From positions 26,414,001 to 26,478,000 of the forward strand of contig CM075987.1 of NCBI GenBank assembly GCA_038087875.1: a DNA stretch of 64,000 bases. Reading direction: 5' to 3'. The position numbers were made by a program, and so were the translations under genes. The notes beneath the pieces were generated by a model. The model did no database searches, was not told the DNA's origin, and saw only the letters and a program-made list of their open reading frames with translations. Below, piece by piece: positions 1 through 64,000 of the stretch. The first letter of the stretch is position 1. Each line of letters opens with the position of its first letter. The stretch is from Malacoraja senta. Its lineage: Eukaryota.

Positions 1-119
1 CTATGCACTACTTTTGGCATTTCTCTTCAATCCCTGATCACCCATCTCTCACCATAAATTAATCAGTTCTTTGCAGAATGTCAGCACCAGTGTTCAATCT
101 TCTCTACTCTAAATATGGT

Positions 120-613
120 CTAGTGGCGGGATATCCAAGATGCTAAAAGTCAAGCTCTTCCAGTCCGTAGTCCTTCTCTACAGCCCTCTGTGCCAGTGAG
201 ACGTGGAAAATCAATCTGAAGATGAAAAATAAATTGGACGCATCCCAACAACGCTGCTTGAGGAGGATCCTGAAGACTAGCGACAGAGACCACATCGCAA
301 ACGAGGAGATCTACCGGGAAACTGCAACAAAGCCTCTCAGCCAGGACATAGAGGGACGCAGGATGAAATCTGCAGAACGTGTACTCAGAATGTCACCAGA
401 TCGTGCGCCTAAGATAGCAATGACCTGGCGACCTGACGGAAGAAGGAAAAGAGGCCGACCAAAACTCACATGGAGGCGAACATTCCAGAAGGATTTGGAA
501 GCCCGGGACGCTAACCTATCGAGGATGGAAGACGTCGCACATGACCGAACAGAATGGCGAGAGCTTGCTGCTCAATGTACTCAGTGTGGGAGGAACTAAG
601 TCTAAGCAAGTCT
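120..613 (+). mobile_element. RTE-clade LINE 3' fragment
   Basis: ORF 222-599 with QRCLRRILK...KIAMTWRPDGRRKRGRPKLTWRRT, typical of the RTE C-terminus. Followed by a taagtctaagcaagtc tail. Confidence 0.8.
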
Positions 614-639
614 GCTGTATGAAACAGTTACTTTCCCCT

Positions 640-842
640 CCGTGACCTGCGTGGGTTTTCTCCGAGATCATCGGTTTCCTGCCACACTCCAAAGATGTAC
701 AGCTTTGCAGGTCGATTGGCTTGGGGTTGTATACTTGTAAGTTGTCCCTAGTGTGTGTAGGATAGTGTCAATGTGCAGGGATCACTGGTCGGTGCGGACT
801 CGGTGGGCCGAAGGGCCGGATCTCCGCGCTGAATCTCTAAAA
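640..842 (+). mobile_element. HE1/V-SINE-like SINE, 5'-truncated
   Basis: Matches the body and 3' tail of full copies such as 19041-19338. Confidence 0.8.
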
Positions 843-1175
843 TCATGTTCCCGATGTTGGGGGGAGTCCAGAACCAGGGGCCACAGTTTAAGAATAAGGG
901 GTAAGCCATTTAGAACGGAGACGAGGAAACACTTTTTCTCACAGGGAGTTGTGAGTCTGTGGAATTCTCTGCCTCAGAGGGCGGTGGAGGCAGGTTCTCT
1001 GGATGCTTTCAAGAGAGAGCTGGATAGGGCTCTTAAAGATAGCGGAGTCAGGGGATATGGGGAGAAGGCAGGAACGGGGTACTGATTGGGGATGATCAGC
1101 CACGATCACATTGAATGGCGGTGCTGGCTCGAAACGCTGAATGGCCTACTCCTGCACCTATTGTCCATTGTCTAT
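843..1175 (+). mobile_element. CR1/HER1-type LINE 3' end
   Basis: ESRTRGHSLRIRG...FFSQGVVSLWNSLP motif, then 3'UTR ending in ctattgt repeats. Confidence 0.85.
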
Positions 1176-1732
1176 AAAACTAAAGTTGAAACATCCTCTG
1201 CACATCCACTCTATTCAGGCCTTTCATGATTCGACACTGCTATACTTCTTCAGGTCATTTATATACAGACCTCGTGGCATAAACATCTAAACCTCACTTC
1301 ATCATTTTAATTGAAATATCCATCACAAGTTGAGAGCCTCTTAGCTAATTGAATGCAAGAGCGGTGTTATTAAGTCTTGTTTTTCCAATGCCCAAACATT
1401 AACAAATTAGACGCTGGCCTTTTAAACAACCTCTCATCAATTCTGCAGTCATGGCACAATTACCAGGATAGAAGTGAATTTGAAAGGGGTTCAAGGAATA
1501 ATAACTATCGTCTATTTTTGGATAAGCTTTGGATGATGGAGTGTGAAATTTTATCCGTTCTCCATTCCTGTCCGTGATTCTAATTAGGGAACAAACCCTA
1601 CTGCCTTCTTTATGCTATTTTGTAATTTAAAATTCCTTCAGGATACTAATTGTATGCCAAGCAGGATCCTGAACGACGATAAGCTGGAGTGACTCAGCGG
1701 GACAGGCAGCGTCCAGGAGCGGAAAAGGCTGC

Positions 1733-2177
1733 CAAAAGTTGTAAACACTGCCCAGTCCATCATCGGCTCTGACCTCCCTACCATCGAGGGGATCTATCGC
1801 AGGCGCTGCCTCAAAAAAGGCTGGCAGTATCATCAAAGACCCACACCATCCTGGCCACACACTCATCTCTCCGCTGCCATCGGGTAGAAGGTACAGGAGC
1901 CTGAAATCTGCAACATCCAGGCTCAGGAATAGCTGCTTCCCCACAGCCATCAGGCTATTAAACATAACCTCAAACAAACTATGAACTATAACAGCCTATT
2001 GCACTTTATCTGTGTATTTATGTGTATATATATATATATATACTATGGTATATGGTCACACTGATCTGATCTGATTTGTATTTATGCCTGAAATAATCTG
2101 TCATGCTGCAGCAAAGCAAGAATTTCATTGTCCTATCTGGGACACATGACAATAAACTTTCTTCACTCTTGACTTGA
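1733..2177 (+). mobile_element. Rex1/Babar-type LINE 3' fragment
   Basis: Degenerate KVVNTAQSIIG...IIKDPHHPGHTL..LPSGRRYRSL...FPTAIRLLN. 3' end has aataaa and cttga repeats. Confidence 0.75.
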
Positions 2178-2279
2178 TCTCTGGAGAGTAGGAATAGGTG
2201 ACGTTTCGGGTCGAGACCCTTCTTCAGATGATGCCTTCTACTGCCTCTCAATTACCTGCCAACAGTTCCAGAGAGACTG

Positions 2280-3310
2280 AAGCAGGGGCGTACGGTGCTC
2301 ACCAGATCAAACACCGTGCCTGTACACAGCCTCGCCGAACACCTCCGCTCAGTCAGCCTCGGCCTACACGATCTCCCGGTTGCCAAACACTTCAATTCCC
2401 CTTCCCCATTCCCACACTGACCTTTCTGCCCTGGGCCTCCTCCACTGTCAGAGTGAGGCCCAGCACAAATTGGAGGAACAGTACCTCATATTTCGCTTGG
2501 ACAGCAGTATCATAGAAACATAGAAAATAGGTGCAGGAGTAGGCCATTCGGCCCTTCGAGCCTGCACCGCCATTCAATATGATCATGGCTGATCATCCAA
2601 CTCAGTATCCCGTACCTGCCTTCTCTCCATACCCCCTGATCCCTTTAGCCACAAGGGCCACATCTAACTCCCTCTTAAATATAGCCAATGAACTGGCCTC
2701 AACTACATTCTGTGGCAGAGAGTTCCAGAGATTCACCACTCTCTGTGTGAAAAATGTTTTTCTGATCTCGGTCCTAAAAGACTTCCCCCTTATCCTTAAA
2801 CTGTGACCCCTTGTTCTGGACTTCCCCAACATCGGGAACAATCTTCCTCCATCTAGCCTGTCCAACCCCTTAAGAATTTTGTAAGTTTCTATAAGATCCC
2901 CCCTCAATCTTCTAAGATGAAGGGGGGATGTATGAAGGTTGATTTCTTTAACTCCAGGTAACTCCTGCATTCTTTCTTCTCCCCCCCCCTCCCCATTCTA
3001 GTCATCCTACCAGTTCCTCTGTTCACATCCATGTACCCCTCTTGTTAGCACCTTCCCCAGCCAACAATGGGCCATTGTGGGCTCCACCCTTCCACAGGTC
3101 AATGGAGCCAGCCCTGATTTTTTCTGGCCAGCTCTCACATCCAGCTTATTCCCCCAAACCCCCACCTCTAAAGCTCAGTCTGAAGAAGGGTCTCAACCCA
3201 AAACATCACCTTCTCCTTTTCTCCAGAGTTGCTGCCTGACCCGCCGAGTTACTCCAGCATTTGTGTGGCTATCTTCAGTACAAACCAGCATCTGCACTTC
3301 CTTCCTACAT
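2280..3310 (+). mobile_element. Penelope-like element 3' portion (GIY-YIG remnant plus pLTR), split by a CR1 insertion
   Basis: 2330-2505 is homologous to the GIY-YIG region at 36120-36300. It resumes near 2935 and ends in the ctgaagaagggtctc... terminal repeat. Confidence 0.65.
2509..2915 (-). mobile_element. CR1-type LINE 3' end
   Basis: RRLRGDLIETYKILKG...TRGHSLRIRG...FFTQRVVNLWNSLP with a catagaaa tail. Confidence 0.88.
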
Positions 3311-4123
3311 ACTTTGTTGTATTGATGATAGCGGAGTCAGGAGATATGGGGAGAAGGCAGGAACGGGGTACTGATTGGGGACGATCAGCCATGATCACAT
3401 TGAATGGCGGTGCTGGCTCGAAGGGCCGAATTGTACCTCCTGCACCTATTGTCTATTGTCTATTGATGCGTACAGACAGGGTGGAGAAAATACATCTGCT
3501 GTTTGAAGAGAGAATGTACCGGAAATTAAACCAGAGTAATCGCAACTATCCAATTAACTAAGGCGGGGTAATTGCTCATTTTAGACTCCACTCTGTTGAA
3601 CATGAACTGAAACACGACATGCTCAGACTCGCTGGGAAGAATTGTGTCCAGGCCAATAATGATACATTCCTTGCACATATAACAGGAATGCAATGATAAT
3701 TGGTCAACACAGCAAAGTAGCTGCCACCTCACCGTTCCAGCGACCTGGGCTTTAAGCTGACCTTGAATGCTTTCTGTGTGGAGTTTGCATGCATTCCCTG
3801 CGTTATTTTTCCCAGATGCTCCAATCGCAAACCACATCCCAGAGATAACTGGGCTTGCCACTATAAACTGCTCCTCATTCTGTTAAGAGTGATATATATA
3901 TTGAGGGGAGGTTTCAGAAGAATGAAACAGGTACATCAGATGGTCAAAGGGACATTTGGCACATTGACCTTCATCAGTCAGAGGGTTGAGTATAGAAGTT
4001 GGGAGGCCATGTTGCAGGTGTATACGATGTTGGTGTGACCACATTTAGAGTATTGTGTTCAATTCTGGGCACCATGTTACAGGAAAGACGTTGTCAAGCT
4101 GGAAAGGGTGCAGAGAAGATTTA

Positions 4124-4362
4124 CAGTGCATTCAGAACACAGTCAGATCACTTCACTTTTTCCACATTTTGTTACGTTACAGCCTATTTCAAAACGCCTG
4201 TATTTGCAAAAATTTAAAAACACCTGTTTATCGCTTCTTCATTCTGGGGTATTGTGTGTAGATTGATGATTAAAAAAATTAATTTAACCATTTTAAAATA
4301 TGGCTGTAACGTAACAAAATGTGGGTAAAGTGAAGGGGTCTGAATACTTTCTGAATGCACTG
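4124..4362. mobile_element. Tc1/mariner-type MITE
   Basis: ~60-bp imperfect TIRs beginning CAGTGCATTCAGAA. TA precedes the left end; TG follows the right end. Confidence 0.85.
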
Positions 4363-4645
4363 TGTACTAAACAAACTGAGCATATTGTGTCTAACATCTG
4401 TGAGATTTTGTTCACTGAGGGTGCAGGGGACTCAAAGTCCAGAAAAGATAAATATGTAAGATAAAAAAGTATCCTATTTCCATGTTTTTATTTTCCAATG
4501 GTTTCAAATTAAAATCAAATTAGGTACATTTTAAATGTATACACCAATGGACTGACAGGTAATTGATGGAAGCTTCAATACTGTGAATAATGGCACTAGG
4601 AAGTCTTCATGTTTTTTCTGGAAGAATAGACCAAATGCAATGCAG

Positions 4646-4962
4646 GACGGCACGGTGGTGCAGCGGTAGAGTTGCTGCCTCACGGCGCCAGAGACCCGGG
4701 TTCGATCCTGACCACGGGTGCTGTCTGTGCGGAGTTTGTACCTTCTCCCCGTGACCTGCGTGGGTTTTCTCCGTGAGGTCCGGTTTCCTCCCGCACTCCA
4801 AAGACGTGCAGGTTTGTAGGTTAATTGGCTTCGGTAAGGATTGTAAATCATTCCCAGTGTGTGCAGGATAGTGTAAGTGTGCGGGAATCGCTGGACGGCA
4901 CGGACTCCATGGGCTGAAGGGCCTGCATCCGTGCTGTATCTCTAAACTAATCTAAACTAAAT
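4646..4962 (+). mobile_element. HE1/V-SINE-like tRNA-derived SINE, full length
   Basis: A-box tggtgcagcgg, B-box ggttcgatcc, V-domain-like core, CR1-like 3' end, ctaaa tail. Confidence 0.88.
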
Positions 4963-5500
4963 ACATGATAAATACCTTGCCTAATGTTCTGGTGGATAAA
5001 GACCAGGTTACATCCTTGATGGATAGACACAGCGCGCTGTGAAGTAACTCAGTGGGCCAGGCAGCATGGAGAGGTGACGTTTTGGGTTGGAACCCTTCTT
5101 TTGCCAGGTTGTAGGGGTGGAGGGGCTTAGAGGAAGTGAAAGCAAGAAAAGACTAGGACAAATAATGGCCGGCAACAGATGACCTCGGGTGGGGGAGGTT
5201 CACTGATAGGCTGATTGTTGGCTCGGGTATCACTGGTGGCCTATCAGGGAACGTCCCCGCCTGAGGCCATCTGTTGACTGCGCTGATTTCATAAGAGATA
5301 GGAGCAGAATCAGGCCATTCGGCCCATCAGGTCTACTCCGCCATTCAATCATGGCTGATCTATCTTTACATGTCTACCCCCCATCTCCTGCTTTCTCCCC
5401 ATAACCCCTGATTTGTCCGGGTCTTTTCATGTTTCCAGGTCCCACAGGCTCCAATCCCCCCCTCCCCCCCAAATATAATGTCTGAAAAAGGGCCCCGACC

Positions 5501-5985
5501 TGAAACGTCACCTATCCATGTTCTCCACAGATGCTGCCTGACCCGCTGAGTTACTCCAGCACTCTGTGAAACGTCACCTATCCATGTTCTCCACAGATGC
5601 TGCCTGACCCGCTGAGTTACTCCAGCACTCTGTGAAACGTCACCTATCCATGTTCTCCACAGATGCTGCCTGACCCGCTGAGTTACTCCAGCACTCTGTG
5701 AAACGTCACCTATCCATGTTCTCCACAGATGCTGCCTGACCCGCTGAGTTACTCCAGCACTCTGTGAAACGTCAGCTACCCATGTTCTCCACAGATGCTG
5801 CCTGACCCGCTGAGTTACTCCAGCACTCTGTGAAACGTCACCTATCCATGTTCTCCACAGATGCTGCCTGACCCGCTGAGTTACTCCAGCACTCTGTGAA
5901 ACGTCAGCTACCCATGTTCTCCACAGATGCTGCCTGACCCGCTGAGTTACTCCAGCACTCTGTGAAACGTCACCTATCCATGTTC
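5501..5985. repeat. Tandem array of a 66-bp Penelope-pLTR-derived unit (7 full copies plus a partial)
   Basis: Unit starts tgaaacgtca at 5501, 5567, 5633, 5699, 5765, 5831, 5897 and 5963. Confidence 0.95.
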
Positions 5986-6852
5986 CGGCAGCATCTATGG
6001 AGCGAAGGAAATAGGCAACGTTTCGGCCCGAAACCCTTCCGGGTTTCGGCCCGAAACGTTGCCTATTTCCTTCAGGGTTTCGGCCCGAAAGGTTTCCCAT
6101 TTCCTTCGCTCCACAGATGCTGCCTGACCCGCTGAGTTACTCCAGCACTCTGTGAAACATCACAGAGTTGTCTGAACACCTGGATGCCCGCAGCGGCGAC
6201 TGCGGAGGGTTGAGGTCCCGACCACGGGGGAAAATGGAGGAGGACTGACCAATTTTTGTTGCCTTCCACCACAGTGATGAACGCTGTGGTGGATGCTTGT
6301 GTCACATTTTTATTGTGTATTGTGTGTTCTTTCTCATTGCACCGCTGCTGGCAAATTCATTTCACTTGCACTTTATGTACAAGTGACGAACAACACTGAC
6401 TTGACTTGACTTCATCACCTATCCATGTTCTCCAGAGATGCTGCCTGACCCGCTGAGTTGCTCCAGCACTCTGTGTCTATCTTTGGTGTAAACCAGCTTC
6501 TGCAGCTCCTCTTTAATACTTCCATTTTGTGACCTTCACACAATCGTTGCACCAAAGCAATGGAATTAAGGTACCTTTCAGTGCAATAAATTGGGAAGAT
6601 TCGTATAACTTGGATGGGCTTTTGTAACGTACAATTTTTTAATTTATTTTTTGTAATTTATGAGATTCTCCCCAAAAACCTATGCACCTAACCTCTTGTG
6701 CAGCGTCTCATACATCGTTGGATGCATGTTCTGTGGCAGCAGTATGGATTAGGATAGACATTATAAAGTATTCAGCATTTAATTTTTTTATAAGCTTGAT
6801 GTGCTCAATCAGTATGTCTTGAAATATAAAAATATTAATTTTCACGCACAAC

Positions 6853-7243
6853 TTCAGTTTGGTTTATTGTCACGTGTACCGAGGTACAGTGAAAAGCTTT
6901 TGTTGCGTGTTAGCCAGTCAGCGGAAAGACAACACATGATTACAATCGAGCCGTCCACAGTGTACAGATACATGATAAGGGAATAACGTTTAGTGCACGA
7001 TAAAGTCCGATTAAAGTCAAGTCAAGTCAAGTGGGTTTATTGTCATGTGTCCCTGATGGGACAATGAAATTCTTGCTTTGCTTCAGCTCACAGAACATGG
7101 TAGGCATTGACTACAAAACAGATCAGTGTGTCCATGAACATGACAAAACAGAAAGATAGTCCGAGGGTCTCCAATGAGGTAGATAGTCGCTCAGGACCGC
7201 TCTCAAGTTGTGGCAGGATGGTTCAGTTACCTGATAACAGCTG
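6853..7243 (-). mobile_element. Rex1/Babar-type 3'UTR fragment with a nested tail of another family; related copies near 28225, 43005, 46075, 52420, 58920 and 60790
   Basis: Shared gtcacgtgtaccgaggtacagtgaaaagc segment. The copy near 60790 is preceded by RFRESFFPAVIRQL. Confidence 0.65.
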
Positions 7244-8560
7244 AGCCACTGAGGAGGAACTTAAAGAAAAATCCGGCTTTCCTTATGCCTTTTTTGCGTT
7301 TGAGATCATTTAGATTAATTTCTGCAGAGTTGCTATTATTAAATAATGGGAATGGAAAACAGTGTGAGTTTGAGGTAGACAAAAATGCTGGAGAAACTCA
7401 GCGGGTGAGGCAGCATCTGTGGAACGAAGGAATAGGTGACGTTTCGGGTCGAGACCCTTCTTCAGACTGATGTGGGGGTTGGGGGAGGGGGCGGGAAGAA
7501 GGAAGGTCAGTTTGATGGTCAGATCAAGATCCCTGCACTTAAAACAAATGGGACTTGAAAATGGCGCCAATCTGGCGACTCTGTACACTGCTTGTACTGT
7601 ATCTGAGATGTTTATCTAAGATGTATCCAGTTAAATCTTAGATAAAGTGTCCTTATGTATAATGACATTTGTATTGAACTGTCTACAAAACGGATTTCAC
7701 TGTACCTCGTTACACGTGACAAATATATTACCAGACCATATCATAACATAAGATACTTGCTTCCTCCCTCCTTCTCCTCCCCTTCCCAGCTCTCCCACAA
7801 GCCTACTGTCTCCGCCTCTTCCTTACTTTTTCCCGCCCCCCCCCCCCCCCCATCAGTCTGAAGAAGGGCCACGACCCGAAACGTCGCCTATTCCTTCACT
7901 CCATAGATGCTGCCTCACCCGCTGAGTTTCTCCAGCATTTGTGTGTACCATAGTACACCATATCATAACATAACAAGAATAAGGGGTAGGCCATTTAGAA
8001 CGGAGATGAGGAAAAACGTTTTCACCCAGAGAGATGTGAATCTGTGGAATTCTCTGCCTCAGAAGTCAGTGGAAGCCAATTCTCTGGACGCTTTCAAGAG
8101 AGAGCTAGATAGGACTCTTAAAGATATCAGTCAAGGGATATGGGGAGAAGGCAGGAACGGGGTACTGATTGTGGATGATCAGCCATGATCACATTGAATG
8201 GCGGTGCTGGCTCGAAGGGCCGAATGGTCTACTCCTGCACCTATTGTCTATTGTCTATAACATACCATAACAAAACATACCATAACATGGCAAATTATAC
8301 CATACCATAATAGACCATGCCACACCACACAATACCACACCATAAGTAAGTAAGTTTATTGGCCAAGTATTCACATACAAGGAATTTGCCTTGGTGCTCC
8401 GCCCACAAGTAACAACATGACATACAGTGACAGTTACGAATGACTCAGAAAACACTAAACATTAATAATAATAGAACATTAATGATAAACTGATAACACA
8501 CTATAACATACCACACCACACCACACCATAGCATAAGGTACCACACCATACTCTACCCAC

Positions 8561-8666
8561 CTTGCAAATGCAGCCTGCTCTCAGGACTCTGCAGGAGGAC
8601 AGAACTCACTGAGTCCAGGTTCTCATAGCTGCTACATCCCAACGGTCCAGTGCGAGTCTCGGTCAC
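8561..8666 (-). CDS. BRINP1: BRINP1 next coding exon; probably orthologous to human exon 5
   Basis: Translates to [35 protein letters not shown](G), the direct continuation of the 36876-37045 exon. Acceptor tgttgcag|GTG and donor CAAG|gtgggt. 106 nt, phase-0 start. Absent from the ORF track. Confidence 0.95.
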
Positions 8667-9078
8667 CTGCAACACAGACGCACGATACATTGCTAAGTCA
8701 GTTCAATCTCAAGCTCTCCAGTGGAGGCTATGTTTAAACTATCCACGTGCTCAACAACGGGTGATTCCTGATTTGGGTCCAGTACATTAGGAGACCTGTC
8801 ATGCCCATGCCAACTTCAAGGGCTCCATTCCCACACTTGGGCAGCGACGGAGTTGCTGCCTCACAGCGCCAGGGACCCAGGTTCGAATCTGACTACGGGT
8901 GCTGTCTGCACGTTGTCGCGTGGGTTGTCTACGGGTGCTCCGGATTCCTCCCACCTTCCAAAGAGGTGCACGTTTTTAGGTTAGTTGTCTGCTGTAAATC
9001 GGCCCTAGAGTGTTAATTGAAAATTAGAATAACATAGAACTGTCCGTACGGAGTTTGTCCGTTCTCCCCGTGACCTGC

Positions 9079-9883
9079 AGTGGCGGCGCTGCCTTGCAGC
9101 TGCGGCTCGCCTGCAGTCCGTTTGTCTTTTCTTTTTTTGTTTTCTTTTGTGCCGTTGTTACAGTTTATTTCGGTTTATTTTAGTTGTGTATTTGTGGGGT
9201 GGGTGGGGGGAGGGGGGGAGAAACATGTTTTTTGACTCTTCCTTCGGGGGGGGATGCGACCTTTCTTGCCGTATCCCCCGTCTCCGTCTGCGCTGAGGCC
9301 TATCGCGGAGCTGGCGGCCTCCAACTGGGACCGATCTCGGGGCTCCGGAGGCAGAGCCAGGACTTACCAACGCGGGGCTGGCCGACTTCGGGGCTGTGGT
9401 GGCGTTGCGACCCGACTTCCGACCCGACTTCGGAGCCTCGGAGCCTCGGCCGCGGGCCCAGTGGACGACATCGTGGGGAGCTCGCAGGTCACAGGTTGGT
9501 GACCTGTTTTTCCTGGAGCTCCCGCAACAACAGCTTTGTCCGCTGGACTGGAGGGCGGCAGCTTAGACCGCCCCGGGCCACGGAGTTTGAACCGGCCCGT
9601 TCGGATTCAGCCGCGGGACTTACTTACCATCACCCGGCGGGGTCACAAAATCGGAGGCCTGGATCACCTCAGCCCAGAGGGAGAGCAAGGAGGGAAGAGA
9701 CATGGTCTTTGGGACTTTTGCCTTCCATCACAGTGAGGAGGTGCCTGGTGGACTCACTGTGGTGGATGTTAAACTGTGTTGAGTGTGTGTTTTGTTATTT
9801 ATTCTATGTTATGACTGCAGGCTAAACCATTTCGTTGCACTGAAAAGTGCAATGACAATAAAATTGAATTTGATTTGATTTGA
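9079..9883 (+). mobile_element. GC-rich non-autonomous retroposon inserted in a SINE
   Basis: Interrupts the SINE between gtgacctgc and ttttctccggg. Ends with caataaa plus (tttga)n. Shares a hairpin core with elements near 6260, 18035 and 59190. Confidence 0.65.
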
Positions 9884-10370
9884 TTTTCTCCGGGTGCTCC
9901 AGTTTCCTCCCACACTCCAAAGACGTACAGGTTTGTCGGTTAATCAGCTTGGTATAAATATAAATTATCCCTAGTGTGTGTAGGATAGTGTTAGCGTGCG
10001 GGGAACGCTGATCGGTGCGGACTCAGTGGGCCGAAGGGCCTGTTTACCCACTGTATCTCTAAATTAAATTTCCACAGCGTTTCCTTCTCTTATCTGCCCT
10101 CTCTGACTATATGTTCCCTTTGAAAATCAATGAACAAATTGGATCTCCCCTTTACAAATTGACTGCTTTTGACTCTCAGCCAAATAGCCTTTGTTATCTA
10201 CAATCTTTGGTATTTTGTCATTAAATAAAGTTCTGAAGAACATCAAAGCCCACATGCTTTGCTCCAGAATTACTCAAGCCCTGGAAAACCACCTTTGTAT
10301 AGCTTTCACTATCCACATCTTCAGTACTGTCTAATAATATCATTTTCAGGACAACATCGAAGCCTCTATA

Positions 10371-10697
10371 GTTTAGTTTAGTTTAGATCAGAGATACAGC
10401 GTGGAAACAGGGCCTTCGGCCCACCGAGTCCGCACCGACCAGTGATCCCCGCACCCTAACACTATCTATCCGACACACACTAGGGACAATTTACAGGTAC
10501 ACCAAGTCAATTAACCTACAAACCTGTACTTCTTTGGAATGTGGGAGGAATCCGAAGATCTCGGAGAAAACCCACGCAGGTCACGGGGAGAACGTACAAA
10601 CTCCGTACAGAGAGCACCCGTAGTCGGGTTCGAACCCGGGTCTCCGGCGCTGCATTCCCTGCAAGGCAGCAACTCTACCGCTGCGCCACCGTGACCG
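10371..10697 (-). mobile_element. HE1/V-SINE-like SINE, full length
   Basis: Reverse complement of the SINE consensus with a (gttta)n tail. Confidence 0.88.
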
Positions 10698-10699
10698 CC

Positions 10700-10860
10700 C
10701 TACGTTTCTCCTTCTCCTGGACGGAGCTGTTCCCAAACCAAACTGTGATGCAGCCCGATAAAACGCTTTCTACGGCGCATCTGTAGAAGTTGGTGAGAGT
10801 TGTTGAGGACATGCCGAACTTCCTGAGACTTCTCAGGAAGTAAAAGCATTGGTGTGCTCT
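10700..10860 (-). mobile_element. Rex1/Babar LINE fragment
   Basis: YFLRSLRKFGMSSTTLTNFYRCAVESVLSGCITVWFGN. Confidence 0.75.
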
Positions 10861-11617
10861 AATCAGAGTATTGGACCAACAACTATGATTAACTGGGACA
10901 GGCTTCATCTCTGGAGACAAGGAATGGGTGACGTTGTGGGTTTCAATCTGAAGGGTCTCGACCCAAAACATCACCCATTCCTTCTCTCCAGAGATGCTGC
11001 CTGTCCCGCTGAGTTACTCCAGCACTTTGTGCCTACCTTTGATTTAAACCAGCGTCCGCACTTCTTTCCTACACACTATGATTAAGCGATTGGGCAGCAC
11101 GGTGGCACAGCAGTAGAACTACAGCCTTACTGCGCTAGAGTCCCGGGTTCGATCCTGACCGCAAATCTCCTCAAGGTATATCCATTTAACATTGTCTTGG
11201 CCAACGTAGCCAACACCTTCCCTGCAACTGTTCCAGTACATCTGCAAGATCGACGCTTAGCAAAATAGAGTGGAGATGACAGAGAATCTGGAGCGGACCG
11301 ATTTAAGAATTCTCACGTGACTGAGGATCAAACACTAATAATTTAAACTGAGTTTCAAGGTTGTCTTCGATATTTTTGAACGGAAAAGCGGGTAAATGGA
11401 TAGGATCTCATTAAGTGCGTGTTCTACTCTCCCCTAAATAGAAAAGATTAATGGCAGTGATTCTCGTTTTGCATCTCGAAGCGCACACATCATGTCTGCT
11501 CAACATTTATTCAACACTTCTATATAAACGAGAACCTCCTCCCGCACCGAAGGCACTTTGTTCTGGTAAAACATGTTTGATAATGAGTGTGTTTTACACT
11601 CTTCCTTCATCACAAGA

Positions 11618-12140
11618 TCATAAGTGATAGGAGTTGAGTTAGGCCATTCGGCCCATCAAGTCTACTCCGCCATTCAATCATGGCTGATCGATCTCTCCCT
11701 CCTAACCCCATTCTCCTGCCTGAGGGAGAGATAGATCAGCCGTGATTGAATGGCGGAGTAGACTTGATGGGCCGAATGGCCTACTTCGACTCCTATCACT
11801 TATGACCTTATGACCTTCTCCCCATAACCTTTGACACCCGTACTAATCAGGAATCTCAGGATTAAGTATATCCATTGACTTGGCCTCCACAGCCTTCTGT
11901 GGCAAAGAATTCAACAGATTCACCACCCTCTGACTAAAGAAATTCCTCCTCATCTCCTTCATAAAAGAAACATCCTTTAATTCTGAGGCTGTGACCTCTA
12001 GTCCTAGACTCTCCCACCAGTGGAAACATCCTCTCCACATCCACTCTATCCGGGCCTTTCACTATTCTGTACGTTTCAATGAAGTCCCCCCTCATTCTTC
12101 TTAACTCCAGCGAGTACAGGCCCAGTGCCGACAAACGCTG
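11618..12140 (-). mobile_element. CR1-type LINE 3' end with an internal fold-back duplication
   Basis: LGLYSLELRRMRGD.IETYRI motif. Inverted copy of its own 3'UTR at 11722-11805. Confidence 0.85.
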
Positions 12141-12292
12141 ATCATCACTGTCCTCCTGATTAATATTACTGGTTGTATGCCTCCTTGTCACCTTCGCCTC
12201 TGCTAAAAGCAAATAATTTCACCGTACCTAGAGACAATGAAGTATAATTGAATCATTGACTATTGTGCCATTCTGAAGAAGAGGATACCAAG

Positions 12293-12597
12293 TTTAGTTT
12301 TTAGTTTAGAGATACAGCGCGGAAACAGGTCCTTCGGCCCACCGGGACCACGCCGACCAGCGATCCCCGCGCACTAACACTATCCTGCACACACTAGGGA
12401 CAATTTACAGTTTACACCAAGCCAATTAACCTACCAGCCTGTACATCTTTGGAGTGTGGGAGGAAACCGAAGATCTCGGAGAAAACCCACGCAGGTCACG
12501 GGGAGAACGTACAGACTCCGTACAGACGGCACCCGTAGTCAGGATTGAAACCGGGTTTCTGGCGCCGTGAGGCAGCAACTCTACCGCTGCGTAGCCG
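12293..12597 (-). mobile_element. HE1/V-SINE-like SINE
   Basis: Matches the SINE consensus (reverse complement). Confidence 0.87.
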
Positions 12598-13494
12598 TCC
12601 CGCCCGCGGCGACTCTTTACGCAACAAAAGTGAATTTCACTGTACTTAGTTGGGTGCTTGTGACTATAAAGTTTTCTCCCTCCTTCCCCTCCCCAGCTCT
12701 TCCACAGCCCACTGTCTCCGCCTCTTCCTTTCCTCTTCCCGCCCCCCCCCCACCACATCAGAAGAAGGGTCTTGACCCGAAACATCACCTTCGCTCCATA
12801 GATGCTGCCTCACCCGCTGAGTTTCTCCAGCATCTGCAGTTCTTTCGTAAACATAAAGTTTAATTGAATCATTGAATATTGCACCATTCTGAAGAGGTAA
12901 CCAAGTTATTTAATATCTTACTTCACTGTCTCTATGGTGACACGTCACAGTGACATTTTATGTTTTGCACACCCAGTGTATGCGAATAGTCGCTACATAA
13001 AGGACACCGACAAAGTTTCAATGCCAGGTCCCCCATTGTTCAACCCCCCTCCCCCCTTCCCTTCCCCCTCCCTCACGGCAGATCTTCCATTTAAAAGTAT
13101 TTAAAAAGTATTTAAAATACTTCAAAGGTGGTTAATTAGCTGCCAAGTATTTGTGTGGCTCTGAGGTCATTAAAAGTGCTACATTGACAGAAATATTAAT
13201 TTATTTCAAATTGATATCAATTACTCCTGCTGTGTGTGACATATTTTAAATTACACGTCCAGTGTAGCCAATTTACTGGGAATTAGTTTGCTTCCAATTC
13301 AAAGGCTTATCTGACTATGGGTGGAAATTTCCTCCTCTGTTCAACGTGCCAACAATATGATATGGCAGCAAATGTGAATTGGATTTCATTTCTAAAATTC
13401 AGTATCATTTCCACCCTTGTCCCTTGGAAATGTCCTTGAGACGTGTAAGAAGAGTTGGAAATCTGGAAAGCCATGTGTCCATTTCTTTCGAAGA

Positions 13495-14237
13495 TAAGAC
13501 ACAAAAAGTTGGATGTAACTCAGAGGGGACACGCAGCGTCTCTGGAGGCAAAAGAATAGGTGACGTTTCCGGTCGAGACCCTTCTTCACACTGAGAGTCA
13601 GGGGAAAGTCAGGGGAAATGAGAGATATAGACGATGATGTAGAGAGATAAAGAACAATGAATGAAAGACATGCAAAAAAGTAACGATGATGAAGGAAACA
13701 GGCCGTTGTTAGCTGTTTGTCGCGTGAAAACGAGAAGTTAGTGCAACTTGGGTGGGAGAGGGATAGAGAGAGAGGCAATGCCGGGGTTACCCGGCAATAT
13801 TCATGCCACTGGGATCTAAGCTGCCCAAACAAATTATGTTGTTCCTCCAATTTGCATTTGGCCTCACTCTGACAATGGAGGAGGCCTAGGACAGAAAGGC
13901 CAGCATGGGAATGGGAAGGAGATTTAAAGTGTTGAGTAACCGGGAGATCAGGTAGGTCCAGGCGGACTGAGCGAAGGTGTTCAGCGAAACGATCGCCCAG
14001 TCTACATTTGGCCTCGCCGATGTACAAGAGTCCATATCTTGAAAAATGGATACAGTAGATGAGGTTGGAGGTAGACAAAAACGCTGGAGAAACTCAGCGG
14101 GTGCGGCAGCATCTATGGAGCGAAGGAAATAGGCAACATTTCGGGCCGAAACCCTTCTTCAGACTGATGAGGTTGGAGGAAGTGTAAGTGAATTTCTGCC
14201 TAACCTGAAAGCACTGTGGGGGTCCCTGGACAGAGAG
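13495..14237 (-). mobile_element. Penelope-like element 3' portion (GIY-YIG plus pLTR) with a nested pLTR insertion near 14070-14165
   Basis: SNLIYCIHFSRYGLLYIGEAKCRLGDRFAEHLRSV...LEEQH. The segment gatgaggttggagg is duplicated around the nested piece. Confidence 0.85.
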
Positions 14238-14964
14238 TTCTTTCCACAGAAGGTACACAAAAATGCTGGAGAAACTCAGCGGGTGCAGCAGCACCTATGG
14301 AGCGAAGGAAATAGGCAACGTTCTTTCCACAGATGCTGCCTGGCCGGCGGAGTTTCTCCAGCACTGTTTTTTTTGGAAGGATTCATGCTTAGCTCTACCT
14401 ATTAAACCTGTTATTTGCCAATTCTAATCTCTCGCCTCCCAAAGGTTACCACATACAGTATAGTAATTGATTGAAATACACAGGCCCTTTGTCCCACCAA
14501 TTTGAGCATCCATTCACACCACTTCTGTGTTTCCCACCTCCACATCCATTCCCTTCACACTGGGGTCAATTTACAGAGGCCAATAATCTCCAAACCCGCA
14601 GGATTTTGGATTGTGTGAGGAAACCGCAGTACCCAAAAGAAACGCATGCAGTCACATAGAAAATCGGTGCAGGAGTAGGCCATTCGGCCCCTTCGAGCCA
14701 GCACTGCCATTTAATATGATCATGGCTGATCATCCAAAATCAGTACCCCGTTCTTGGTTTCTCCCCATATCATTTCATTCCGTTAGCCCTAAGAGCTATA
14801 TCTGACTCTCTCTTGAATATATCACAGGGAGAACGTGCAAACTCCACACAGTCGGCACCCGAGGCCAGGTCTCTGGCACTGTGAGGCAGTACTTCTACGA
14901 GTTGCTTCATGGTGCCATCCCAGAAACTGAGGTGAGAATCAACAAAGTTCTCAAAACCTGGGCC

Positions 14965-15252
14965 AAGCGGTAGAGTTGCTGCCTCACAGCGCCAGAGACC
15001 CGGGTTCGCTCCCAACTGCTGTCTGCACGGAGTTTGTATGTTCTCCCCGTGACCTGCGTGGGTTTTCTCCGGGATCTACGGTTTCCTCCCACAATCCAAA
15101 GATTGTACAGGTTTGCATGTTATTTGGCCTTCGGTAAATGTTGTAAATTGTCCCCAGAGCGTGTAGGATAATGTTAGTGTGCGATGAGCGTTGGTCGGCG
15201 CGGACTCGGTGGGCTGAAGGGTGTATTTCCGCACTGTATCTCTCAACTAAAC
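14965..15252 (+). mobile_element. HE1/V-SINE-like SINE
   Basis: Matches the SINE consensus. Confidence 0.83.
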
Positions 15253-15345
15253 TAATGTTTCCACTGGTGGGAGAGACAAGGATCAGAGGACACAGCCTCA
15301 GAATTAAAGGACCTTCCTTTGGGAAGGAGATGAGGAGGAATTTAT

Positions 15346-16290
15346 TGCAGATGATACTAAGATAGGTGGTGTTGTGGATAATGAAGTAGATTTTCAAAGT
15401 CTACAGAGAGATTTAGGCCATTTGGAAGAGTGGGCTGAAAGATGGCAGATGGAGTTTAATGCTGACAAATGTGAGGTGCTACATCTCGGCAGGACAAATC
15501 AAAATAGGACGTACACGGTAAATGGTAGCGAATTGAGGAATGCAGTTGAACAGAGGGATCTAGGAATAACTGTGCATAGTTCCCTGAAGGTGGAATCTCA
15601 TGTAGATAGGGTGGTAAAGAAAGCTTTTGGTGTGCTGGCCTTTATAAATCAGAGCATTGAATATAGAAGTTGGGATGTAATGTTAAAATTGTACAAGGCA
15701 TTGGTGAGGCCAATTCTGGAGTATGGAGTACAATTTTGGTCGCCTAATTATAGGAAGGATGTCAACAAAATAGAGAGAGTACAGAGGAGATTTACTAGAA
15801 TGTTGCGTGGGTTTCAGCAACTAAGTTACAGAGAAAGGTTGAACAAGTTAGGTCTTTATTCTTTGGAGCGCAGAAGGTTAAGAGGGGACTTGATAGAGGT
15901 CTTTAAAATGATGAGCGGGTTAGACAGAGTGGACGTGGATAAGCTTTTCCCATTGAGAGTAGGGAAGATTCAAACAAGGGGACATGACTTGAGAATTAAG
16001 GGACAGAAGTTTAGGGGGAACATTAGGGGGAACTTCTTTACTCAGAGAGTGGTAGCTGTGTGGAATGAGCTTCCAGTGGAAGTGGTGGAGGCAGGTTCGA
16101 TGTTATCCTTTAAAAATAGATTGGATGGGTATATGGACGGGAAAGGAATGGAGGGTTATGGTCTGAGTGCAGGTAGATGGGACTAGGGGGAAGTATTTTA
16201 TTTTTAATTTAAAAAAAAAAAAAAATTAAATGTTCGGCACGGACTTGAAGGGCCGAGATGGCCTGTTTCCGTGCTGTTATGGTTATGTGT
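15346..16290 (+). mobile_element. Young 5'-truncated CR1/HER1 LINE nested in another CR1 fragment
   Basis: Uninterrupted 270-aa ORF (15374-16186) covering the RT C-terminus: WQMEFNADKCEVLHLG, LYKALVRPILEYGVQFWSP, FFTQRVVAVWNELP. Confidence 0.92.
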
Positions 16291-19040
16291 TATATGAATC
16301 AGAGGGTGGTGAATCTGTGGAATTCTTTGCCTCAGAGGCTGTGGAAATGTGGCCAAGTCAATGGAAATGTTTACAGCAGAGATTGACAGATTCTTGATTA
16401 GTGTGGGTGTCAAGGGTTATGGGAAGAAGGCAGGAGAATGGGGTTAGGAGGGACAGATCAGCCGTAATCGAATGGCGGAGAGAACAATGGGCCGAATGGC
16501 CTAATTCTGCTCCTATAACTTATGGACGTATGGATGTAAAAAAATGAAATTTAATATTCTGCCGTTGCCCTGCAGATTGCAGCAATGTAAAAATAAAATC
16601 TTGAGAGATTATTGCAGTTACTTGGGCTCCCGAGGGAGATATACTTTTTCAGAACTCTTCTCTCAGCTGGCAACCATTCATCCATGCACAGTTATGGGGG
16701 CATTACTTTGCTGTGCGGGACTGCTGTGAAAATCCCAGAACCTCATCCCTTCTGGTCTCACATCCCTGCCAAGAGATGAGGCAGCTGCGGAGAATCGGAA
16801 TATGGAAAAAGGCGGTGAAATGGTGAAAATATTAAACCTAATGTGCGGGAAGGAACTGCAGATGCTGGTTCAAACTGAAGATAGACACAAAAAGCTGGAG
16901 TAACTCGGCGGGACATCTCTGGAGAGAAGGGATGGGTGACGTTTCTAGTCGAGACCCTTCTCCAGACCAGTTATGGAGAAGGGCAACGAGAGATATAGTT
17001 GATGATATTGAGAGATAGAGAACAACAGACAATAAACAATAGGTGCAGGAGTAGGCCATTCGGCCCTTCGAGCCAGCAACGCCATTCAATGTGATGATGG
17101 CTGATCATCCCCAATCAGTACCCCGTTCCTGCCTTCTCCCCATATCCCCCGACTCCGCTATCTATGAATGAAACGTCTGCCAAAAACACAGGTCTCCAAT
17201 AACCGAGTCTGAAGAAGGGTCTCGACCCAAAACGTCACCCATTCCTTCTCTCCAGAGATGCTGCCTGTCCCGCTGAGTTACTCCAGCATTTTGTGTCCAT
17301 CTTCACAATGCTGGATCTGCACTAGGGGGATGCCAAGCTACAAAGATGTTTGCTTGCAAGAGAGAGAAAAAAAATAATATTTAATGCCCTTTGCTTTCCA
17401 CAAAATCTCATGCTTGTCAGTCAGTGTTCATGTGCACGTTAGGATTTGATATTAATATTCTAATACTTATGTACAATTAATTACTTTGATGTGTGTTTAT
17501 TGCTGTCCTGCAGGAAAAGATGGTGAGAAGGGGCTCGTGTTGTCGACCTCCTCGTGGCGAACCCTGTCAACTGACCTCAGTAAGGCGAACGGCAGCAAAC
17601 AGAGACAACAGCAGCAGCACCGCAGCTTGGCGCCAACCGCAGCATGCGCCCTTTATAAAGGCAGGCACCTACGGATGTCGAACCGGATGGCATCACCCTG
17701 CCGCAGACTTCTGCTGCCTCAAACGCAAGAAGAAGATGGTGAGAATTTAGCGTTGTTTCCTTCAGTTTAGAGACTCAGCTTTAAGTAATTGGCGACAATT
17801 GATCAAACAGAAAGCATAGCCTGTTCGCTGTGGGGACGTCTTTCGAAGTTTTTGATTTAAAGATACGTACAGCGTGGAAACGGGCCCTTCGGCCCACCGA
17901 GTCTGCGCTGTCCAGCGATCCCCGCACACTAACACCACACACTATTTACAATTTTACCAAGCCAATTAACCCACAAACATCCTCGGCATATGTGACAATA
18001 AATAAAACTAAAGGGGAAGAAGATTGGACTTTAACGCCTTCCATCACAGTGGGGAATGTGGGGAATCCACTGTGGTGGATGTTTATGTTAAATTTTATGC
18101 AGTTTTCTTGGTGCTTTTTTTCGTATGGCTGCATGGTAATTTGCCTATCCCTGTACCTTTGAAACCTTTGAACTAAACTCTTCAATTCTGGTGCAGTGAA
18201 ATCTAAATTATACTGGAATGGTTGCTTTGTTTAAGTTTAGAGATACAGCGCAGAAACAGGCGCTTCGGCCCTCCGGGTCTGCGCCGACTAACGATCCCCG
18301 CACACTAACACTATCCTACACGCACTAGGGACAATTTACAGCATTCCTTCTCTCCAGAGATGCTGCCTGTCCCGCTGAGTTACTCCAGCATTTTGTGTCT
18401 ACCAGGAGGACAATTTTACATTTACACCAAGCCAATTAACCTACAAACATGTACGTCTTTGGAGTGTGGGAGGAAACCGGAGATCCCGGGGAAAACCCAC
18501 GCAGGTCCCGGGGAGAACGTACAAACTCCGACGAGATAGCGCCCGTAGTCGGGATCGAACCCGGGTCTCTGGCGCTGTGAGGCAGCAACTCTACTGCTGC
18601 ACCACCATTCCTCATGAAGTTTGTTTTCAGCGCCTGATCTGAAGGCCATATGTAACACCAGCAAGTTTTCCCAGATGGATTATACCTCTCCAGTCCCCAG
18701 GGGCAGCTTTAAATGTTCCCTCTTTCTTTTATCCCTTAGTTTGCAACTAGTCTTGCTCCCTTGGGCTGCACGGTATCTGTGTTGTCTACTGCCTCTCCTG
18801 CGGAACAATTCTGCTGATACTTCACACCTTGCAAGGTCTGAAGGCAACTCAGGAGTGATGAAATGGTGACTATGTGTGGCCTTCAGTCAGTCTACGAAAT
18901 TGTCAATTTTACTCCCTCTGTGAAATTTAACCTCAGTGCTTCTGCACTATGATGCAGAGACCGTAACTGACCAGAGTCTGCTGTTTCCTTGCGAGGTGCT
19001 TAAGATTCTGAAACGTCAGCTGCGGTGAAACTATTACAGT

Positions 19041-19338
19041 GGGCGGCACGGTGGCGCAGCGGTAGAGTTGCTGCCTCACAGCGCCAGAGACCCGGGTTCG
19101 ATCACGACTACGGGTGCTGCCTGTACGGAGTTTGTACGTTCTCCCCGTGACCTGCGTGGGTTTTCCCCGGGATCTCCGGTTTTCCTCCCACACTCCAAAG
19201 ACGTGCAGGTTTGTAGGTTAATTGGCTTCTGTAAAAATGTAAATTGTCCCTAGTGTGTGTTGGATAGTGCGAGTGTGCAGGGTGATCACTGGTCAGTGCA
19301 GACTCGGTGGGCCGAAGGGCCTGTTTCTGTGCTGTATC
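19041..19338 (+). mobile_element. HE1/V-SINE-like SINE, full length
   Basis: gggcggcacggtggcgcagcggtagag head with A and B boxes, V-like core, gggccgaagggcctgtttc tail. Confidence 0.9.
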
Positions 19339-19544
19339 ACCCCCAGTGGCATGAAACCTTCAGTACTAGTTGGAGTTCAGGAACTCAATTCATTTGGATT
19401 CTTTGCTCCAATGTACAATACCTTTTGTGCAATTTAGATAGATTTAGAGAAATAACTGAAGATCTTTTAGTTTAGCAGACATGGAGGGCCAAAGGGACCT
19501 TTCCTTTGCTGTAATGTTCTATGTTCAATCAAATCGTACAATGG

Positions 19545-20468
19545 TGCTTCTGGGCATCATGTTATTGGAAAGATATTGTCAAGCTTGAAAGGGTTCAGAG
19601 AAGATTTACAAGGATGTTGCCAGGACTAGAGGGTGTGAGCTATAGGGAGAGGTTGAGTAGGCTGGGTCTCTATTCCATGGAGTGCAGGAGGATGAGGGGA
19701 TATCTTATAGAGGTGTACAAAATCATGAGAGGAATAGATCGGGTAGATGCACAGAGACCTTTTGCTCAGAGTAGGGGAATCGATGACCAGACGACATAGG
19801 TTCAAGGTGAAGGGGAAAAGATTTAATAGGAATCCGAGGGGTAACTTTTTCACAAGCTGCCAGAGGAGGTAGTTGAGGCCCATTGTTTAAGAAACAGTTA
19901 GACAGGTACATGGATAGGACAGGTTTGGAGGGTTACGGACCAAGCGCAGGCAAGTGGGACTAGTGTAGATGGGACATTGTTGGCCGGTATGGGTGAGTTG
20001 GGCCGAAGGGCCTGTTTCCACACTGTATCACTCTATGACTCTATGTGAATGACATCTTGTGAATCAATTATTCATTACATGTGGAGCTTAGAAGAAGGGG
20101 GGAAACATACAGAATAGTGAAAGGCTTGGATAGAGTGGATGTGGTGAAGATGTTTCCACTAGTGGGAGAGTCTGGGACTAGAGGTCATAGCCTCAGAATT
20201 AAAGGACGTTCTGTTAGGAAGGAGATGAGGAGAAGCATGATGGTGAATCTGTGGAATCCTTTGCCACAGAAAGTTGTGGAGGCCAAGTCAATGGATATCT
20301 TCAAGGCAGAGATAGATAGATTCTTGATTAGTACGGGTGTCAGGGGTTATGGGGAGAAGGCAGGAGAATGGGGTTAGGAGGGAGAGATAGATCAGCCATG
20401 ATTGAATGGCGGGGTAGACTTGACGGGCCGAATGGCCTAATTCTACTCCTATCACTTATGACCTTATG
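19545..20468 (+). mobile_element. Two adjacent CR1-type LINE 3' fragments
   Basis: [16 protein letters not shown] and TRGHSLRIKG motifs. Tails ctatgactct and cttatgac. Confidence 0.85.
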
Positions 20469-21698
20469 GAAGGGATTTTCATTTGCATTGTTAGCAGCAG
20501 AAATCAACCTGATTTCCAAAGCCTTCATCTCCTGATTCACAGGGGAAGGCTGATAGCCAGAGTATGGCATTAATTGGAAGACATTTAAACCATCTCACCC
20601 ATAGATGGCAGCCCAATTCAGCGATCAAGCAAGCCCAAAGTCAAGCAATGTTTCAATCTCAGATAGACACAAAACGCTGGAGTAGCTCAGCGGGTCAGGC
20701 AGCATCTCTGGAGAAACGGAATGAGTGATGTTTTGGGTCGAGACTTTCAGAAGAAGGGTCTCGACCTGAAACGTCATCCATTCTTTTTCTCCAGAGACGC
20801 TGCCTGTCCCGCTGAGTTACTCCAGCACTCCATGTCTCTCTGTGGTTTAGAGTAGGATCAGTTTTATAACCGGTGCTGGTAGTCGGTGTGGACACAGCCT
20901 ATCACCGGTTTAAACCAGCATCTGCGGTTCCTTCCAACGCAACGCACAATGTTTCAATCTCTGCACTTTTTATGAAAGTAGTGCATTTACAAATCTTGCA
21001 TCGTTATCCCACAAACACTCAGTGTGACAGTAAGCTAATAACCTTCTCTCCTGCACAGTTTTGCAGTGTTCATCCCTAGTGTGAGTAGGACAGTGTGAGT
21101 GTGCGGGGATGGCTGGTCGGTTAGGACGAAAGTTCAGAGCCACTGTTTCCGCGCAGTAGCTCTGAACTAAACTATAGTCTTCCGCGGAAGGTAAACCAAT
21201 CGATTCGTATTGGATTAGGACTGGGGTCCCAGAGGTGAAAGGTGAGCTAGACTCATCAACCATCATCTTAATCCCCTGAACAGATAGTCGTTTTAACAAT
21301 GATGCATTGTACAATTAATTCTTCTCCTGCCACTGATAAGTACCAGCAGTAATTGATACTTATTCTGTTTGCGATTGAAATCCCCTTTATGCTCTGACGC
21401 AGCAAAAATGGTTAATCCAGCTGCCAATTGAGTGTAAAAACAATACCATTCAACATCTGCTGGCGAAGATCATTGTTTGTCTTTTGCTGCACATGGTGGC
21501 GCAGCGGTAGAGTTGCTGCCTCACAGCGCCAGGGACCCGGGTTAGATCCCGACTATGGGTGCTGTCCGTTCGGAGTTTGTACGTTCTTCCCGTAACCTAG
21601 CGTGGGTTTTCTCCAGGTGCTCCGGTTTCCTCCCACATTCCGAAGATGTGCAGGATTGTAGGTTCATCGGCTTGGTATAAAAATGTAAAAATTGTCCC

Positions 21699-21743
<45 letters not shown>

Positions 21744-21748
21744 ATAGT

Positions 21749-21888
21749 TCTTCTTCTTCTTGCGTATGGCGTGCACAGCCTAAAGTTGTAAGACAACTTG
21801 TTCTATTTGATCTTCCGTTTGTGCACGCCAGGTTGATTGCATTCATCGAAACAGGGTGGACCACGTGAAGGTTGCAATCTCCCACACC
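21749..21888 (-). mobile_element. Second copy of the HDV-ribozyme-headed short retroposon, inserted in a SINE
   Basis: TSD ggatagt at 21742-21748 and 21891-21897. (TTC)n tail on +. Aligns over its full length with 50621-50760. Confidence 0.85.
21835..21888 (-). ncRNA. HDV-like ribozyme, probably inactivated copy
   Basis: GGTGTGG GA GATTGCA ACC TTCACGT GGT CCACCCT GT TTCGA TGAA TGCAATC. L3 is UUCACGU as in CPEB3. The catalytic C is T (CpG decay) and P1 has one mismatch. Confidence 0.75.
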
Positions 21889-21959
21889 AAGGATAGTGCT
21901 AATGTACTGGTCGGCGCGGACTCGGTGGGCCGAAGGACCTGTTTCTGCGCTGTATCTCT

Positions 21960-23906
21960 TTTTTTTTTCTTTTTTTTAAATTTTATTTATTAAAAGTAAA
22001 TACGTTACATTTTGATGGTACCTTTTTACAGGTTCCCAGAATTATTATAACATTCTTTGTACAACTTTCCTTTTTTTTTTTTTTAGAAAGAAAGAAATGA
22101 GAAAGAAAGAAGTAGTGAAGAGTAAAGGAAAGTCTAGTGAGTGTGAGGTAAAGAAAAGAAATAAGTAAGAAAGTGAAGCAGAAAGGAGATTCTCCCTCGC
22201 CACAAGTCAATGCTTTTTTATATTCTTGATCATTTTTCGCCCAAACCCAGAATTTTTTAATTTTACGATGCTATTGCACCACATGAATCCACAAGGTCAA
22301 TAAATGGAGACCAACTCGTTACGAATTGGTCTTGTTTATCTATTAGGAGGAGTCTCATTTCTTCCAAGTGGGCAGTTTCCAACATATTACCAATCCACAT
22401 TTTGAGTGTTGGTATAGTAGCATTTTTTCCAAAATTTAAGTATGAGTTTTTTTGCTGTTATTAAACCATAATTAAAAAATGAAATTTGGGATATATTTAA
22501 TTTGTTTCCATCTCCTATTACTCCGAAGATAATCATTTCCATATTAGGTTCCATTTTTATCTTAAATAAACTAGTGAATATATCAAATATATCACACCAA
22601 AATCCATGAAGTTTTGTGCAAGAAATGAAAGAATGTGTGATATTGGCATTTTGAGAAAGACATTTATCACAGATGGGAGAAATATTTGAATAAAATGTAT
22701 TCAACCTAACTTTTGAATAATATAATCTATGTAATATTTTAAATTGAATTAAATTATGTCTAGCGTTAATCGAACATTTATGTATATATATCAAATACCT
22801 TTCCCATGTTTCTTTAGAAATTGTTTTCATTCATGCTTTTTCCCAGTCTTCTCTAATTGCCTCTGTTGATGGCAGTTCTCTATTAAGAATACTATTATAT
22901 AAATATGATATTAATTTTTGTGAGTCCGCCTTAATATTCATTGCTTCTTCCAATGGGTCTATCATTATGCTCTGTAGTCTTGGTATATATATTTTTATAA
23001 AGTCACATATCTGTAAATATTTAAAGTATTGGTTATTATTCAGATTAAATTTTGATTTTAATTGTCGAAATGATAATAAATTTCCCATTTCATACATGTC
23101 ACCCACCTTTTTAATTCCCAATCTTTCCCATTGTCTATATGTTTTATCCATAAAAGATGGTTTAAATACCGGATTATTCACTATTGGTGTTAATGATGAT
23201 AAGTTCTTTAATTTTAAAGTTAATTTTATTTGTTTCCAAATTCGAATTATATTGTGTATAATTGGATTCTTCTTATATAATGTATTATTCAATTTTATCG
23301 GGGAGAAGAGGATCGCTCCTACATCGTACGGAAAACAATCCTCTTTCTCCATTCTTATCCATTCCATCTGTTGAGAAGGACAGTCCAACCAATAAATTAT
23401 ATTCTTAATATGCACTGCCCAATAATACATCTTTAGGTTTACACAAATGATTTATTTTAATTCCATGTGCTTTGTAGTCCCAAATAAAATTAGTAATATT
23501 AGAGTCTAGTTTAAAAAAAAATTATTTTGGTATATGTATTAGAAACATAGAAACATAGAAAGTAGGTGCGAGAGCAGACCACCAGGTCCATCGAGCCCGC
23601 ACCGCCATTCGCTCATGGCTGAACACCAAACAAACACCCCTACCCACAAACAGTAGACACAAGACACAGAACACAAGACACTACCCTCCCCTTTATACCG
23701 CTATCACCCCTCTCCACCCCAAGAACCGCGTGATCTCCTGGGGGAGGCAAAAAAACGGATAAAAACCCAGGTCCAATTCGGGAAAAAAATCCGGGAAATT
23801 GGAATGGATTGAGATAAATATATTATTTGTGGTAGAACTATCATTTTTATAGCATTTATTCTGCCAATTAATGATAGTGGGAGCGTTTTCCAAAATTTAA
23901 TCAGAG
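21960..23906 (-). mobile_element. L1-clade LINE, 5'-truncated and AT-rich, with poly(A) and a 15-bp TSD
   Basis: ORF2 C-terminus with YYWA, LIQFKILHRLYYS and CDKC...HSFISC zinc knuckle. Poly-T on + from 21960. TSD ctgcgctgtatctct at 21945-21959 and 23907-23921. Contains a CR1-like 3' insertion near 23541-23800. Confidence 0.9.
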
Positions 23907-24648
23907 CTGCGCTGTATCTCTAAACTAAACTAAACTAAATGTAACTGCCAATTGCGTGTGAAACTACACTGCCGGACATCTGCTGGGGTAGATCATGTTT
24001 ATTTTTGCTGGACAAGGTGTAATATGATAAGGTCCCACATAGGAGTTTAGTGGGGAAAATTAGGGCACATGGTATTGGGGGTAGAGTGCTGACATGGATA
24101 GAGACGTGGTTGGCAGACAGGAAACAGGAAACAAAGAGTAGGGATTAACGGGTCCCTTTCAGAATGGCCTACTCCTGCACCTATTGTCTATTGTCTATGA
24201 TGGCATACATTGGTTTGCTAATGTTGCATGCGTTGAAAAGCTGAGATGAGCAGAGATAGTCTATCTTCAGTGTAAACCAGCATCTGCAGTTCCTTCCTAC
24301 ACATTTCGTCTGCTCCACTGCGAAGTTCACCTCCCCTCTCGACGAGAGTTCTGTGACATCCTCCCTCGCTGCTCTTTGCCTCTCCTCATCACCGTCTCCA
24401 CCTCTCGTTTCCCTTATCCCTAACCGGTCTGAAGAAGGGTCTCGACCCAAAACGTCACCCGTTCCTTCTCTCCAGAGATGCTGCCTGTCCCGCTGAGTTA
24501 CTCCAGCATTTTGTGTCCATCTTCGGTGTAAACCGGCATCTGCAGTTCCTTCCAACACAGATATTTGTGTTGTGTTTGTTCAGCTTTCTGGCCGTGAGAA
24601 GCACTATTCTCCACCCTGACAGCACAGACAGATGACGATAGACAAAAG

Positions 24649-25022
24649 TGCTGGAGAAACTCAGCGGGTGCAGCAGCATCTATGGAGCGAAGGAAATAGG
24701 CAACGTTTCGGGACGAAACCCTTCCGGGTTTCAGCCTGAAACGTTACCTATTTCCTTCCTGAAGGGTTTCGGCCCGAAACGTTGCCTATTTCCTTCGCTC
24801 CATAGATGCTGCTGCACCCGCTGAGTTTCTCCAGCACTTTTGTCCACCTTCGATTATCCAGCATCTGCAGTTCCTTCTTAAACTCTTGGACAGATGATGA
24901 TAACTTATTATTGGCTCAATGTGTACTTTGTGGTTCGGTGGTAATAGCAGAGAGAAGTGCTTATTGGCTCAGTTGGAAGCCGCACAGTTGGTTACGATAA
25001 GGATCAGGTCGTTTGGCACTTC
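24649..25022 (+). mobile_element. Palindromic Penelope-pLTR mini-element with a ~140-bp tail
   Basis: Head-to-head pLTR arms followed by a tail shared with 41237-41372. Confidence 0.75.
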
Positions 25023-25749
25023 GCCAAGTTCCCAATTTGTCTTTATTTTGTTAACAAATACAACCCAGCGGTATGATTATGGATTTCTCTAACTTCAAGT
25101 AACCCTTGCATACTCTCCCTCTCCCTCTCCCTCTCCCTCCCCCCCTTCCCCCTCCCCACTCTTCCCCTCTCTCCCTCTCCCCCCCTCTCCCCCTCTCTCC
25201 CTCCCCCTCCCCACTCTCCCCCTCTCCCTCTCTCCCTCCCTCCATCCCAAACCCGAGTCATTGTACCTAATTATCACCGTCGCCCTGAACACAGACACAA
25301 AAAGCTGGGGTAACTCAGCGGGCCAGACAGCATCTCTGGAGAAATAGAATAGGTGACGTTTCGGATCGAGACCCTTCCTCAGACAGAGAGTCAGGGGAGA
25401 GGGTAACAAGAGATATAGAACACAAAGATCACAAAGACAGAATCTCAGTCTGAAGAAGGGTCTCCACCCAAAATGTCACCTATTCCTTCTCTCCAGAGAT
25501 ACTGCCTGACCCGCTGAGTTACTCCAGCATTTTGTGTCCATTGTAGGTGTAAACCAGCATCAGCGGATCCTTCCTACACGTCTCACTGTCGTCCTGTGGA
25601 GTCTCATTGTCTGTATAACACATTTTCACCTCGCCCAATGGACTCATCCCTTGATCATCGGTACTTTTTTTGCATCTTTCATTCATATGTTCTTTATCTC
25701 TCTTCATCACCGCCTATATCTCTCGTTTCCCTTTCCCCTCACTCTCAGT

Positions 25750-25777
25750 CTGAGGAAGGGTTTCGACCCGAAACGTC
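25750..25777 (+). ncRNA. Minimal hammerhead-ribozyme-like core in a Penelope pLTR (representative of many copies)
   Basis: CUGAGGA-A-GGGU(UUCG)ACCC-GAAA-CGUC. Stem I is only ~2 bp by eye. Confidence 0.6.
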
Positions 25778-27029
25778 ACCTATTCCCTTTCTCCAGAGAT
25801 GCTGCCTGACCCGCTGAGTTACGCCAGCTTTTTGTGCGCATCTACACTTTTGTTTAAAGGTAGACGCACACATCTTGATATTCAAACCACATTCCCATGC
25901 ATTAAATGTTGATAGGCTGGGTTATGTCAGCGTTTAAACAGGCACTTTGCCCCCATGTGGCCAGCGCCCTTTAGGTGGTGACTCTTTGTATACCTTGTGA
26001 ATTGTACACAAAACAAAGAATTTCACCGTGATGTCACGTGATAATAAAGTGTCAATATAATCAACCAATCAACTTGCCCACATGTCCACTTGCCCACAAT
26101 CAATGGCCAATAAGTCCCATCTACACTAGTCCCACCAGCCTGCGTTTAGCCATATCCCTCTAGACCTGCCCTATCCATGTACCTGTCTAAGTGTTTCTTT
26201 AATGGTGCGATAGACCCTGCCTCAACTACCTATGTCATCCAACTGAAAAGTAAATACCATTTTAAATGAACAGGTCATAAAGTGATACAGCGTGGAAACA
26301 GGCCCTTCGGCCCCACTTGCCCACTCAGGCCAACACGTCCCATCTACCCTGGTCCCACCTTCTTGTGTTTGGCCCATGTCTCTCCAAATCTGTCCTATCC
26401 ATGTACCTGTCCAATTCTTAAACGCAAATAGTCCCTGCCTCAACGACCTCCTCTGGCAGCTTGTCCTGTACACCCACCCACCACCCTTTGTGTGAATTTG
26501 CTTTCAAAAGGCAATTGCTTTCAAAAACTGCTGAAGTGGTTTGAGAAGGAAGGCGAGGGGCAGGCGGGAAATGACTGCTTCATCTGGTGCCTCTGATTGC
26601 CCCCAACATACAGGTCCTTCAGAAACAGTGAAACGCAATCACTGTTTGCAAGTGAAATGTGAGGTTGAGTGCCACTTGTCCAAATTATTGTCCTTCAGTT
26701 TGCAGCAATTTGCTTTTGCACTGGAATCGAGATTGCTGGAGTTTTTTTTATTTGTGTTCGTAACACCAGTTTTGCCGATTAATTGCAGCACAACAAATGC
26801 GCAATTGAGCGGCATCTCGGCTGCAAGCACATGCGTCTCAGATCCCGAGTTGGACAAAATAGACAACAGCAATCTGATGGAAGTTAGACACAAAAAGCTG
26901 GAGATCTGCCTATTACCATCTAAAAAATATTGCAGGAATCAAGGGATTTCTGTCCAAAGAAGACACTGAAAAACTTGTTCATGCATATATTTTTAGTAGG
27001 TTAGATTATTGTAATGGCAACTTTACAGG

Positions 27030-27782
27030 TCTCAATAAAAAAATCAAATTAAACAACTGCAGCTTATCCAAAATGCTGCTGCCAGAGTCTTGACCAACAC
27101 CAAGAAAATGGACCACATTACACCTGTCCTTAAATCTTCGCACTGGCTCCCTGTGTGTAAGAGGATAGATTTTAAAATGTTGTTACTGACCTACAAGGCA
27201 CTGAATGGTCTAGGTCCAAAATACATCTGTGACCTACTTGTTGTATATGAGGCGCCTAGACTCCTCAGGTGTTCAGGGACAGGTTTACTCTGTGTTCCCA
27301 GGGTCAGAACTAAAAAGGCTGAAGCAGTATTGGGTTTTGATGCTCCACACCTGTGGAACAAGCTCCCTGAACACCTGAGGTGGGCACAGACTGTAAGCAC
27401 ATTTAAATCAGGCCTTAAAACACTGTTGGTAGACAAAAGTGCTGGAGAAACTCAGCGGGTGCAGCAGCATCTATGGAGCGAAGGAAATAGGCAACGTTTC
27501 GGGCCGAAACCCTCCACCTTAAAACACTGTTGTTTTCTAGAGCTTTTCCATAACCTGACATGCAGGTAACCTTAACTGTCTAATTTTAACCCATTTATGT
27601 GCTTTTTAAAATTGTTTTATTGCTTCATTGACGGTGTTCTATTATTCATACAGTTGTCGTATTGCTTATTTTGCAATTTTTAATTATTAACTATTTCATT
27701 TTTTTCTTTCCTGTAAAGCACCTTGAATTACTGTTTGCACGAATGGTGCTATACCAATAAATTTGCCTTGCCTTGCCTTGCC
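27030..27782 (+). mobile_element. L2-clade LINE 3' end
   Basis: LQLIQNAAARVLT...HITPVLKSSHWLPV..RIDFK.LLLTYKALNG. Ends aataaa plus (ttgcc)n. Confidence 0.88.
27429..27516 (-). mobile_element. 88-bp Penelope-pLTR fragment with a 16-bp TSD
   Basis: TSD ccttaaaacactgttg at 27413-27428 and 27517-27532. Confidence 0.8.
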
Positions 27783-28454
27783 TAACTCAGCGGGACAGGC
27801 AGCATCTGTGGAGAGAAGGAAGGAATGGGTGACGTTTCGGGTCGAGCACCCTTCTGCAGACCTGAACATCTGCGACGGAACATTAGACATCTGCAGTTCC
27901 TTCCTGCAGCAATCTGATTGATCCATTTGTCCACATTTGAGTGAACAAATTGACTCCCGCCTGTTGCCGCAGAAACCCCTGTCTATAACTCTCACGGTGG
28001 AGTCCCCGACTACCACGGCTCTGCCTGACGTCTGTCTCTTCGCTTTTGCCTCGTAGACCTGTCCCCCGCTTGTAATGGCAGTGTCTTAAAGATAGCGGAG
28101 TCAGGGGATATGGGCAGAAGGCAGGAAATGGGTACTGAATGTGGATGATCAGCCATGATCACATTGAATGGCGGTGCTGGCTCGAAGGGCCGAATGGCCT
28201 ACTCCTGCACCTATTGTCTATTTCTCAGACTATCTTTGATCGGACTTTACTGGCTTTATCTTGCACTAAACGTTATTCCCTTATCATGTAACTGTACACT
28301 GTGGACGGCTCGATTGTAATCATGTATTGTCTTTCCGCTGACTGGTTAGCACGCAACAAAAGCTCTTCACTGTACCTCGGTACACGTGACAATAAACTAA
28401 ACTCTGGTGCAGTGTCCTCTAAATTATAGTGTGTGGCCATCGGTGGATTGATTG

Positions 28455-28758
28455 CTTAGTTTAGTTTCGAGATACAGCACAGAAACAGGCCCTTTGACCC
28501 ACCGAGTCCGCGCCGACCAGCGATCCCCGCACACTAATACTATCCTGCACACACTAGGGACAATTTACAATTTTACCAAACCAATTAGTCGACAAACCTG
28601 TACGTCTTTGGAGTGCGGGAGGAAACCGAAGATCTCGGAGAAAACCCACGCGGGTCACGGGGAGAACGTACAAACTCCGTACAGACAGCGCCCGTGGTCA
28701 GGATCGAACACGAGTCTCTGGTGCTGTGAGGCAGCAACTCTACCGCTGCGCCACCGTG
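28455..28758 (-). mobile_element. HE1/V-SINE-like SINE
   Basis: Matches the SINE consensus (reverse complement). Confidence 0.88.
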
Positions 28759-29426
28759 ACGCTTTGATTGGATCAAGTCCCAACTCAGTCTCTCATTTGA
28801 TTAGTACGGGTGTCAGAGGTAATGGGGAGATGGCAGGAGAATGTGGTTAGGAGGGAGAGATAGATCAGCCATGATTGAATGGCAGAGTAGATGTGATGGG
28901 CTGAATGGCCTAATTCTGCTCCTATCACTTATGACCTTCTGACCTTCTGATCTTATGACATACATACAAGCTTGCATAAAATTCAGTGCAACATTTATTG
29001 GCATCTGAATCACATGGACTTCCAGATAGATGATGTGTGAAATGGAATACTGCAATGCATGGATGGTCAGAACATCGAGTTAAGGGAAACTGTAGTTTAG
29101 TGGAGATTTATCTCTGCATTAAGAATTAAAGAACCAATGTTATTCAACCATCCATCTCAATGCATTTTTGTGGAGATCGCTGCCTATCGGAAATTGTTCC
29201 ATATTCCCCTCATGATAAAGGTTTAAATGCTCATAAACAATGACATTCTTGTATCACCATTATTCAAACCTACTCACCAAATCGCAACCACAACATCCAT
29301 TGGAATATTTGCCTCCCTTGAGATATTTGGCTAATAATATTGTCTATATCTCTATTCATCAATCTTAACTTAGTGATCTTGGGAAGATAATATTAAACCC
29401 GGGAACAGGACATACAAGGGTATTGA

Positions 29427-29722
29427 GGGCGGCACGCTGACGCAACGGTAGAGTTGCTGCCGTACAACACCAGAGACTCGGGTTCGATCCTGACTACGGG
29501 CGCTGTCTGTACGGAGTTTGTACGTTCTCCCCGTCACCTGCGTGGGGTTTCTCTGAGACCTCCGGTTTCCTCCCACAATCCAAAGTCGTACCGTTTGTAG
29601 AATCATTGGCTTGGTATAAACGTAAGTTGCCTCTAGGATAGTGTTATTGTGCGGGGATCGCTGGTCGGCGCGGACTTGTTGGGCCGAAGGGCCTGTTTCC
29701 GTGTTGTATCTCAAAAACTGAA
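29427..29722 (+). mobile_element. HE1/V-SINE-like SINE
   Basis: Matches the SINE consensus. Flanked by a ~320-bp direct duplication. Confidence 0.87.
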
Positions 29723-30036
29723 CTTTAGAAAATTGTAGTTTAGAGGAGATTTATCTCTGCATTAAGAATTAAAGGAACTAATGATATTTGGCCATCCATC
29801 TCAATGTATTTTGTTAAAAACTCTGCAAATCGGAAATTGCCACATATTCCCCTGATGATAAAGGTTTGAAAGGAAATAATCTCGAAAGCAATTACGTTGC
29901 TGTATCACCGTTATTCAAACCTACTCACCAAATCAGAATCATAACATCCATTGGAAGATTTGAATAATGATGTCTATTTGTTCATCAATCCCCACTTAGG
30001 GAGTTTAGGGAGATGATTTTCAACCTGGCGACAGTA

Positions 30037-30327
30037 TTTTAGTTTCGAGATACAGCGCGGAAACTGGCCCTTCGACCCTCCGAGTGCGCACCGATCAGCG
30101 ATTACCCCGCACACTAACGCTATCTTACACACACCAGGGACAATTTACAATGTTTTACCGAAGCCAATTAACCTACAAACCTGCACGTCTTTGGAGTGTG
30201 GGAGGAAACCGGAGCACCCGGAGAAAAGCCACGCAGGTCACGGGGAGAAGTTACAAACTCCGTACAGACAGCACCCGTAGTCGGGATCGAACCCGGGTCT
30301 CTGGCGCTGTGAGACAGCAACTCTACG
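30037..30327 (-). mobile_element. HE1/V-SINE-like SINE
   Basis: Matches the SINE consensus (reverse complement). Confidence 0.87.
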
Positions 30328-30579
30328 CCAAGGACATACATAAACATGGCACCCGAGGACATTCAAAAACAAACACAATGTGCTGGAGTGACTCTGCGGG
30401 TCAGACAGCATCTCGAGGACATGGACAAGTCAATGTAAGATGAAACTGACAGTAATGCAAAGATGTCTTCGCTTTCTATGTCATCGATGACATTGGCAGC
30501 ACACACAACTTGATCGTGTGGAAACACACAAAGTGCTGGAGTAACTCAGCGGATCGGGCAGCACCTCTGGAGAACGCTG

Positions 30580-31237
30580 ATAGGTACAAAGTGCTGGAGT
30601 AACTCAGCGCGACAGGCTACATCTCTGGAGAAAAGGAACAGGTGATATTTCAGATTGAGGCCCTTCTTCAGGCCGACAGCCCGGGGGGGGGGGGGGGGGA
30701 AACGAGACGGATGAAAATGTACAGAACAAATCAAACCCGGCGCCAGATCAAAGATGGCCTAGGAGCCCACAATGGTCCATTGCTGGCTGTGGAGGAAGTG
30801 ATATCGAAAAGATAAGAACACTAAAACTAACAGGACATCTAGGGTGGGGGGGTGGACGGAGCAAGAGGGGACGCAAGGGGTCACTTGAAGTTAGCGAAGT
30901 CAATGCTCATACCACTGGGGTGTAAGCTGCCCAAGCGGAATATGAGTGGCTGTTCCTCCAATTTGCGCCGGGCCGCACTCTGACGATGGAGGAGGCCCAG
31001 GACAGAAAGGTCAGTGTGGGGATGAGAGGGGGAGTTCACGGTAGGTTTAGCCGGACTGAGCGGAGGTGTTCAGCGAAACGATGGCCAAGCCTGCGTTTGG
31101 TCTCGCCGATGTACGGGAGTCTACACCTGGAACAACCGATGCAGTACATGTGGTTGGAGGAGGTGCAATTGAACCTCTGCCACACCTGAAAGGACTGTTG
31201 GGGTCCCTGGACAGAGTCGAGGGAGGAGGTGCAGGGA
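30580..31237 (-). mobile_element. Penelope-like element 3' portion (GIY-YIG remnant plus pLTR)
   Basis: Homologous to 35950-36340: tacatcggcgagaccaaacgcaggcttggccatcgtttcgctgaacacctcc on the minus strand. Confidence 0.8.
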
Positions 31238-32124
31238 AGGCAGCCTTCTGCTAAAAATTGATATTGGATTTTTGAATACTATATATCACTTCCACAATCT
31301 GCATTTTATTTCTGAATGAATTGCAAATGAATGTCAACAGAGAAGATAGTCTTCAATTGGCATGCTGAAGGTTCAATGTTTATCAACAGATATTGTTTTT
31401 CATAAATTCATTAGTTCCATGAGCAGAATTAGGCCATTCGGCCCATCAAGTCTATTCTGCCATTCAATCATGGCTGATCTATCTCAACCCCATTCTCCTG
31501 CCTTCTCCCCATAAACTGACACCCGCACTAATCAATCACATTATTGATCCTTTATTGTCACGTGCCTAGCTACAGTGACATTATTTAGTTTCATACAATT
31601 CATAAAAATCTTAGCAGGATCAACAATGGAGTTACACTGTACTTTAATTGGTACATGTGGCAATAAACTGACCTTGAAACCTCGAGGTACCAGAGTGTAA
31701 GAATACTACAATACACTGAGGCAGTACATAAGAGTTGCCATATCTCTGGTGCCATTGTATGTCCTTCAAGTTCAAAGTTCTCAAAAATGTCTTAACTTGG
31801 CCTTAAGGCTCATCATCCTGAGTGTGTTATATTACTAAGTTTTCAGACCAAGATAGTATATTTTGGCCGAGGCAACTGAATATAGTTGGAGGCTGTGCCA
31901 TTCTGCATTAGATAAGAGAGATAAGAGATAAGATTTAATCATGCATACTCTTTAGACTTTAGACCAGAGATAGTGCATAAACAGGCCCTTTGGCTCGCCG
32001 ATAGACACTAAAAGCTGGAGTAACTCAGCGTGACAGGCAGCATCTCTGGAGAGAAGGAATGGGTGATGTTTCGGGCCGAGACACTTCTGAATCCATGCCG
32101 ACCACCGATCACCCCGTACACTAA

Positions 32125-32307
32125 TGGGCCTGTCCCACTTAGGCAACTGCCAGGGACTAAATTTAATGGAATTCACCTACGACACCTGGTGACAATCAGC
32201 GACAGCAAAGATTGTCGCCACTGTCGCCAAAAAATTTTCAACATGTCGATAATTTTGTGTCAGTCACCTATAGTCGCAAAAAAAATCGCCTAAGTGGGAC
32301 ATGCCCA
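32125..32307. mobile_element. PIF/Harbinger-type MITE inside a SINE
   Basis: TIR tgggcctgtcccacttaggc / gcctaagtgggacatgccca. TAA TSD at 32122-32124 and 32308-32310. Confidence 0.85.
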
Positions 32308-33059
32308 TAACACTTTCTTACACCCATGAGGGACAATTTTCCAATTTTGGTTTACCAAAGCCAATTAACCTACAAACCTGTACGTCTTTGAGGTGTGGGA
32401 GGAAACCGGAGCACCCGGAGAAAACCCACGCGGTCACGGGGAGAACGTACAAACTCCATGCCGACAGCACCCGTAGTCTGGATCGAAAACCTGGGTCTCT
32501 GGCGTTGTGAGGCGGAAACTCTGCCACGAGAATCTTGAGGGGAGTTTTGACTTCAGAGATGAGGAGCTGCGATAAAATTTGAGTTTGTTCATATGCAATC
32601 TCCAACAATAAGAATTAATTTCAATCATTTTTTTTGCCACTTCCCAATTCTATTTATTAATGTTTTTGCCATGCCACATCGTGAGGTTATATGAATAATT
32701 TTGCAATATATTTAGGCTACTTTACACATAAAACAATTTTATTACATGCTAGGGGGAACAAGCAGAGATAACAAGAAATCTTGGCTGTGGCAAAGTTATA
32801 TTGCACTTACATAACTCATGTTATTCTGGGCTAAGCTGTATGAAGAAATGAATCAGCAAGCTCAGAGAGAATTGCTACTGTATTTATGCCCAAAAGCCTT
32901 TTGGAAAAAAAAAACACGATAAAATTTAATAACTTTCTTTTTGTACCTTCCTAAGGATTATTTACTCCACAGTTAGTTGTTAAACTATTCTACTGCACTT
33001 GAGGTCAATCTCCTGTGTTGCTACATTCAAGCTCCAAACTACTTAAATGTCTGTAAACA

Positions 33060-33672
33060 TTTAGACTTTAGAGATACAGCACGGAAACGGGCACTTCAGC
33101 CCACTGAGCCCGCGCCGACCAGCGATCCCCGCACACTAACACTATCCTACACGCACTGGGGACAATTTACAATTCTTACCGAGCCCTATTAACCTCCAAA
33201 CTACGTCTTTGGAGTGTGGGAGGAAACCGGAGCACCCGGAGAAAACCCACGCAGGTCACGGGGAGAACGTACAAACTCCGCACAGACAGCAGCCGTAGTC
33301 AGGATTGAACCGCAGGTTTCTGCTGCTGGAAGGCAGCCACTCCACCGCTGTGCGTTGGATACTAGGAATTAAATTATCATTTCATTTTGTTCCGTTTTAG
33401 AGATACAGCGCAGAAACCGCCCTTTGGCCCACCGAGTACTCGCCGACCAGCGATCCCCGCACGCTAACACTATCCTACACACACTAAGGATCATTTACAA
33501 TTATACCAAGCCAATTAGCCTACACGCCTGTCCTTCTTTGGAGTGTGGGAGGAATCCAGAACTCCTGGAGAAAAACCACGCAGGTCACGGGGAGAACGTA
33601 CGAACTCCGTACAGACAGCACCCGTAGTCGGGATCGGACCTGGGTCCCGGCGCTGTGAGGCAGCAACTCTAC
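33060..33672 (-). mobile_element. Two tandem HE1-like SINEs (about 33060-33352 and 33393-33672)
   Basis: Both match the SINE consensus (reverse complement). Confidence 0.85.
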
Positions 33673-33759
33673 TATGCTATTCCCCCATTCCGCTCAGATG
33701 TTGGCACTCTGCACTCTGGGGTACAATTAAAGTGGGGTACATATCAAATGGGAAATGTT

Positions 33760-33775
33760 GGAGAGCGAGAGAGCA

Positions 33776-33810
<35 letters not shown>

Positions 33811-33964
33811 AGAGAGAGTGAGAAATATATCTATATATGGAGAGAAAGAGACAGAGATGGAGAGAGAAAAGTAGAGAAATATAGAGAGGAAAAGAAAGAG
33901 ATAGGGAGAAAGGAAGGAGAAAAAGAGAGATAGATAGAACATAAGAAAAAGAGAAAGAAGGAAC

Positions 33965-33995
<31 letters not shown>

Positions 33996-34155
33996 CAGAG
34001 AGACAGAGCGAGAGACAGAGAGAGAGACACAGAGAGACAGAGAGACAGAGAGACAGAGAGACACAGAGACAGAGAGAGACACAGAGAGAGAAACAGAGAG
34101 AGAGACAGAGAGAGAGACAGAGAGAGAGACAGAGAGAGAGACAGAGAGAGAGAGA
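33760..34155. repeat. Compound GA/GAGACA microsatellite (purine tract)
   Basis: Directly visible. Confidence 0.95.
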
Positions 34156-35854
34156 TCCATGACTAAGGTTACATAATTATAGGTGGAAATCATCTCAGAA
34201 AAATACTTTCATTCCCATTATACTTTGCAGAGTTCCACTGAAAGCCAAAGCATTTTCAATCAAAGTGCATCCCATGAGATATAGGATACACAGCAGGCAA
34301 ACTGCTCTCACTAGTAGCATTATGTTAATAATGATATGACCTACTTTGACGTGAACTTAGGACCACAGAAGATCAGTGTATCAGGGAGAGCTCCCTTGCT
34401 CTTCCTTCTATGTTGCCAAGCCGAGCGCTGAGAGGCAGATAAGATGTCATCTCTGACAGTTCTTCTCCTTATTCCTTCACCTGCACGGTGGCGCAGCGGT
34501 AGAGTTGCTGCCTCACAGCGCTGGAGACCCAGGTTCGATCCCAACCACGGGTGCTGTCTGTACAGAGTTTGCACGTTCTCCCCGTGACCTGCGTGGGTTT
34601 TCTCCGAGATCTTCGGTTTCCTCCCACACTCCAAAAACGCACAGGTTTGTAGGTTAATTGGCTGATATAATTGGCCAGCTACGGCAAGCTACCGACAACC
34701 GGCGACCCATTAGGACGTCCACCTACGACCACACAGGTGACAACCAAAGCCAACCTACGTCCACCCGCGACAAGCTACGACCCTGTCGGCGACAACTGAA
34801 GACAATTCAGTCGCCGGTACCTGTTGCCGGTCGACGCAGGTTGACGTTGGTTGTCGCCAATGGAATTCATCGAAGTCAGAACTGGCGACAAGCTGCAATA
34901 GATCAACCATGATTGAATGGCGGAGTAGACTTGATGGGCCGAATGGCCCAATTCTGCTCCTAGAACTAACGAACATGAGTTCCAGGTGTCATGGCAATGT
35001 TGCCTCTTTATAAGGGGGTGCTGAATCTTTTACTGTCTGCCATTTCTATATTAAGCCTGAAATGTCTATTGCCAAGTGAAGCTTTCTCAGAGTTACATTT
35101 CTGAGGATGTTGCCTTGAAGAAGACATAGATATTGGCGCACTTATCCTGTCAATGAATCTGGAAGAGTATGAACAGACAGAATTGGTGATATCTGACTAG
35201 TATCTCAACCCGAAACGTCACCTATTCCTTTTCTCCAGAGAGGCTGTCTGACCCACTGAGTTACTCCAATTATGTTTGTGTCTACACCTTCAGTTTAGTT
35301 TAGTCTAATTCAGTTTAGCTTAGAGGTACAGCGTGGAAACAGGCCCTTCTGCCCAACGAGTCCGCACCGATCAGCGGTCCCCAATACACTAGCACTATCC
35401 TACACACACTAGGTACAATTTACACTCCTTACCGAACCAAACCTGTGTGGGAGGAAACCGGAGCACCTGGAGAAAACCCACACAGGTCACAGGGAGAACG
35501 TACAAACTCCGTACAGGCAGCACCCGTGGTCAGGATCGAACCCGGGTCTCTGGCACTGTGAGGCAGCAACTCTACAGCTGCATTCTTCTGCAGCAGAGTT
35601 CCACAGCAGTTTAGCTGTGAACAAACCCTGGATCCTCAGGATCATGTCTCGAATGTAATGGCCCCATCGTTAGCAGGCTTGTCTTACAGCCTCCACGTGA
35701 ATAAATTACTGCTGCCTTTCAGTCTATCGGCACCGCACTACACGTTACGCCAGTGGACTAAGAAGAAGACATATCAGTTACAAATCTCTTCCACAATATG
35801 AATCTGTCCCCTAAGCCAATGATTGAAATAGCACCCAGGAAGACATCGGAACGA

Positions 35855-36552
35855 ACATCTAAAGAGGGCTCCCTCCGTAACTCCCTTGTCAATTCTTCCC
35901 TTCCCTCCCATACCACCCCCTCCCCTGGTACTTTCCCTTGCAACCGCAAGAGATGCAACACTTGTCCCTTCACTTCCCCCCTCCACTCCATTCCAGGACC
36001 CAAGCAGTCGTTCCAGGTGCGACAGAGGTTCACCTGCATCTCCTCCAACCTCATCTATTGCATTCGCTGCTCTAGATGCCAGCTGATCTACATCGGTGAG
36101 ACCAAGCGGAGGCTTGGCGATCGTTTCGCCGAACACCTCCGGTCGGTCCGCAATAACCAACCTGAACTCCCGGTGGCTCAGCACTTCAACTCCCCCTCCC
36201 ATTCCGTATCTGACCTCTCTGTCCTGGGTCTCCTCCATGGCCACAGCGAGCAACACCGTAAATTGGAGGAAATGCACCTCATATTCCGCTTGGGCAGTCT
36301 ACACCCTGGTGGCCTGAACGTTGAATTCTCCCAATTCTGCTAGCCCTGGCTGTCCCCTCCCCTTCATCAGCCATCTGGTTGTCTCCTCCCCTCCCCCAAC
36401 CCTCGGGCTCCTCCTCCTCCTTTTCCTTTTTTCCTTTCTTCTCCCCACCCCCTATCAGTCTGAAGAAGGGTTTCGGCCCGAAACGTTACCTATTTCCTTC
36501 GCTCCATAGATGCTGCTGCACCCGCTGAGTTTCTCCAGCATTTTTGTGTACC
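35855..36552 (+). mobile_element. Penelope-like element (Neptune-type) 3' end: Cys-rich linker, GIY-YIG endonuclease and pLTR
   Basis: Open frame to 36343: PCNRKRCNTCPF...FTCISSNLIYCIRCSRCQLIYIGETKRRLGDRFAEHLRSV...RKLEEMHLIFRLGSLHPGGLN. Hammerhead-like core at 36460-36487. Confidence 0.92.
36460..36487 (+). ncRNA. Minimal hammerhead-like core downstream of the GIY-YIG ORF
   Basis: CUGAAGA-A-GGGU(UUCG)GCCC-GAAA-CGUU. Confidence 0.6.
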
Positions 36553-36644
36553 TTCATCTCTCTCTCTCTTCCTCTCTCTCTCCCTCCCTCCCTCCCTCCC
36601 TCCCTCTATTCCATCCTCCCTCCCTCCCTCCCTTTCTCTCTCCC

Positions 36645-36678
<34 letters not shown>

Positions 36679-36875
36679 ACACTCTCGGAAAAATCTCGGA
36701 GAAAACCCACGCAGGTCACGAGGGGAACGTACAAACTCCGCACAGACAGCACCCATAGTCGGGATGGAACCCGGGTCTCTGGCGCTGCGTTGCCGTGAGG
36801 CAGTGACTCTACCGCTGCGCCACCGTGCGGCCGCCGAGATCGTTTTTGTATTTGAAAAGACCAGGTGCGACATAC

Positions 36876-37045
36876 CTTGATCGCTCCAGTTGAGATTTGT
36901 ATTTCGTGAAGTCTGCGCATTGTCCCGTCACGATCGATGAAGTAGGAGGAGGCGAGCTGGTGAAGGGCCTCGACACTCTGACTGCCATTTGTTGACTTTC
37001 TATCCAACTTGCTTTTGTCCATGTACATGGTAAGTGCTTCTTCTC
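36876..37045 (-). CDS. BRINP1: BRINP1 (DBC1/FAM5A) internal coding exon, MACPF region; probably orthologous to human exon 4
   Basis: Translates to (G)[56 protein letters not shown], near-identical to vertebrate BRINP1 as I recall it. Acceptor ttcttccctctgcag|GA and donor AAG|gtatgt. 170 nt, ends in phase 0. Exon number is from memory. Confidence 0.96.
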
Positions 37046-37143
37046 CTGCAGAGGGAAGAAGAATCAAACATTTAGCAAAGGTGACCAGTGAAAGAAGAAG
37101 AGAGAGTTGGAACAAAGAACTGTAGATGCTGGTTGCTCCAGGA

Positions 37144-37400
37144 CACAGAGTGCTGGAGTAACTCAGCGGGTCAGGCAGCATCTCTGGAGAACATGGATAG
37201 GAGACGTTTCACAAAGTGCTGGAGTAACTCAGCGGGTCAGGCAGCATCTCTGGAGAACATGGATAGGAGACGTTTCACAAAGTGCTGGAGTAATTCAGCG
37301 AGTCAGGCAGCATCTCTGGAGAGAAGGAATGGGTGATGTTTCGGGTCGAGACCCTTCTTCAGACTGAGAGTCAGGGGAGAGGGAGACACAGAGATATGGA
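37144..37400 (-). repeat. Three 66-bp pLTR-derived tandem units attached to a Penelope pLTR
   Basis: Units start at 37144, 37210 and 37276. Same unit type as 5501-5985, opposite strand. Confidence 0.85.
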
Positions 37401-37768
37401 AAGGTAAGTTGTGAAACCAGAGGTGCTGCCTGACACGTTGAGTTACTCCAACGTTTGTGTTTGTAGAGAAAATGTTTCCGCTGTCAAAGGGAACATAAAT
37501 TTGGACAGGCCCTGCTTCTGCACATGAACGCTCTTTAACTCCACGTGATGGCACCATTGTTCAGCAAATACATCCAATTATCGCAACAATTGCTTGTTTT
37601 TGCAACCCTGAAAATAATTCTGCCGTCGGTGTTAATTGCGGAGCTGGTTGTGGCAATGATGTACTCTCACTCCAACCATCGACACACTTGTGGAATTTAT
37701 GTCAGTCGGCAGAGGTAATGGTCAAGGTAGCCCACGACTATTATAGGTACCGGACACGCTGAGATGCA

Positions 37769-38011
37769 TGGTAGACAAAAGTGCTGGAGAAACTCAGCGG
37801 GTGCAGCAGCATCTATGGAGCGAAGGAAATAGGCAACCTTTCGGGCCGAAACCCTTCTGGAAATAGGCAACGTTTCGGGCCGAAACCCTTCCGGGTTTCG
37901 GACCCGAAACGTTGCCTATTTCCTTCGCTCCATAGATGCTGCCGCACCCGCTGAGTTTCTCCAGCACTTTTGTCTACCTTCGATTTTCCAGCATCTGCAG
38001 TTCCTTCTTAA
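37769..38011. mobile_element. Palindromic Penelope-pLTR mini-element with a 15-bp TSD
   Basis: TSD acacgctgagatgca at 37754-37768 and 38012-38026. Inverted arms. Confidence 0.85.
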
Positions 38012-38117
38012 ACACGCTGAGATGCAGGTCTGGAAGCAGGCGTGAGCCAGGTAACCTGGCCATCATTTGGCTCCCTCTCAGGTAATTATGAAACACAGCA
38101 ACATGTAACACATATAG

Positions 38118-38412
38118 AGGCAGCATGGTGGCACAGCGGTAGAGTTGCTGCCTCACAGCACCAGAGACCCGGGTTCGATCCTGGCTACGGGTGCTGTCTG
38201 TACCTTCCCCCCGTGACCTGCGTGGGTTTTCTCTGAGATCTTCGGTTTCCGCCCACACTCCAAAGACGTGCAGGTCTGTAGGTTAATTGGGATAAATGTA
38301 AAATTATCCCTAGTGTGTGTGTGTGTGTGTGCGATAGTGTTAGTGTACGGGGATCGCTGGTCGGCGCGGACTCGGTGGGCCGAAGGGCCTGTTTCAGCGC
38401 TGTGTCTCTCAA
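38118..38412 (+). mobile_element. HE1/V-SINE-like SINE
   Basis: Matches the SINE consensus. Confidence 0.85.
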
Positions 38413-39314
38413 CTCACAAGCGAACAAAACATTTTCTGAATTGCCACGACTCGAAGATCTGAGCTCTAGGGAGTGATTGAGCAGGCTGGGACTGCAATCC
38501 ATGGAGTGCAGGAGGATCTTATAGATGTGTGTAAAATCATGAGAGGAATAGATTGGGTGGACACAGAGTCTCTTGCCCAGAGTCTGGGAATTGACAATAG
38601 ACAATAGACAATAGGTGCAGGAGTAGGCCATTCGGCCCTTCGAGCCAGCACCGCCATTCAATGTGGTCATGGCTGATCATCCACAATCAGTACCCTGTTC
38701 CTGTCTTCTCCCCATATCCCCTGACTCCACTATTTTTAAGAGCCCTATCTAGCTCTCTCTTGAATTGAGAACCAGGGGACATAGAATCGCTGTGAAGGAG
38801 AAAGATTTTATTGGAATCTTGGGGTAACTTCTCTCACGGAGGGTGGTGGGTGTATGGAATGAGCTACCAGAGGAGGTAGTTGATGCAGGGACTATCACAA
38901 CCTTTTAAGAAACAGTTGGACAGGTACATGGATAGACCAGGTTCAGAGGAACATGGGCCAAACACAGGCAGATGGCTCTAGTGTAGAGTCATAGAGAGAG
39001 TCGTAGAGTGATACAGTGTGGAAACAAGCCCTTTGGCCCAACTTGCCCACACCGACCAACGTGTCCCAGCTACACTAGTCCCACCTGCCAGCATTTGTTC
39101 CATAACCTCCAAACCTGTCCTATCCATGTACAGTACCTGTCTGTTTCTTAAATGTTGGGATAGTCCCAGCCTCAACTACCTCCTCTGGCAGCTCGTTCCT
39201 TACACCCATCACCTTGTGTGAAAAAGTCCCCCCCTCAGATTCCTATTGGATGTGTAGATGGGACATGTTGGCTGGCGTGGGCAAGTTGGGCTGAAGAACC
39301 TGTTTCCGTGCTAT

Positions 39315-40302
39315 TAGGGTTGCCAACTGTCCCGTATTAGCCGGGACAGCCTGCATATTGGGCTAAATTGGTTTGTCCCGTACGGGACCGCCCTTGTCCC
39401 GTATTTGACTGCTACTACTCGGGTCGAGGGGACTATCGGGTCGGAGCGCCGCGTCCGTCCCCGCCTCACCCGTCCCGACGTAGTGCAGCCCCTGGAGTGC
39501 AGCTGTCCGACCTTCGGAACTTCGCTTACCGCCGAGCTTCACCTCGCTTCGCTCATGGCCGATCATCGGTTCATGAGTTGGACGGGGTGCCGGACTTTGC
39601 GCACGATGTCGCGCGGCCCGGGCCAAAACTCCTCAGCTGGCCCGCCGGCTGGGCTTTGTGTGCAGTCCAGCACCCGGGCCCAACTCATCATTCACCCAGC
39701 CACGGCCGAGTCTTTCGGGCCGAAACCCTTCTGGAAATAGGCAACGTTTCGGGCCGAAACCCTTCCGGGTTTCGGACCCGAAACGTTGCCTATTTCCTTC
39801 ACTCCATAGATGCTGCTGCACCCGCTGAGTTTCTCCAGCACTTTTGTCTACCTTCGATTTTCCAGCATCTGCAGTTCCTTCTTAAACATGTCTGGAAGCA
39901 GGCGTGAGCCAGGTAACCTGGCCATCATTCGGCTCCCTCTCAGGTAATTATGAAACACAGCAACATGTAACACATATAGAGGCAGCACGGTGGCACAGCG
40001 GTAGAGTTGTGGGTTCGATCCTGGCTACGGGTGCTGTCTGTACCTTCTCCCCGTGACCTGCGTGGGTTTTCTCTGAGATCTTCGGTTTCCGCCCACACTC
40101 CAAAGACGTGCAGGTCTGTAGGTTAATTGGGATAAATGTAAAATTATCCCTAGTGTGTGTGTGTGTGTGTGGGATAGTGTTATTGTGCGGCGATCACTGG
40201 TCGGCGCGGACTCGTTGGGCCGGTCAACGAATTGCCGTCGGGAATTTGTCCCGTATTTTGACCTTCTGTCCCTTATTTGGGAGTGAGAACGTTGGCGACC
40301 CA
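39315..40302. mobile_element. hAT-like (Blackjack-type) non-autonomous element carrying a ~510-bp internal insertion
   Basis: Left end tagggttgccaac, right end gttggcgacccac. Subterminal tgtcccgta repeats at both ends. TSD not resolved. Confidence 0.6.
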
Positions 40303-41236
40303 CACGTGCTGAATCTCTAAGCTCCAAAACTCTGAACCTAAACCGGTAGTGTTATGATTTCCCCTTGATGATCCCAGCAGCACATTCAGAGCTGGGATGA
40401 AGTGTCGCTCACTACATGGCACTGGCTCGACTTATTCACAGAAATATGTTGACTCTTATTATAAACTCCCATCAATCTCTGCTGAAAGGCTCTGCCATGT
40501 GTTATCACAGCATCTCCATTGTTCCGTTTAAATGTCACCGCTGTATTGTGCGACTGTTCACTTCGCTTGTGCGGGTCATTTAATCTCTCTGGTCAACACA
40601 CTGGGTTTAATGAATAGCTGGAGCTTTTTCAAACCTTTCTTGGCCTCAATACGGGGGGAGTGGAGAACAAGGGGATCCAATCTAACAGGACACCGTGGCG
40701 CAGCGGTAGAGTTGCTGCCGCACAGCGCCGGAGACCCGGGTTCGATCCCGACCACGGGCGCTGTCTGCACGGAGTTTGTACGTTCTACCCGTGACCTGGT
40801 TCTTGGTTTCTTGGTCCTCCAAAATATTCCAAATGGAATTTAAACTGGAGGCGGTTTTAACCTGCGTGGGTTTTCTCCGAGATCTCCGGTTTCCTCCCAC
40901 ACTCCAAAGACGTGCAGGTTTGCAGGTTAATTGGCTTGGTGTAAATATAAAATGATCCCCAGTGTGTGTGTACAGGGTAGTGTTAATGTGCGGGGATCGC
41001 TGGTTGGTGCGGACTCGGTGGGCGGAGGTGCTGTATCTCTAACCTAACCTAAACTAAACCTAAACAACTGATTCTCTTCAAGACAGACACAAAAAGCTGG
41101 AGTACCTCAGCGGGTCAGACAGCATCTCTGGAGAAAAGGAATAGGTGACGTTTTGGGTTGAGACCCTTCTTCAGACTGGAAGTCAGGGGAAAGGGAAAAG
41201 AGAGATATGAAAAGATAGATTGAACAAAGGAATGAA

Positions 41237-41651
41237 GTGCCAAACGACCTGAGCCTCATCGTAACCAACTGTGCGGCTTCCAACTGAGCCAATAAGCACT
41301 TCTCTCTGCTATTACCACCGAACCACAAAGTACACATTGAGCCAATAATAAGTTATCATCATCTGTCCAAGAGTTGAAGAAGGAACTGCAGATGCTGGAT
41401 AATCGAAGGTAGACAAAAGTGCTGGAGAAACTCAGCGGGTGCAGCAGCATCTATGGAGCGAAGGAAATAGGCAACGTTTCGGCCCGAAACCCTTCAGGAA
41501 GGAAATTGGTAACGTTTCGGGCCGAAACCCGGAAGGGTTTCGTCCCGAAACGTTGCCTATTTCCTTCGCTCCATAGATGCTGCTGCACCCGCTGAGTTTC
41601 TCCAGCACTTTTGTCTACCTTCGATTTTCCAGCATCTGCAGTTCCTTCTTA
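41237..41651 (-). mobile_element. Palindromic Penelope-pLTR mini-element plus tail, with a 14-bp TSD
   Basis: TSD aacaaaggaatgaa at 41223-41236 and 41652-41665. Inserted in an older pLTR. Confidence 0.85.
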
Positions 41652-42073
41652 AACAAAGGAATGAAAGATATGCCAAAGTACAAATCAAACACTTGACAAT
41701 TAACTAAACTAAACTAAAAGGAAAATAATTGTGATTCTGCACTTGAAAAAGCCATGGACACTAAAACATCTAACTCTGATAGTCCACCATTAAAGTACCA
41801 TCTATTGTCAGCCATTTGATCTCCTCAGTTGGTTCGAGCTTCTGAATTTATCATCTTGGTCAAGTGAGCTGGCTCCATTTTGGGCCAATGACACCTTCAA
41901 CAAAACAGGGTGAACAAAGGAGACGATGTCTCTCACGAGGCAAGGTGTCCCAATCATGTGGTGTATGAGCTAGATTTCACGTTAGTTTAGTTTAGTGATA
42001 CAGCATGGAAATAGGCCCTTCAGCCCACCGAGTCCACGCCGACCAGCGATCACCCCGTTCACCAAAGTTCTAA

Positions 42074-42656
42074 AGGCTCTGTCTTACCTGTTTGCGGTCA
42101 TCGGCGGTGAAGCGCGGCGTCGCCGGTCGAGGGGACCGCACGGCAACGGCGAGAGCGCCGAGCCTATCCACGGGAGCGCCGCACGGATGCTGCGCGGGGG
42201 CCGAGTGATTCAAATACGGCTGGTCCCACGTGCTTGCGGTAAGTTAAAAAAAGGGCGGGCCGACTGCGATGACGTCGGCCCGCCGCACGTGACTCACTAG
42301 CGGCGGCTGTGGCGGCGGCCGTCCTGATCGCGGCGCTGTAGCGGTGGTTGTGCCTGCGGCCGTGCCGCACACGTGCCTCACTGGCGGAGGCTGTGGCAGT
42401 GGAAGTTTGACGCGCGGCGCTCGAGCCACACTGGCGGCGGCCCGTGCGGGCGGCCGTGCCGCACTCGTGCATCACTGGTGGAGGTTGTGCGGTAAGAATA
42501 TAGTTTTCAACAGTGTAGGTTTTATTTTAGCACCGTGCGGTGTTGGGAGCAACGCCGCATGGCCCCGGAATTGTGCGTTCTCACGAGTGCGCGGTCTATG
42601 GCGGCAGATTCTTCCCGTTTCGCCGCCAATGACCGCAGACTCGTGAGACAGGCCTT
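42074..42656. mobile_element. GC-rich PIF/Harbinger-type MITE inside a SINE
   Basis: ~40-bp imperfect TIRs. TAA at 42071-42073 and 42657-42659. The host SINE continues on both sides. Confidence 0.8.
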
Positions 42657-45239
42657 TAAGTTATCCCACTTTCTCATCCACACTCTACAGACTCGGGGGA
42701 CAATTTACAGAGGGCCAATTATGCTACAGACCTACGCACATCTTTTGGATGCGGGAGGAATTCAGAGCTCCGGAGGAAACCCACGCGGTCACAGAGAGAA
42801 CGTGCAAACTCCACACAGACAGCACCCGAGATCATCGAACCCGGGTCTCTGTTGCTATAAGACGGCGGATCTATCAGCTGTGCCTCCTCTATGGTTACTT
42901 TCTTTCCTGACAGAAACATTAGATATTTTACAAGATATGCATTTCGACTTGTTGCAGCGAAGTAATAAGGTGATACGTATACTCAAATAAATGTTCTGTG
43001 CAGTTTCAGTTTAGTCTGTCACGTGTACCGTGTACCGAGGTACAGTGAAAAGCTTTTGTTGCGTGCTAACCAGTCAGCGGAAAGACAATACATGATTACA
43101 ATCGAGCCATTCACAGTGTACAGATACATGATAAGGGAATAACGTTTAGTGCAAGGTAAAGTCCGATCAAGGATAGTCCGAGGTCAACAATGAGGTAGAT
43201 AGTAGTTCAGGACTGCTCTCTGGTTGTTGGTAGGATGATTCAGTTGCCTGATAACAGCTGGGAAGAAACTGTCCCTGAATCTGGAGGTGTGCGCTTTCAC
43301 ACTTCCATACCTTTTGCCCGACTGGATTATGCTGCTGGCCTTGCCGAGGCGGTGTGAGGTATGAGCCTTAATTTACCTTCCTTCATTTATTTATTCATTT
43401 GGCACCTTGTATGGGATGTTGGTGAATGGTGGCTATTTTAATGTCTACTCATGGGACAGTGAACGGGAGAGTCTTGTGTTTTTGGGCCTTGTTGAATTAC
43501 TGCTCTTGCATCGACCCGGACTTGCAGGAGAAATCATCGGTGCACTTGGATACTCCGGCCAAGTGCACACACTTGTGTTATTTAATCCATTGTTAAAGTT
43601 TAGATGGATGGGGAATGCACATAAAAACTGGCCAATTTCCATGAGATTCATTAAAAGATCATCCATTCTTCTTGCGTTGATAAATTATTGAAAGTAAAAC
43701 TCTTACACTAGCAGAATGATAACTAACCTGAAGAAGGTAGATAAAAATGCTGGAGAAACTCAGCGGGTGAGGCAGCATCTATGGAGCGAAGGAATAGGTG
43801 ACGTTTCGGTTCTCGACCTGAAACGTCACCTATTCCTTCTCTCCAGAGATGCTGCCTGATCCGCTGAGTTACTCCAGCATTTTGTGTCTATCTTTGGTTT
43901 AAACCAGCGTCTGCAGTTCCTTCCTACACAATATAATTTAAGATATTCAAGGAAATAACCAGTGGAGGAGGCAGAAGCACAGTAATGTCTGCACCCACTG
44001 CTCGATAGATTCTTGATTAGTACGGATGTCAGAGGTTACGGGGAGAAGGCAGGAGAATGGGGTTAGGAGGAAGAGGTAGATCAGCTATGAATGGCAGAGT
44101 AAACTCAATCGGTCGAATGGCCTAATTCTGCTCCCATCACCTATGACCTTATGACCCCCTGGACCCCTTTGCCATCTCCACCCACACACATTCCCTGTCT
44201 AACCGCAGCTTCCCCTCCAATCAGGCGGCACGATGGCACAGCGGTAGAGTTAGAGTCATAACGAGATACAGCCTGGAGTCAGGCTCTTCGGCCCAACTTG
44301 CCCACACCCGCCAACATGCCCCAGCTACACTAATCCCACCTGCCTGCGCTTGGTCCAGATCCCTCCACACCTGTCCTATCCATGTGCCTGTCTAACCTCT
44401 TCTTAAACGATGAGATAATCCCAGCCTCAACTACCTCGTCTGGCAGCTCGTTCCATACACCCACCACCCTTAGTGTGAAAAAGTTACCTCTTGGATTCCT
44501 ATTAAGTCTTTCCCCCTTCACCTTGAATCTATGTCCTCTGGTCCTCGATTCACCTACTCTGGGCAAGAGACTCTGTGCATCTACCCGATCTATTCCCTCG
44601 TGCTTTTGTACGTTTGTTGTCTTGCAGCCCTTACAGCGCCAGGGACCGGGTTCGATCCTGACTACTGGTGCTTGTCTGTACGGAGTTTGTACGTTTCTCC
44701 CCGTGACCTCCGTAGGTTTTCTCCTCCCAGATCCTCGGTTTCCTCCCACACTCCAGTTCGTTGTTGGACCCCGGTTCCTTCTCCTCTCCTCCGGCCTCAT
44801 TCCTCTCCCATCACATCCGTCGTCTACGCCAGCTCCATCCTCTGGTCTTCAACGGGGGCGAGTTTTCCTTCTCGAAGCCGATGGGATTAGCCGTATCATC
44901 ACGATCCAATGTGGCTGCATTAGCGTCAAAGCTTGCGTGACTAATCCCTTTGAAAATGGTGGGCAGCAATCAATCGCATTTAGAAACCCCGGCTAATATC
45001 TCACAATAAACTTTACCTGAATTAGCAACCAGGAAACACAGAAACCACAGATGTTACAAAGCCCGATTTTATGCTTCTCCACTCTGTACCGATCACCGAG
45101 GATTATTGCATCTGCTATTTGACAGCTTTAGACAATCTGAGCATAAACCAAGTTTGCCTGACTTGCCATGCATCCTAAATATCATCCACACTGTGACCGT
45201 ACTTGTCATATAGTCTTATGCTCTGTCAATAGAAATGTA

Positions 45240-45716
45240 CGAGAATGATCCCAGGAATGAGTAGGTTACCATATGATGAGCGTTTGTCGGCACTGGGCCT
45301 GTACTCGCTGGAGTTTCGAAGGATGAGGGGGCACCTCATTGAAACTTACCGAACAGTGAAAGGCCTGGATAGAATGGATGCGGAGAGGATTTCCCCACTT
45401 GTGGGAGACTCTAGGACCAGAGGTCACAGCCTCAGAATTAGAGGATGTTCCTTTAGGAAGGAGAGGAGGAGGAATTTCTTTAGTCAGAGGGTGGTGAATC
45501 TTTGGAACTCATTGCCATAGATGGTTGTGGAGGCCAAGTCAATGGATATGTTTTAAGGCAGAGATTGACAGATTCTTGATTAGTACAGGTGTCAGGGGTT
45601 ATGGGGAGAAGGCAGGAGAATGGGGTTAGGAGAGAGAGAGAGATCAGCCATGAATGAATGGTGGAGTGGACTGGATGGGCCGAATGGCCTAATTCTGCTC
45701 CTATCACTTATGACCT
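45240..45716 (+). mobile_element. CR1-type LINE 3' end
   Basis: MIPGMSRLPYDERLSALGLYSLEFRRMRG...FFSQRVVNLWNSLP. Confidence 0.87.
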
Positions 45717-48307
45717 TCCTGATCTTATGAAATGAAAAGACAATGGGAAAGAGTAACTATGGAAAAGAAATGACTCTCTCTCACAATACACATGGCAATG
45801 ATCCATGAATGATCTGAATTCTCTGCTGCAGAGGATTCTCTTACACATTACCTTGTCTGTAATCATCTTCTGCCAGTGACTTTGGATAAACAGTGAGGAA
45901 TTGAACATGCATTTTTTAATGGACATGAAAGATAATAGACACATTTATTCATATTCACAAGTGATAGGAGCAGAATTAGGCCCGGTCTCCTCCACCCATT
46001 CAATCACGGCTGATCTACCTTTCCCTCTCAACCCTATTCTCCTGCCTTTTCCCCAGCACCCCCAACACCCGTATTAATGCACTGTCAATGGCTCGATTGT
46101 AATCATGTATTGTCTTTCCGCTGGCTGGATAGCACGCAAACAAAAGCTTTTCACTTTACCTCGGTACACGTGACATTAAACTAACCTGAGCTGAAACTGA
46201 ACTGCAATCAGGAATCTCCCTATCTCTGCTGTAAAAATAAAAATACCCTTTGACCCCATTCTGGGCCCTGCCTTCTCCCCATAGCCCTTGACACCCGTAC
46301 TAATCAAGAATCTATCTACCTCCTCCATAAACATATCCATTGACTTGGCATCCACAGCTGCTGTGGCAATGAATTCCTCAGATCCACCGCCATTTTTCTC
46401 TGCCTCTCTCGACTGGGCATGCAGCAGGAATAAACTTCAGGAATAAAAGTGACTGCCGCTTCCATGGCTCCAGTATTTGCCCAGTATGATTGCCATGTTT
46501 TCGGCTTTATTTATGCTGCAATCAGTTCACAATCTGACGTCGCAGAGAGTTATGGGCTCATAAATTGCTAGCCACCTCTCGGAGAGGGGCCTGCTGAGTA
46601 CACACACAGAAGTAGACTGCGGGAGCTATTTCCATTTCGCTTCCATTTCTGATCCTTGTTGAGTTTTAATCAAATGACCTGAACACGTCGTGGATGGGAT
46701 TCAAAAGGCCGACTTATTCCAGGTGTTTGTAGGAGCGTGACTGCCCACTTACAGACCACTGCGGGGATTTACAGGGCGGAAACGCTTCGTTGTCAAACTC
46801 AGCGCAGAATAAGCCTGCAAAACTCCATCGAGTCTCTTCATATTTGTTTATGCCCCCCTACCTCCTGCTGAGTTTAGTAGAGAGACACAGGCCCTTCGGC
46901 CCCACCGAGCCCGCGCCGACCAGCGATCCCCACACGTAAACACAAACGAGGGACAATTTTACATTTTACACCAAGCCAATTAACCTGCAAACCTGCACGT
47001 CTTGGGAGTGTGGGAGGACACCGGAGATCTCAGGGAAAACCCACGCGTGTCAGGAGGAGACCGTACAAAACGTCGTTGATTGTCATGAAACATCCTTTCA
47101 CCGACTACTTCTTTCCTTCGCCCATTGTAGGCCTGCCAGAATCACCCACGTTAATGATTTAACTGAAGTCCCTGGAAATCGTGCTTATTCAAAAATAAAC
47201 TGTTTTTGAGGCAAGTTGCCACATTTTATTTTCTCACATAAATCAGGTATTAAGGATTCGATCAGAATTTGAGAAATGCAAGTGTTGTTAAAAATAAAAA
47301 GACACAAAGTGCTGGAGTAACTGCAGGGCAAGCAGCTACCGTGAAGAACAGAGATAGGCGATGTTTCGGTTCAGTACCCTTCTTCAGACAAGTGTTGATA
47401 ACCAAGGGAGGTAGTTCACACAGAGGGTGGTGGGTGCATGGAACGAGCTGCCGGAGGAGGTAGTTGAGGCTGGGACTATCACAACATTGAAGAAAGATTT
47501 GGACAGGTACATGTTTACGAAAGAACTGCAGATGCTGGATAAATCGAAGGTAGACAAAAATGCTGGAGAAACTCAGCGGGGGAGGCAGCATCTATGGAGC
47601 GAAGGAATAGGTGACGTTTCGGGTCGAGACCCTTCTTCAGACTGATGTGGGGGTGGGGGGGCGGGAAGAAGAAAGGAAAAGGCGGAGACAGTGGGCTGTG
47701 GGAGAGCTGGGAAGGGGAGGGGAAGGAGGGAGAAAGCAAAGACTACCTGAAATTGGAGAAGTCAATGTTTATACCGCTGGGGTGTAAACTACCCAAGCGA
47801 AAAACATGGACAGGTACATGGATGGGACAGGTTTAGAGAGATGTGGGCCAAAGGCAGGCAGTTGGGACTAGTGTAGATGGGACATGTTGGTCGGTGTGGG
47901 CAGGTTGGCTGAGGGGCCTGAATGACTCTGACTCTCTGACTAATTCTCTCTCACGTGCCAGCCACTTTCCCTTTTGATTTCTTGGCCATCAACCAAATCA
48001 AAGCAGTATTTTGTAGTGGCCAGCATATCTTTCAGACAAGGGAGGAAATAGGCACCTTCTCTGGTGAAAAGGAATTGGTGACGTTTTGGGTCGAGACCCT
48101 TCTTCAGACTGAGATTCAGGAGAGAGGGAAACGAGAGATATTGACGGTGATGTGGAGAGATATGGAACAAATTAATGAGAAACAAGATATTTGAAAGTCA
48201 TTGGAGCTAGGAGAGAAGATTGCAGCATCACCCAGACAGCCCTCAAGGTCAGATATGAAGCAAGAGTCCCTGGAGCAGTGAGGCCGCTACACTGACTGCA
48301 GAATCCA

Positions 48308-48840
48308 TAAGATCATAAGATCAGAAGTGATAGGAGTAGAATTTGGCCCATCAAGTCTACTCTGCCATTCAATCATGGCTGATCTATCTCTCCCTCCTAA
48401 CTCCATTCTCCCCGTAACTTCTGACACCTGTACTAATCAATATCTATCTCTGCCTTAAATATCTCCACTGACTTGGCCGTCTGTGGCACCGAATTCCACA
48501 GATTTACCACCTTCTGACTAAAGATATTTCTCCTCATCTCCTTCCTAAAAGAATGTCCTTAAATTCTGACGCTCTGACCTCTAGTCCAACACTCTCCCAC
48601 CAGTGGAAACATCCTCTTCACATCCACTCTATCTATGCCTTTCATTATTCTGTACGTTTCAATGAGGTCCCCCCTCATTCTTCTAAACTCCAGCGAGTAC
48701 AGGCCCAGTGCTGTCATACGCTCATCATATGTTACCCTACTCATTCCTGGGATCATTCTCGTAAACCTCCACTGGACATCGTAAATCTCCAGAGCCAGCA
48801 CATCCTTCCTCAGATATGGGGACCCCAAATTTGCTGACAT
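48308..48840 (-). mobile_element. CR1-type LINE 3' end
   Basis: SPYLRKDVLALE..VQWRFTRMIPGM...RRMRGDLIETY. Confidence 0.85.
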
Positions 48841-50620
48841 ATTTCGAGCTGGCAGAGAAGATTGCAGCTCCACACAGACAGCACTCAAGGTCAGATATGA
48901 ACCAGAGGTCCCTGGCGCTGTGAGGCAGCGACACTGACTACAGAGTCCCAGTGTTTTAGAAATGGTAAACTCAGTTCCAGACTAAAGGGCCTGTCCCACG
49001 GGCATGCGACTCCATGCGGCAAGCGCGACCTAACCGGAAGCGGGGGCCATGCGGGGGCCGCGCGGAGGTCGCGGGGCCGGTCCCACTTCGATCGCCGGAG
49101 CTGTATGGAGTTGTGCAGAGCTGGTCCCGACATCGCGCGGGGCTCCGAAAAACTGACACTGTTCAAAAATTCCACGCGGCAACGGCCTGCCGGCCCGCAG
49201 CCGCCTCGGGGCCCTGCGCACCGCCTCGAGCCAGGTGCGCAGGGCCTTCGAGCCAGCACCGCCATTCAATGTGATCTAGGCTGATCATCCCCAATCAGTA
49301 CCCCGTTCCTGCCTTCTCCCCATATCCCCTGACTCCGCTATCTTCAAGAACCCTATCCAGCTCTCTCTTGAAAGCATCCAGAGAACCTGCCTCCACCGCC
49401 CTCTGAGGCAGAGAATTCCACACTCTCTGTGAGAAAAATTGTTTCCTCATCTCCGTTCTAAATGGCTTACCCCCTTATTCTTAAACCCTCTTCATCCCTT
49501 ATCCAGCCCACATCATTCATCCTTATTTTATTTGCTTGTGATTGATGATTACTACAAAATAGTGAACAAGTGCTTCCACACCTAAAACAAAAACCTCCTT
49601 AAATAGAATCCCAAATATCATGGAATCTCATGGTATTTGATTGTCACTTGCGGGTGGAGCACCAAGGCAAATTCCTTGTATGTGAATACTTGGCCAATAA
49701 ACTTATTCATTCATTCATTCATTTCCTGAAATTTTCCAAGCCTTCCCCAACTGCGCGCGCACAGGGAGACGGCGTCATTTTGCGTCCCTACCGCGTCACC
49801 GGCGCCATTTTCAATTGTGACGCGGGTGACGGGCCTCCCCCAACGGCGCAGGCGCGGATGGTGGTAAATATACTTTTTTCCCCCCCAAATCATCCCACGG
49901 GCCGGATTGGACCCCTTCGCGGGCCGGATGCGGTAAAATTTCCCGAAATTATTTAATTTCCCTAAACTTACCTGAAGACGACCAGAATTTCCCGAATTTT
50001 CGGATAATTTCCTTCAATGTGGAAACGCAATAGTGAACAGCTTTGGGCAGTGTACTCTGGCTTTTTATAACTACCTTCAACTGCCCAAACCTGTTTCAAC
50101 TTGGACAGCTGATGGAAGATTAGAAGTGAAGCAAAAGTCAATAAGTTGATTGCGCTGTGATGGCTCAGCAGTAACGTTTAAATATGTTCTGCCTCAAGGA
50201 TAAATCACCCACCTGGTGGCAACTTTCAGTTATGAAAGCAGGTAGGGACTCTTGGTCCTCACATTATCAACCTGCTTTAGTCAGGAAAGGGGTGGCATTT
50301 CTCTGAACTTTGAGTGGGAAAGGAACTGCAGATGCTGGTTTAAACCCAAGATAGACACAAAAAGCTGGAGTGACTCAGCGGGTCAGGCAGCATCTCCGGA
50401 GGAAAAAGAATAGGTGACGTTTCGTGCCGAGACCTTTCTTCAGACTGAGGTTCAGGGGAAAGGGAAACGGGAGATATAGACGGTGATGTAGAGAAATATG
50501 GAACAAATGAAGAAGGGCCTCGACCCGAAACATCGCCCATTCCTTTTCTCCAGAGATGCTGCCTGTCCCGCTGTTGGTTTAAACCAGCAACTGCAGTTCT
50601 CTCCTACGTAGAACAAATGA

Positions 50621-50760
50621 TTCTTCTTCTTGCGCGTGGCGTGCGCAGCCTAAAGTTGTATGACAACTTGTTCTAATTGATCTTATTTGATTGTGCACGC
50701 CAGGTTGATTGCATTCGTTGAAACAGGGCGAACCATGTGAAGGTTGCAATCTCCCACCCC
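50621..50760 (-). mobile_element. ~140-bp non-autonomous retroposon: 5' HDV-like ribozyme, 3' hairpin, (AAG)n tail
   Basis: TSD aacaaatga at 50612-50620 and 50761-50769. Tail reads ttcttcttctt on +. Second copy at 21749-21888. Confidence 0.85.
50707..50760 (-). ncRNA. HDV-like (CPEB3-type) self-cleaving ribozyme with minimal P4; catalytic C retained
   Basis: Minus strand reads GGGGTGG GA GATTGCA ACC TTCACAT GGT TCGCCCT GT TTCAA CGAA TGCAATC. P1 (7 bp including G-U pairs), P2 (7 bp perfect), P3 (3 bp), L3 and J4/2 CGAA are in HDV order. Confidence 0.82.
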
Positions 50761-52855
50761 AACAAATGAATGAAAGACATGCAAAAAATTAACGATGGTA
50801 AAGGGCCCTCCCCCACCCGAGTCATTCTAGTTTGACTGTTGTCCTGGTGAGTTTCGTTGTCTGTAACTCGTTTTCACCCAGCCCACAGCTAACAATGGCC
50901 TGTTTCCTTTTATCATCATTACTTGTTTGCATATCTCTCATTCATTTGTTCCATATCTCTCCTGATCACCGTCTATATCTCTCGTTTCCTTTTTCCCCCG
51001 ACTCTCAGTCTGAAGAAGGGTCTCGACCCAAAACGTCTCCTATTCCTTCTCTCCAGAGATGCTGCCTGTCCCGCTGAGTCACTCCAGCTTTTTGTGTCTA
51101 TCTCTGAAAATTCATTCTTACCATTGGGAATTAAATCTAGGGCGAAACAAGATATTTGATTCCACAAATATAATATTTTATTTTATTCTTTGTTATTGTA
51201 GTTCAGTTTAGAGATACAGTGTGGATACAGGCCCTTCGTCCCACCGATAACATAGAACTAGTGTGGATGTGCCTACCAGCAATCACCCACACTAGTTCTA
51301 TGTTATCCCACTCTCCGTTACACACCCTGCACACTAGGGACAATTTTTACCGAAGCTAATTAACCTACAAACCTTCAAGTCTTTTGGAATGTGGGAGAAA
51401 ACCCATTTTGTCACGGGGAGAACAGACAATGTCCGTACAGACAGCACCCATAGTCAGGAAAACCCCCGGGGTCTCTGGCACTGTAAGGCTGCAACTCTAC
51501 TGCTGTGCCTCTGTGCTTCCCCCCAACATGTCGCCTGTTTGGTCGTGAGTAGTCGCCCAAAGAGTCGTACCTTTTTCTGGTCGACGCTGGATTTTCAACA
51601 CGTTGAGAATTTTTGGCCACCTGCTGCGACTTTGACGGGTGCCGGCAAGTCGCCGAAAAAAATCGCGCAAGTGGGACAGGCCCTTTTAAATTTCCCTTGC
51701 ACATGAAACGCACTTTTATTTCGAAGATAGACACAAAAGGCTGGAGTAACTCAGCGGGACAGGCAGCATCTCAGGAGAGAAGGAATAGATGACGTTTTGG
51801 GTCGAGACCCTTCTTCAGACTGAGAGTCAGGGGAGAGGGAGACGAGAGAAATAGACGGTGATACAGAGAGATGCAGAACAAATGAATGAAAGATATTCAA
51901 AAAAGTAACGGTGATCTAGGAAACAGCCCATTGTTAGCTGTGGCGTTTATTTAATTTAATTTAACTTTTATTTTGAACTTGGAAAGGTTCATGCATCCTA
52001 ACCCCTGAGTATGTTATACAAAGTGCTGGGTGTGATCATTAAACACCAAGGCTCGCTTCAGAAACCAAATTACAAGGGCAGAGTAAATCTAATAAATGAA
52101 CAAGACCCATTGACCTCTGAGGAACCAATTACCCAAATAAAAATCATTACATTTTAAAAATTCAAGTGATATATTCAAAGAGAAAATCCATTATTCTTAA
52201 TGGAATACAATGGAGCTCCGACTGGAAAAATTATTTTAAATTAATTTTTTGGCTTGTGAGTGTCAGTGGCAAGGCCAGGATTTATTGCCCAACTCCAGCT
52301 TGCTTGCTTGTCAATGATCCATTAGGGTAGCCTTTCTCAAGCACCATCCTTTGTGCAGCAAATTTATTCTCACGGGGTGGGTTATGCATGGCTTTTGACC
52401 CAGCAATGATAAAGGAATCATCCTACCATAACCAGAGAGCAGTGCTGAACTACTATCTACCTCTTTGGAGACCCTCGGACAATCCTTGATTGGACTTTGC
52501 TGGCTTTACCTTACTAAACGTCATTCCCTTATCACGTATCAGTCCATGCGGGTGTCACGATTGTAATCATGTATTGATTTTCCGCTGACTGGATAGCACG
52601 CAACAAAAGCTTTTCATTGTAGCTCGGTACACGTGACAATAAGCTGTACTGGAAGATCAAAAAGCTGAAACACAAATCACTGTCTTTGACCACTAGCTCA
52701 AACTTTTAATATTCATTTTTTAGCCTGGGAAATAAAATGCCTCTCTCAACTTCCAGAGTTTTCATGGAGAGACCTAATTGAGTTGAGTTGAGTTGAGTTC
52801 ATAAGTGATAGGAGCAGAATTTGGCCATTCGGCCCATCAGGTCTACTCCACCATT

Positions 52856-53055
52856 NNNNNNNNNNNNNNNNNNNNNNNNNNNNNNNNNNNNNNNNNNNNN
52901 NNNNNNNNNNNNNNNNNNNNNNNNNNNNNNNNNNNNNNNNNNNNNNNNNNNNNNNNNNNNNNNNNNNNNNNNNNNNNNNNNNNNNNNNNNNNNNNNNNNN
53001 NNNNNNNNNNNNNNNNNNNNNNNNNNNNNNNNNNNNNNNNNNNNNNNNNNNNNNN
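52856..53055. other. Assembly gap (200 N)
   Basis: Run of N inside a CR1 element. Confidence 0.99.
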
Positions 53056-54790
53056 ACTAGTTACATCCTCGAAAAATTCTAGAAGATTCGTCAGACATGA
53101 TTTACCTTTCATAAATCCATGCTGACTTTGTCCAATGATTTCACCACTTTCCAAATGTGCTGCTATCCCATCTTTAATAACTGACTCTAGCATTTTCCCC
53201 ACTACCAATGTTAGACTAACTGGTCTGTAATTCCCCGTTTTCTCTCTCCCTCCCTTTTTAAAAAGTGGGGTTACGTTTGCTACCCTCCAATCCTCAGGAA
53301 CTACTCCAGAGTCTAAAGAGTTCTGAAAAATTATCATTTCTGGGGCTACTTCCTTAAGTACTCTGGGATGCAGCCTGTCTGGCCCTGGGGATTTATCGGC
53401 CTTTAATCCATTCAATTTACCTAACACCACTTCCCGGCTAACCGGGATTTCACTCAGTTCCTCCATCTCATTTGACCCCCGGTCCCCTGCTGTTTCCGGC
53501 AGATTATTTATGTCTTCCTTAGTGAAGACAGAACCAAAGTAGTTATTCAATTGGTCTGCCATATCCTTGTTCCCCATGATCAATTCACCCGTTTCTGACT
53601 GCAAGGGACCTACATTTGTTTTAACTAATCTTTTTCTCTTCACATATCTATAAAAACTTTTGCAGTCAGTTTTTATGTTCCCTGCCAGTTTTTTTTCATA
53701 ATCTATTTTCCCTTTCCTAATTAAGCCCTTTGTCCTCCTCTGCTGGACTCTGAATTTCTCCCAGTCCTCTGGTAGGCTGCTTTTTCTGGCTAAATTGTAT
53801 GCTTCATCTTTTGTTTTGATACTATCCTGATTTCCTTTGTTATCCACGGATGCACTACCTTCCCTGATTTATTCTTTTGCCAAACTGGGATGAACAATTG
53901 TTGTAGTTTATCCATGCAGTCTTTAAATGCCTTCCATTGCATATCCACCGTCAACCCTTTTAGAACTAATTGCCAGTCAATCTTGGCCAATTCACGTCTC
54001 ATACCCTCAAAGTTACCTTTCTTTAAGTTCAGAACCCTTGTTTCTGAATTAACAATGTCACTCTCCATCCTAATGAAGAACCAGAGATTATTACCTTTGA
54101 GGTCCTACTTTTAAGTTTATCTCCTAGCTCCCTAAATTCACCTTGTAGGACGTCATCCCTATATCATTTACCTATATCATTGGTGCCAATGTGCACCACG
54201 ACAGCTGGCTGTTCACCCTCCCCCTCCAGAATGTTCTGCAGCCGTTCAGTGACATCCCTGACCCTTGCACCAGGGAGGCAACATACCATCCTGGAGTCTC
54301 GCATGCGGCCGCAGAAACTCCTATCTATTCCCCTTACAATTGAATCCCCTATTACTATGGCCCTTCCACTCTTTTTCCTCCCCTCCTGTGCCGCAGAGCC
54401 ACCCATGGTGCCATGAACTTGGCTGCAGCTACCTTCCCCTGATGAGCCATCTCCCCCAACAGTATCCAAAATGGTATATCTGTTTAGGAGGGAGATGACC
54501 GCAGGGGACTCCTGCACTACCTCCCTACTGCTACGCTGGCTAGTGGCCACCCGTTCCCTTTCTGTCCGCTTACCTTTTACCTGCGGTGTGACCAACTCGC
54601 TGTACGTGCTATTCACGACTTTCTCAGCATCGTGGATGCTCCAGTATGAATCCAACCGCAGCTCCAATCGTTCAATGCGGTCTGCCAGGAGCTGCAGCTG
54701 GACACACTTCCTGCAAACGTAGTCACCAGGGACACCGACCATATCCCCGATCTCCCACATGTTGCAGGTTGAGCAAACCATGGGGCCGAT
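53056..54790 (-). mobile_element. CR1 LINE with ORF1 (zinc finger/leucine zipper plus SGNH esterase) and an ORF2 RT part; internally deleted
   Basis: ORF1: CSTC...CRKC, IVIGDSIVR, CCLPGARV, VVHIGTND. ORF2: DWRVANVTPLFKKG...NYRPVSLT...QHGFMKGKSCLTNLLEFFE. The APE region is missing. Confidence 0.92.
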
Positions 54791-56679
54791 CTCAACTGAT
54801 CAAACCTATCTATCAAGAAAGAACTGATGGAATCATAGTGTGGTGAGTCTGTGGAATTATCTGCCTCAGAGGGCGGTGGAGGCAGGTTCTCTAGATGCTA
54901 GGGGATATGGGGAGAAGGCAGGATTGGGGATGATCAGCCATGATCATATTGAATGGCGGTGCTGGCTCGAAGGGCCAAATGGCCTACTCCTGCACCTATT
55001 GTCTATTGTCTATTGTCACTATAGCTACAAAAGACATTGAGTTTCATGTTAGATATGATTATCATTTTTAAAAAAGCCTACAACAATGAATATCAGTGCC
55101 AAGCCACAGGAAAAATCTTACTTTATTTATGAGATAATAGTTATCTTAAATTTTAACTGATTGAGATTACTTTGCAGAGAATTCAAAAAATTATAATCTG
55201 GGTCAATAATTTGATTGTAGTTTAATTTCAGTTCTTAAACCTTATCTTTTAGGCAGAGATAGATAGATTCTTGATTAGTACGGGTGTCAGGGGCTATGGG
55301 GAGAAGGCAGGAGAATGGGGTTAGGAGGGACAGCAGAACAGCCATGATTGAATGGCGGAGGAGACTTGATGGGCCGAATGGCCTAATTCTGCTCCTATCA
55401 ATTAATTACTTTAATGAACCTTCTCAGGATCCCAATTCTTAAAAGCAATGCAAACAGCAGCATTGGAAATATGAAGGAAGGCACAGAGCACGGGAGTAAC
55501 TCAGCGGGTCAGGAGAACATGGATAGGCGATATTTCGGGTCAGAACTCTTCTTCAAACTGAAGACAGACACAAAATGCTGGAGTAACTCAGCGGGACAGG
55601 CAGCATCTCTGGAAAGAGGGAATGGTTGACGTTTTGCATTGGGACCCTTCTTTTGACTGAACTTTTGGCTTTCTTCAAACTTCCTTCAAAGTGATTGTGT
55701 GGAGGGGGATGAAAGCTGGAAGTGATAAGTAGAGAGACAAAGCTTGGCCGCAGGTCATGGGCTGACACTGGTAAGAAGGAAATTCAGAAGTTCACAAGTG
55801 AGAGGAGCAGAATTAGGCCATTCGGCCCATTAAGTCTACTCCGCCATTCAATCATGGCCACACTATCATTCAGTCATGTCTGATTTATTATGGGCAGATG
55901 GTTGGACAAAGTCCAGAGATGATAGGAGGTCAGAGTATGAATTTCACTGAAGTGATGGCCAGTTTGAAAGAAGTTGTCCCTCTTATTAAAAATCACCATC
56001 TGATTTTGAAACAAAAAGCTGGAGTAACTCAGTGGGTCAGACAGCATCTCTGGAGAAAAGGAATTGGTGATGTTTCAGGTCGAGACCCTTCTTCAGAGAT
56101 GCTTCTCTGTCCCGCTGAGTTACTCCAGGTTTTTGTGTCTATCTTCAGTTTAATCCAGCATCTTCTTACTCCATCTGATTTAGAATAGATACTGTAAAAC
56201 ATTGATTTCGAATGAATGAAAGCTATCATTGGTCATTGTCTAACTCATGTGGACAGATACATCAAATAGAACAGCAGTTTTAATGATGAAGATTGATAGC
56301 CATTGATAATGTAACGCCGACCAGCGATCCCCGCACATTAACACTATCCTACCATCACGAGGGACAATTTACAATTTTACCCAACTTACAAACCTGCAAG
56401 TCTTTGGAGTGTGGGACGGAACCGGAGCAGCCGGTGAAAAGTCACAGGGAGAACGTACAAACTCCGTACAGACACCACGTGTGGTCTGGATCGAACCCGG
56501 GTCTTTCGCGCTGTAAGGCGGCAACGCTACTGCTGCGCCACCGTGCTGCCCGGTAAGTTAAATAAATAAAATGAAAGCAGCGATGATAAGGAAGATGACA
56601 CCTACACTGTAAATTCACGCCAAGACGAAGATTCTGAGAAAAAATATAATTTCATCTAATCATTTGGAATAGTCAGTTA

Positions 56680-56863
56680 AGGGCCTGTCCCACTTAGGCG
56701 ACAGCCAGGGACTAGTTTAAATGGAATGCACCTGTGACAGCTGGCAACAACCTTCGACAGCAAACATTGTCGCCAATGTCGATGAAAGTTTTTCAACATG
56801 TTGAAAACTTTGCGCCAGTCGCCTGTAGTCGCCCAAAAAAATCGGCTAAGTGGGACAGGCCCA
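56680..56863. mobile_element. PIF/Harbinger-type MITE (same family as 32125-32307)
   Basis: TIR gggcctgtcccacttag. TTA TSD at 56677-56679 and 56864-56866. Confidence 0.85.
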
Positions 56864-57500
56864 TTAAGGTTTTGGAAAGAAAAATGATTTTTATGTCAAA
56901 AAAAATGATTTATTTCGTATAGGAAGGAACTGCAGATGCCAGTTTAAACAGAACATAGACATGGGTGACGTTTCAGGTCGAGACCCTTCTTCAGACTCAA
57001 CTGAACAGTCTGAGGAAAGGTCTCGACCCAAAACTTCACCCAATCCTTCTCTCCAGAGATGCTGCCCGTCCCGCTGAGTTACTCCAGCATTGTGTGTCTG
57101 TCTAAGTGATTTATTAAATTCCCTTTCGCTCTCCGCATTCGCATCCCAATAATCAACTAGAAAACATGATTTTCATACCGGGATGATGAAGGATGTGGAT
57201 TTACGTGGCAGTCCTACAGTAATAAATAGCTAGCAGGATGCATGATTTAAGTTGAAGCTTGCGGTTTAGATGATTCACTTTGTTTTGCTGCATCAGCACA
57301 TCCGTCAGACAAAGAGTCATCCATCCAGCTAAACTACTGCAACGCCAGACAGTGTCCGCGGATGAATCCTGTTCACCTGGATCACACCGTCTCTGTGTGT
57401 TTTGTTTCAATCTGAGTTCACCGGCCGTCATCTCCCCCCCCACCACAAATCTGTAAGTCCTGAACTTGTGCCTTTTTGCACTTAGACTTCATACTTAAGA

Positions 57501-58185
57501 CACACGGTGGCGCAACGGTAGAGTTGCTGTCTCACAGCGCCAGAGACCCGGGTTCGATCCTGACTACGGGTGCTGTCTGTACGGAGTTTGTACATTCTCC
57601 CCGTGACCACGTGGGTTTTCTCCGGGTGCCCCGGTTTCCTCCCACACTCCAAAGACGTACAGGTTTGTAGGTTAATTGGCTTCAGTAAAAATTGCAAATT
57701 GCCCCTAGTGTGTGTAGGATAGTGCTAGTGTATGGGGGTCGCTGGTCGGTGCAGACTCATTGGGCCGAAGGGCCTGTTTCCACACTGTATCTCTAAAGTC
57801 TAAAGTTACTTTTTTAATCATTTATTTATTTTTCAATAGCCGCCAAATTGTTAACTGAGATCAATAACCTTTCGTTTAGTTTAATTTAGATTAGTTTAGA
57901 GATACAGCATGGAAACAGGCCCTTCGGCCCACCGAGTCCGTGCCGACCAGCGATACCCGCACACTAACACAATCCTACACGCACCAGGGACAATTTTTAT
58001 AATTTTTTAACCAAGCCAATTAGCCGATAAGCCTGTACGTCTTCGGAATGTGGGAGGAAACCGGAGATCCCGGAGAAAACCCACGCAGGTCATGGGGAGA
58101 AGGTACAGAGAGTGCCCATCGTCAGGATCGAACCGGGATTTCTGGTGCTGTAAAGCAGCAACTCTACCGCTGCATCACCGGGCCA
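57501..58185. mobile_element. Two HE1-like SINEs tail-to-tail (+ about 57501-57805; - about 57874-58185)
   Basis: Both match the SINE consensus. Confidence 0.87.
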
Positions 58186-59629
58186 CCCTAGATGAAGGGC
58201 AATTGACCTGAAGAGTTATCTCTGTTCTCTCCTCACAGAGGGTCTCCCTTTCTGATACGCTATTCCAGAATTTAAGAGGCCGAGTTAAAGTTAGACCTTG
58301 GATTGAAAGGACGGCCTGCCTATCCTTAGCATGGTCCAGTGCTCGACTCATCGTCCGGTGCTGAATGTCCGGTCACCTTCATTCTGCAAGTAAGCATAGC
58401 GATGAATCTGGCCGTAGAACGATCCTTCACCCGCACAACAATGGAACTATCATCTCCACTTCATTGGATTTCAGGTTCTCTCTGGAGGATGAATATTGCT
58501 CAGGGGCACAGCTGGATTGAACCTTGGCTCACGCTTTCTCTTGAAGGAGAGAAACAAAATCTCCTGACACAGAGTACGCTGTGCCAAAACTGCAAACTGG
58601 ACTAGTTCCAAAGTGGAAATGAAAGCCGCAACCATTAACATCAGTGAGATACACCGATCTCAACCCAAAACGTCACCCATTCCTTCTCTCCAGAGATGCT
58701 GCCTATCCCGCAGAGTGACTCCTTTTGTCTACCTTATTGTTCAGCTTAGTTCAGTTGAGTTTAGTTAATCGTCATGTGTACCGAGGTACAGTGATCCTGC
58801 AGTCGATCACTATCTCCTTTGTCTTGCTGCCATTGAGAGCCCTGACGTTAACATTAATGGAACAGCACCTTTACGGTTGGTGAGACAGGATCGCCCGGTT
58901 TTTCCACCCATTTTAATTTAGTTTAGTTTAATTTACCGAGTTACAGTGAAAAGCTTTTGTTGCGTGCTAACCAGCCAGCGGAAAGACGATACATGATTAC
59001 AATCGAGCCATTTACAGTGTACAGATACATGGGAAGGGAATAACGTTCAGTGCATGGTAAAGAATAGAATAGAATAATAGAATAACGTTTATTGTCATTT
59101 GAACCTAAGTTCAAACGAAATTACGTTTCTGCAGTCATACAAACAAGAAAAAAAAAACAAGACACACAATTAACACAATTTACATCAACATCCATCACAG
59201 TGAATCTCCAAACACCTCCTCACTGTGATGGAAGGCAAAGTCTTGTCTCTCCCCTGCTCTGTATTCTTCTTCTGATGTTAAAGCCCCCGGCGGGCGATGG
59301 CAAGTCCCGCGGCCGTTAAAGCCGCCCCGGTGATGTAAGGCCCCGCTCCGGGTCGTTTTTAACCCCGCGATTCGGGCGGGAGAAGTTGCCGTTGCGGGAG
59401 CTCCGAAAAGCGGTCTCCCACCAGGGACCCGCGAGCTCCCGATGTTACCGTCCACAGGGCCTGCAGCCAGTAACGTCCAATCAAAGATAGTCCGTGGGTC
59501 ACCAATGAGGTAAATAGTAGTTAGGACTGACCTCGAGTTGTGGTCAGCTACTCAACTACTTAATTTATGATTACAGAACATGATCATAACCAAGCCGTCC
59601 ACAGTGTACAGATACATGATAAGATGCCA

Positions 59630-60141
59630 TCGTAAGATGCTGCAGATGTTCTGCCAGTGCCATCTTCTTCGCTGCCGTGTGCCGGGGCAGCAGGGCGAAG
59701 GCCTTGGACGCCAACAGAATCAACAAGCTCATCAGGAAGGCCGGCTCCATCCTGGGGGCTGAGTTGGATCCACGGGAGGTTAGTCTTGGAGGGGAGGATG
59801 CTCCTCAAACTGCGGAGCATCCTGGACAATACAGCTCACCCCCTCCGTGACACACTGGTCAACCTGAGGAGCACGTTCAGCAACAGACTGGTTCCACCAA
59901 GATGCAGCCCAGAACGCCACAGGAGATCCTTCTTCCCTGTGGCGATCAAACAGAACAAATCCTCACCCTTCCGTCGTGGGGTAGACTCCCCCCCCCCTCA
60001 CCAATCTTTGCACATCCCCAATCCTGGACTTTCCACTCGTCACTTTAACTTCATGTTTCATGTATCTTGCTGTGTTGTATGACTGTTGGCAGACCAATTT
60101 CCCTCCTGGGATAAAGAACGTTCTATCGTTTCGTATCGTAT
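59630..60141 (+). mobile_element. Rex1/Babar LINE 3' fragment
   Basis: NKLIRKAGSILG...ILDNTAHPL...RHRRSFFPVAIK with a tcgta tail. Confidence 0.8.
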
Positions 60142-61260
60142 AAAGGGAATAGACACCAACGAATGCAAATGAGACTGAAATTGGTTCCTTGTTCCCATTG
60201 CTAACCCTTCGTTAATTTTGGCATCACTCTGATGCTTTTCCTTCATCTGATGATGTTCCTCACCCTGGCTCCAGTTCAACCAACTGGGAGCATCACGACA
60301 GGGCCAAATACTCAATGTACCGAAAAGTGACAAATGTTCCCGACAGAAGGATCCTGCATGTTATCGGGGCACATTTCACGCCTGCCTGTGTCCGATTATC
60401 CTGCCACGCTTATCTCTCCTTCCCACTTCCAGCTTCGTACAGCACACATTTAGTTTAGTTCAGATAAGCACATGGTGCTGGAGTAACTGAGCGGGTCAGG
60501 CAGCATCTCTCTTGAGAAAGTCTTAAGAGACACAGCGCGGAAACAGGCGCTTCTGCCCACCGAGTCCGTGCCAACCAGCGATCACCCCGTACACTGGCAC
60601 GATGCTACACGCCATTTTTACCGAAGCAAATTAACTTACAAACCTGTACGTGTTTGTAGTGTGTGAGGAAACCTGCCTTTTCCCCCATAACCTTTGACCC
60701 CCGTCCTAATCAAGTACCTATCAATCTCCGCCTTAGAAATACCCAAATGTCTTGGCCTCCACAGCTGTCTGCGGCAAGGAATTCCCACAGAAGTGTGAAA
60801 ACGCAGACCTCCAGATTCAGGGAGAGTTTCTTCCCAGCTGTTATCAGGCAACTGGATCATCCTACCACCACCAGAGAGCAGTCCTGAACTACTATCTACC
60901 TCATGGGTGACCCTCAGACTATCCTTCATTGGACTGTGTTGGCTTTACCTTGCACTAGACATTATTCCCTCATCATGTATCTACACATTGTAAATGGCTC
61001 GATTGTAATCATGTGTTGTCTTTCCGCTGACTGATTGGCACGCGACAATCGCTTTTCACTGTACCTCGGTACACGTGACAATAAACTCAACTGAACTAAA
61101 CTAAGATTCACCTCCCTCCGGCTAAATTATCTGCAGATTAGTGTTGGGCTAGAGTCTAGCCAGTGAAGATCGGGAGGCTGTCTGATTACAGGAAACGTGG
61201 TTAAAAAGTCCAACACCCTTCTCCCATTGCGTACGTCCACAATTCCCAGAAAGGATCGCT

Positions 61261-61572
61261 GGTTTGGTTTAGAGATACAGCGCTGAAACTGGCTCTTCGG
61301 CCCACCGAGTCCACGCCGACCAGCGATCCCCGCACACTAACAATTCCCTACACACACTGGGGACAATTTTTCACGTTTTTATACAAAAGCCAATTAACCT
61401 ACACACCTGTACATCTTTGGAGTGTGGGAGGAAACCGGAGCACCCGGAGAAAACCCACGCAGGTCACGGGGAGAACGTACAAACTCCGTACAGACAGCAC
61501 CCGTGGTCAGGAACGAACCCGGGTTTCTGTCGCTGTGAGGCAGCAACTCTACCGCTGCGCCACCGTGCTGCC
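61261..61572 (-). mobile_element. HE1/V-SINE-like SINE
   Basis: Matches the SINE consensus (reverse complement). Confidence 0.88.
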
Positions 61573-62124
61573 CTTAATGGGTTAATGGGCATGAACTGGG
61601 AATTGCAGTTGAAATCCAAGGACAACTGCAACATTGCCAATCACTTCCCGGTCTATGATGCATAAATTTGATCAAATATGTGGATCAGACAGACCAAGGA
61701 TTTCTCTCCACACCTTGGCTGCTCACCAAATTGACTGCATGACGCAAGCCTATTTTTAGTTACAAAATGGAAGGGCTTTTTTTTGTTCTGATTGAGAGGA
61801 AGACGGGCAAAATGCAGGATCATCTTTTGAAGAGCTCAGCTGCTGTCAACCCACGTCGGGCCTGTTCAGCCTCCAATTCCTCACCCACTCCAAGCCAGGC
61901 TAAAAATAAAAGCATCACGATGAGAACACAAGCATCATTTCATATCAGACACCAGAACAGATTGAAAGAGGTGACGTCAATGCCGCAGTAGGAAGGAACT
62001 GCAGATGCTGGTTTATACCGAAGATAGACTCAAAATGCTGGAGTAACTCAGCCGCCTAGGCAGCATCTCTGGATAGAATGAATGGGTGGCGTTTTGGGTC
62101 GAGACCCTTCTTCAGACTGAACTG

Positions 62125-62863
62125 AATGTTGCAGTTGTATAAAACGTTGGTGAGACCGCATTTAGAGTATTGTGTTCAGTTCTGGGCACCGTGTTATAAG
62201 AAAGACGTTGTCAAGCTGGAAAGGGTGCAGAGACGATTTACAGTATGAGGATGTTGCCAGGACTAGAGGGTGTGAGCTACAGGGAGAGGTTGAGTAGAAT
62301 CATAGAGCATAAAGTTATACAGTGTGAAAACAGGTCCTTCGGCCCATCTCGCCCACACTGCCCAACAATGTCCAAGCTACACTAGTCCCACTTGCCTGCG
62401 CTTGGTCCATATCCCTCCGAACCTGGCCTATCCATGTAACTGTCCAACTAGGCTGAGACTCTATGCCTTGGAGCGCAGGAGGATGAGGGGTGATCTTATA
62501 GATGTGTATAAAAGAATGTGAGGAATAGATCGGGTAGACGCACAGAGTCTCTTGCCCAGAGTAGGTGAATCAAGGACCAGAGGCCATCGGTTTCAGGTGA
62601 AGGGGAAAAGATTTAATAGGAATCCGAGGGGTAACGTTTTCACACAAAGGGTGGTGGGTGTTTGGATCGAGCTGCCAGTGGAGGTAGTTGAGGTGGGGAC
62701 TATTGCAATGTTGAAGAAACAGTTAGACAGTTAGGTACATGGATAGGACAGGTTTAGAGGGATAAGGACCAATAGGTGGGCCTAGTGTAGCTGGGACATG
62801 TTGGCCGGTGTGGGAAAGTTGGGCCAAAGGGCCTTTTTCCACGCTGTATCACTCTATGACTCT
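62125..62863 (+). mobile_element. CR1-type LINE 3' fragment with an inverted 3'UTR piece nested near 62298-62447
   Basis: ERRRMRGDLIDVYK and ESRTRGHRFQVKG...FTQRVVGVW motifs. Confidence 0.82.
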
Positions 62864-62865
62864 AA

Positions 62866-63243
62866 AGGGGCTTTCCCACTGCGGCGACCTAATTGGCGAG
62901 TTTAGAAGAGTTTAGGAGAGTTTGAAAAAATGTTATGTAGAAAACTATCTACGACTACCTTCGACTAACTTCGAGTACCTTTGACTATCCTCGACTACCT
63001 ACGACTAACATGCCGACCTACTACGACCTACTTTGACTAAACCTACGAGTAAAAAAAGTATCGATTTTTTCCATGGCGACCTTTTTTTACTCGCGGACAT
63101 TTTTCAACATGTTGAAAAATACGCCGCGACCTAGCCGAGGCGTCAAGTACGCGGGGACTACTCTCGAGCATGAAGGAGAGTTACAAAGACCTCCTAGGAC
63201 CTCGTGTCGACCATGCTGCGAGTATGAGTTGAGGGCAAAGTCG
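62866..63243. mobile_element. Truncated Harbinger-like MITE with internal actacgac-type repeats
   Basis: taa|aggggctttcccact resembles the TIR family above. No right TIR seen. Confidence 0.55.
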
Positions 63244-63519
63244 GTCCTAGACTCTCCCACTAGTGGGAACATCCTCTCCACATCCACTCTATCAAGGCCT
63301 TTCACTATTCGGTAATTCTGAATAAGGTCCCCCCTCATCCTTCTAAACTCCAGCGAGTACAGGCCCAGTGCCGTCAAACGCTCATCATATGTTAACCCAC
63401 TCATTCCTGGGATCATCATATGTTAACCTACTCATTCCAGTTCACAGGGCGGACAATAGTACTCCAACAGAAAGAGTACAATAAGGGGACATGCAAGTTA
63501 TTAATTTGGCTTTAAGAAC

Positions 63520-63975
63520 AGGGCAGCACGATGGCGTAACGTTAGGGCCTTACAGCTCCAGAGACCCCGGTTCGATCCTGACTACGGGATCTGTACGGAG
63601 TTTGTACATTCTCCCCTTCGTGATAGAGCTCTTAAAAATAGCAGAGTCAGGGGATATGGGGAGAAGGCAGGAACGGGGTACTGATTGGGGATGATCAGCC
63701 ATGATCACATGGAATGGCGGTGCTGGCTCGAAGAGCCCAATGGCCTACTCCTGCACATATTGTCTATTGTCTATTGTGACCTGCGTGGGTTTTCTCCGAG
63801 ATCTTTGGTTTCCTCCCACACTCCAACTGGTTTGTAGGTCAATTGGATTGGTTATAAATGTAAAATTGTCCCTAGTGTGTGTAGGGTAGTGTTAGTGCGT
63901 GGGGATCGCTGCTCGGCGCAGACTCGGTGGGCCGAAGGGCCTGTTTCTGCGCTGTATCTCCAAACTAAACTAAAC
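63520..63975 (+). mobile_element. HE1-like SINE interrupted by a CR1 3'UTR
   Basis: SINE halves flank the insert near 63622-63775. Confidence 0.8.
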
Positions 63976-64000
63976 AGAAAAGCAGGTAATTGTCATATAA

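What the first reader, a model, noticed from the sequence alone, without database searches (positions are those of the whole stretch)
21749..21888. Second ribozyme-retroposon copy supports the fold and shows decay
Seen: an independent insertion (TSD ggatagt) with the same 54-nt head. The P1 3' strand is CCACCCT here versus TCGCCCT in the other copy, and both can pair with GGGGTGG. L3 is UUCACGU, and a UUCG sits where P4 would be. The catalytic C is T. In both copies the 3' half has nested inverted repeats (tggcgtgcaca/tgtgcacgcca and aagttgt/acaactt). Inference: the RNA is ribozyme plus a 3' recognition hairpin plus tail, and this copy is dead.
Basis: partly seen in the sequence, partly recalled or inferred. 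Interest (0 to 1): 0.7.

Follow-up and report, generated by a model that had tools for sequence, protein, structure and literature searches.

The report
Decayed copy of ribozyme-headed retroposon
This is one worn-out copy of a 140-base jumping element, present thousands of times in this animal genome, whose first 54 bases look like a stripped-down self-cutting RNA of the same type as the mammalian CPEB3 ribozyme.

Summary
Window 21749-21888 (minus strand) is a full-length, TSD-flanked copy of a ~140-nt ORF-less retroposon with an (AAG)n tail. A 22-nt diagnostic word of the family matches 4,244 times in the 1.94-Gb genome.

Its first 54 nt fit an HDV-like double pseudoknot without P4. Within the family there is no covariation, because the copies are too alike. 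Consensus-like copies give weak, in-register matches to three HDV-type Rfam families.

Searching the genome with the CPEB3-ribozyme model found 39 of 60 scored matches above the curated threshold, up to 64 bits. These hits head other retroposon families. One is a 3.1-kb endonuclease/reverse-transcriptase LINE with the same (AAG)n tail.

Across these families P1, P2 and P3 covary. 11 of 18 pairs change on both sides, against 2-5 in slid controls.

This copy has U at the catalytic C, a CpG decay seen in 8 of 100 sampled copies, plus a P1 mismatch, so it is probably inactive. The "3' recognition hairpin" is not supported.

This is a known kind of element (ribozyme-processed non-LTR retroposon) in a new P4-less, CPEB3-like form. 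Cleavage itself is untested.

The parts
21749..21888 (-). Copy A of the ~140-nt non-autonomous retroposon (the finding)
   Evidence: 92.9% identical to the consensus-like copy L016 over 140 aligned columns
21835..21888 (-). 54-nt HDV-like (CPEB3-type, P4-less) ribozyme head, decayed in this copy
   Evidence: Searches support the family. One search finds no HDV-type Rfam match for this copy at E<=10
21882..21888 (-). P1 5' strand GGTGTGG. G3>T gives a mismatch with C34
21873..21879 (-). P2 5' strand GATTGCA
   Evidence: pairs with 21835-21841
21860..21872 (-). P3 (ACC/GGT) enclosing L3 TTCACGT
   Evidence: L3 is identical to that of the Rfam CPEB3 consensus
21853..21859 (-). P1 3' strand CCACCCT (G32>A makes U5-A32)
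21846..21852 (-). G37 U38 (P1.1 partners of C22 and U21) and the 5-nt linker TTCGA that replaces P4
   Evidence: C22-G37 is kept in 32 of 32 rows with letters
21842..21845 (-). J4/2 TGAA. The catalytic C44 is T here (21845); the consensus is CGAA
21835..21841 (-). P2 3' strand TGCAATC
21767..21830 (-). 3' domain: 11-bp outer stem (21820-21830 with 21767-21777) enclosing a 7-bp hairpin (21793-21799 with 21783-21789, loop CTT)
   Evidence: The outer stem is dispensable for insertion
21749..21761 (-). (AAG)n tail
21742..21748 (.). Target-site duplication, 3' side of the element (plus strand GGATAGT)
21891..21897 (.). Target-site duplication, 5' side of the element
21889..21890 (-). Two extra T between the TSD and G1
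   Evidence: 6 of 30 copies with a TSD have 1-3 such extra bases
50621..50760 (-). Copy B of the same family. The catalytic C is kept; A25, U30 and A42 are variants
50761..50769 (.). TSD of copy B, 5' side (TCATTTGTT in element orientation). Its partner is at 50612-50620

Best explanation
Window 21749-21888 (minus strand) is a dead copy of a ~140-nt non-autonomous non-LTR retroposon.

Proposed mechanism:
1. A source copy is transcribed as part of a longer host transcript (inferred).
2. Its first 54 nt fold into a P4-less, CPEB3-type HDV-like double pseudoknot. The parts are P1 1-7/30-36 with a G1.U36 wobble, P2 10-16/48-54, P3 17-19/27-29, L3 UUCACGU, P1.1 C22-G37 plus U21.U38, and J4/2 C44-G-A-A. 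The fold is supported by covariation across related families.
3. The RNA cuts itself immediately 5' of G1, so it starts exactly at the element's first base. Cleavage is inferred from the precise 5' junctions and was not assayed.
4. The 3' end with its (AAG)n tail is used in trans by the reverse transcriptase of a LINE for target-primed reverse transcription, leaving 7-14-bp target-site duplications. The duplications are shown; the partner is inferred. The best candidate type is the 3.1-kb endonuclease/RT LINE of this genome, which carries the same ribozyme type with P4 and the same tail.

Copy A itself has U at the catalytic position and a U3.C34 mismatch in P1. Its RNA should not cleave.
For: Retroposon:
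- 40 of 40 scored genome matches are 94-100% identical over 138-145 nt, out of 2,817 first-look candidates.
- A 22-nt diagnostic word that allows CpG decay matches 4,244 times, and its reversed control matches 0 times.
- A TSD was found in 30 of 31 rows examined, 9-14 nt long by the script's scoring.
- 5'-truncated copies with TSDs exist.
- A paralogous empty site exists for copy A.

Ribozyme:
- In 24 of the 30 rows with a TSD, the TSD abuts the first G of P1. The other 6 have 1-3 extra bases.
- Rfam in E-value mode on two consensus-like copies puts only HDV-type families on top. L016 gives CPEB3 at 17.5 bits (E 0.021) and HDV-F-prausnitzii at 14.4 bits. L028 gives HDV_ribozyme at 20.0 bits, HDV-F-prausnitzii at 14.4 bits and CPEB3 at 12.5 bits. 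All are full-length model alignments with the cleavage site at G1, and only P4 is missing.
- In the whole genome, 39 of 60 scored matches to RF00622 exceed its gathering score, with a best of 64.2 bits (E 2.7e-14). None of the 14 control genomes has a match above it.
- All 30 fetched matches plus 4 copies of this family align in register. On that alignment 86.0% of cells pair, against 36-51% when partners are slid.
- 11 of 18 pairs change on both sides, against 2-5 when slid. This covers 86 cells, against 2-11.
- The covariation score is 0.420, against 0.06-0.11 when slid, and 0 of 500 shuffles reach it.
- The four rows of this family carry standard pair types seen in no other family at 8 of the 17 P1-P3 pairs (my reading).
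- The descriptor test gave 0 of 600,000 shuffles at the full level. In 200,350 bases of loci it hit 30 family copies and 0 non-family sites.

Dead copy:
- T at 21845.
- C-to-U at this position is reported to inactivate HDV-type ribozymes (passages).
- This copy has no HDV-type Rfam match at E<=10.

Partner type:
- 3 of 3 full-length copies of the LINE start at the ribozyme's first G, end in (AAG)n and have 10-12-bp TSDs.
- Pfam finds RVT_1 at 116.6 bits and Exo_endo_phos_2 at 36.4 bits.
Against: - No cleavage assay was run and no RNA 5'-end data were obtained. All four runs laid were contigs, which cannot show starts.
- This family's own head scores far below the Rfam gathering scores (12.5-20 bits against 35-50), and the window gave 0 matches at gathering level.
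- Within the family none of the 17 P1-P3 pairs, nor the P1.1 pair, changes on both sides.
- Nested-fold energy is no better than for shuffles. The head has z +0.61 (139 of 200 shuffles fold as well) and the whole element has z -1.21.
- In the all-rows count, the measure 'pairs with a change on both sides' was reached by 124 of 500 shuffles, and 'further pair types' by 58 of 500.
- Loose HDV descriptors are unspecific, with 24 level-1 hits in the window. I wrote the strict descriptor after seeing the sequence.
- A missing P4 together with a U.U pair in P1.1 could make cleavage slow.
- No LINE with this family's own head or 3' end was found.
- The candidate LINE's 3' end shares only ACG...(AAG)n with it.
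Confidence: 0.8

Rival explanations
1. The head is a catalytically dead relic of an HDV-like ribozyme, because loss of P4 killed it. The family's uniform 5' end would then come from transcription starting at G1 from an internal or master-locus promoter. The element would still be copied by a LINE through its 3' end.
For: The head scores only 12.5-20 bits against HDV-type models. P4 is absent and P1.1 has one U.U pair. There are no RNA data. In trypanosomes the same 77 nt act both as promoter and as ribozyme (abstract listing of PMC3383444).
Against: A second, independent short family (L080-L082, L095, L096, L098) has the same P4-less linker. The one copy I checked for a TSD (L082) starts at the first G, and it passes the CPEB3 gathering score at 37.4 bits. 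P4-less HDV-like ribozymes are reported as natural (passage). No tRNA, 5S or 7SL likeness was found. Extra bases at 5' junctions are T, TT, CA and CTT, never the extra G that I recall being typical of capped templates (the cap rule is recalled, not tested).
Confidence: 0.12
2. It is an ordinary SINE whose 5' part only looks like a ribozyme by chance. The helices have no function.
For: Loose double-pseudoknot descriptors hit 118 (level 0) and 24 (level 1) places in this 64-kb window. Fold energies are not better than for shuffles. There is no within-family covariation.
Against: The top Rfam matches out of 4,227 families are HDV-type, in register with the TSD-defined 5' end. Covariation across seven families holds against slid controls. 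None of 600,000 shuffles reached the full descriptor.
Confidence: 0.04
3. The 3' nested hairpin is the specific recognition signal of the mobilising reverse transcriptase.
For: The 11-bp and 7-bp stems are real and are predicted in the minimum-energy fold. The inner hairpin is kept in most copies, with 97.2% of cells paired.
Against: Of the 29 genome matches to a head word followed by non-family bases, many are TSD-flanked copies that lack the 5' arm of the outer stem, with several different deletion end points. A copy holding only about the last 27 nt of the element plus its tail was inserted (L064). The LINE with the same tail has no comparable hairpin. Pairing in the family alignment reflects the consensus only.
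Confidence: 0.2

Closest known systems
R2 SIDEs (short internally deleted elements of R2; PMC3414825, abstract seen in the search listing; review passage)
   Same: ORF-less derivatives that keep a 5' HDV-like ribozyme, which sets the 5' end, and a 3' end used by the LINE protein in trans.
   Different: R2 and its SIDEs insert site-specifically in 28S rDNA and their ribozymes are long (~184 nt according to the review). This family is dispersed (4,244 diagnostic-word matches), its ribozyme is 54 nt without P4, and no parent LINE with the same head was found.
L1Tc / NARTc of Trypanosoma cruzi (PMC3383444, PMC3185411; abstracts seen in the listing)
   Same: A dispersed LINE and its truncated non-autonomous partner share an HDV-like ribozyme at the RNA 5' end, which frees the element from co-transcripts.
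   Different: That ribozyme is a 77-nt element that is also a promoter, in a protist with polycistronic transcription. No promoter function was tested here.
HDV-like ribozymes at 5' ends of RTE and baggins LINEs (Ruminski et al. 2011; not held, known to me only through the review passages of PMC6765202)
   Same: Promoter-less LINEs processed from read-through transcripts by a 5' HDV-like ribozyme. The review also says some SINEs use HDV-like ribozymes.
   Different: I could not read the primary paper, so I cannot say which SINEs or species it covers. The clade of the LINE found here was not determined.
Mammalian CPEB3 ribozyme (Rfam RF00622; PMC4836649 passages)
   Same: Identical spacing of P1 (7), J1/2 (2), P2 (7), P3 (3) and L3 (7). 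Identical L3 UUCACGU. P1.1 has one G-C and one U.U pair. J4/2 is CGAA. Sister families in this genome pass the curated model at 37-64 bits.
   Different: CPEB3 is described as a conserved mammalian intronic ribozyme and has P4. This one is the head of a multi-copy retroposon, lacks P4, and itself scores only 12.5-17.5 bits.
Minimal (P4-less) HDV-like ribozymes and theta ribozymes (preprint 10.1101/2023.06.13.544163, passages)
   Same: A double pseudoknot without the P4 domain. Inactivation by C-to-U at the first J4/2 position.
   Different: Those come from metagenomes and gut phages, where they lie next to tRNAs. This one heads a retroposon in an animal genome.
Schistosoma SINE-like elements with hammerhead or twister ribozymes (PMC6765202 passages; PMC8501958 abstract in the listing)
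   Same: Short non-autonomous retroposons that carry a self-cleaving ribozyme.
   Different: A different ribozyme class. The hammerhead-bearing SINE-like elements are described as often tandemly repeated and transcribed by Pol III.

Membership tests
HDV-like self-cleaving ribozymes | Nested double pseudoknot: P1 and P2 cross, and P3 lies inside | tested here: met
   All three helices are present in the consensus-like copy. They covary across 34 rows from seven families: 11 of 18 pairs change on both sides, and 86.0% of cells pair against 36-51% when slid.
HDV-like self-cleaving ribozymes | Catalytic cytosine at the first position of J4/2, just before the P2 3' strand | tested here: met
   The family consensus is CGAA, with C kept in 92 of 100 sampled copies. 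In copy A it is T, at 21845.
HDV-like self-cleaving ribozymes | P1.1 pairing between L3 and the bases after P1, and the U20/G25 pair of L3 | tested here: met
   C22-G37 is kept in 32 of 32 rows with letters. U20 and G25 are present in the consensus. The roles of these bases are taken from passages.
HDV-like self-cleaving ribozymes | P4 helix | tested here: not met
   Five nt (UUCGA) stand in its place. P4-less natural variants are reported, so this does not exclude membership.
HDV-like self-cleaving ribozymes | Site-specific self-cleavage immediately 5' of G1 | not testable with these tools
   The support is indirect only: 24 of 30 TSDs abut G1. The runs available were contigs.
Rfam RF00622 CPEB3_ribozyme / RF00094 HDV_ribozyme / RF02682 | Score at or above the curated gathering score | tested here: not met
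   This family scores 12.5-20.0 bits against 35-50, and copies A and B give no match. Sister families do meet it: L078 59.7, L079 59.7, L094 50.6, L082 37.4 bits.
Non-autonomous non-LTR retroposon (SINE in the broad sense / SIDE-like) | Dispersed copies with variable TSDs, a simple-repeat 3' tail, 5'-truncated copies and no ORF | tested here: met
   The element is only 140 nt.
Non-autonomous non-LTR retroposon (SINE in the broad sense / SIDE-like) | An autonomous partner LINE that shares the 3' end (or the head) | tested here: inconclusive
   No LINE with the same head or the same 3' end was found. Each of those tests would let an unrelated upstream sequence pass with only 18-56% probability. 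A LINE with the same ribozyme type and the same (AAG)n tail exists.
Classical SINE (Pol III head from tRNA, 7SL or 5S) | Head derived from a Pol III gene with A and B boxes | tested here: not met
   No tRNA, 7SL or 5S match at gathering level or at E<=10. ARAGORN finds none.

The most novel reading that the evidence does not exclude
The mammalian intronic CPEB3 ribozyme is a domesticated head of this retroposon lineage.

In this genome a 3.1-kb LINE and several short retroposons begin with ribozymes that pass the curated 'mammalian CPEB3' model at up to 64 bits. By my count on the alignment, the LINE copy L078 matches the model consensus at 46 of 63 displayed positions, including an uninterrupted 18-nt block. 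One family (L083, L089, L093, L094) also has a P4 stem like that of the model consensus.

The 54-nt P4-less head of the present family would then be the smallest natural member of that lineage. I did not establish which organism the genome comes from, so 'outside mammals' is not shown here.
Probability: 0.3. Interest if true: 0.8.

Novelty: new variant of a known kind. Interest (0 to 1): 0.6.

Why it matters
Ribozyme-processed non-LTR retrotransposons are known. What is unusual here is a 54-nt P4-less version heading a 140-nt element with thousands of copies.

If it cleaves, it would be among the smallest natural HDV-type ribozymes with an evident biological job, and a ready natural series for studying what P4 contributes. 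Several related families in the same genome differ by compensatory helix changes. Natural C-to-U copies such as this one could serve as built-in negative controls.

The close sequence likeness of sister families to the CPEB3 ribozyme also makes the origin of that ribozyme testable by comparative genomics. Passages I read call it conserved in mammals and evolutionarily young.

Tried and rejected
- **Rfam at gathering level on the window:** 0 matches. E-value mode on copies B and A gave only a snoRNA-like chance match each. The decayed window copies hide the signal that consensus-like copies show.
- **Nested-fold energies against shuffles:** not significant. These folds cannot score a pseudoknot.
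- **Within-family covariation on 52 copies:** uninformative. Rows 31-52 had been picked with an exact 22-nt word, so their invariance over positions 33-54 is by construction.
- **Search for a parent LINE:** I used words of the head or the 3' end followed or preceded by non-family bases. They returned only deletion variants, 5'-truncated copies and singletons.
- **RVT_1 search of the genome:** 159,857 first-look candidates, and the loci could not be cut out. Not useful.
- **The old RTE-like fragment at window 183-599:** its family ends in ...TAAGTCTAAGTAAG and is unrelated.
- **Metagenome scan with a core pattern that left the P3 3' strand and most of the P1 3' strand free:** 3 loci, none with the helices, so these are chance.
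- **Sequencing runs:** 20 of 23 listed rows hold the element, under six coded organism labels. The four runs laid were contigs, and contig ends at G1 occur in DNA-type runs too. Nothing can therefore be said about RNA starts, and no empty site was seen for copy B.
- **Earlier notes of this scan:** nothing for this genome or sequence.
- **Papers:** Ruminski 2011 and Webb & Luptak 2011 are not held. No paper in searches or 93 described this family or a retroposon origin of CPEB3. I saw only listings and the passages cited.
- **Clade of the LINE:** not determined.

Full report
**What is at the coordinates**

Read on the minus strand, window 21888 down to 21749 is one complete element. It consists of a 54-nt head, a 3' domain with two nested inverted repeats, and an AAGAAGAAGAAGA tail. 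It is flanked by the 7-nt duplication GGATAGT (plus strand) at 21742-21748 and 21891-21897. Two extra T lie between the duplication and the first G.

The element sits inside a copy of an abundant tRNA-like SINE. An intact paralogue of that SINE (window 640-838) is collinear across the insertion point and holds GGATAGT once. It therefore acts as an empty site.

The only other copy in the window is at 50621-50760 (minus strand). It is 88.7% identical and has its own 9-nt duplication. The exception is that this copy's own P1 5' strand is GGTGTGG, so it has a U3.C34 mismatch with its own partner.

**The family**

The assembly is 1.94 Gb in 6,182 contigs. A search with copy B gave 2,817 first-look candidates. 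All 40 that were scored are 94-100% identical over 138-145 nt.

A 22-nt word of the head that allows CpG decay at two sites matches 4,244 times, and its reversed control matches 0 times. L016 behaves as the consensus. Among the copies fetched, the others are 95-100% identical to it, although that set was chosen for likeness to copy B.

I examined 31 rows: 30 loci plus copy A. L001 is copy B, and L005 and L006 are identical including flanks. A script found a duplication in 30 of them, 9-14 nt long by its scoring. In 24 of these 30 the duplication abuts the first G of the head, and in 6 there are 1-3 extra bases.

5'-truncated copies with duplications also exist. Runs under six coded organism labels hold the element. 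Contigs of four of them give the same majority letters as L016.

This is a young, abundant, ORF-less non-LTR retroposon. It has no tRNA, 7SL or 5S likeness.

**Is the head a ribozyme? Tests that said nothing**

Several tests were silent.
- Rfam at gathering level gave 0 matches in the window.
- E-value mode on the two window copies gave only chance snoRNA-like matches.
- The nested fold of the head recovers P1 and P3 but is no more stable than shuffles (z +0.61). The whole element has z -1.21.
- On 52 aligned copies, none of the 17 P1-P3 pairs changes on both sides. The copies are too alike, and 22 of the rows had been selected with an exact word of the head.

I cannot tell whether it concerns the same family. 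Here those grounds turned out not to be decisive.

**Is the head a ribozyme? Tests that spoke**

1. *Rfam on consensus-like copies.* Rfam in E-value mode puts HDV-type families on top out of 4,227.
   - L016 gives CPEB3_ribozyme at 17.5 bits (E 0.021) and HDV-F-prausnitzii at 14.4 bits.
   - L028 gives HDV_ribozyme at 20.0 bits, HDV-F-prausnitzii at 14.4 bits and CPEB3 at 12.5 bits.
   - All are end-to-end model alignments with the cleavage site on the element's first G. All are below the gathering scores (35-50), and the only length difference is the missing P4.
   - Against the CPEB3 consensus the head aligns without a gap from G1 to U38 and again from J4/2 to the end. L3 UUCACGU, G37-U38 and CGAA are identical.
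   - Passages on CPEB3 describe the same P1.1 (one G-C and one U.U pair) and a 4-nt J4/2.

2. *Whole-genome search with RF00622.* It returned 60 scored matches, of which 39 are above the gathering score, with a best of 64.2 bits (E 2.7e-14). None of the 14 control genomes has a match above the cut-off.

3. *What the matches are.* I fetched 30 of these places. They head other repeat families.
   - F1 (L075-L078, L086, L088) is a LINE.
   - F2 (L080-L082, L095, L096, L098) is a second ~150-nt short retroposon. It lacks P4 with almost the same linker, and L082 scores 37.4 bits.
   - F3, F4, F5 and F6 are further variants with P4.

4. *Cross-family covariation.* All 30 fetched places plus four copies of the present family align in register. 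On that alignment, with no row dropped:
   - 86.0% of cells pair, against 36-51% when the 3' partners are slid.
   - 11 of 18 pairs change on both sides, against 2-5 when slid. This covers 86 cells, against 2-11.
   - The covariation score is 0.420, against 0.06-0.11 when slid.
   - 0 of 500 shuffles reach the observed pairing, cell count or score.
   - Two measures were not exceptional by shuffle: pairs with a double change (124 of 500) and further pair types (58 of 500).
   - On a cleaner subset (15 of the 30 fetched places plus 2 copies of this family, 17 rows chosen by me), 15 of 23 pairs, P4 included, change on both sides.
   - The present family's rows carry standard pair types found in no other family at 8 of the 17 P1-P3 pairs (my reading).

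5. *Descriptor test.* A descriptor of my own, written after seeing the sequence and partly from recalled HDV features, was met by 0 of 600,000 shuffles of the head at its full level. In 200,350 bases of loci it hit 30 family copies and no other site. Looser levels are unspecific, with 24 hits in the window.

**Mechanism**

HDV-type ribozymes need no upstream sequence and cut at their own first base. That suits an element that lands anywhere and is transcribed by read-through. The uniform 5' junctions, without transduced flank, are what such cleavage predicts.

Reviews describe the same logic for R2, RTE, baggins and L1Tc, and for their non-autonomous derivatives (abstracts).

Cleavage itself, the polymerase that makes the precursor, and the partner enzyme are all inferred.

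**The candidate partner LINE**

F1 is 3,109 nt from its first G to the end of its tail. Three of three full-length copies start at the ribozyme, end in ...ACGAAAAG(AAG)n and have 10-12-bp duplications.

The copy I read has endonuclease and RT domains (Exo_endo_phos_2 at 36.4 bits, RVT_1 at 116.6 bits). Its reading frame is in at least three pieces.

It shares with the short family the ribozyme type, the tail and the size of the duplications. It does not share helix sequences or 3' sequence beyond ACG...(AAG)n.

**The 3' domain**

The 11-bp and 7-bp stems are real. However, many TSD-flanked variants lack the 5' arm of the outer stem, with several different deletion end points. A copy holding only about the last 27 nt of the element plus its tail was inserted. 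The LINE has no such hairpin. A specific recognition hairpin is therefore not supported. The inner stem remains possible.

**This copy**

The catalytic C44 lies in a CpG. In the first 100 of the 4,244 matches, my hand count gives TG at this CpG in 8 and CA in 13. At the neighbouring CpG the counts are 11 and 16. The C-to-U change is thus ordinary neutral decay after insertion.

G32>A in P1 is another CpG transition, present in 11-31% of the laid depth. Papers report C-to-U at this position as inactivating. With the added P1 mismatch, this copy should be inert. Like most copies, it was probably never a source.

**Verdict**

The specific inferences from this second copy are weak. The kind of element is known. 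The P4-less, CPEB3-like form in a 140-nt high-copy retroposon is, as far as my six paper searches show, undescribed.

Noticed in passing
L075-L078, L085, L086, L088, L106-L108 (for example G000:C1:86602702-86605810): A ~3.1-kb LINE with endonuclease and RT domains. It begins with a 73-nt CPEB3-like ribozyme (59.7-64.2 bits) and ends in (AAG)n, with 10-12-bp TSDs. The copy I read has frameshifts.
   Followed up: partly
L080-L082, L095, L096, L098: A second short (~150-nt) retroposon family with a P4-less CPEB3-like head (linker TTTCCA, J4/2 CCAA, a 6-nt P1 5' strand). It ends in ...TCGATAAGAAG. L082 has a 10-nt TSD and scores 37.4 bits on RF00622.
   Followed up: partly
L083, L089, L093, L094: A family whose ribozyme resembles the Rfam CPEB3 consensus also in the P4 stem (CAGATTC...GAATCTG). 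Its L3 is TTCTCGT. What lies downstream was not examined.
   Followed up: no
window 183-599 (+): C-terminal part of an old RTE-like LINE ORF (...GRPKLTWRR...) ending at a stop at 597-599. Its family (2,527 first-look candidates, 72-88% amino-acid identity among the scored matches) ends in ...TAAGTCTAAGTAAG.
   Followed up: partly
window 640-838; 21500-21748 with 21891-21960: Copies of an abundant tRNA-like SINE. Copy A of the finding inserted into one of them, next to an expanded (TG)n run at about 21706-21741.
   Followed up: partly
L063 (about 1415-1535 in element orientation): A copy of the family in which an inner part of the head (about positions 33-50) is inverted.
   Followed up: no
L034: A TSD-flanked insertion made of the 54-nt head plus only 18 further bases ending in AAA, without the family's 3' domain or tail. 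It looks as if an RNA starting at G1 had been copied by another route.
   Followed up: no
L005 and L006; L037 and L038; L053 and L054: Pairs of loci on different contigs or places that are identical including flanks. These are segmental duplications or assembly duplicates.
   Followed up: no
30 loci: The last base of the 5' TSD before G1 is T in most copies, often TT or GT. This suggests a preference of second-strand cleavage.
   Followed up: no
window 52856-53055: A run of 200 N (a gap or a withheld stretch).
   Followed up: no

What the first reader, a model, noticed from the sequence alone, without database searches (positions are those of the whole stretch)
50621..50760. Short retroposon whose 5' end is a CPEB3-like HDV ribozyme
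Seen: on the minus strand the element reads GGGGTGG GA GATTGCA ACC TTCACAT GGT TCGCCCT GT TTCAA CGAA TGCAATC, then a body and an (AAG)n tail, flanked by a 9-bp TSD. This gives the HDV nested pseudoknot: P1 of 7 bp with G1-U, perfect 7-bp P2, P3, L3, and J4/2 CGAA with the catalytic C. P4 is reduced to a few nt. The TSD abuts G1, the predicted cleavage site. No tRNA head or Pol III boxes are visible. Known: HDV-like ribozymes process the 5' ends of R2, RTE and ingi/L1Tc retrotransposons, and the mammalian CPEB3 ribozyme has L3 UUCACGU, CCCU-GU and CGAA. Inference: a promoterless SINE-like family that cuts itself out of read-through transcripts and is mobilised by a LINE. I do not know of a description of it in elasmobranchs, but I cannot search.
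Basis: partly seen in the sequence, partly recalled or inferred. Interest (0 to 1): 0.9.

Follow-up and report, generated by a model that had tools for sequence, protein, structure and literature searches.

The report
Self-cutting ribozyme heads a short retroposon
A 140-base mobile element present in thousands of copies in this animal genome begins with a stripped-down hepatitis-delta-type self-cutting RNA motif, and a second short element and a full-size LINE with the same tail carry their own versions of that motif.

Summary
Window 50621-50760 (minus strand) is one copy of a 140-nt non-LTR retroposon with a (GAA)n tail and a 9-bp target-site duplication that abuts G1. The 54-nt head occurs 4,372 times in the genome within 3 mismatches (reversed control 0).

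The head fits an HDV-like double pseudoknot: P1 7 bp with G1-U, P2 7 bp, P3 3 bp. L3, the CCCUGU stretch and J4/2 CGAAU equal the Rfam CPEB3 consensus. P4 is replaced by 5 nt.

Rfam scores stay below gathering. However, on a consensus-identical copy the only two families listed were HDV-type ribozymes.

The decisive evidence is comparative. A second ~205-nt retroposon and an APE+RT LINE share the ...ACGCAA(GAA)n end. Each starts at G1 of its own HDV-like fold with P4. All 17 P1/P2/P3 pairs hold in the three families, 11 with changes on both sides.

Best reading (confidence 0.8): a promoterless non-autonomous element is cut from read-through transcripts by its head and copied by that LINE. Cleavage itself is untested, because no raw RNA reads were available.

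It is a new variant of a known kind. Ribozyme-headed LINEs, R2 SIDEs and NARTc are already in print.

The parts
50621..50760 (-). One copy of the 140-nt non-autonomous retroposon ('family 1'): ribozyme head, stem-loop body, (GAA)n tail
   Evidence: It is 95% identical to the family majority sequence.
50761..50769 (-). Upstream target-site duplication TCATTTGTT, abutting G1
   Evidence: found as an exact 9-mer by script.
50612..50620 (-). Downstream target-site duplication TCATTTGTT, directly after the tail
50754..50760 (-). P1 5' strand (element nt 1-7, GGGGTGG); predicted cleavage lies 5' of G1 at 50760
50745..50751 (-). P2 5' strand (nt 10-16, GATTGCA), after the 2-nt J1/2 (GA)
50732..50744 (-). 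P3 hairpin (nt 17-29): ACC, then L3 TTCACAT (family majority TTCACGT), then GGT
50725..50731 (-). P1 3' strand (nt 30-36, TCGCCCT; family majority CCGCCCT)
50718..50724 (-). J1/4 GT (G37 is the predicted P1.1 partner of C22) plus a 5-nt linker TTCAA that stands where P4 would be
   Evidence: Family 2 and the LINE have a 5-bp P4 hairpin at this place.
50714..50717 (-). J4/2 CGAA, with the predicted catalytic C44 at 50717
50707..50713 (-). P2 3' strand (nt 48-54, TGCAATC)
50637..50702 (-). 3' domain: long-range stem (nt 59-69 with 114-124) enclosing a small hairpin
   Evidence: on the consensus-identical copy L012: -23.9 kcal/mol, z -4.0, 0 of 200 shuffles fold as well.
50621..50636 (-). Terminal motif plus (GAA)n tail (here ...CGCGCAA GAAGAAGAA; family majority ...CATACGCAA(GAA)n)
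   Evidence: The ACGCAA(GAA)n end is shared with family 2 and the LINE.
21748..21890 (-). Second, more decayed copy of the same family. TSD CTATCC; odd 5' junction (TTGGTGTGGG); predicted catalytic C changed to T; small deletion in the body

Best explanation
The element is a short, promoterless, non-autonomous non-LTR retroposon. Its first 54 nt form a minimal (P4-less) HDV-like self-cleaving ribozyme.

Proposed mechanism, all of it inferred:
1. A copy is transcribed as part of a longer host or read-through transcript.
2. The head folds into the nested double pseudoknot and cuts immediately 5' of G1. This frees an RNA whose first base is the first base of the element, so no upstream sequence is carried along.
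3. The structured 3' domain and the terminal ...CA(C/T)ACGCAA(GAA)n end are used by the APE+RT LINE that ends in the same motif. That LINE copies the RNA into new sites by target-primed reverse transcription, which makes 6-14-bp target-site duplications.

What is shown here:
- the family, its ends and its TSDs;
- the fold at the sequence level;
- covariation of that fold across three element families;
- the existence of the LINE, with its own head and the same tail.

What is inferred: catalysis, read-through transcription, and which LINE does the copying.
For: **1. The family and its 5' end**
- 4,372 genome matches to the 54-nt head within 3 mismatches, against 0 for the reversed control. At least 100 are exact.
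- All 30 fetched copies begin at GGGG, give or take a base. Upstream flanks are unrelated.
- 27 of 30 have an exact TSD of 6 bp or more within 2 nt of G1.
- In contigs of 4 runs from 4 coded organisms, depth falls about 10-fold beyond 50760.

**2. The motif**
- The descriptor hits only copies of this family in 654,416 positions. Decoys hit 2-6 other sites.
- cmscan on a consensus-identical copy (65 nt, E<=10) lists 2 of 4,227 families, both HDV-type, sense strand, full model, ending at nt 54. They are CPEB3 (12.4 bits, E 0.35) and HDV-F-prausnitzii (14.4 bits, E 0.55).
- RNAfold's MFE for the head is exactly P1+P3, and it leaves both P2 strands free.

**3. Comparative evidence**
- Family 2 is about 205 nt, with 268 tails within 3 mismatches. 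Of 22 sampled, about 14 are full length and the rest are 5'-truncated.
- Family 2 starts at G1 of a canonical HDV-like fold with P4. RF02682 scores 30.3 bits, E 5e-4, and 27.8 and 26.2 bits.
- The LINE has RVT_1 at 127.6 bits and Exo_endo_phos_2 at 33.1 bits. Its C-terminal 170 aa gave 5,461 first-look candidates.
- The LINE's 5' end, abutted by a TSD in L095 and by unrelated flanks in 21 copies, starts an HDV-like fold with P4.
- P1+P3: 70 of 70 cells paired and 5 of 10 pairs changed on both sides. Controls slid by 1-3 columns give 50-59% paired.
- With P2 added: 17 of 17 pairs are kept in all three families, 11 with changes on both sides. Shifted P2 registers give 1-5 of 7.

**4. Print**
- Minimal HDV-like ribozymes lack P4 (PMC10879173, Introduction).
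- About 50 nt suffice for the fold (PMC4870747, Background).
- HDV-like ribozymes free promoterless RTE and baggins elements from co-transcripts (PMC6765202, passages).
Against: - No Rfam gathering score is reached: 12-14 bits against 35-44 for the head here, and 21.6-30.3 against 44 for the relatives. The window's own decayed copy gives nothing even at E<=10.
- Those E-values refer to tiny search spaces.
- Nested folding energy of the head is no better than shuffles (z +0.61). Pseudoknots are not modelled there.
- P4 is absent, and the activity of this particular 5-nt replacement is untested.
- The LINE head fails my P1.1 rule: 0 of 20 copies pass the strict descriptor, and 11 of 20 pass without that rule. 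Its J4/2 is long and ambiguous (...GCGAAACCAA).
- Only 2 of 13 full-length family-2 copies pass the strict descriptor, although their majority sequence does.
- Copies decay neutrally, so conservation within a family says nothing about function.
- The three families are only three data points, and the descriptor was written post hoc.
- There is no RNA evidence of any kind.
Confidence: 0.8

Rival explanations
1. The head is a relic or structural mimic of an HDV-like fold that no longer cuts, having lost P4. It is kept for another role, such as binding the LINE protein or stabilising the RNA. The precise 5' end would then come from a transcription start, or from reverse transcription running to a defined RNA end made in some other way.
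For: P4 is missing and Rfam scores are low. In R2 the ribozyme region is also bound by the element's protein (PMC6765202, passages). No cleavage data exist.
Against: All catalytic-core letters are intact in the majority sequence: G1-U, C22/G37, and C44 within CGAA. P4-less HDV-like ribozymes are reported as active (PMC10879173, section on in vitro activity). The P4-less family is the most successful of the three, with 4,372 heads against 268 family-2 tails and 206 LINE-head candidates. No promoter-like head was found.
Confidence: 0.12
2. It is an ordinary Pol III-transcribed SINE with an unrecognised internal promoter in the head, and the likeness to HDV ribozymes is incidental.
For: Most known SINEs work this way (established knowledge). 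Their precise 5' ends come from transcription starts.
Against: There is no tRNA, 5S or 7SL likeness. An incidental fold would not covary across three families that include a protein-coding LINE. The LINE's 5' end has the same architecture.
Confidence: 0.04
3. The pairings are a chance match in a repeat.
For: HDV-like descriptors are loose and give false positives (PMC10879173, section on motif refinement). My descriptor was written after seeing the element.
Against: Background is a few hits per 654,416 positions, yet the hit falls on nt 1 in three separate families. Pairing is compensated at 11 of 17 pairs.
Confidence: 0.01

Closest known systems
R2 SIDEs of Drosophila (short internally deleted elements; Eickbush and Eickbush 2012, PMC3414825, abstract read)
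   Same: A non-autonomous non-LTR element made of a 5' HDV-like ribozyme and a 3' end used by a LINE's reverse transcriptase. The 5' end is defined by self-cleavage of a co-transcript.
   Different: SIDEs are rare and site-specific in rDNA, and they carry the partner's own ribozyme and 3' UTR. Here the element is dispersed with thousands of copies. Its head differs from the LINE head in every helix. Only about 6-9 nt plus the (GAA)n tail are shared, and P4 is gone.
L1Tc and its non-autonomous NARTc in Trypanosoma cruzi (PMC3383444 and PMC3185411, abstracts in search listing)
   Same: A LINE and a short non-autonomous partner both begin with an HDV-like ribozyme that frees them from longer transcripts.
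   Different: In L1Tc and NARTc the same 77 nt are shared and also act as an internal promoter. The hosts are protists with polycistronic transcription. Here the heads are different sequences, and no promoter role is indicated.
HDV-like ribozyme-terminated RTE, baggins and R2 LINEs (Ruminski et al. 2011; not held, known to me through passages of PMC6765202 and from recall)
   Same: The LINE found here is a single-ORF APE+RT element with a roughly 13-nt 3' UTR, a short-repeat tail and a ribozyme at nt 1. Its first in-frame ATG lies inside the 3' end of the ribozyme.
   Different: The clade of this LINE was not determined by phylogeny here. 'RTE-like' is inferred from its architecture and from the Rex3 tail described in PMC6274825 (passages: stop codon 3 nt before GAA repeats).
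Mammalian CPEB3 ribozyme (Rfam RF00622)
   Same: Same fold. L3 UUCACGU, CCCUGU after P3, J4/2 CGAAU, a GGGG start with G1-U, and a 7-bp P1 (alignment).
   Different: CPEB3 is a single-copy intronic ribozyme with a P4 hairpin. The score here is 12.4 bits against a gathering score of 35, so it is not a member by Rfam's rule. Common descent is not shown.
Minimal HDV-like ribozymes and theta ribozymes (PMC10879173; Introduction and the discovery section read)
   Same: The double pseudoknot without the P4 domain, about 50-55 nt.
   Different: That paper states these were found in metagenomes and gut phages, often after tRNA genes, and found none in its eukaryotic set. Here the setting is the 5' end of a high-copy animal retroposon.
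Hammerhead- and twister-bearing SINE-like elements of Schistosoma (PMC6765202 passages; PMC8501958, abstract in listing)
   Same: Short non-autonomous retroelements that carry a small self-cleaving ribozyme.
   Different: Different ribozyme classes. The hammerhead SINEs are said to be Pol III transcribed.

Membership tests
HDV-like (delta-like) self-cleaving ribozymes | Nested double pseudoknot: P1 and P2 crossing, with P3 nested | tested here: met
   P1 is 7 bp, P2 7 bp and P3 3 bp at the canonical places. All 17 pairs are kept in three families, 11 with changes on both sides.
HDV-like (delta-like) self-cleaving ribozymes | Catalytic cytosine at the first position of J4/2; cleavage 5' of a G1 that closes P1 (usually G-U) | tested here: met
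   C44 within CGAA lies directly before P2', and G1 pairs with U36. This is shown at the sequence level only.
HDV-like (delta-like) self-cleaving ribozymes | P1.1 between L3 and the bases after P1' | tested here: inconclusive
   C22-G37 is possible in families 1 and 2. The LINE head does not fit the rule I used: 0 of 20 copies pass.
HDV-like (delta-like) self-cleaving ribozymes | P4 helix | tested here: not met
   Five unpaired nt stand in its place in family 1. P4 is present in family 2 and the LINE. Minimal members lacking P4 are described in PMC10879173.
HDV-like (delta-like) self-cleaving ribozymes | Rfam gathering score of an HDV-type model | tested here: not met
   No hit for the window. 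12.4 bits against 35 and 14.4 against 44 on the consensus-identical copy. 21.6-30.3 against 44 for the relatives.
HDV-like (delta-like) self-cleaving ribozymes | Mg2+-dependent self-scission, abolished by changing the catalytic C to U | not testable with these tools
   This needs a bench assay.
Classical SINE (Pol III element with a tRNA-, 7SL- or 5S-derived head) | Head derived from a Pol III gene with an internal promoter | tested here: not met
   ARAGORN finds no tRNA in 4 loci. Rfam at E<=10 shows no tRNA, 5S or 7SL match.
Non-autonomous non-LTR retroposon mobilised by a LINE | Short non-coding element, TSDs of variable length, short-repeat tail, and a 3' end shared with an autonomous LINE | tested here: met
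   TSDs in 27 of 30 copies. The ...ACGCAA(GAA)n end is shared with an APE+RT LINE. Mobilisation itself is inferred.
SIDE (internally deleted derivative of its partner LINE) | 5' and 3' ends are the partner's own sequences | tested here: not met
   The head differs from the LINE head in all helices. No LINE-like element shares the body or the P4-less head. blastn-short of the family majority sequence found only short chance-level matches (12-16 nt, E 0.1 or more) in the RT-bearing loci, which are L1-like LINEs.
CPEB3 ribozyme family (RF00622) | Rfam gathering score; single-copy position in the CPEB3 intron of mammals | tested here: not met
   12.4 bits against 35. The element is a dispersed repeat.

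The most novel reading that the evidence does not exclude
The 54-nt P4-less head is a naturally minimal, catalytically active HDV-like ribozyme native to an animal genome. That would make it the first retrotransposon-borne member of the 'minimal' class, which has so far been tied to phages and metagenomes. Its letter-for-letter CPEB3-type core would reflect common descent, meaning the mammalian CPEB3 ribozyme is an exapted head of this kind of retroposon. Thousands of sense-oriented copies would also cut host transcripts.
Probability: 0.15. Interest if true: 0.85.

Novelty: new variant of a known kind. Interest (0 to 1): 0.66.

Why it matters
HDV-like ribozymes are hard to find by sequence, and Rfam misses all three heads here at its thresholds. 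This genome offers a natural three-way comparison: a LINE, a SINE-like element with P4, and a SINE-like element without P4. All three use one tail, and all are abundant enough for statistics.

- **A minimal ribozyme in an animal.** The case shows that a ribozyme head plus a few terminal bases can suffice to build a very successful non-autonomous element without a Pol III promoter. It would also place the P4-less 'minimal' form, so far reported from phages, in an animal retroposon.
- **Origin of the CPEB3 ribozyme.** The identical core makes the old question of where that ribozyme came from testable, by tracing such heads across vertebrates.
- **Genome annotation.** Such elements will be filed as unclassified repeats unless the head is recognised.
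- **Host transcripts.** Thousands of potential self-cutting sites may matter for intron processing.

Tried and rejected
- **Rfam on the window's own copy.** At gathering score on the whole window and at E<=10 on 401 nt around the copy: nothing. The decayed copy and the missing P4 hide it.
- **RNA evidence.** No RNA holder was listed. All four runs laid were contigs, with no table of molecule starts or ends (table 6: none). So nothing can be said on expression or cleavage.
- **Partner search through the best RVT_1 hits.** The 30 best loci are one young family, 97-99% alike. With a second family about 78% alike, they are L1-like LINEs with A-rich tails. I rejected them as partners because of their tails.
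- **A LINE sharing the body.** Pattern with the head negated plus body nt 60-82: 29 hits, nearly all copies with indels and about 6 truncated copies. None found.
- **Another element sharing the P4-less head.** 2 hits, both rearranged copies. None found.
- **Truncated family-2 copies as possible LINE 3' ends.** Their upstream parts share nothing with one another. Rejected.
- **Thermodynamics.** MFE z-scores of the heads are not significant.
- **Alignment.** MAFFT could not align the P2' strands across families, so P2 was counted by script.
- **Earlier notes of this scan.** Nothing on this genome or sequence. Two unrelated notes came up by words.
- **Papers not held.** Ruminski et al. 2011 and Webb and Luptak 2011. 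What I say about them comes from a review or from recall.
- **Print searches for this element.**
  - 'HDV-like, ribozyme, SINE, retrotransposon'.
  - Six taxon and ribozyme terms. It was poorly targeted: none of the 20 papers listed holds 'HDV-like ribozyme'.
  - 'ribozyme, shark, retrotransposon'.
  - None of the titles or abstract starts listed (16 of 16 papers; 20 of 6,086; 15 of 17) describes such an element. I read none of the papers, and the library lacks most subscription journals as well as Repbase and Dfam.
- **Host.** I did not try to name the host organism.

Full report
**1. The observation**

Read on the minus strand, window 50760 to 50621 gives GGGGTGG GA GATTGCA ACC TTCACAT GGT TCGCCCT GT TTCAA CGAA TGCAATC. 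An 86-nt body follows, ending in AAGAAGAAGAA. TCATTTGTT lies directly before G1 (50769-50761) and directly after the tail (50620-50612).

**2. It is a large, young family**
- The 140-mer finds 40 scored places (of 2,301 first-look candidates) at 94-100% identity over its full length.
- The 54-nt head occurs 2,166 + 2,206 = 4,372 times within 3 mismatches. The reversed control gives 0, and at least 100 matches are exact.
- In the 30 fetched loci every copy starts at GGGG, give or take a base, after unrelated flanks. Every copy ends in (GAA)n.
- 27 of 30 have an exact direct repeat of 6-14 bp within 2 nt of G1. Two of the 30 share flanks and may be one locus assembled twice.
- The family majority has G25 and C30 where the window copy has A and T (CpG decay). 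So the majority L3 is TTCACGT and P1 has a G7-C30 pair.
- A second, more decayed copy lies at about 21748-21890 on the minus strand.
- Contigs of four runs from four coded organisms hold the element at high depth, with the same majority letters. Depth drops about 10-fold outside 50628-50760.

**3. Is the fold more than chance?**
- Rfam gives nothing for the window at gathering score or at E<=10.
- On a consensus-identical copy (L012, 65 nt) cmscan lists two families out of 4,227. They are CPEB3_ribozyme (12.4 bits, E 0.35) and HDV-F-prausnitzii (14.4 bits, E 0.55). Both are on the sense strand, cover the full model and end at nt 54.
- Both scores are far below gathering (35 and 44). The alignments show why: the 16-20 model positions of P4 are replaced by 3-5 nt.
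- The printed CPEB3 consensus carries UUCACGU, CCCUGU and CGAAU, as the element does.
- My own descriptor, which includes the P2 pseudoknot that covariance models ignore, hit 27 start sites in 654,416 positions. All are inside 27 of the 31 copies of this family.
- Decoys with A, G or T at the catalytic position hit 5, 6 and 2 unrelated sites.
- RNAfold predicts P1+P3 as the MFE of the head, with both P2 strands unpaired. The energy is no better than shuffles, z +0.61.

**4. Looking for the partner**
- The best RVT_1 matches in the genome are young L1-like LINEs with A-rich tails, not (GAA)n.
- Patterns that keep part of the element and forbid its neighbouring bases showed that no abundant element shares the body without the head: 29 hits, mostly indel copies.
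- Likewise nothing shares the P4-less head with another body: 2 hits, both rearranged copies.
- Keeping only ACGCAA(GAA)3 and forbidding the family's upstream bases uncovered two more families.

**5. Family 2**
- This is an element of about 205 nt ending ...CCTCAAACGCAA(GAA)n, with 268 tails within 3 mismatches.
- Of 22 sampled, about 14 are full length and the rest are 5'-truncated. Flanking direct repeats were read by eye in a few copies and not counted.
- It begins GGGGCTC. Its head reads:
  - P1 GGGGCTC/GAGCCCT
  - J1/2 AT
  - P2 GTTGTCG/CGACAAC
  - P3 ACC/GGT
  - L3 TCCCCGT
  - then GT, and a P4 hairpin CTGAC-CTCA-GTCAG
  - J4/2 CGAA
- RF02682 scores 30.3 bits (E 5e-4 in 301 nt), and 27.8 and 26.2 bits. 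All are below the gathering score of 44.
- Individual copies are decayed: 2 of 13 full-length copies pass my strict descriptor. The majority sequence passes at nt 1.

**6. Family 3 is a LINE**
- Copies ending ...GTC TAA AAGACACACGCAA(GAA)n are truncated at different points and have their own TSDs.
- The last 170 codons find 5,461 first-look candidates. The 150 scored are 88-100% identical.
- Locus L095 holds a copy flanked by AGGAGGTAT on both sides. It carries RVT_1 (127.6 bits) and Exo_endo_phos_2 (33.1 bits), one stop codon, and an insertion of another repeat.
- Its first 142 nt find 206 candidates. Of the 40 scored, at 94-100% identity, most match from query nt 1.
- In 21 aligned copies the flanks upstream of GGAGGAG are unrelated.
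- The head reads:
  - P1 GGAGGAG/CTCCTCC (or ...T in several copies, giving G1-U)
  - J1/2 AC
  - P2 AAAGACA/TGTCTTT
  - P3 GCC/GGC
  - L3 TCTACGC
  - P4 GCTTA-CAGGCTCA-TAAGC
  - then ...GCGAAACCAA before P2'
- It fits my descriptor only without the P1.1 rule: 11 of 20 copies pass at nt 1, and 0 of 20 pass strictly. RF02682 gives 21.6 bits, E 0.65.
- The first in-frame ATG of the ORF lies at the J4/2-P2' border.

**7. Covariation**
- Positions 1-38 of the three heads are collinear without gaps.
- For P1+P3, 70 of 70 cells pair and 5 of 10 pairs change on both sides. Partners slid by 1-3 columns give 50-59% paired and 0-2 such pairs.
- With P2 counted by script, 17 of 17 pairs are kept in all three families, and 11 change on both sides. 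P2 in shifted registers gives 1-5 of 7.
- This is the main reason to accept the fold. Three elements that use one tail have kept the same double pseudoknot at their first base while replacing most helix letters.

**8. The rest of the element**
- Nt 59-124 of family 1 form a long-range stem with an inner hairpin: -23.9 kcal/mol, z -4.0, 0 of 200 shuffles as good.
- In the full element the head and this domain fold independently.
- The single-stranded end CA(C/T)ACGCAA(GAA)n matches the LINE's ...CACACGCAA(GAA)n.
- No tRNA gene is found.

**9. Mechanism**
- Shown: the family, its exact ends, the TSDs, the fold and its covariation, and a LINE with the same end and its own head.
- Inferred: copies are transcribed within longer transcripts, the head cuts 5' of G1, and the LINE's reverse transcriptase primes on the (GAA)n end.
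- This matches what reviews describe for promoterless RTE and baggins elements (PMC6765202, passages). It also matches the logic of R2 SIDEs (PMC3414825, abstract).
- The LINE looks RTE/Rex3-like by architecture. Rex3 has its stop codon 3 nt before GAA repeats (PMC6274825, passages). I did not test the clade.

**10. Comparison and novelty**
- Ribozyme-headed LINEs, and non-autonomous partners such as R2 SIDEs and NARTc, are in print. One review states that some non-autonomous SINEs use HDV-like ribozymes (PMC6765202).
- What differs here:
  - a dispersed family of more than 4,000 copies;
  - a head that is not the partner's own sequence;
  - loss of P4, a form that PMC10879173 reports almost only from phages and did not find in its eukaryotic set;
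  - a core identical to the CPEB3 consensus.
- None of the titles or abstract starts listed by my three searches describes it. One search listed 20 of 6,086 papers and was poorly targeted, and I read none of the papers. The library lacks Repbase, Dfam and most subscription journals.
- Ruminski et al. 2011 was not held. Supplements that I could not see may list similar elements.

**11. Verdict**

This is a new variant of a known kind. Catalysis remains to be shown.

Noticed in passing
window about 50514-50589; also inside LINE copy L095 at about 1290-1440: Another, far more abundant short repeat (core ...GATGTTTCGGGTCGAGGCCCTTCTTCA...) lies next to the element. In contigs of four runs its depth is 10-30 times that of the element. 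A copy has inserted into the endonuclease region of the LINE copy in L095, with a short duplication.
   Followed up: no
window 21700-21747: The second copy of the element is followed directly by its TSD and a long (CA)n microsatellite.
   Followed up: no
loci L031-L066 (e.g. L061, L063): There are two very young L1-like LINE families, 97-99% identical within a family and about 78% between them. They have open frames of up to 1,271-1,748 codons and A-rich tails. RVT_1 gave 159,857 first-look candidates in the genome.
   Followed up: partly
L095:1026-1034 (element nt about 78-86): The first in-frame ATG of the LINE ORF lies at the J4/2-P2' border of its ribozyme. Translation would therefore start inside the fold. 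This recalls reports that HDV-like ribozymes aid translation initiation (PMC6765202, passages).
   Followed up: no
genome places listed (e.g. C4:10181063-10182378, C21:5827123-5827905, C19:3747164-3747979): At several places a LINE 5' head lies within 0.2-1.1 kb of a LINE 3' coding end on the opposite strand. This is the pattern expected from 5' inversion during insertion (twin priming).
   Followed up: no
L002/L003, L090/L091, L095/L096: These are pairs of loci on different contigs with the same flanks. L090/L091 are 100% identical over 661 nt by blastn. L002/L003 show the same 40-50 nt flanks as displayed. L096 matches the L095 head at 100% over 142 nt, with the same upstream flank. They are probably the same locus assembled twice (haplotigs) or recent segmental duplications, so copy counts are slightly inflated.
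   Followed up: no
element nt 31-32 (window 50729-50730): At the CpG in P1', the G32-to-A change (U5-G becomes U5-A) reaches 8-25% in four runs. The mirror change C31-to-T is below the 10% listing limit. This asymmetry would fit an amplified subfamily with a tighter P1 pair.
   Followed up: no
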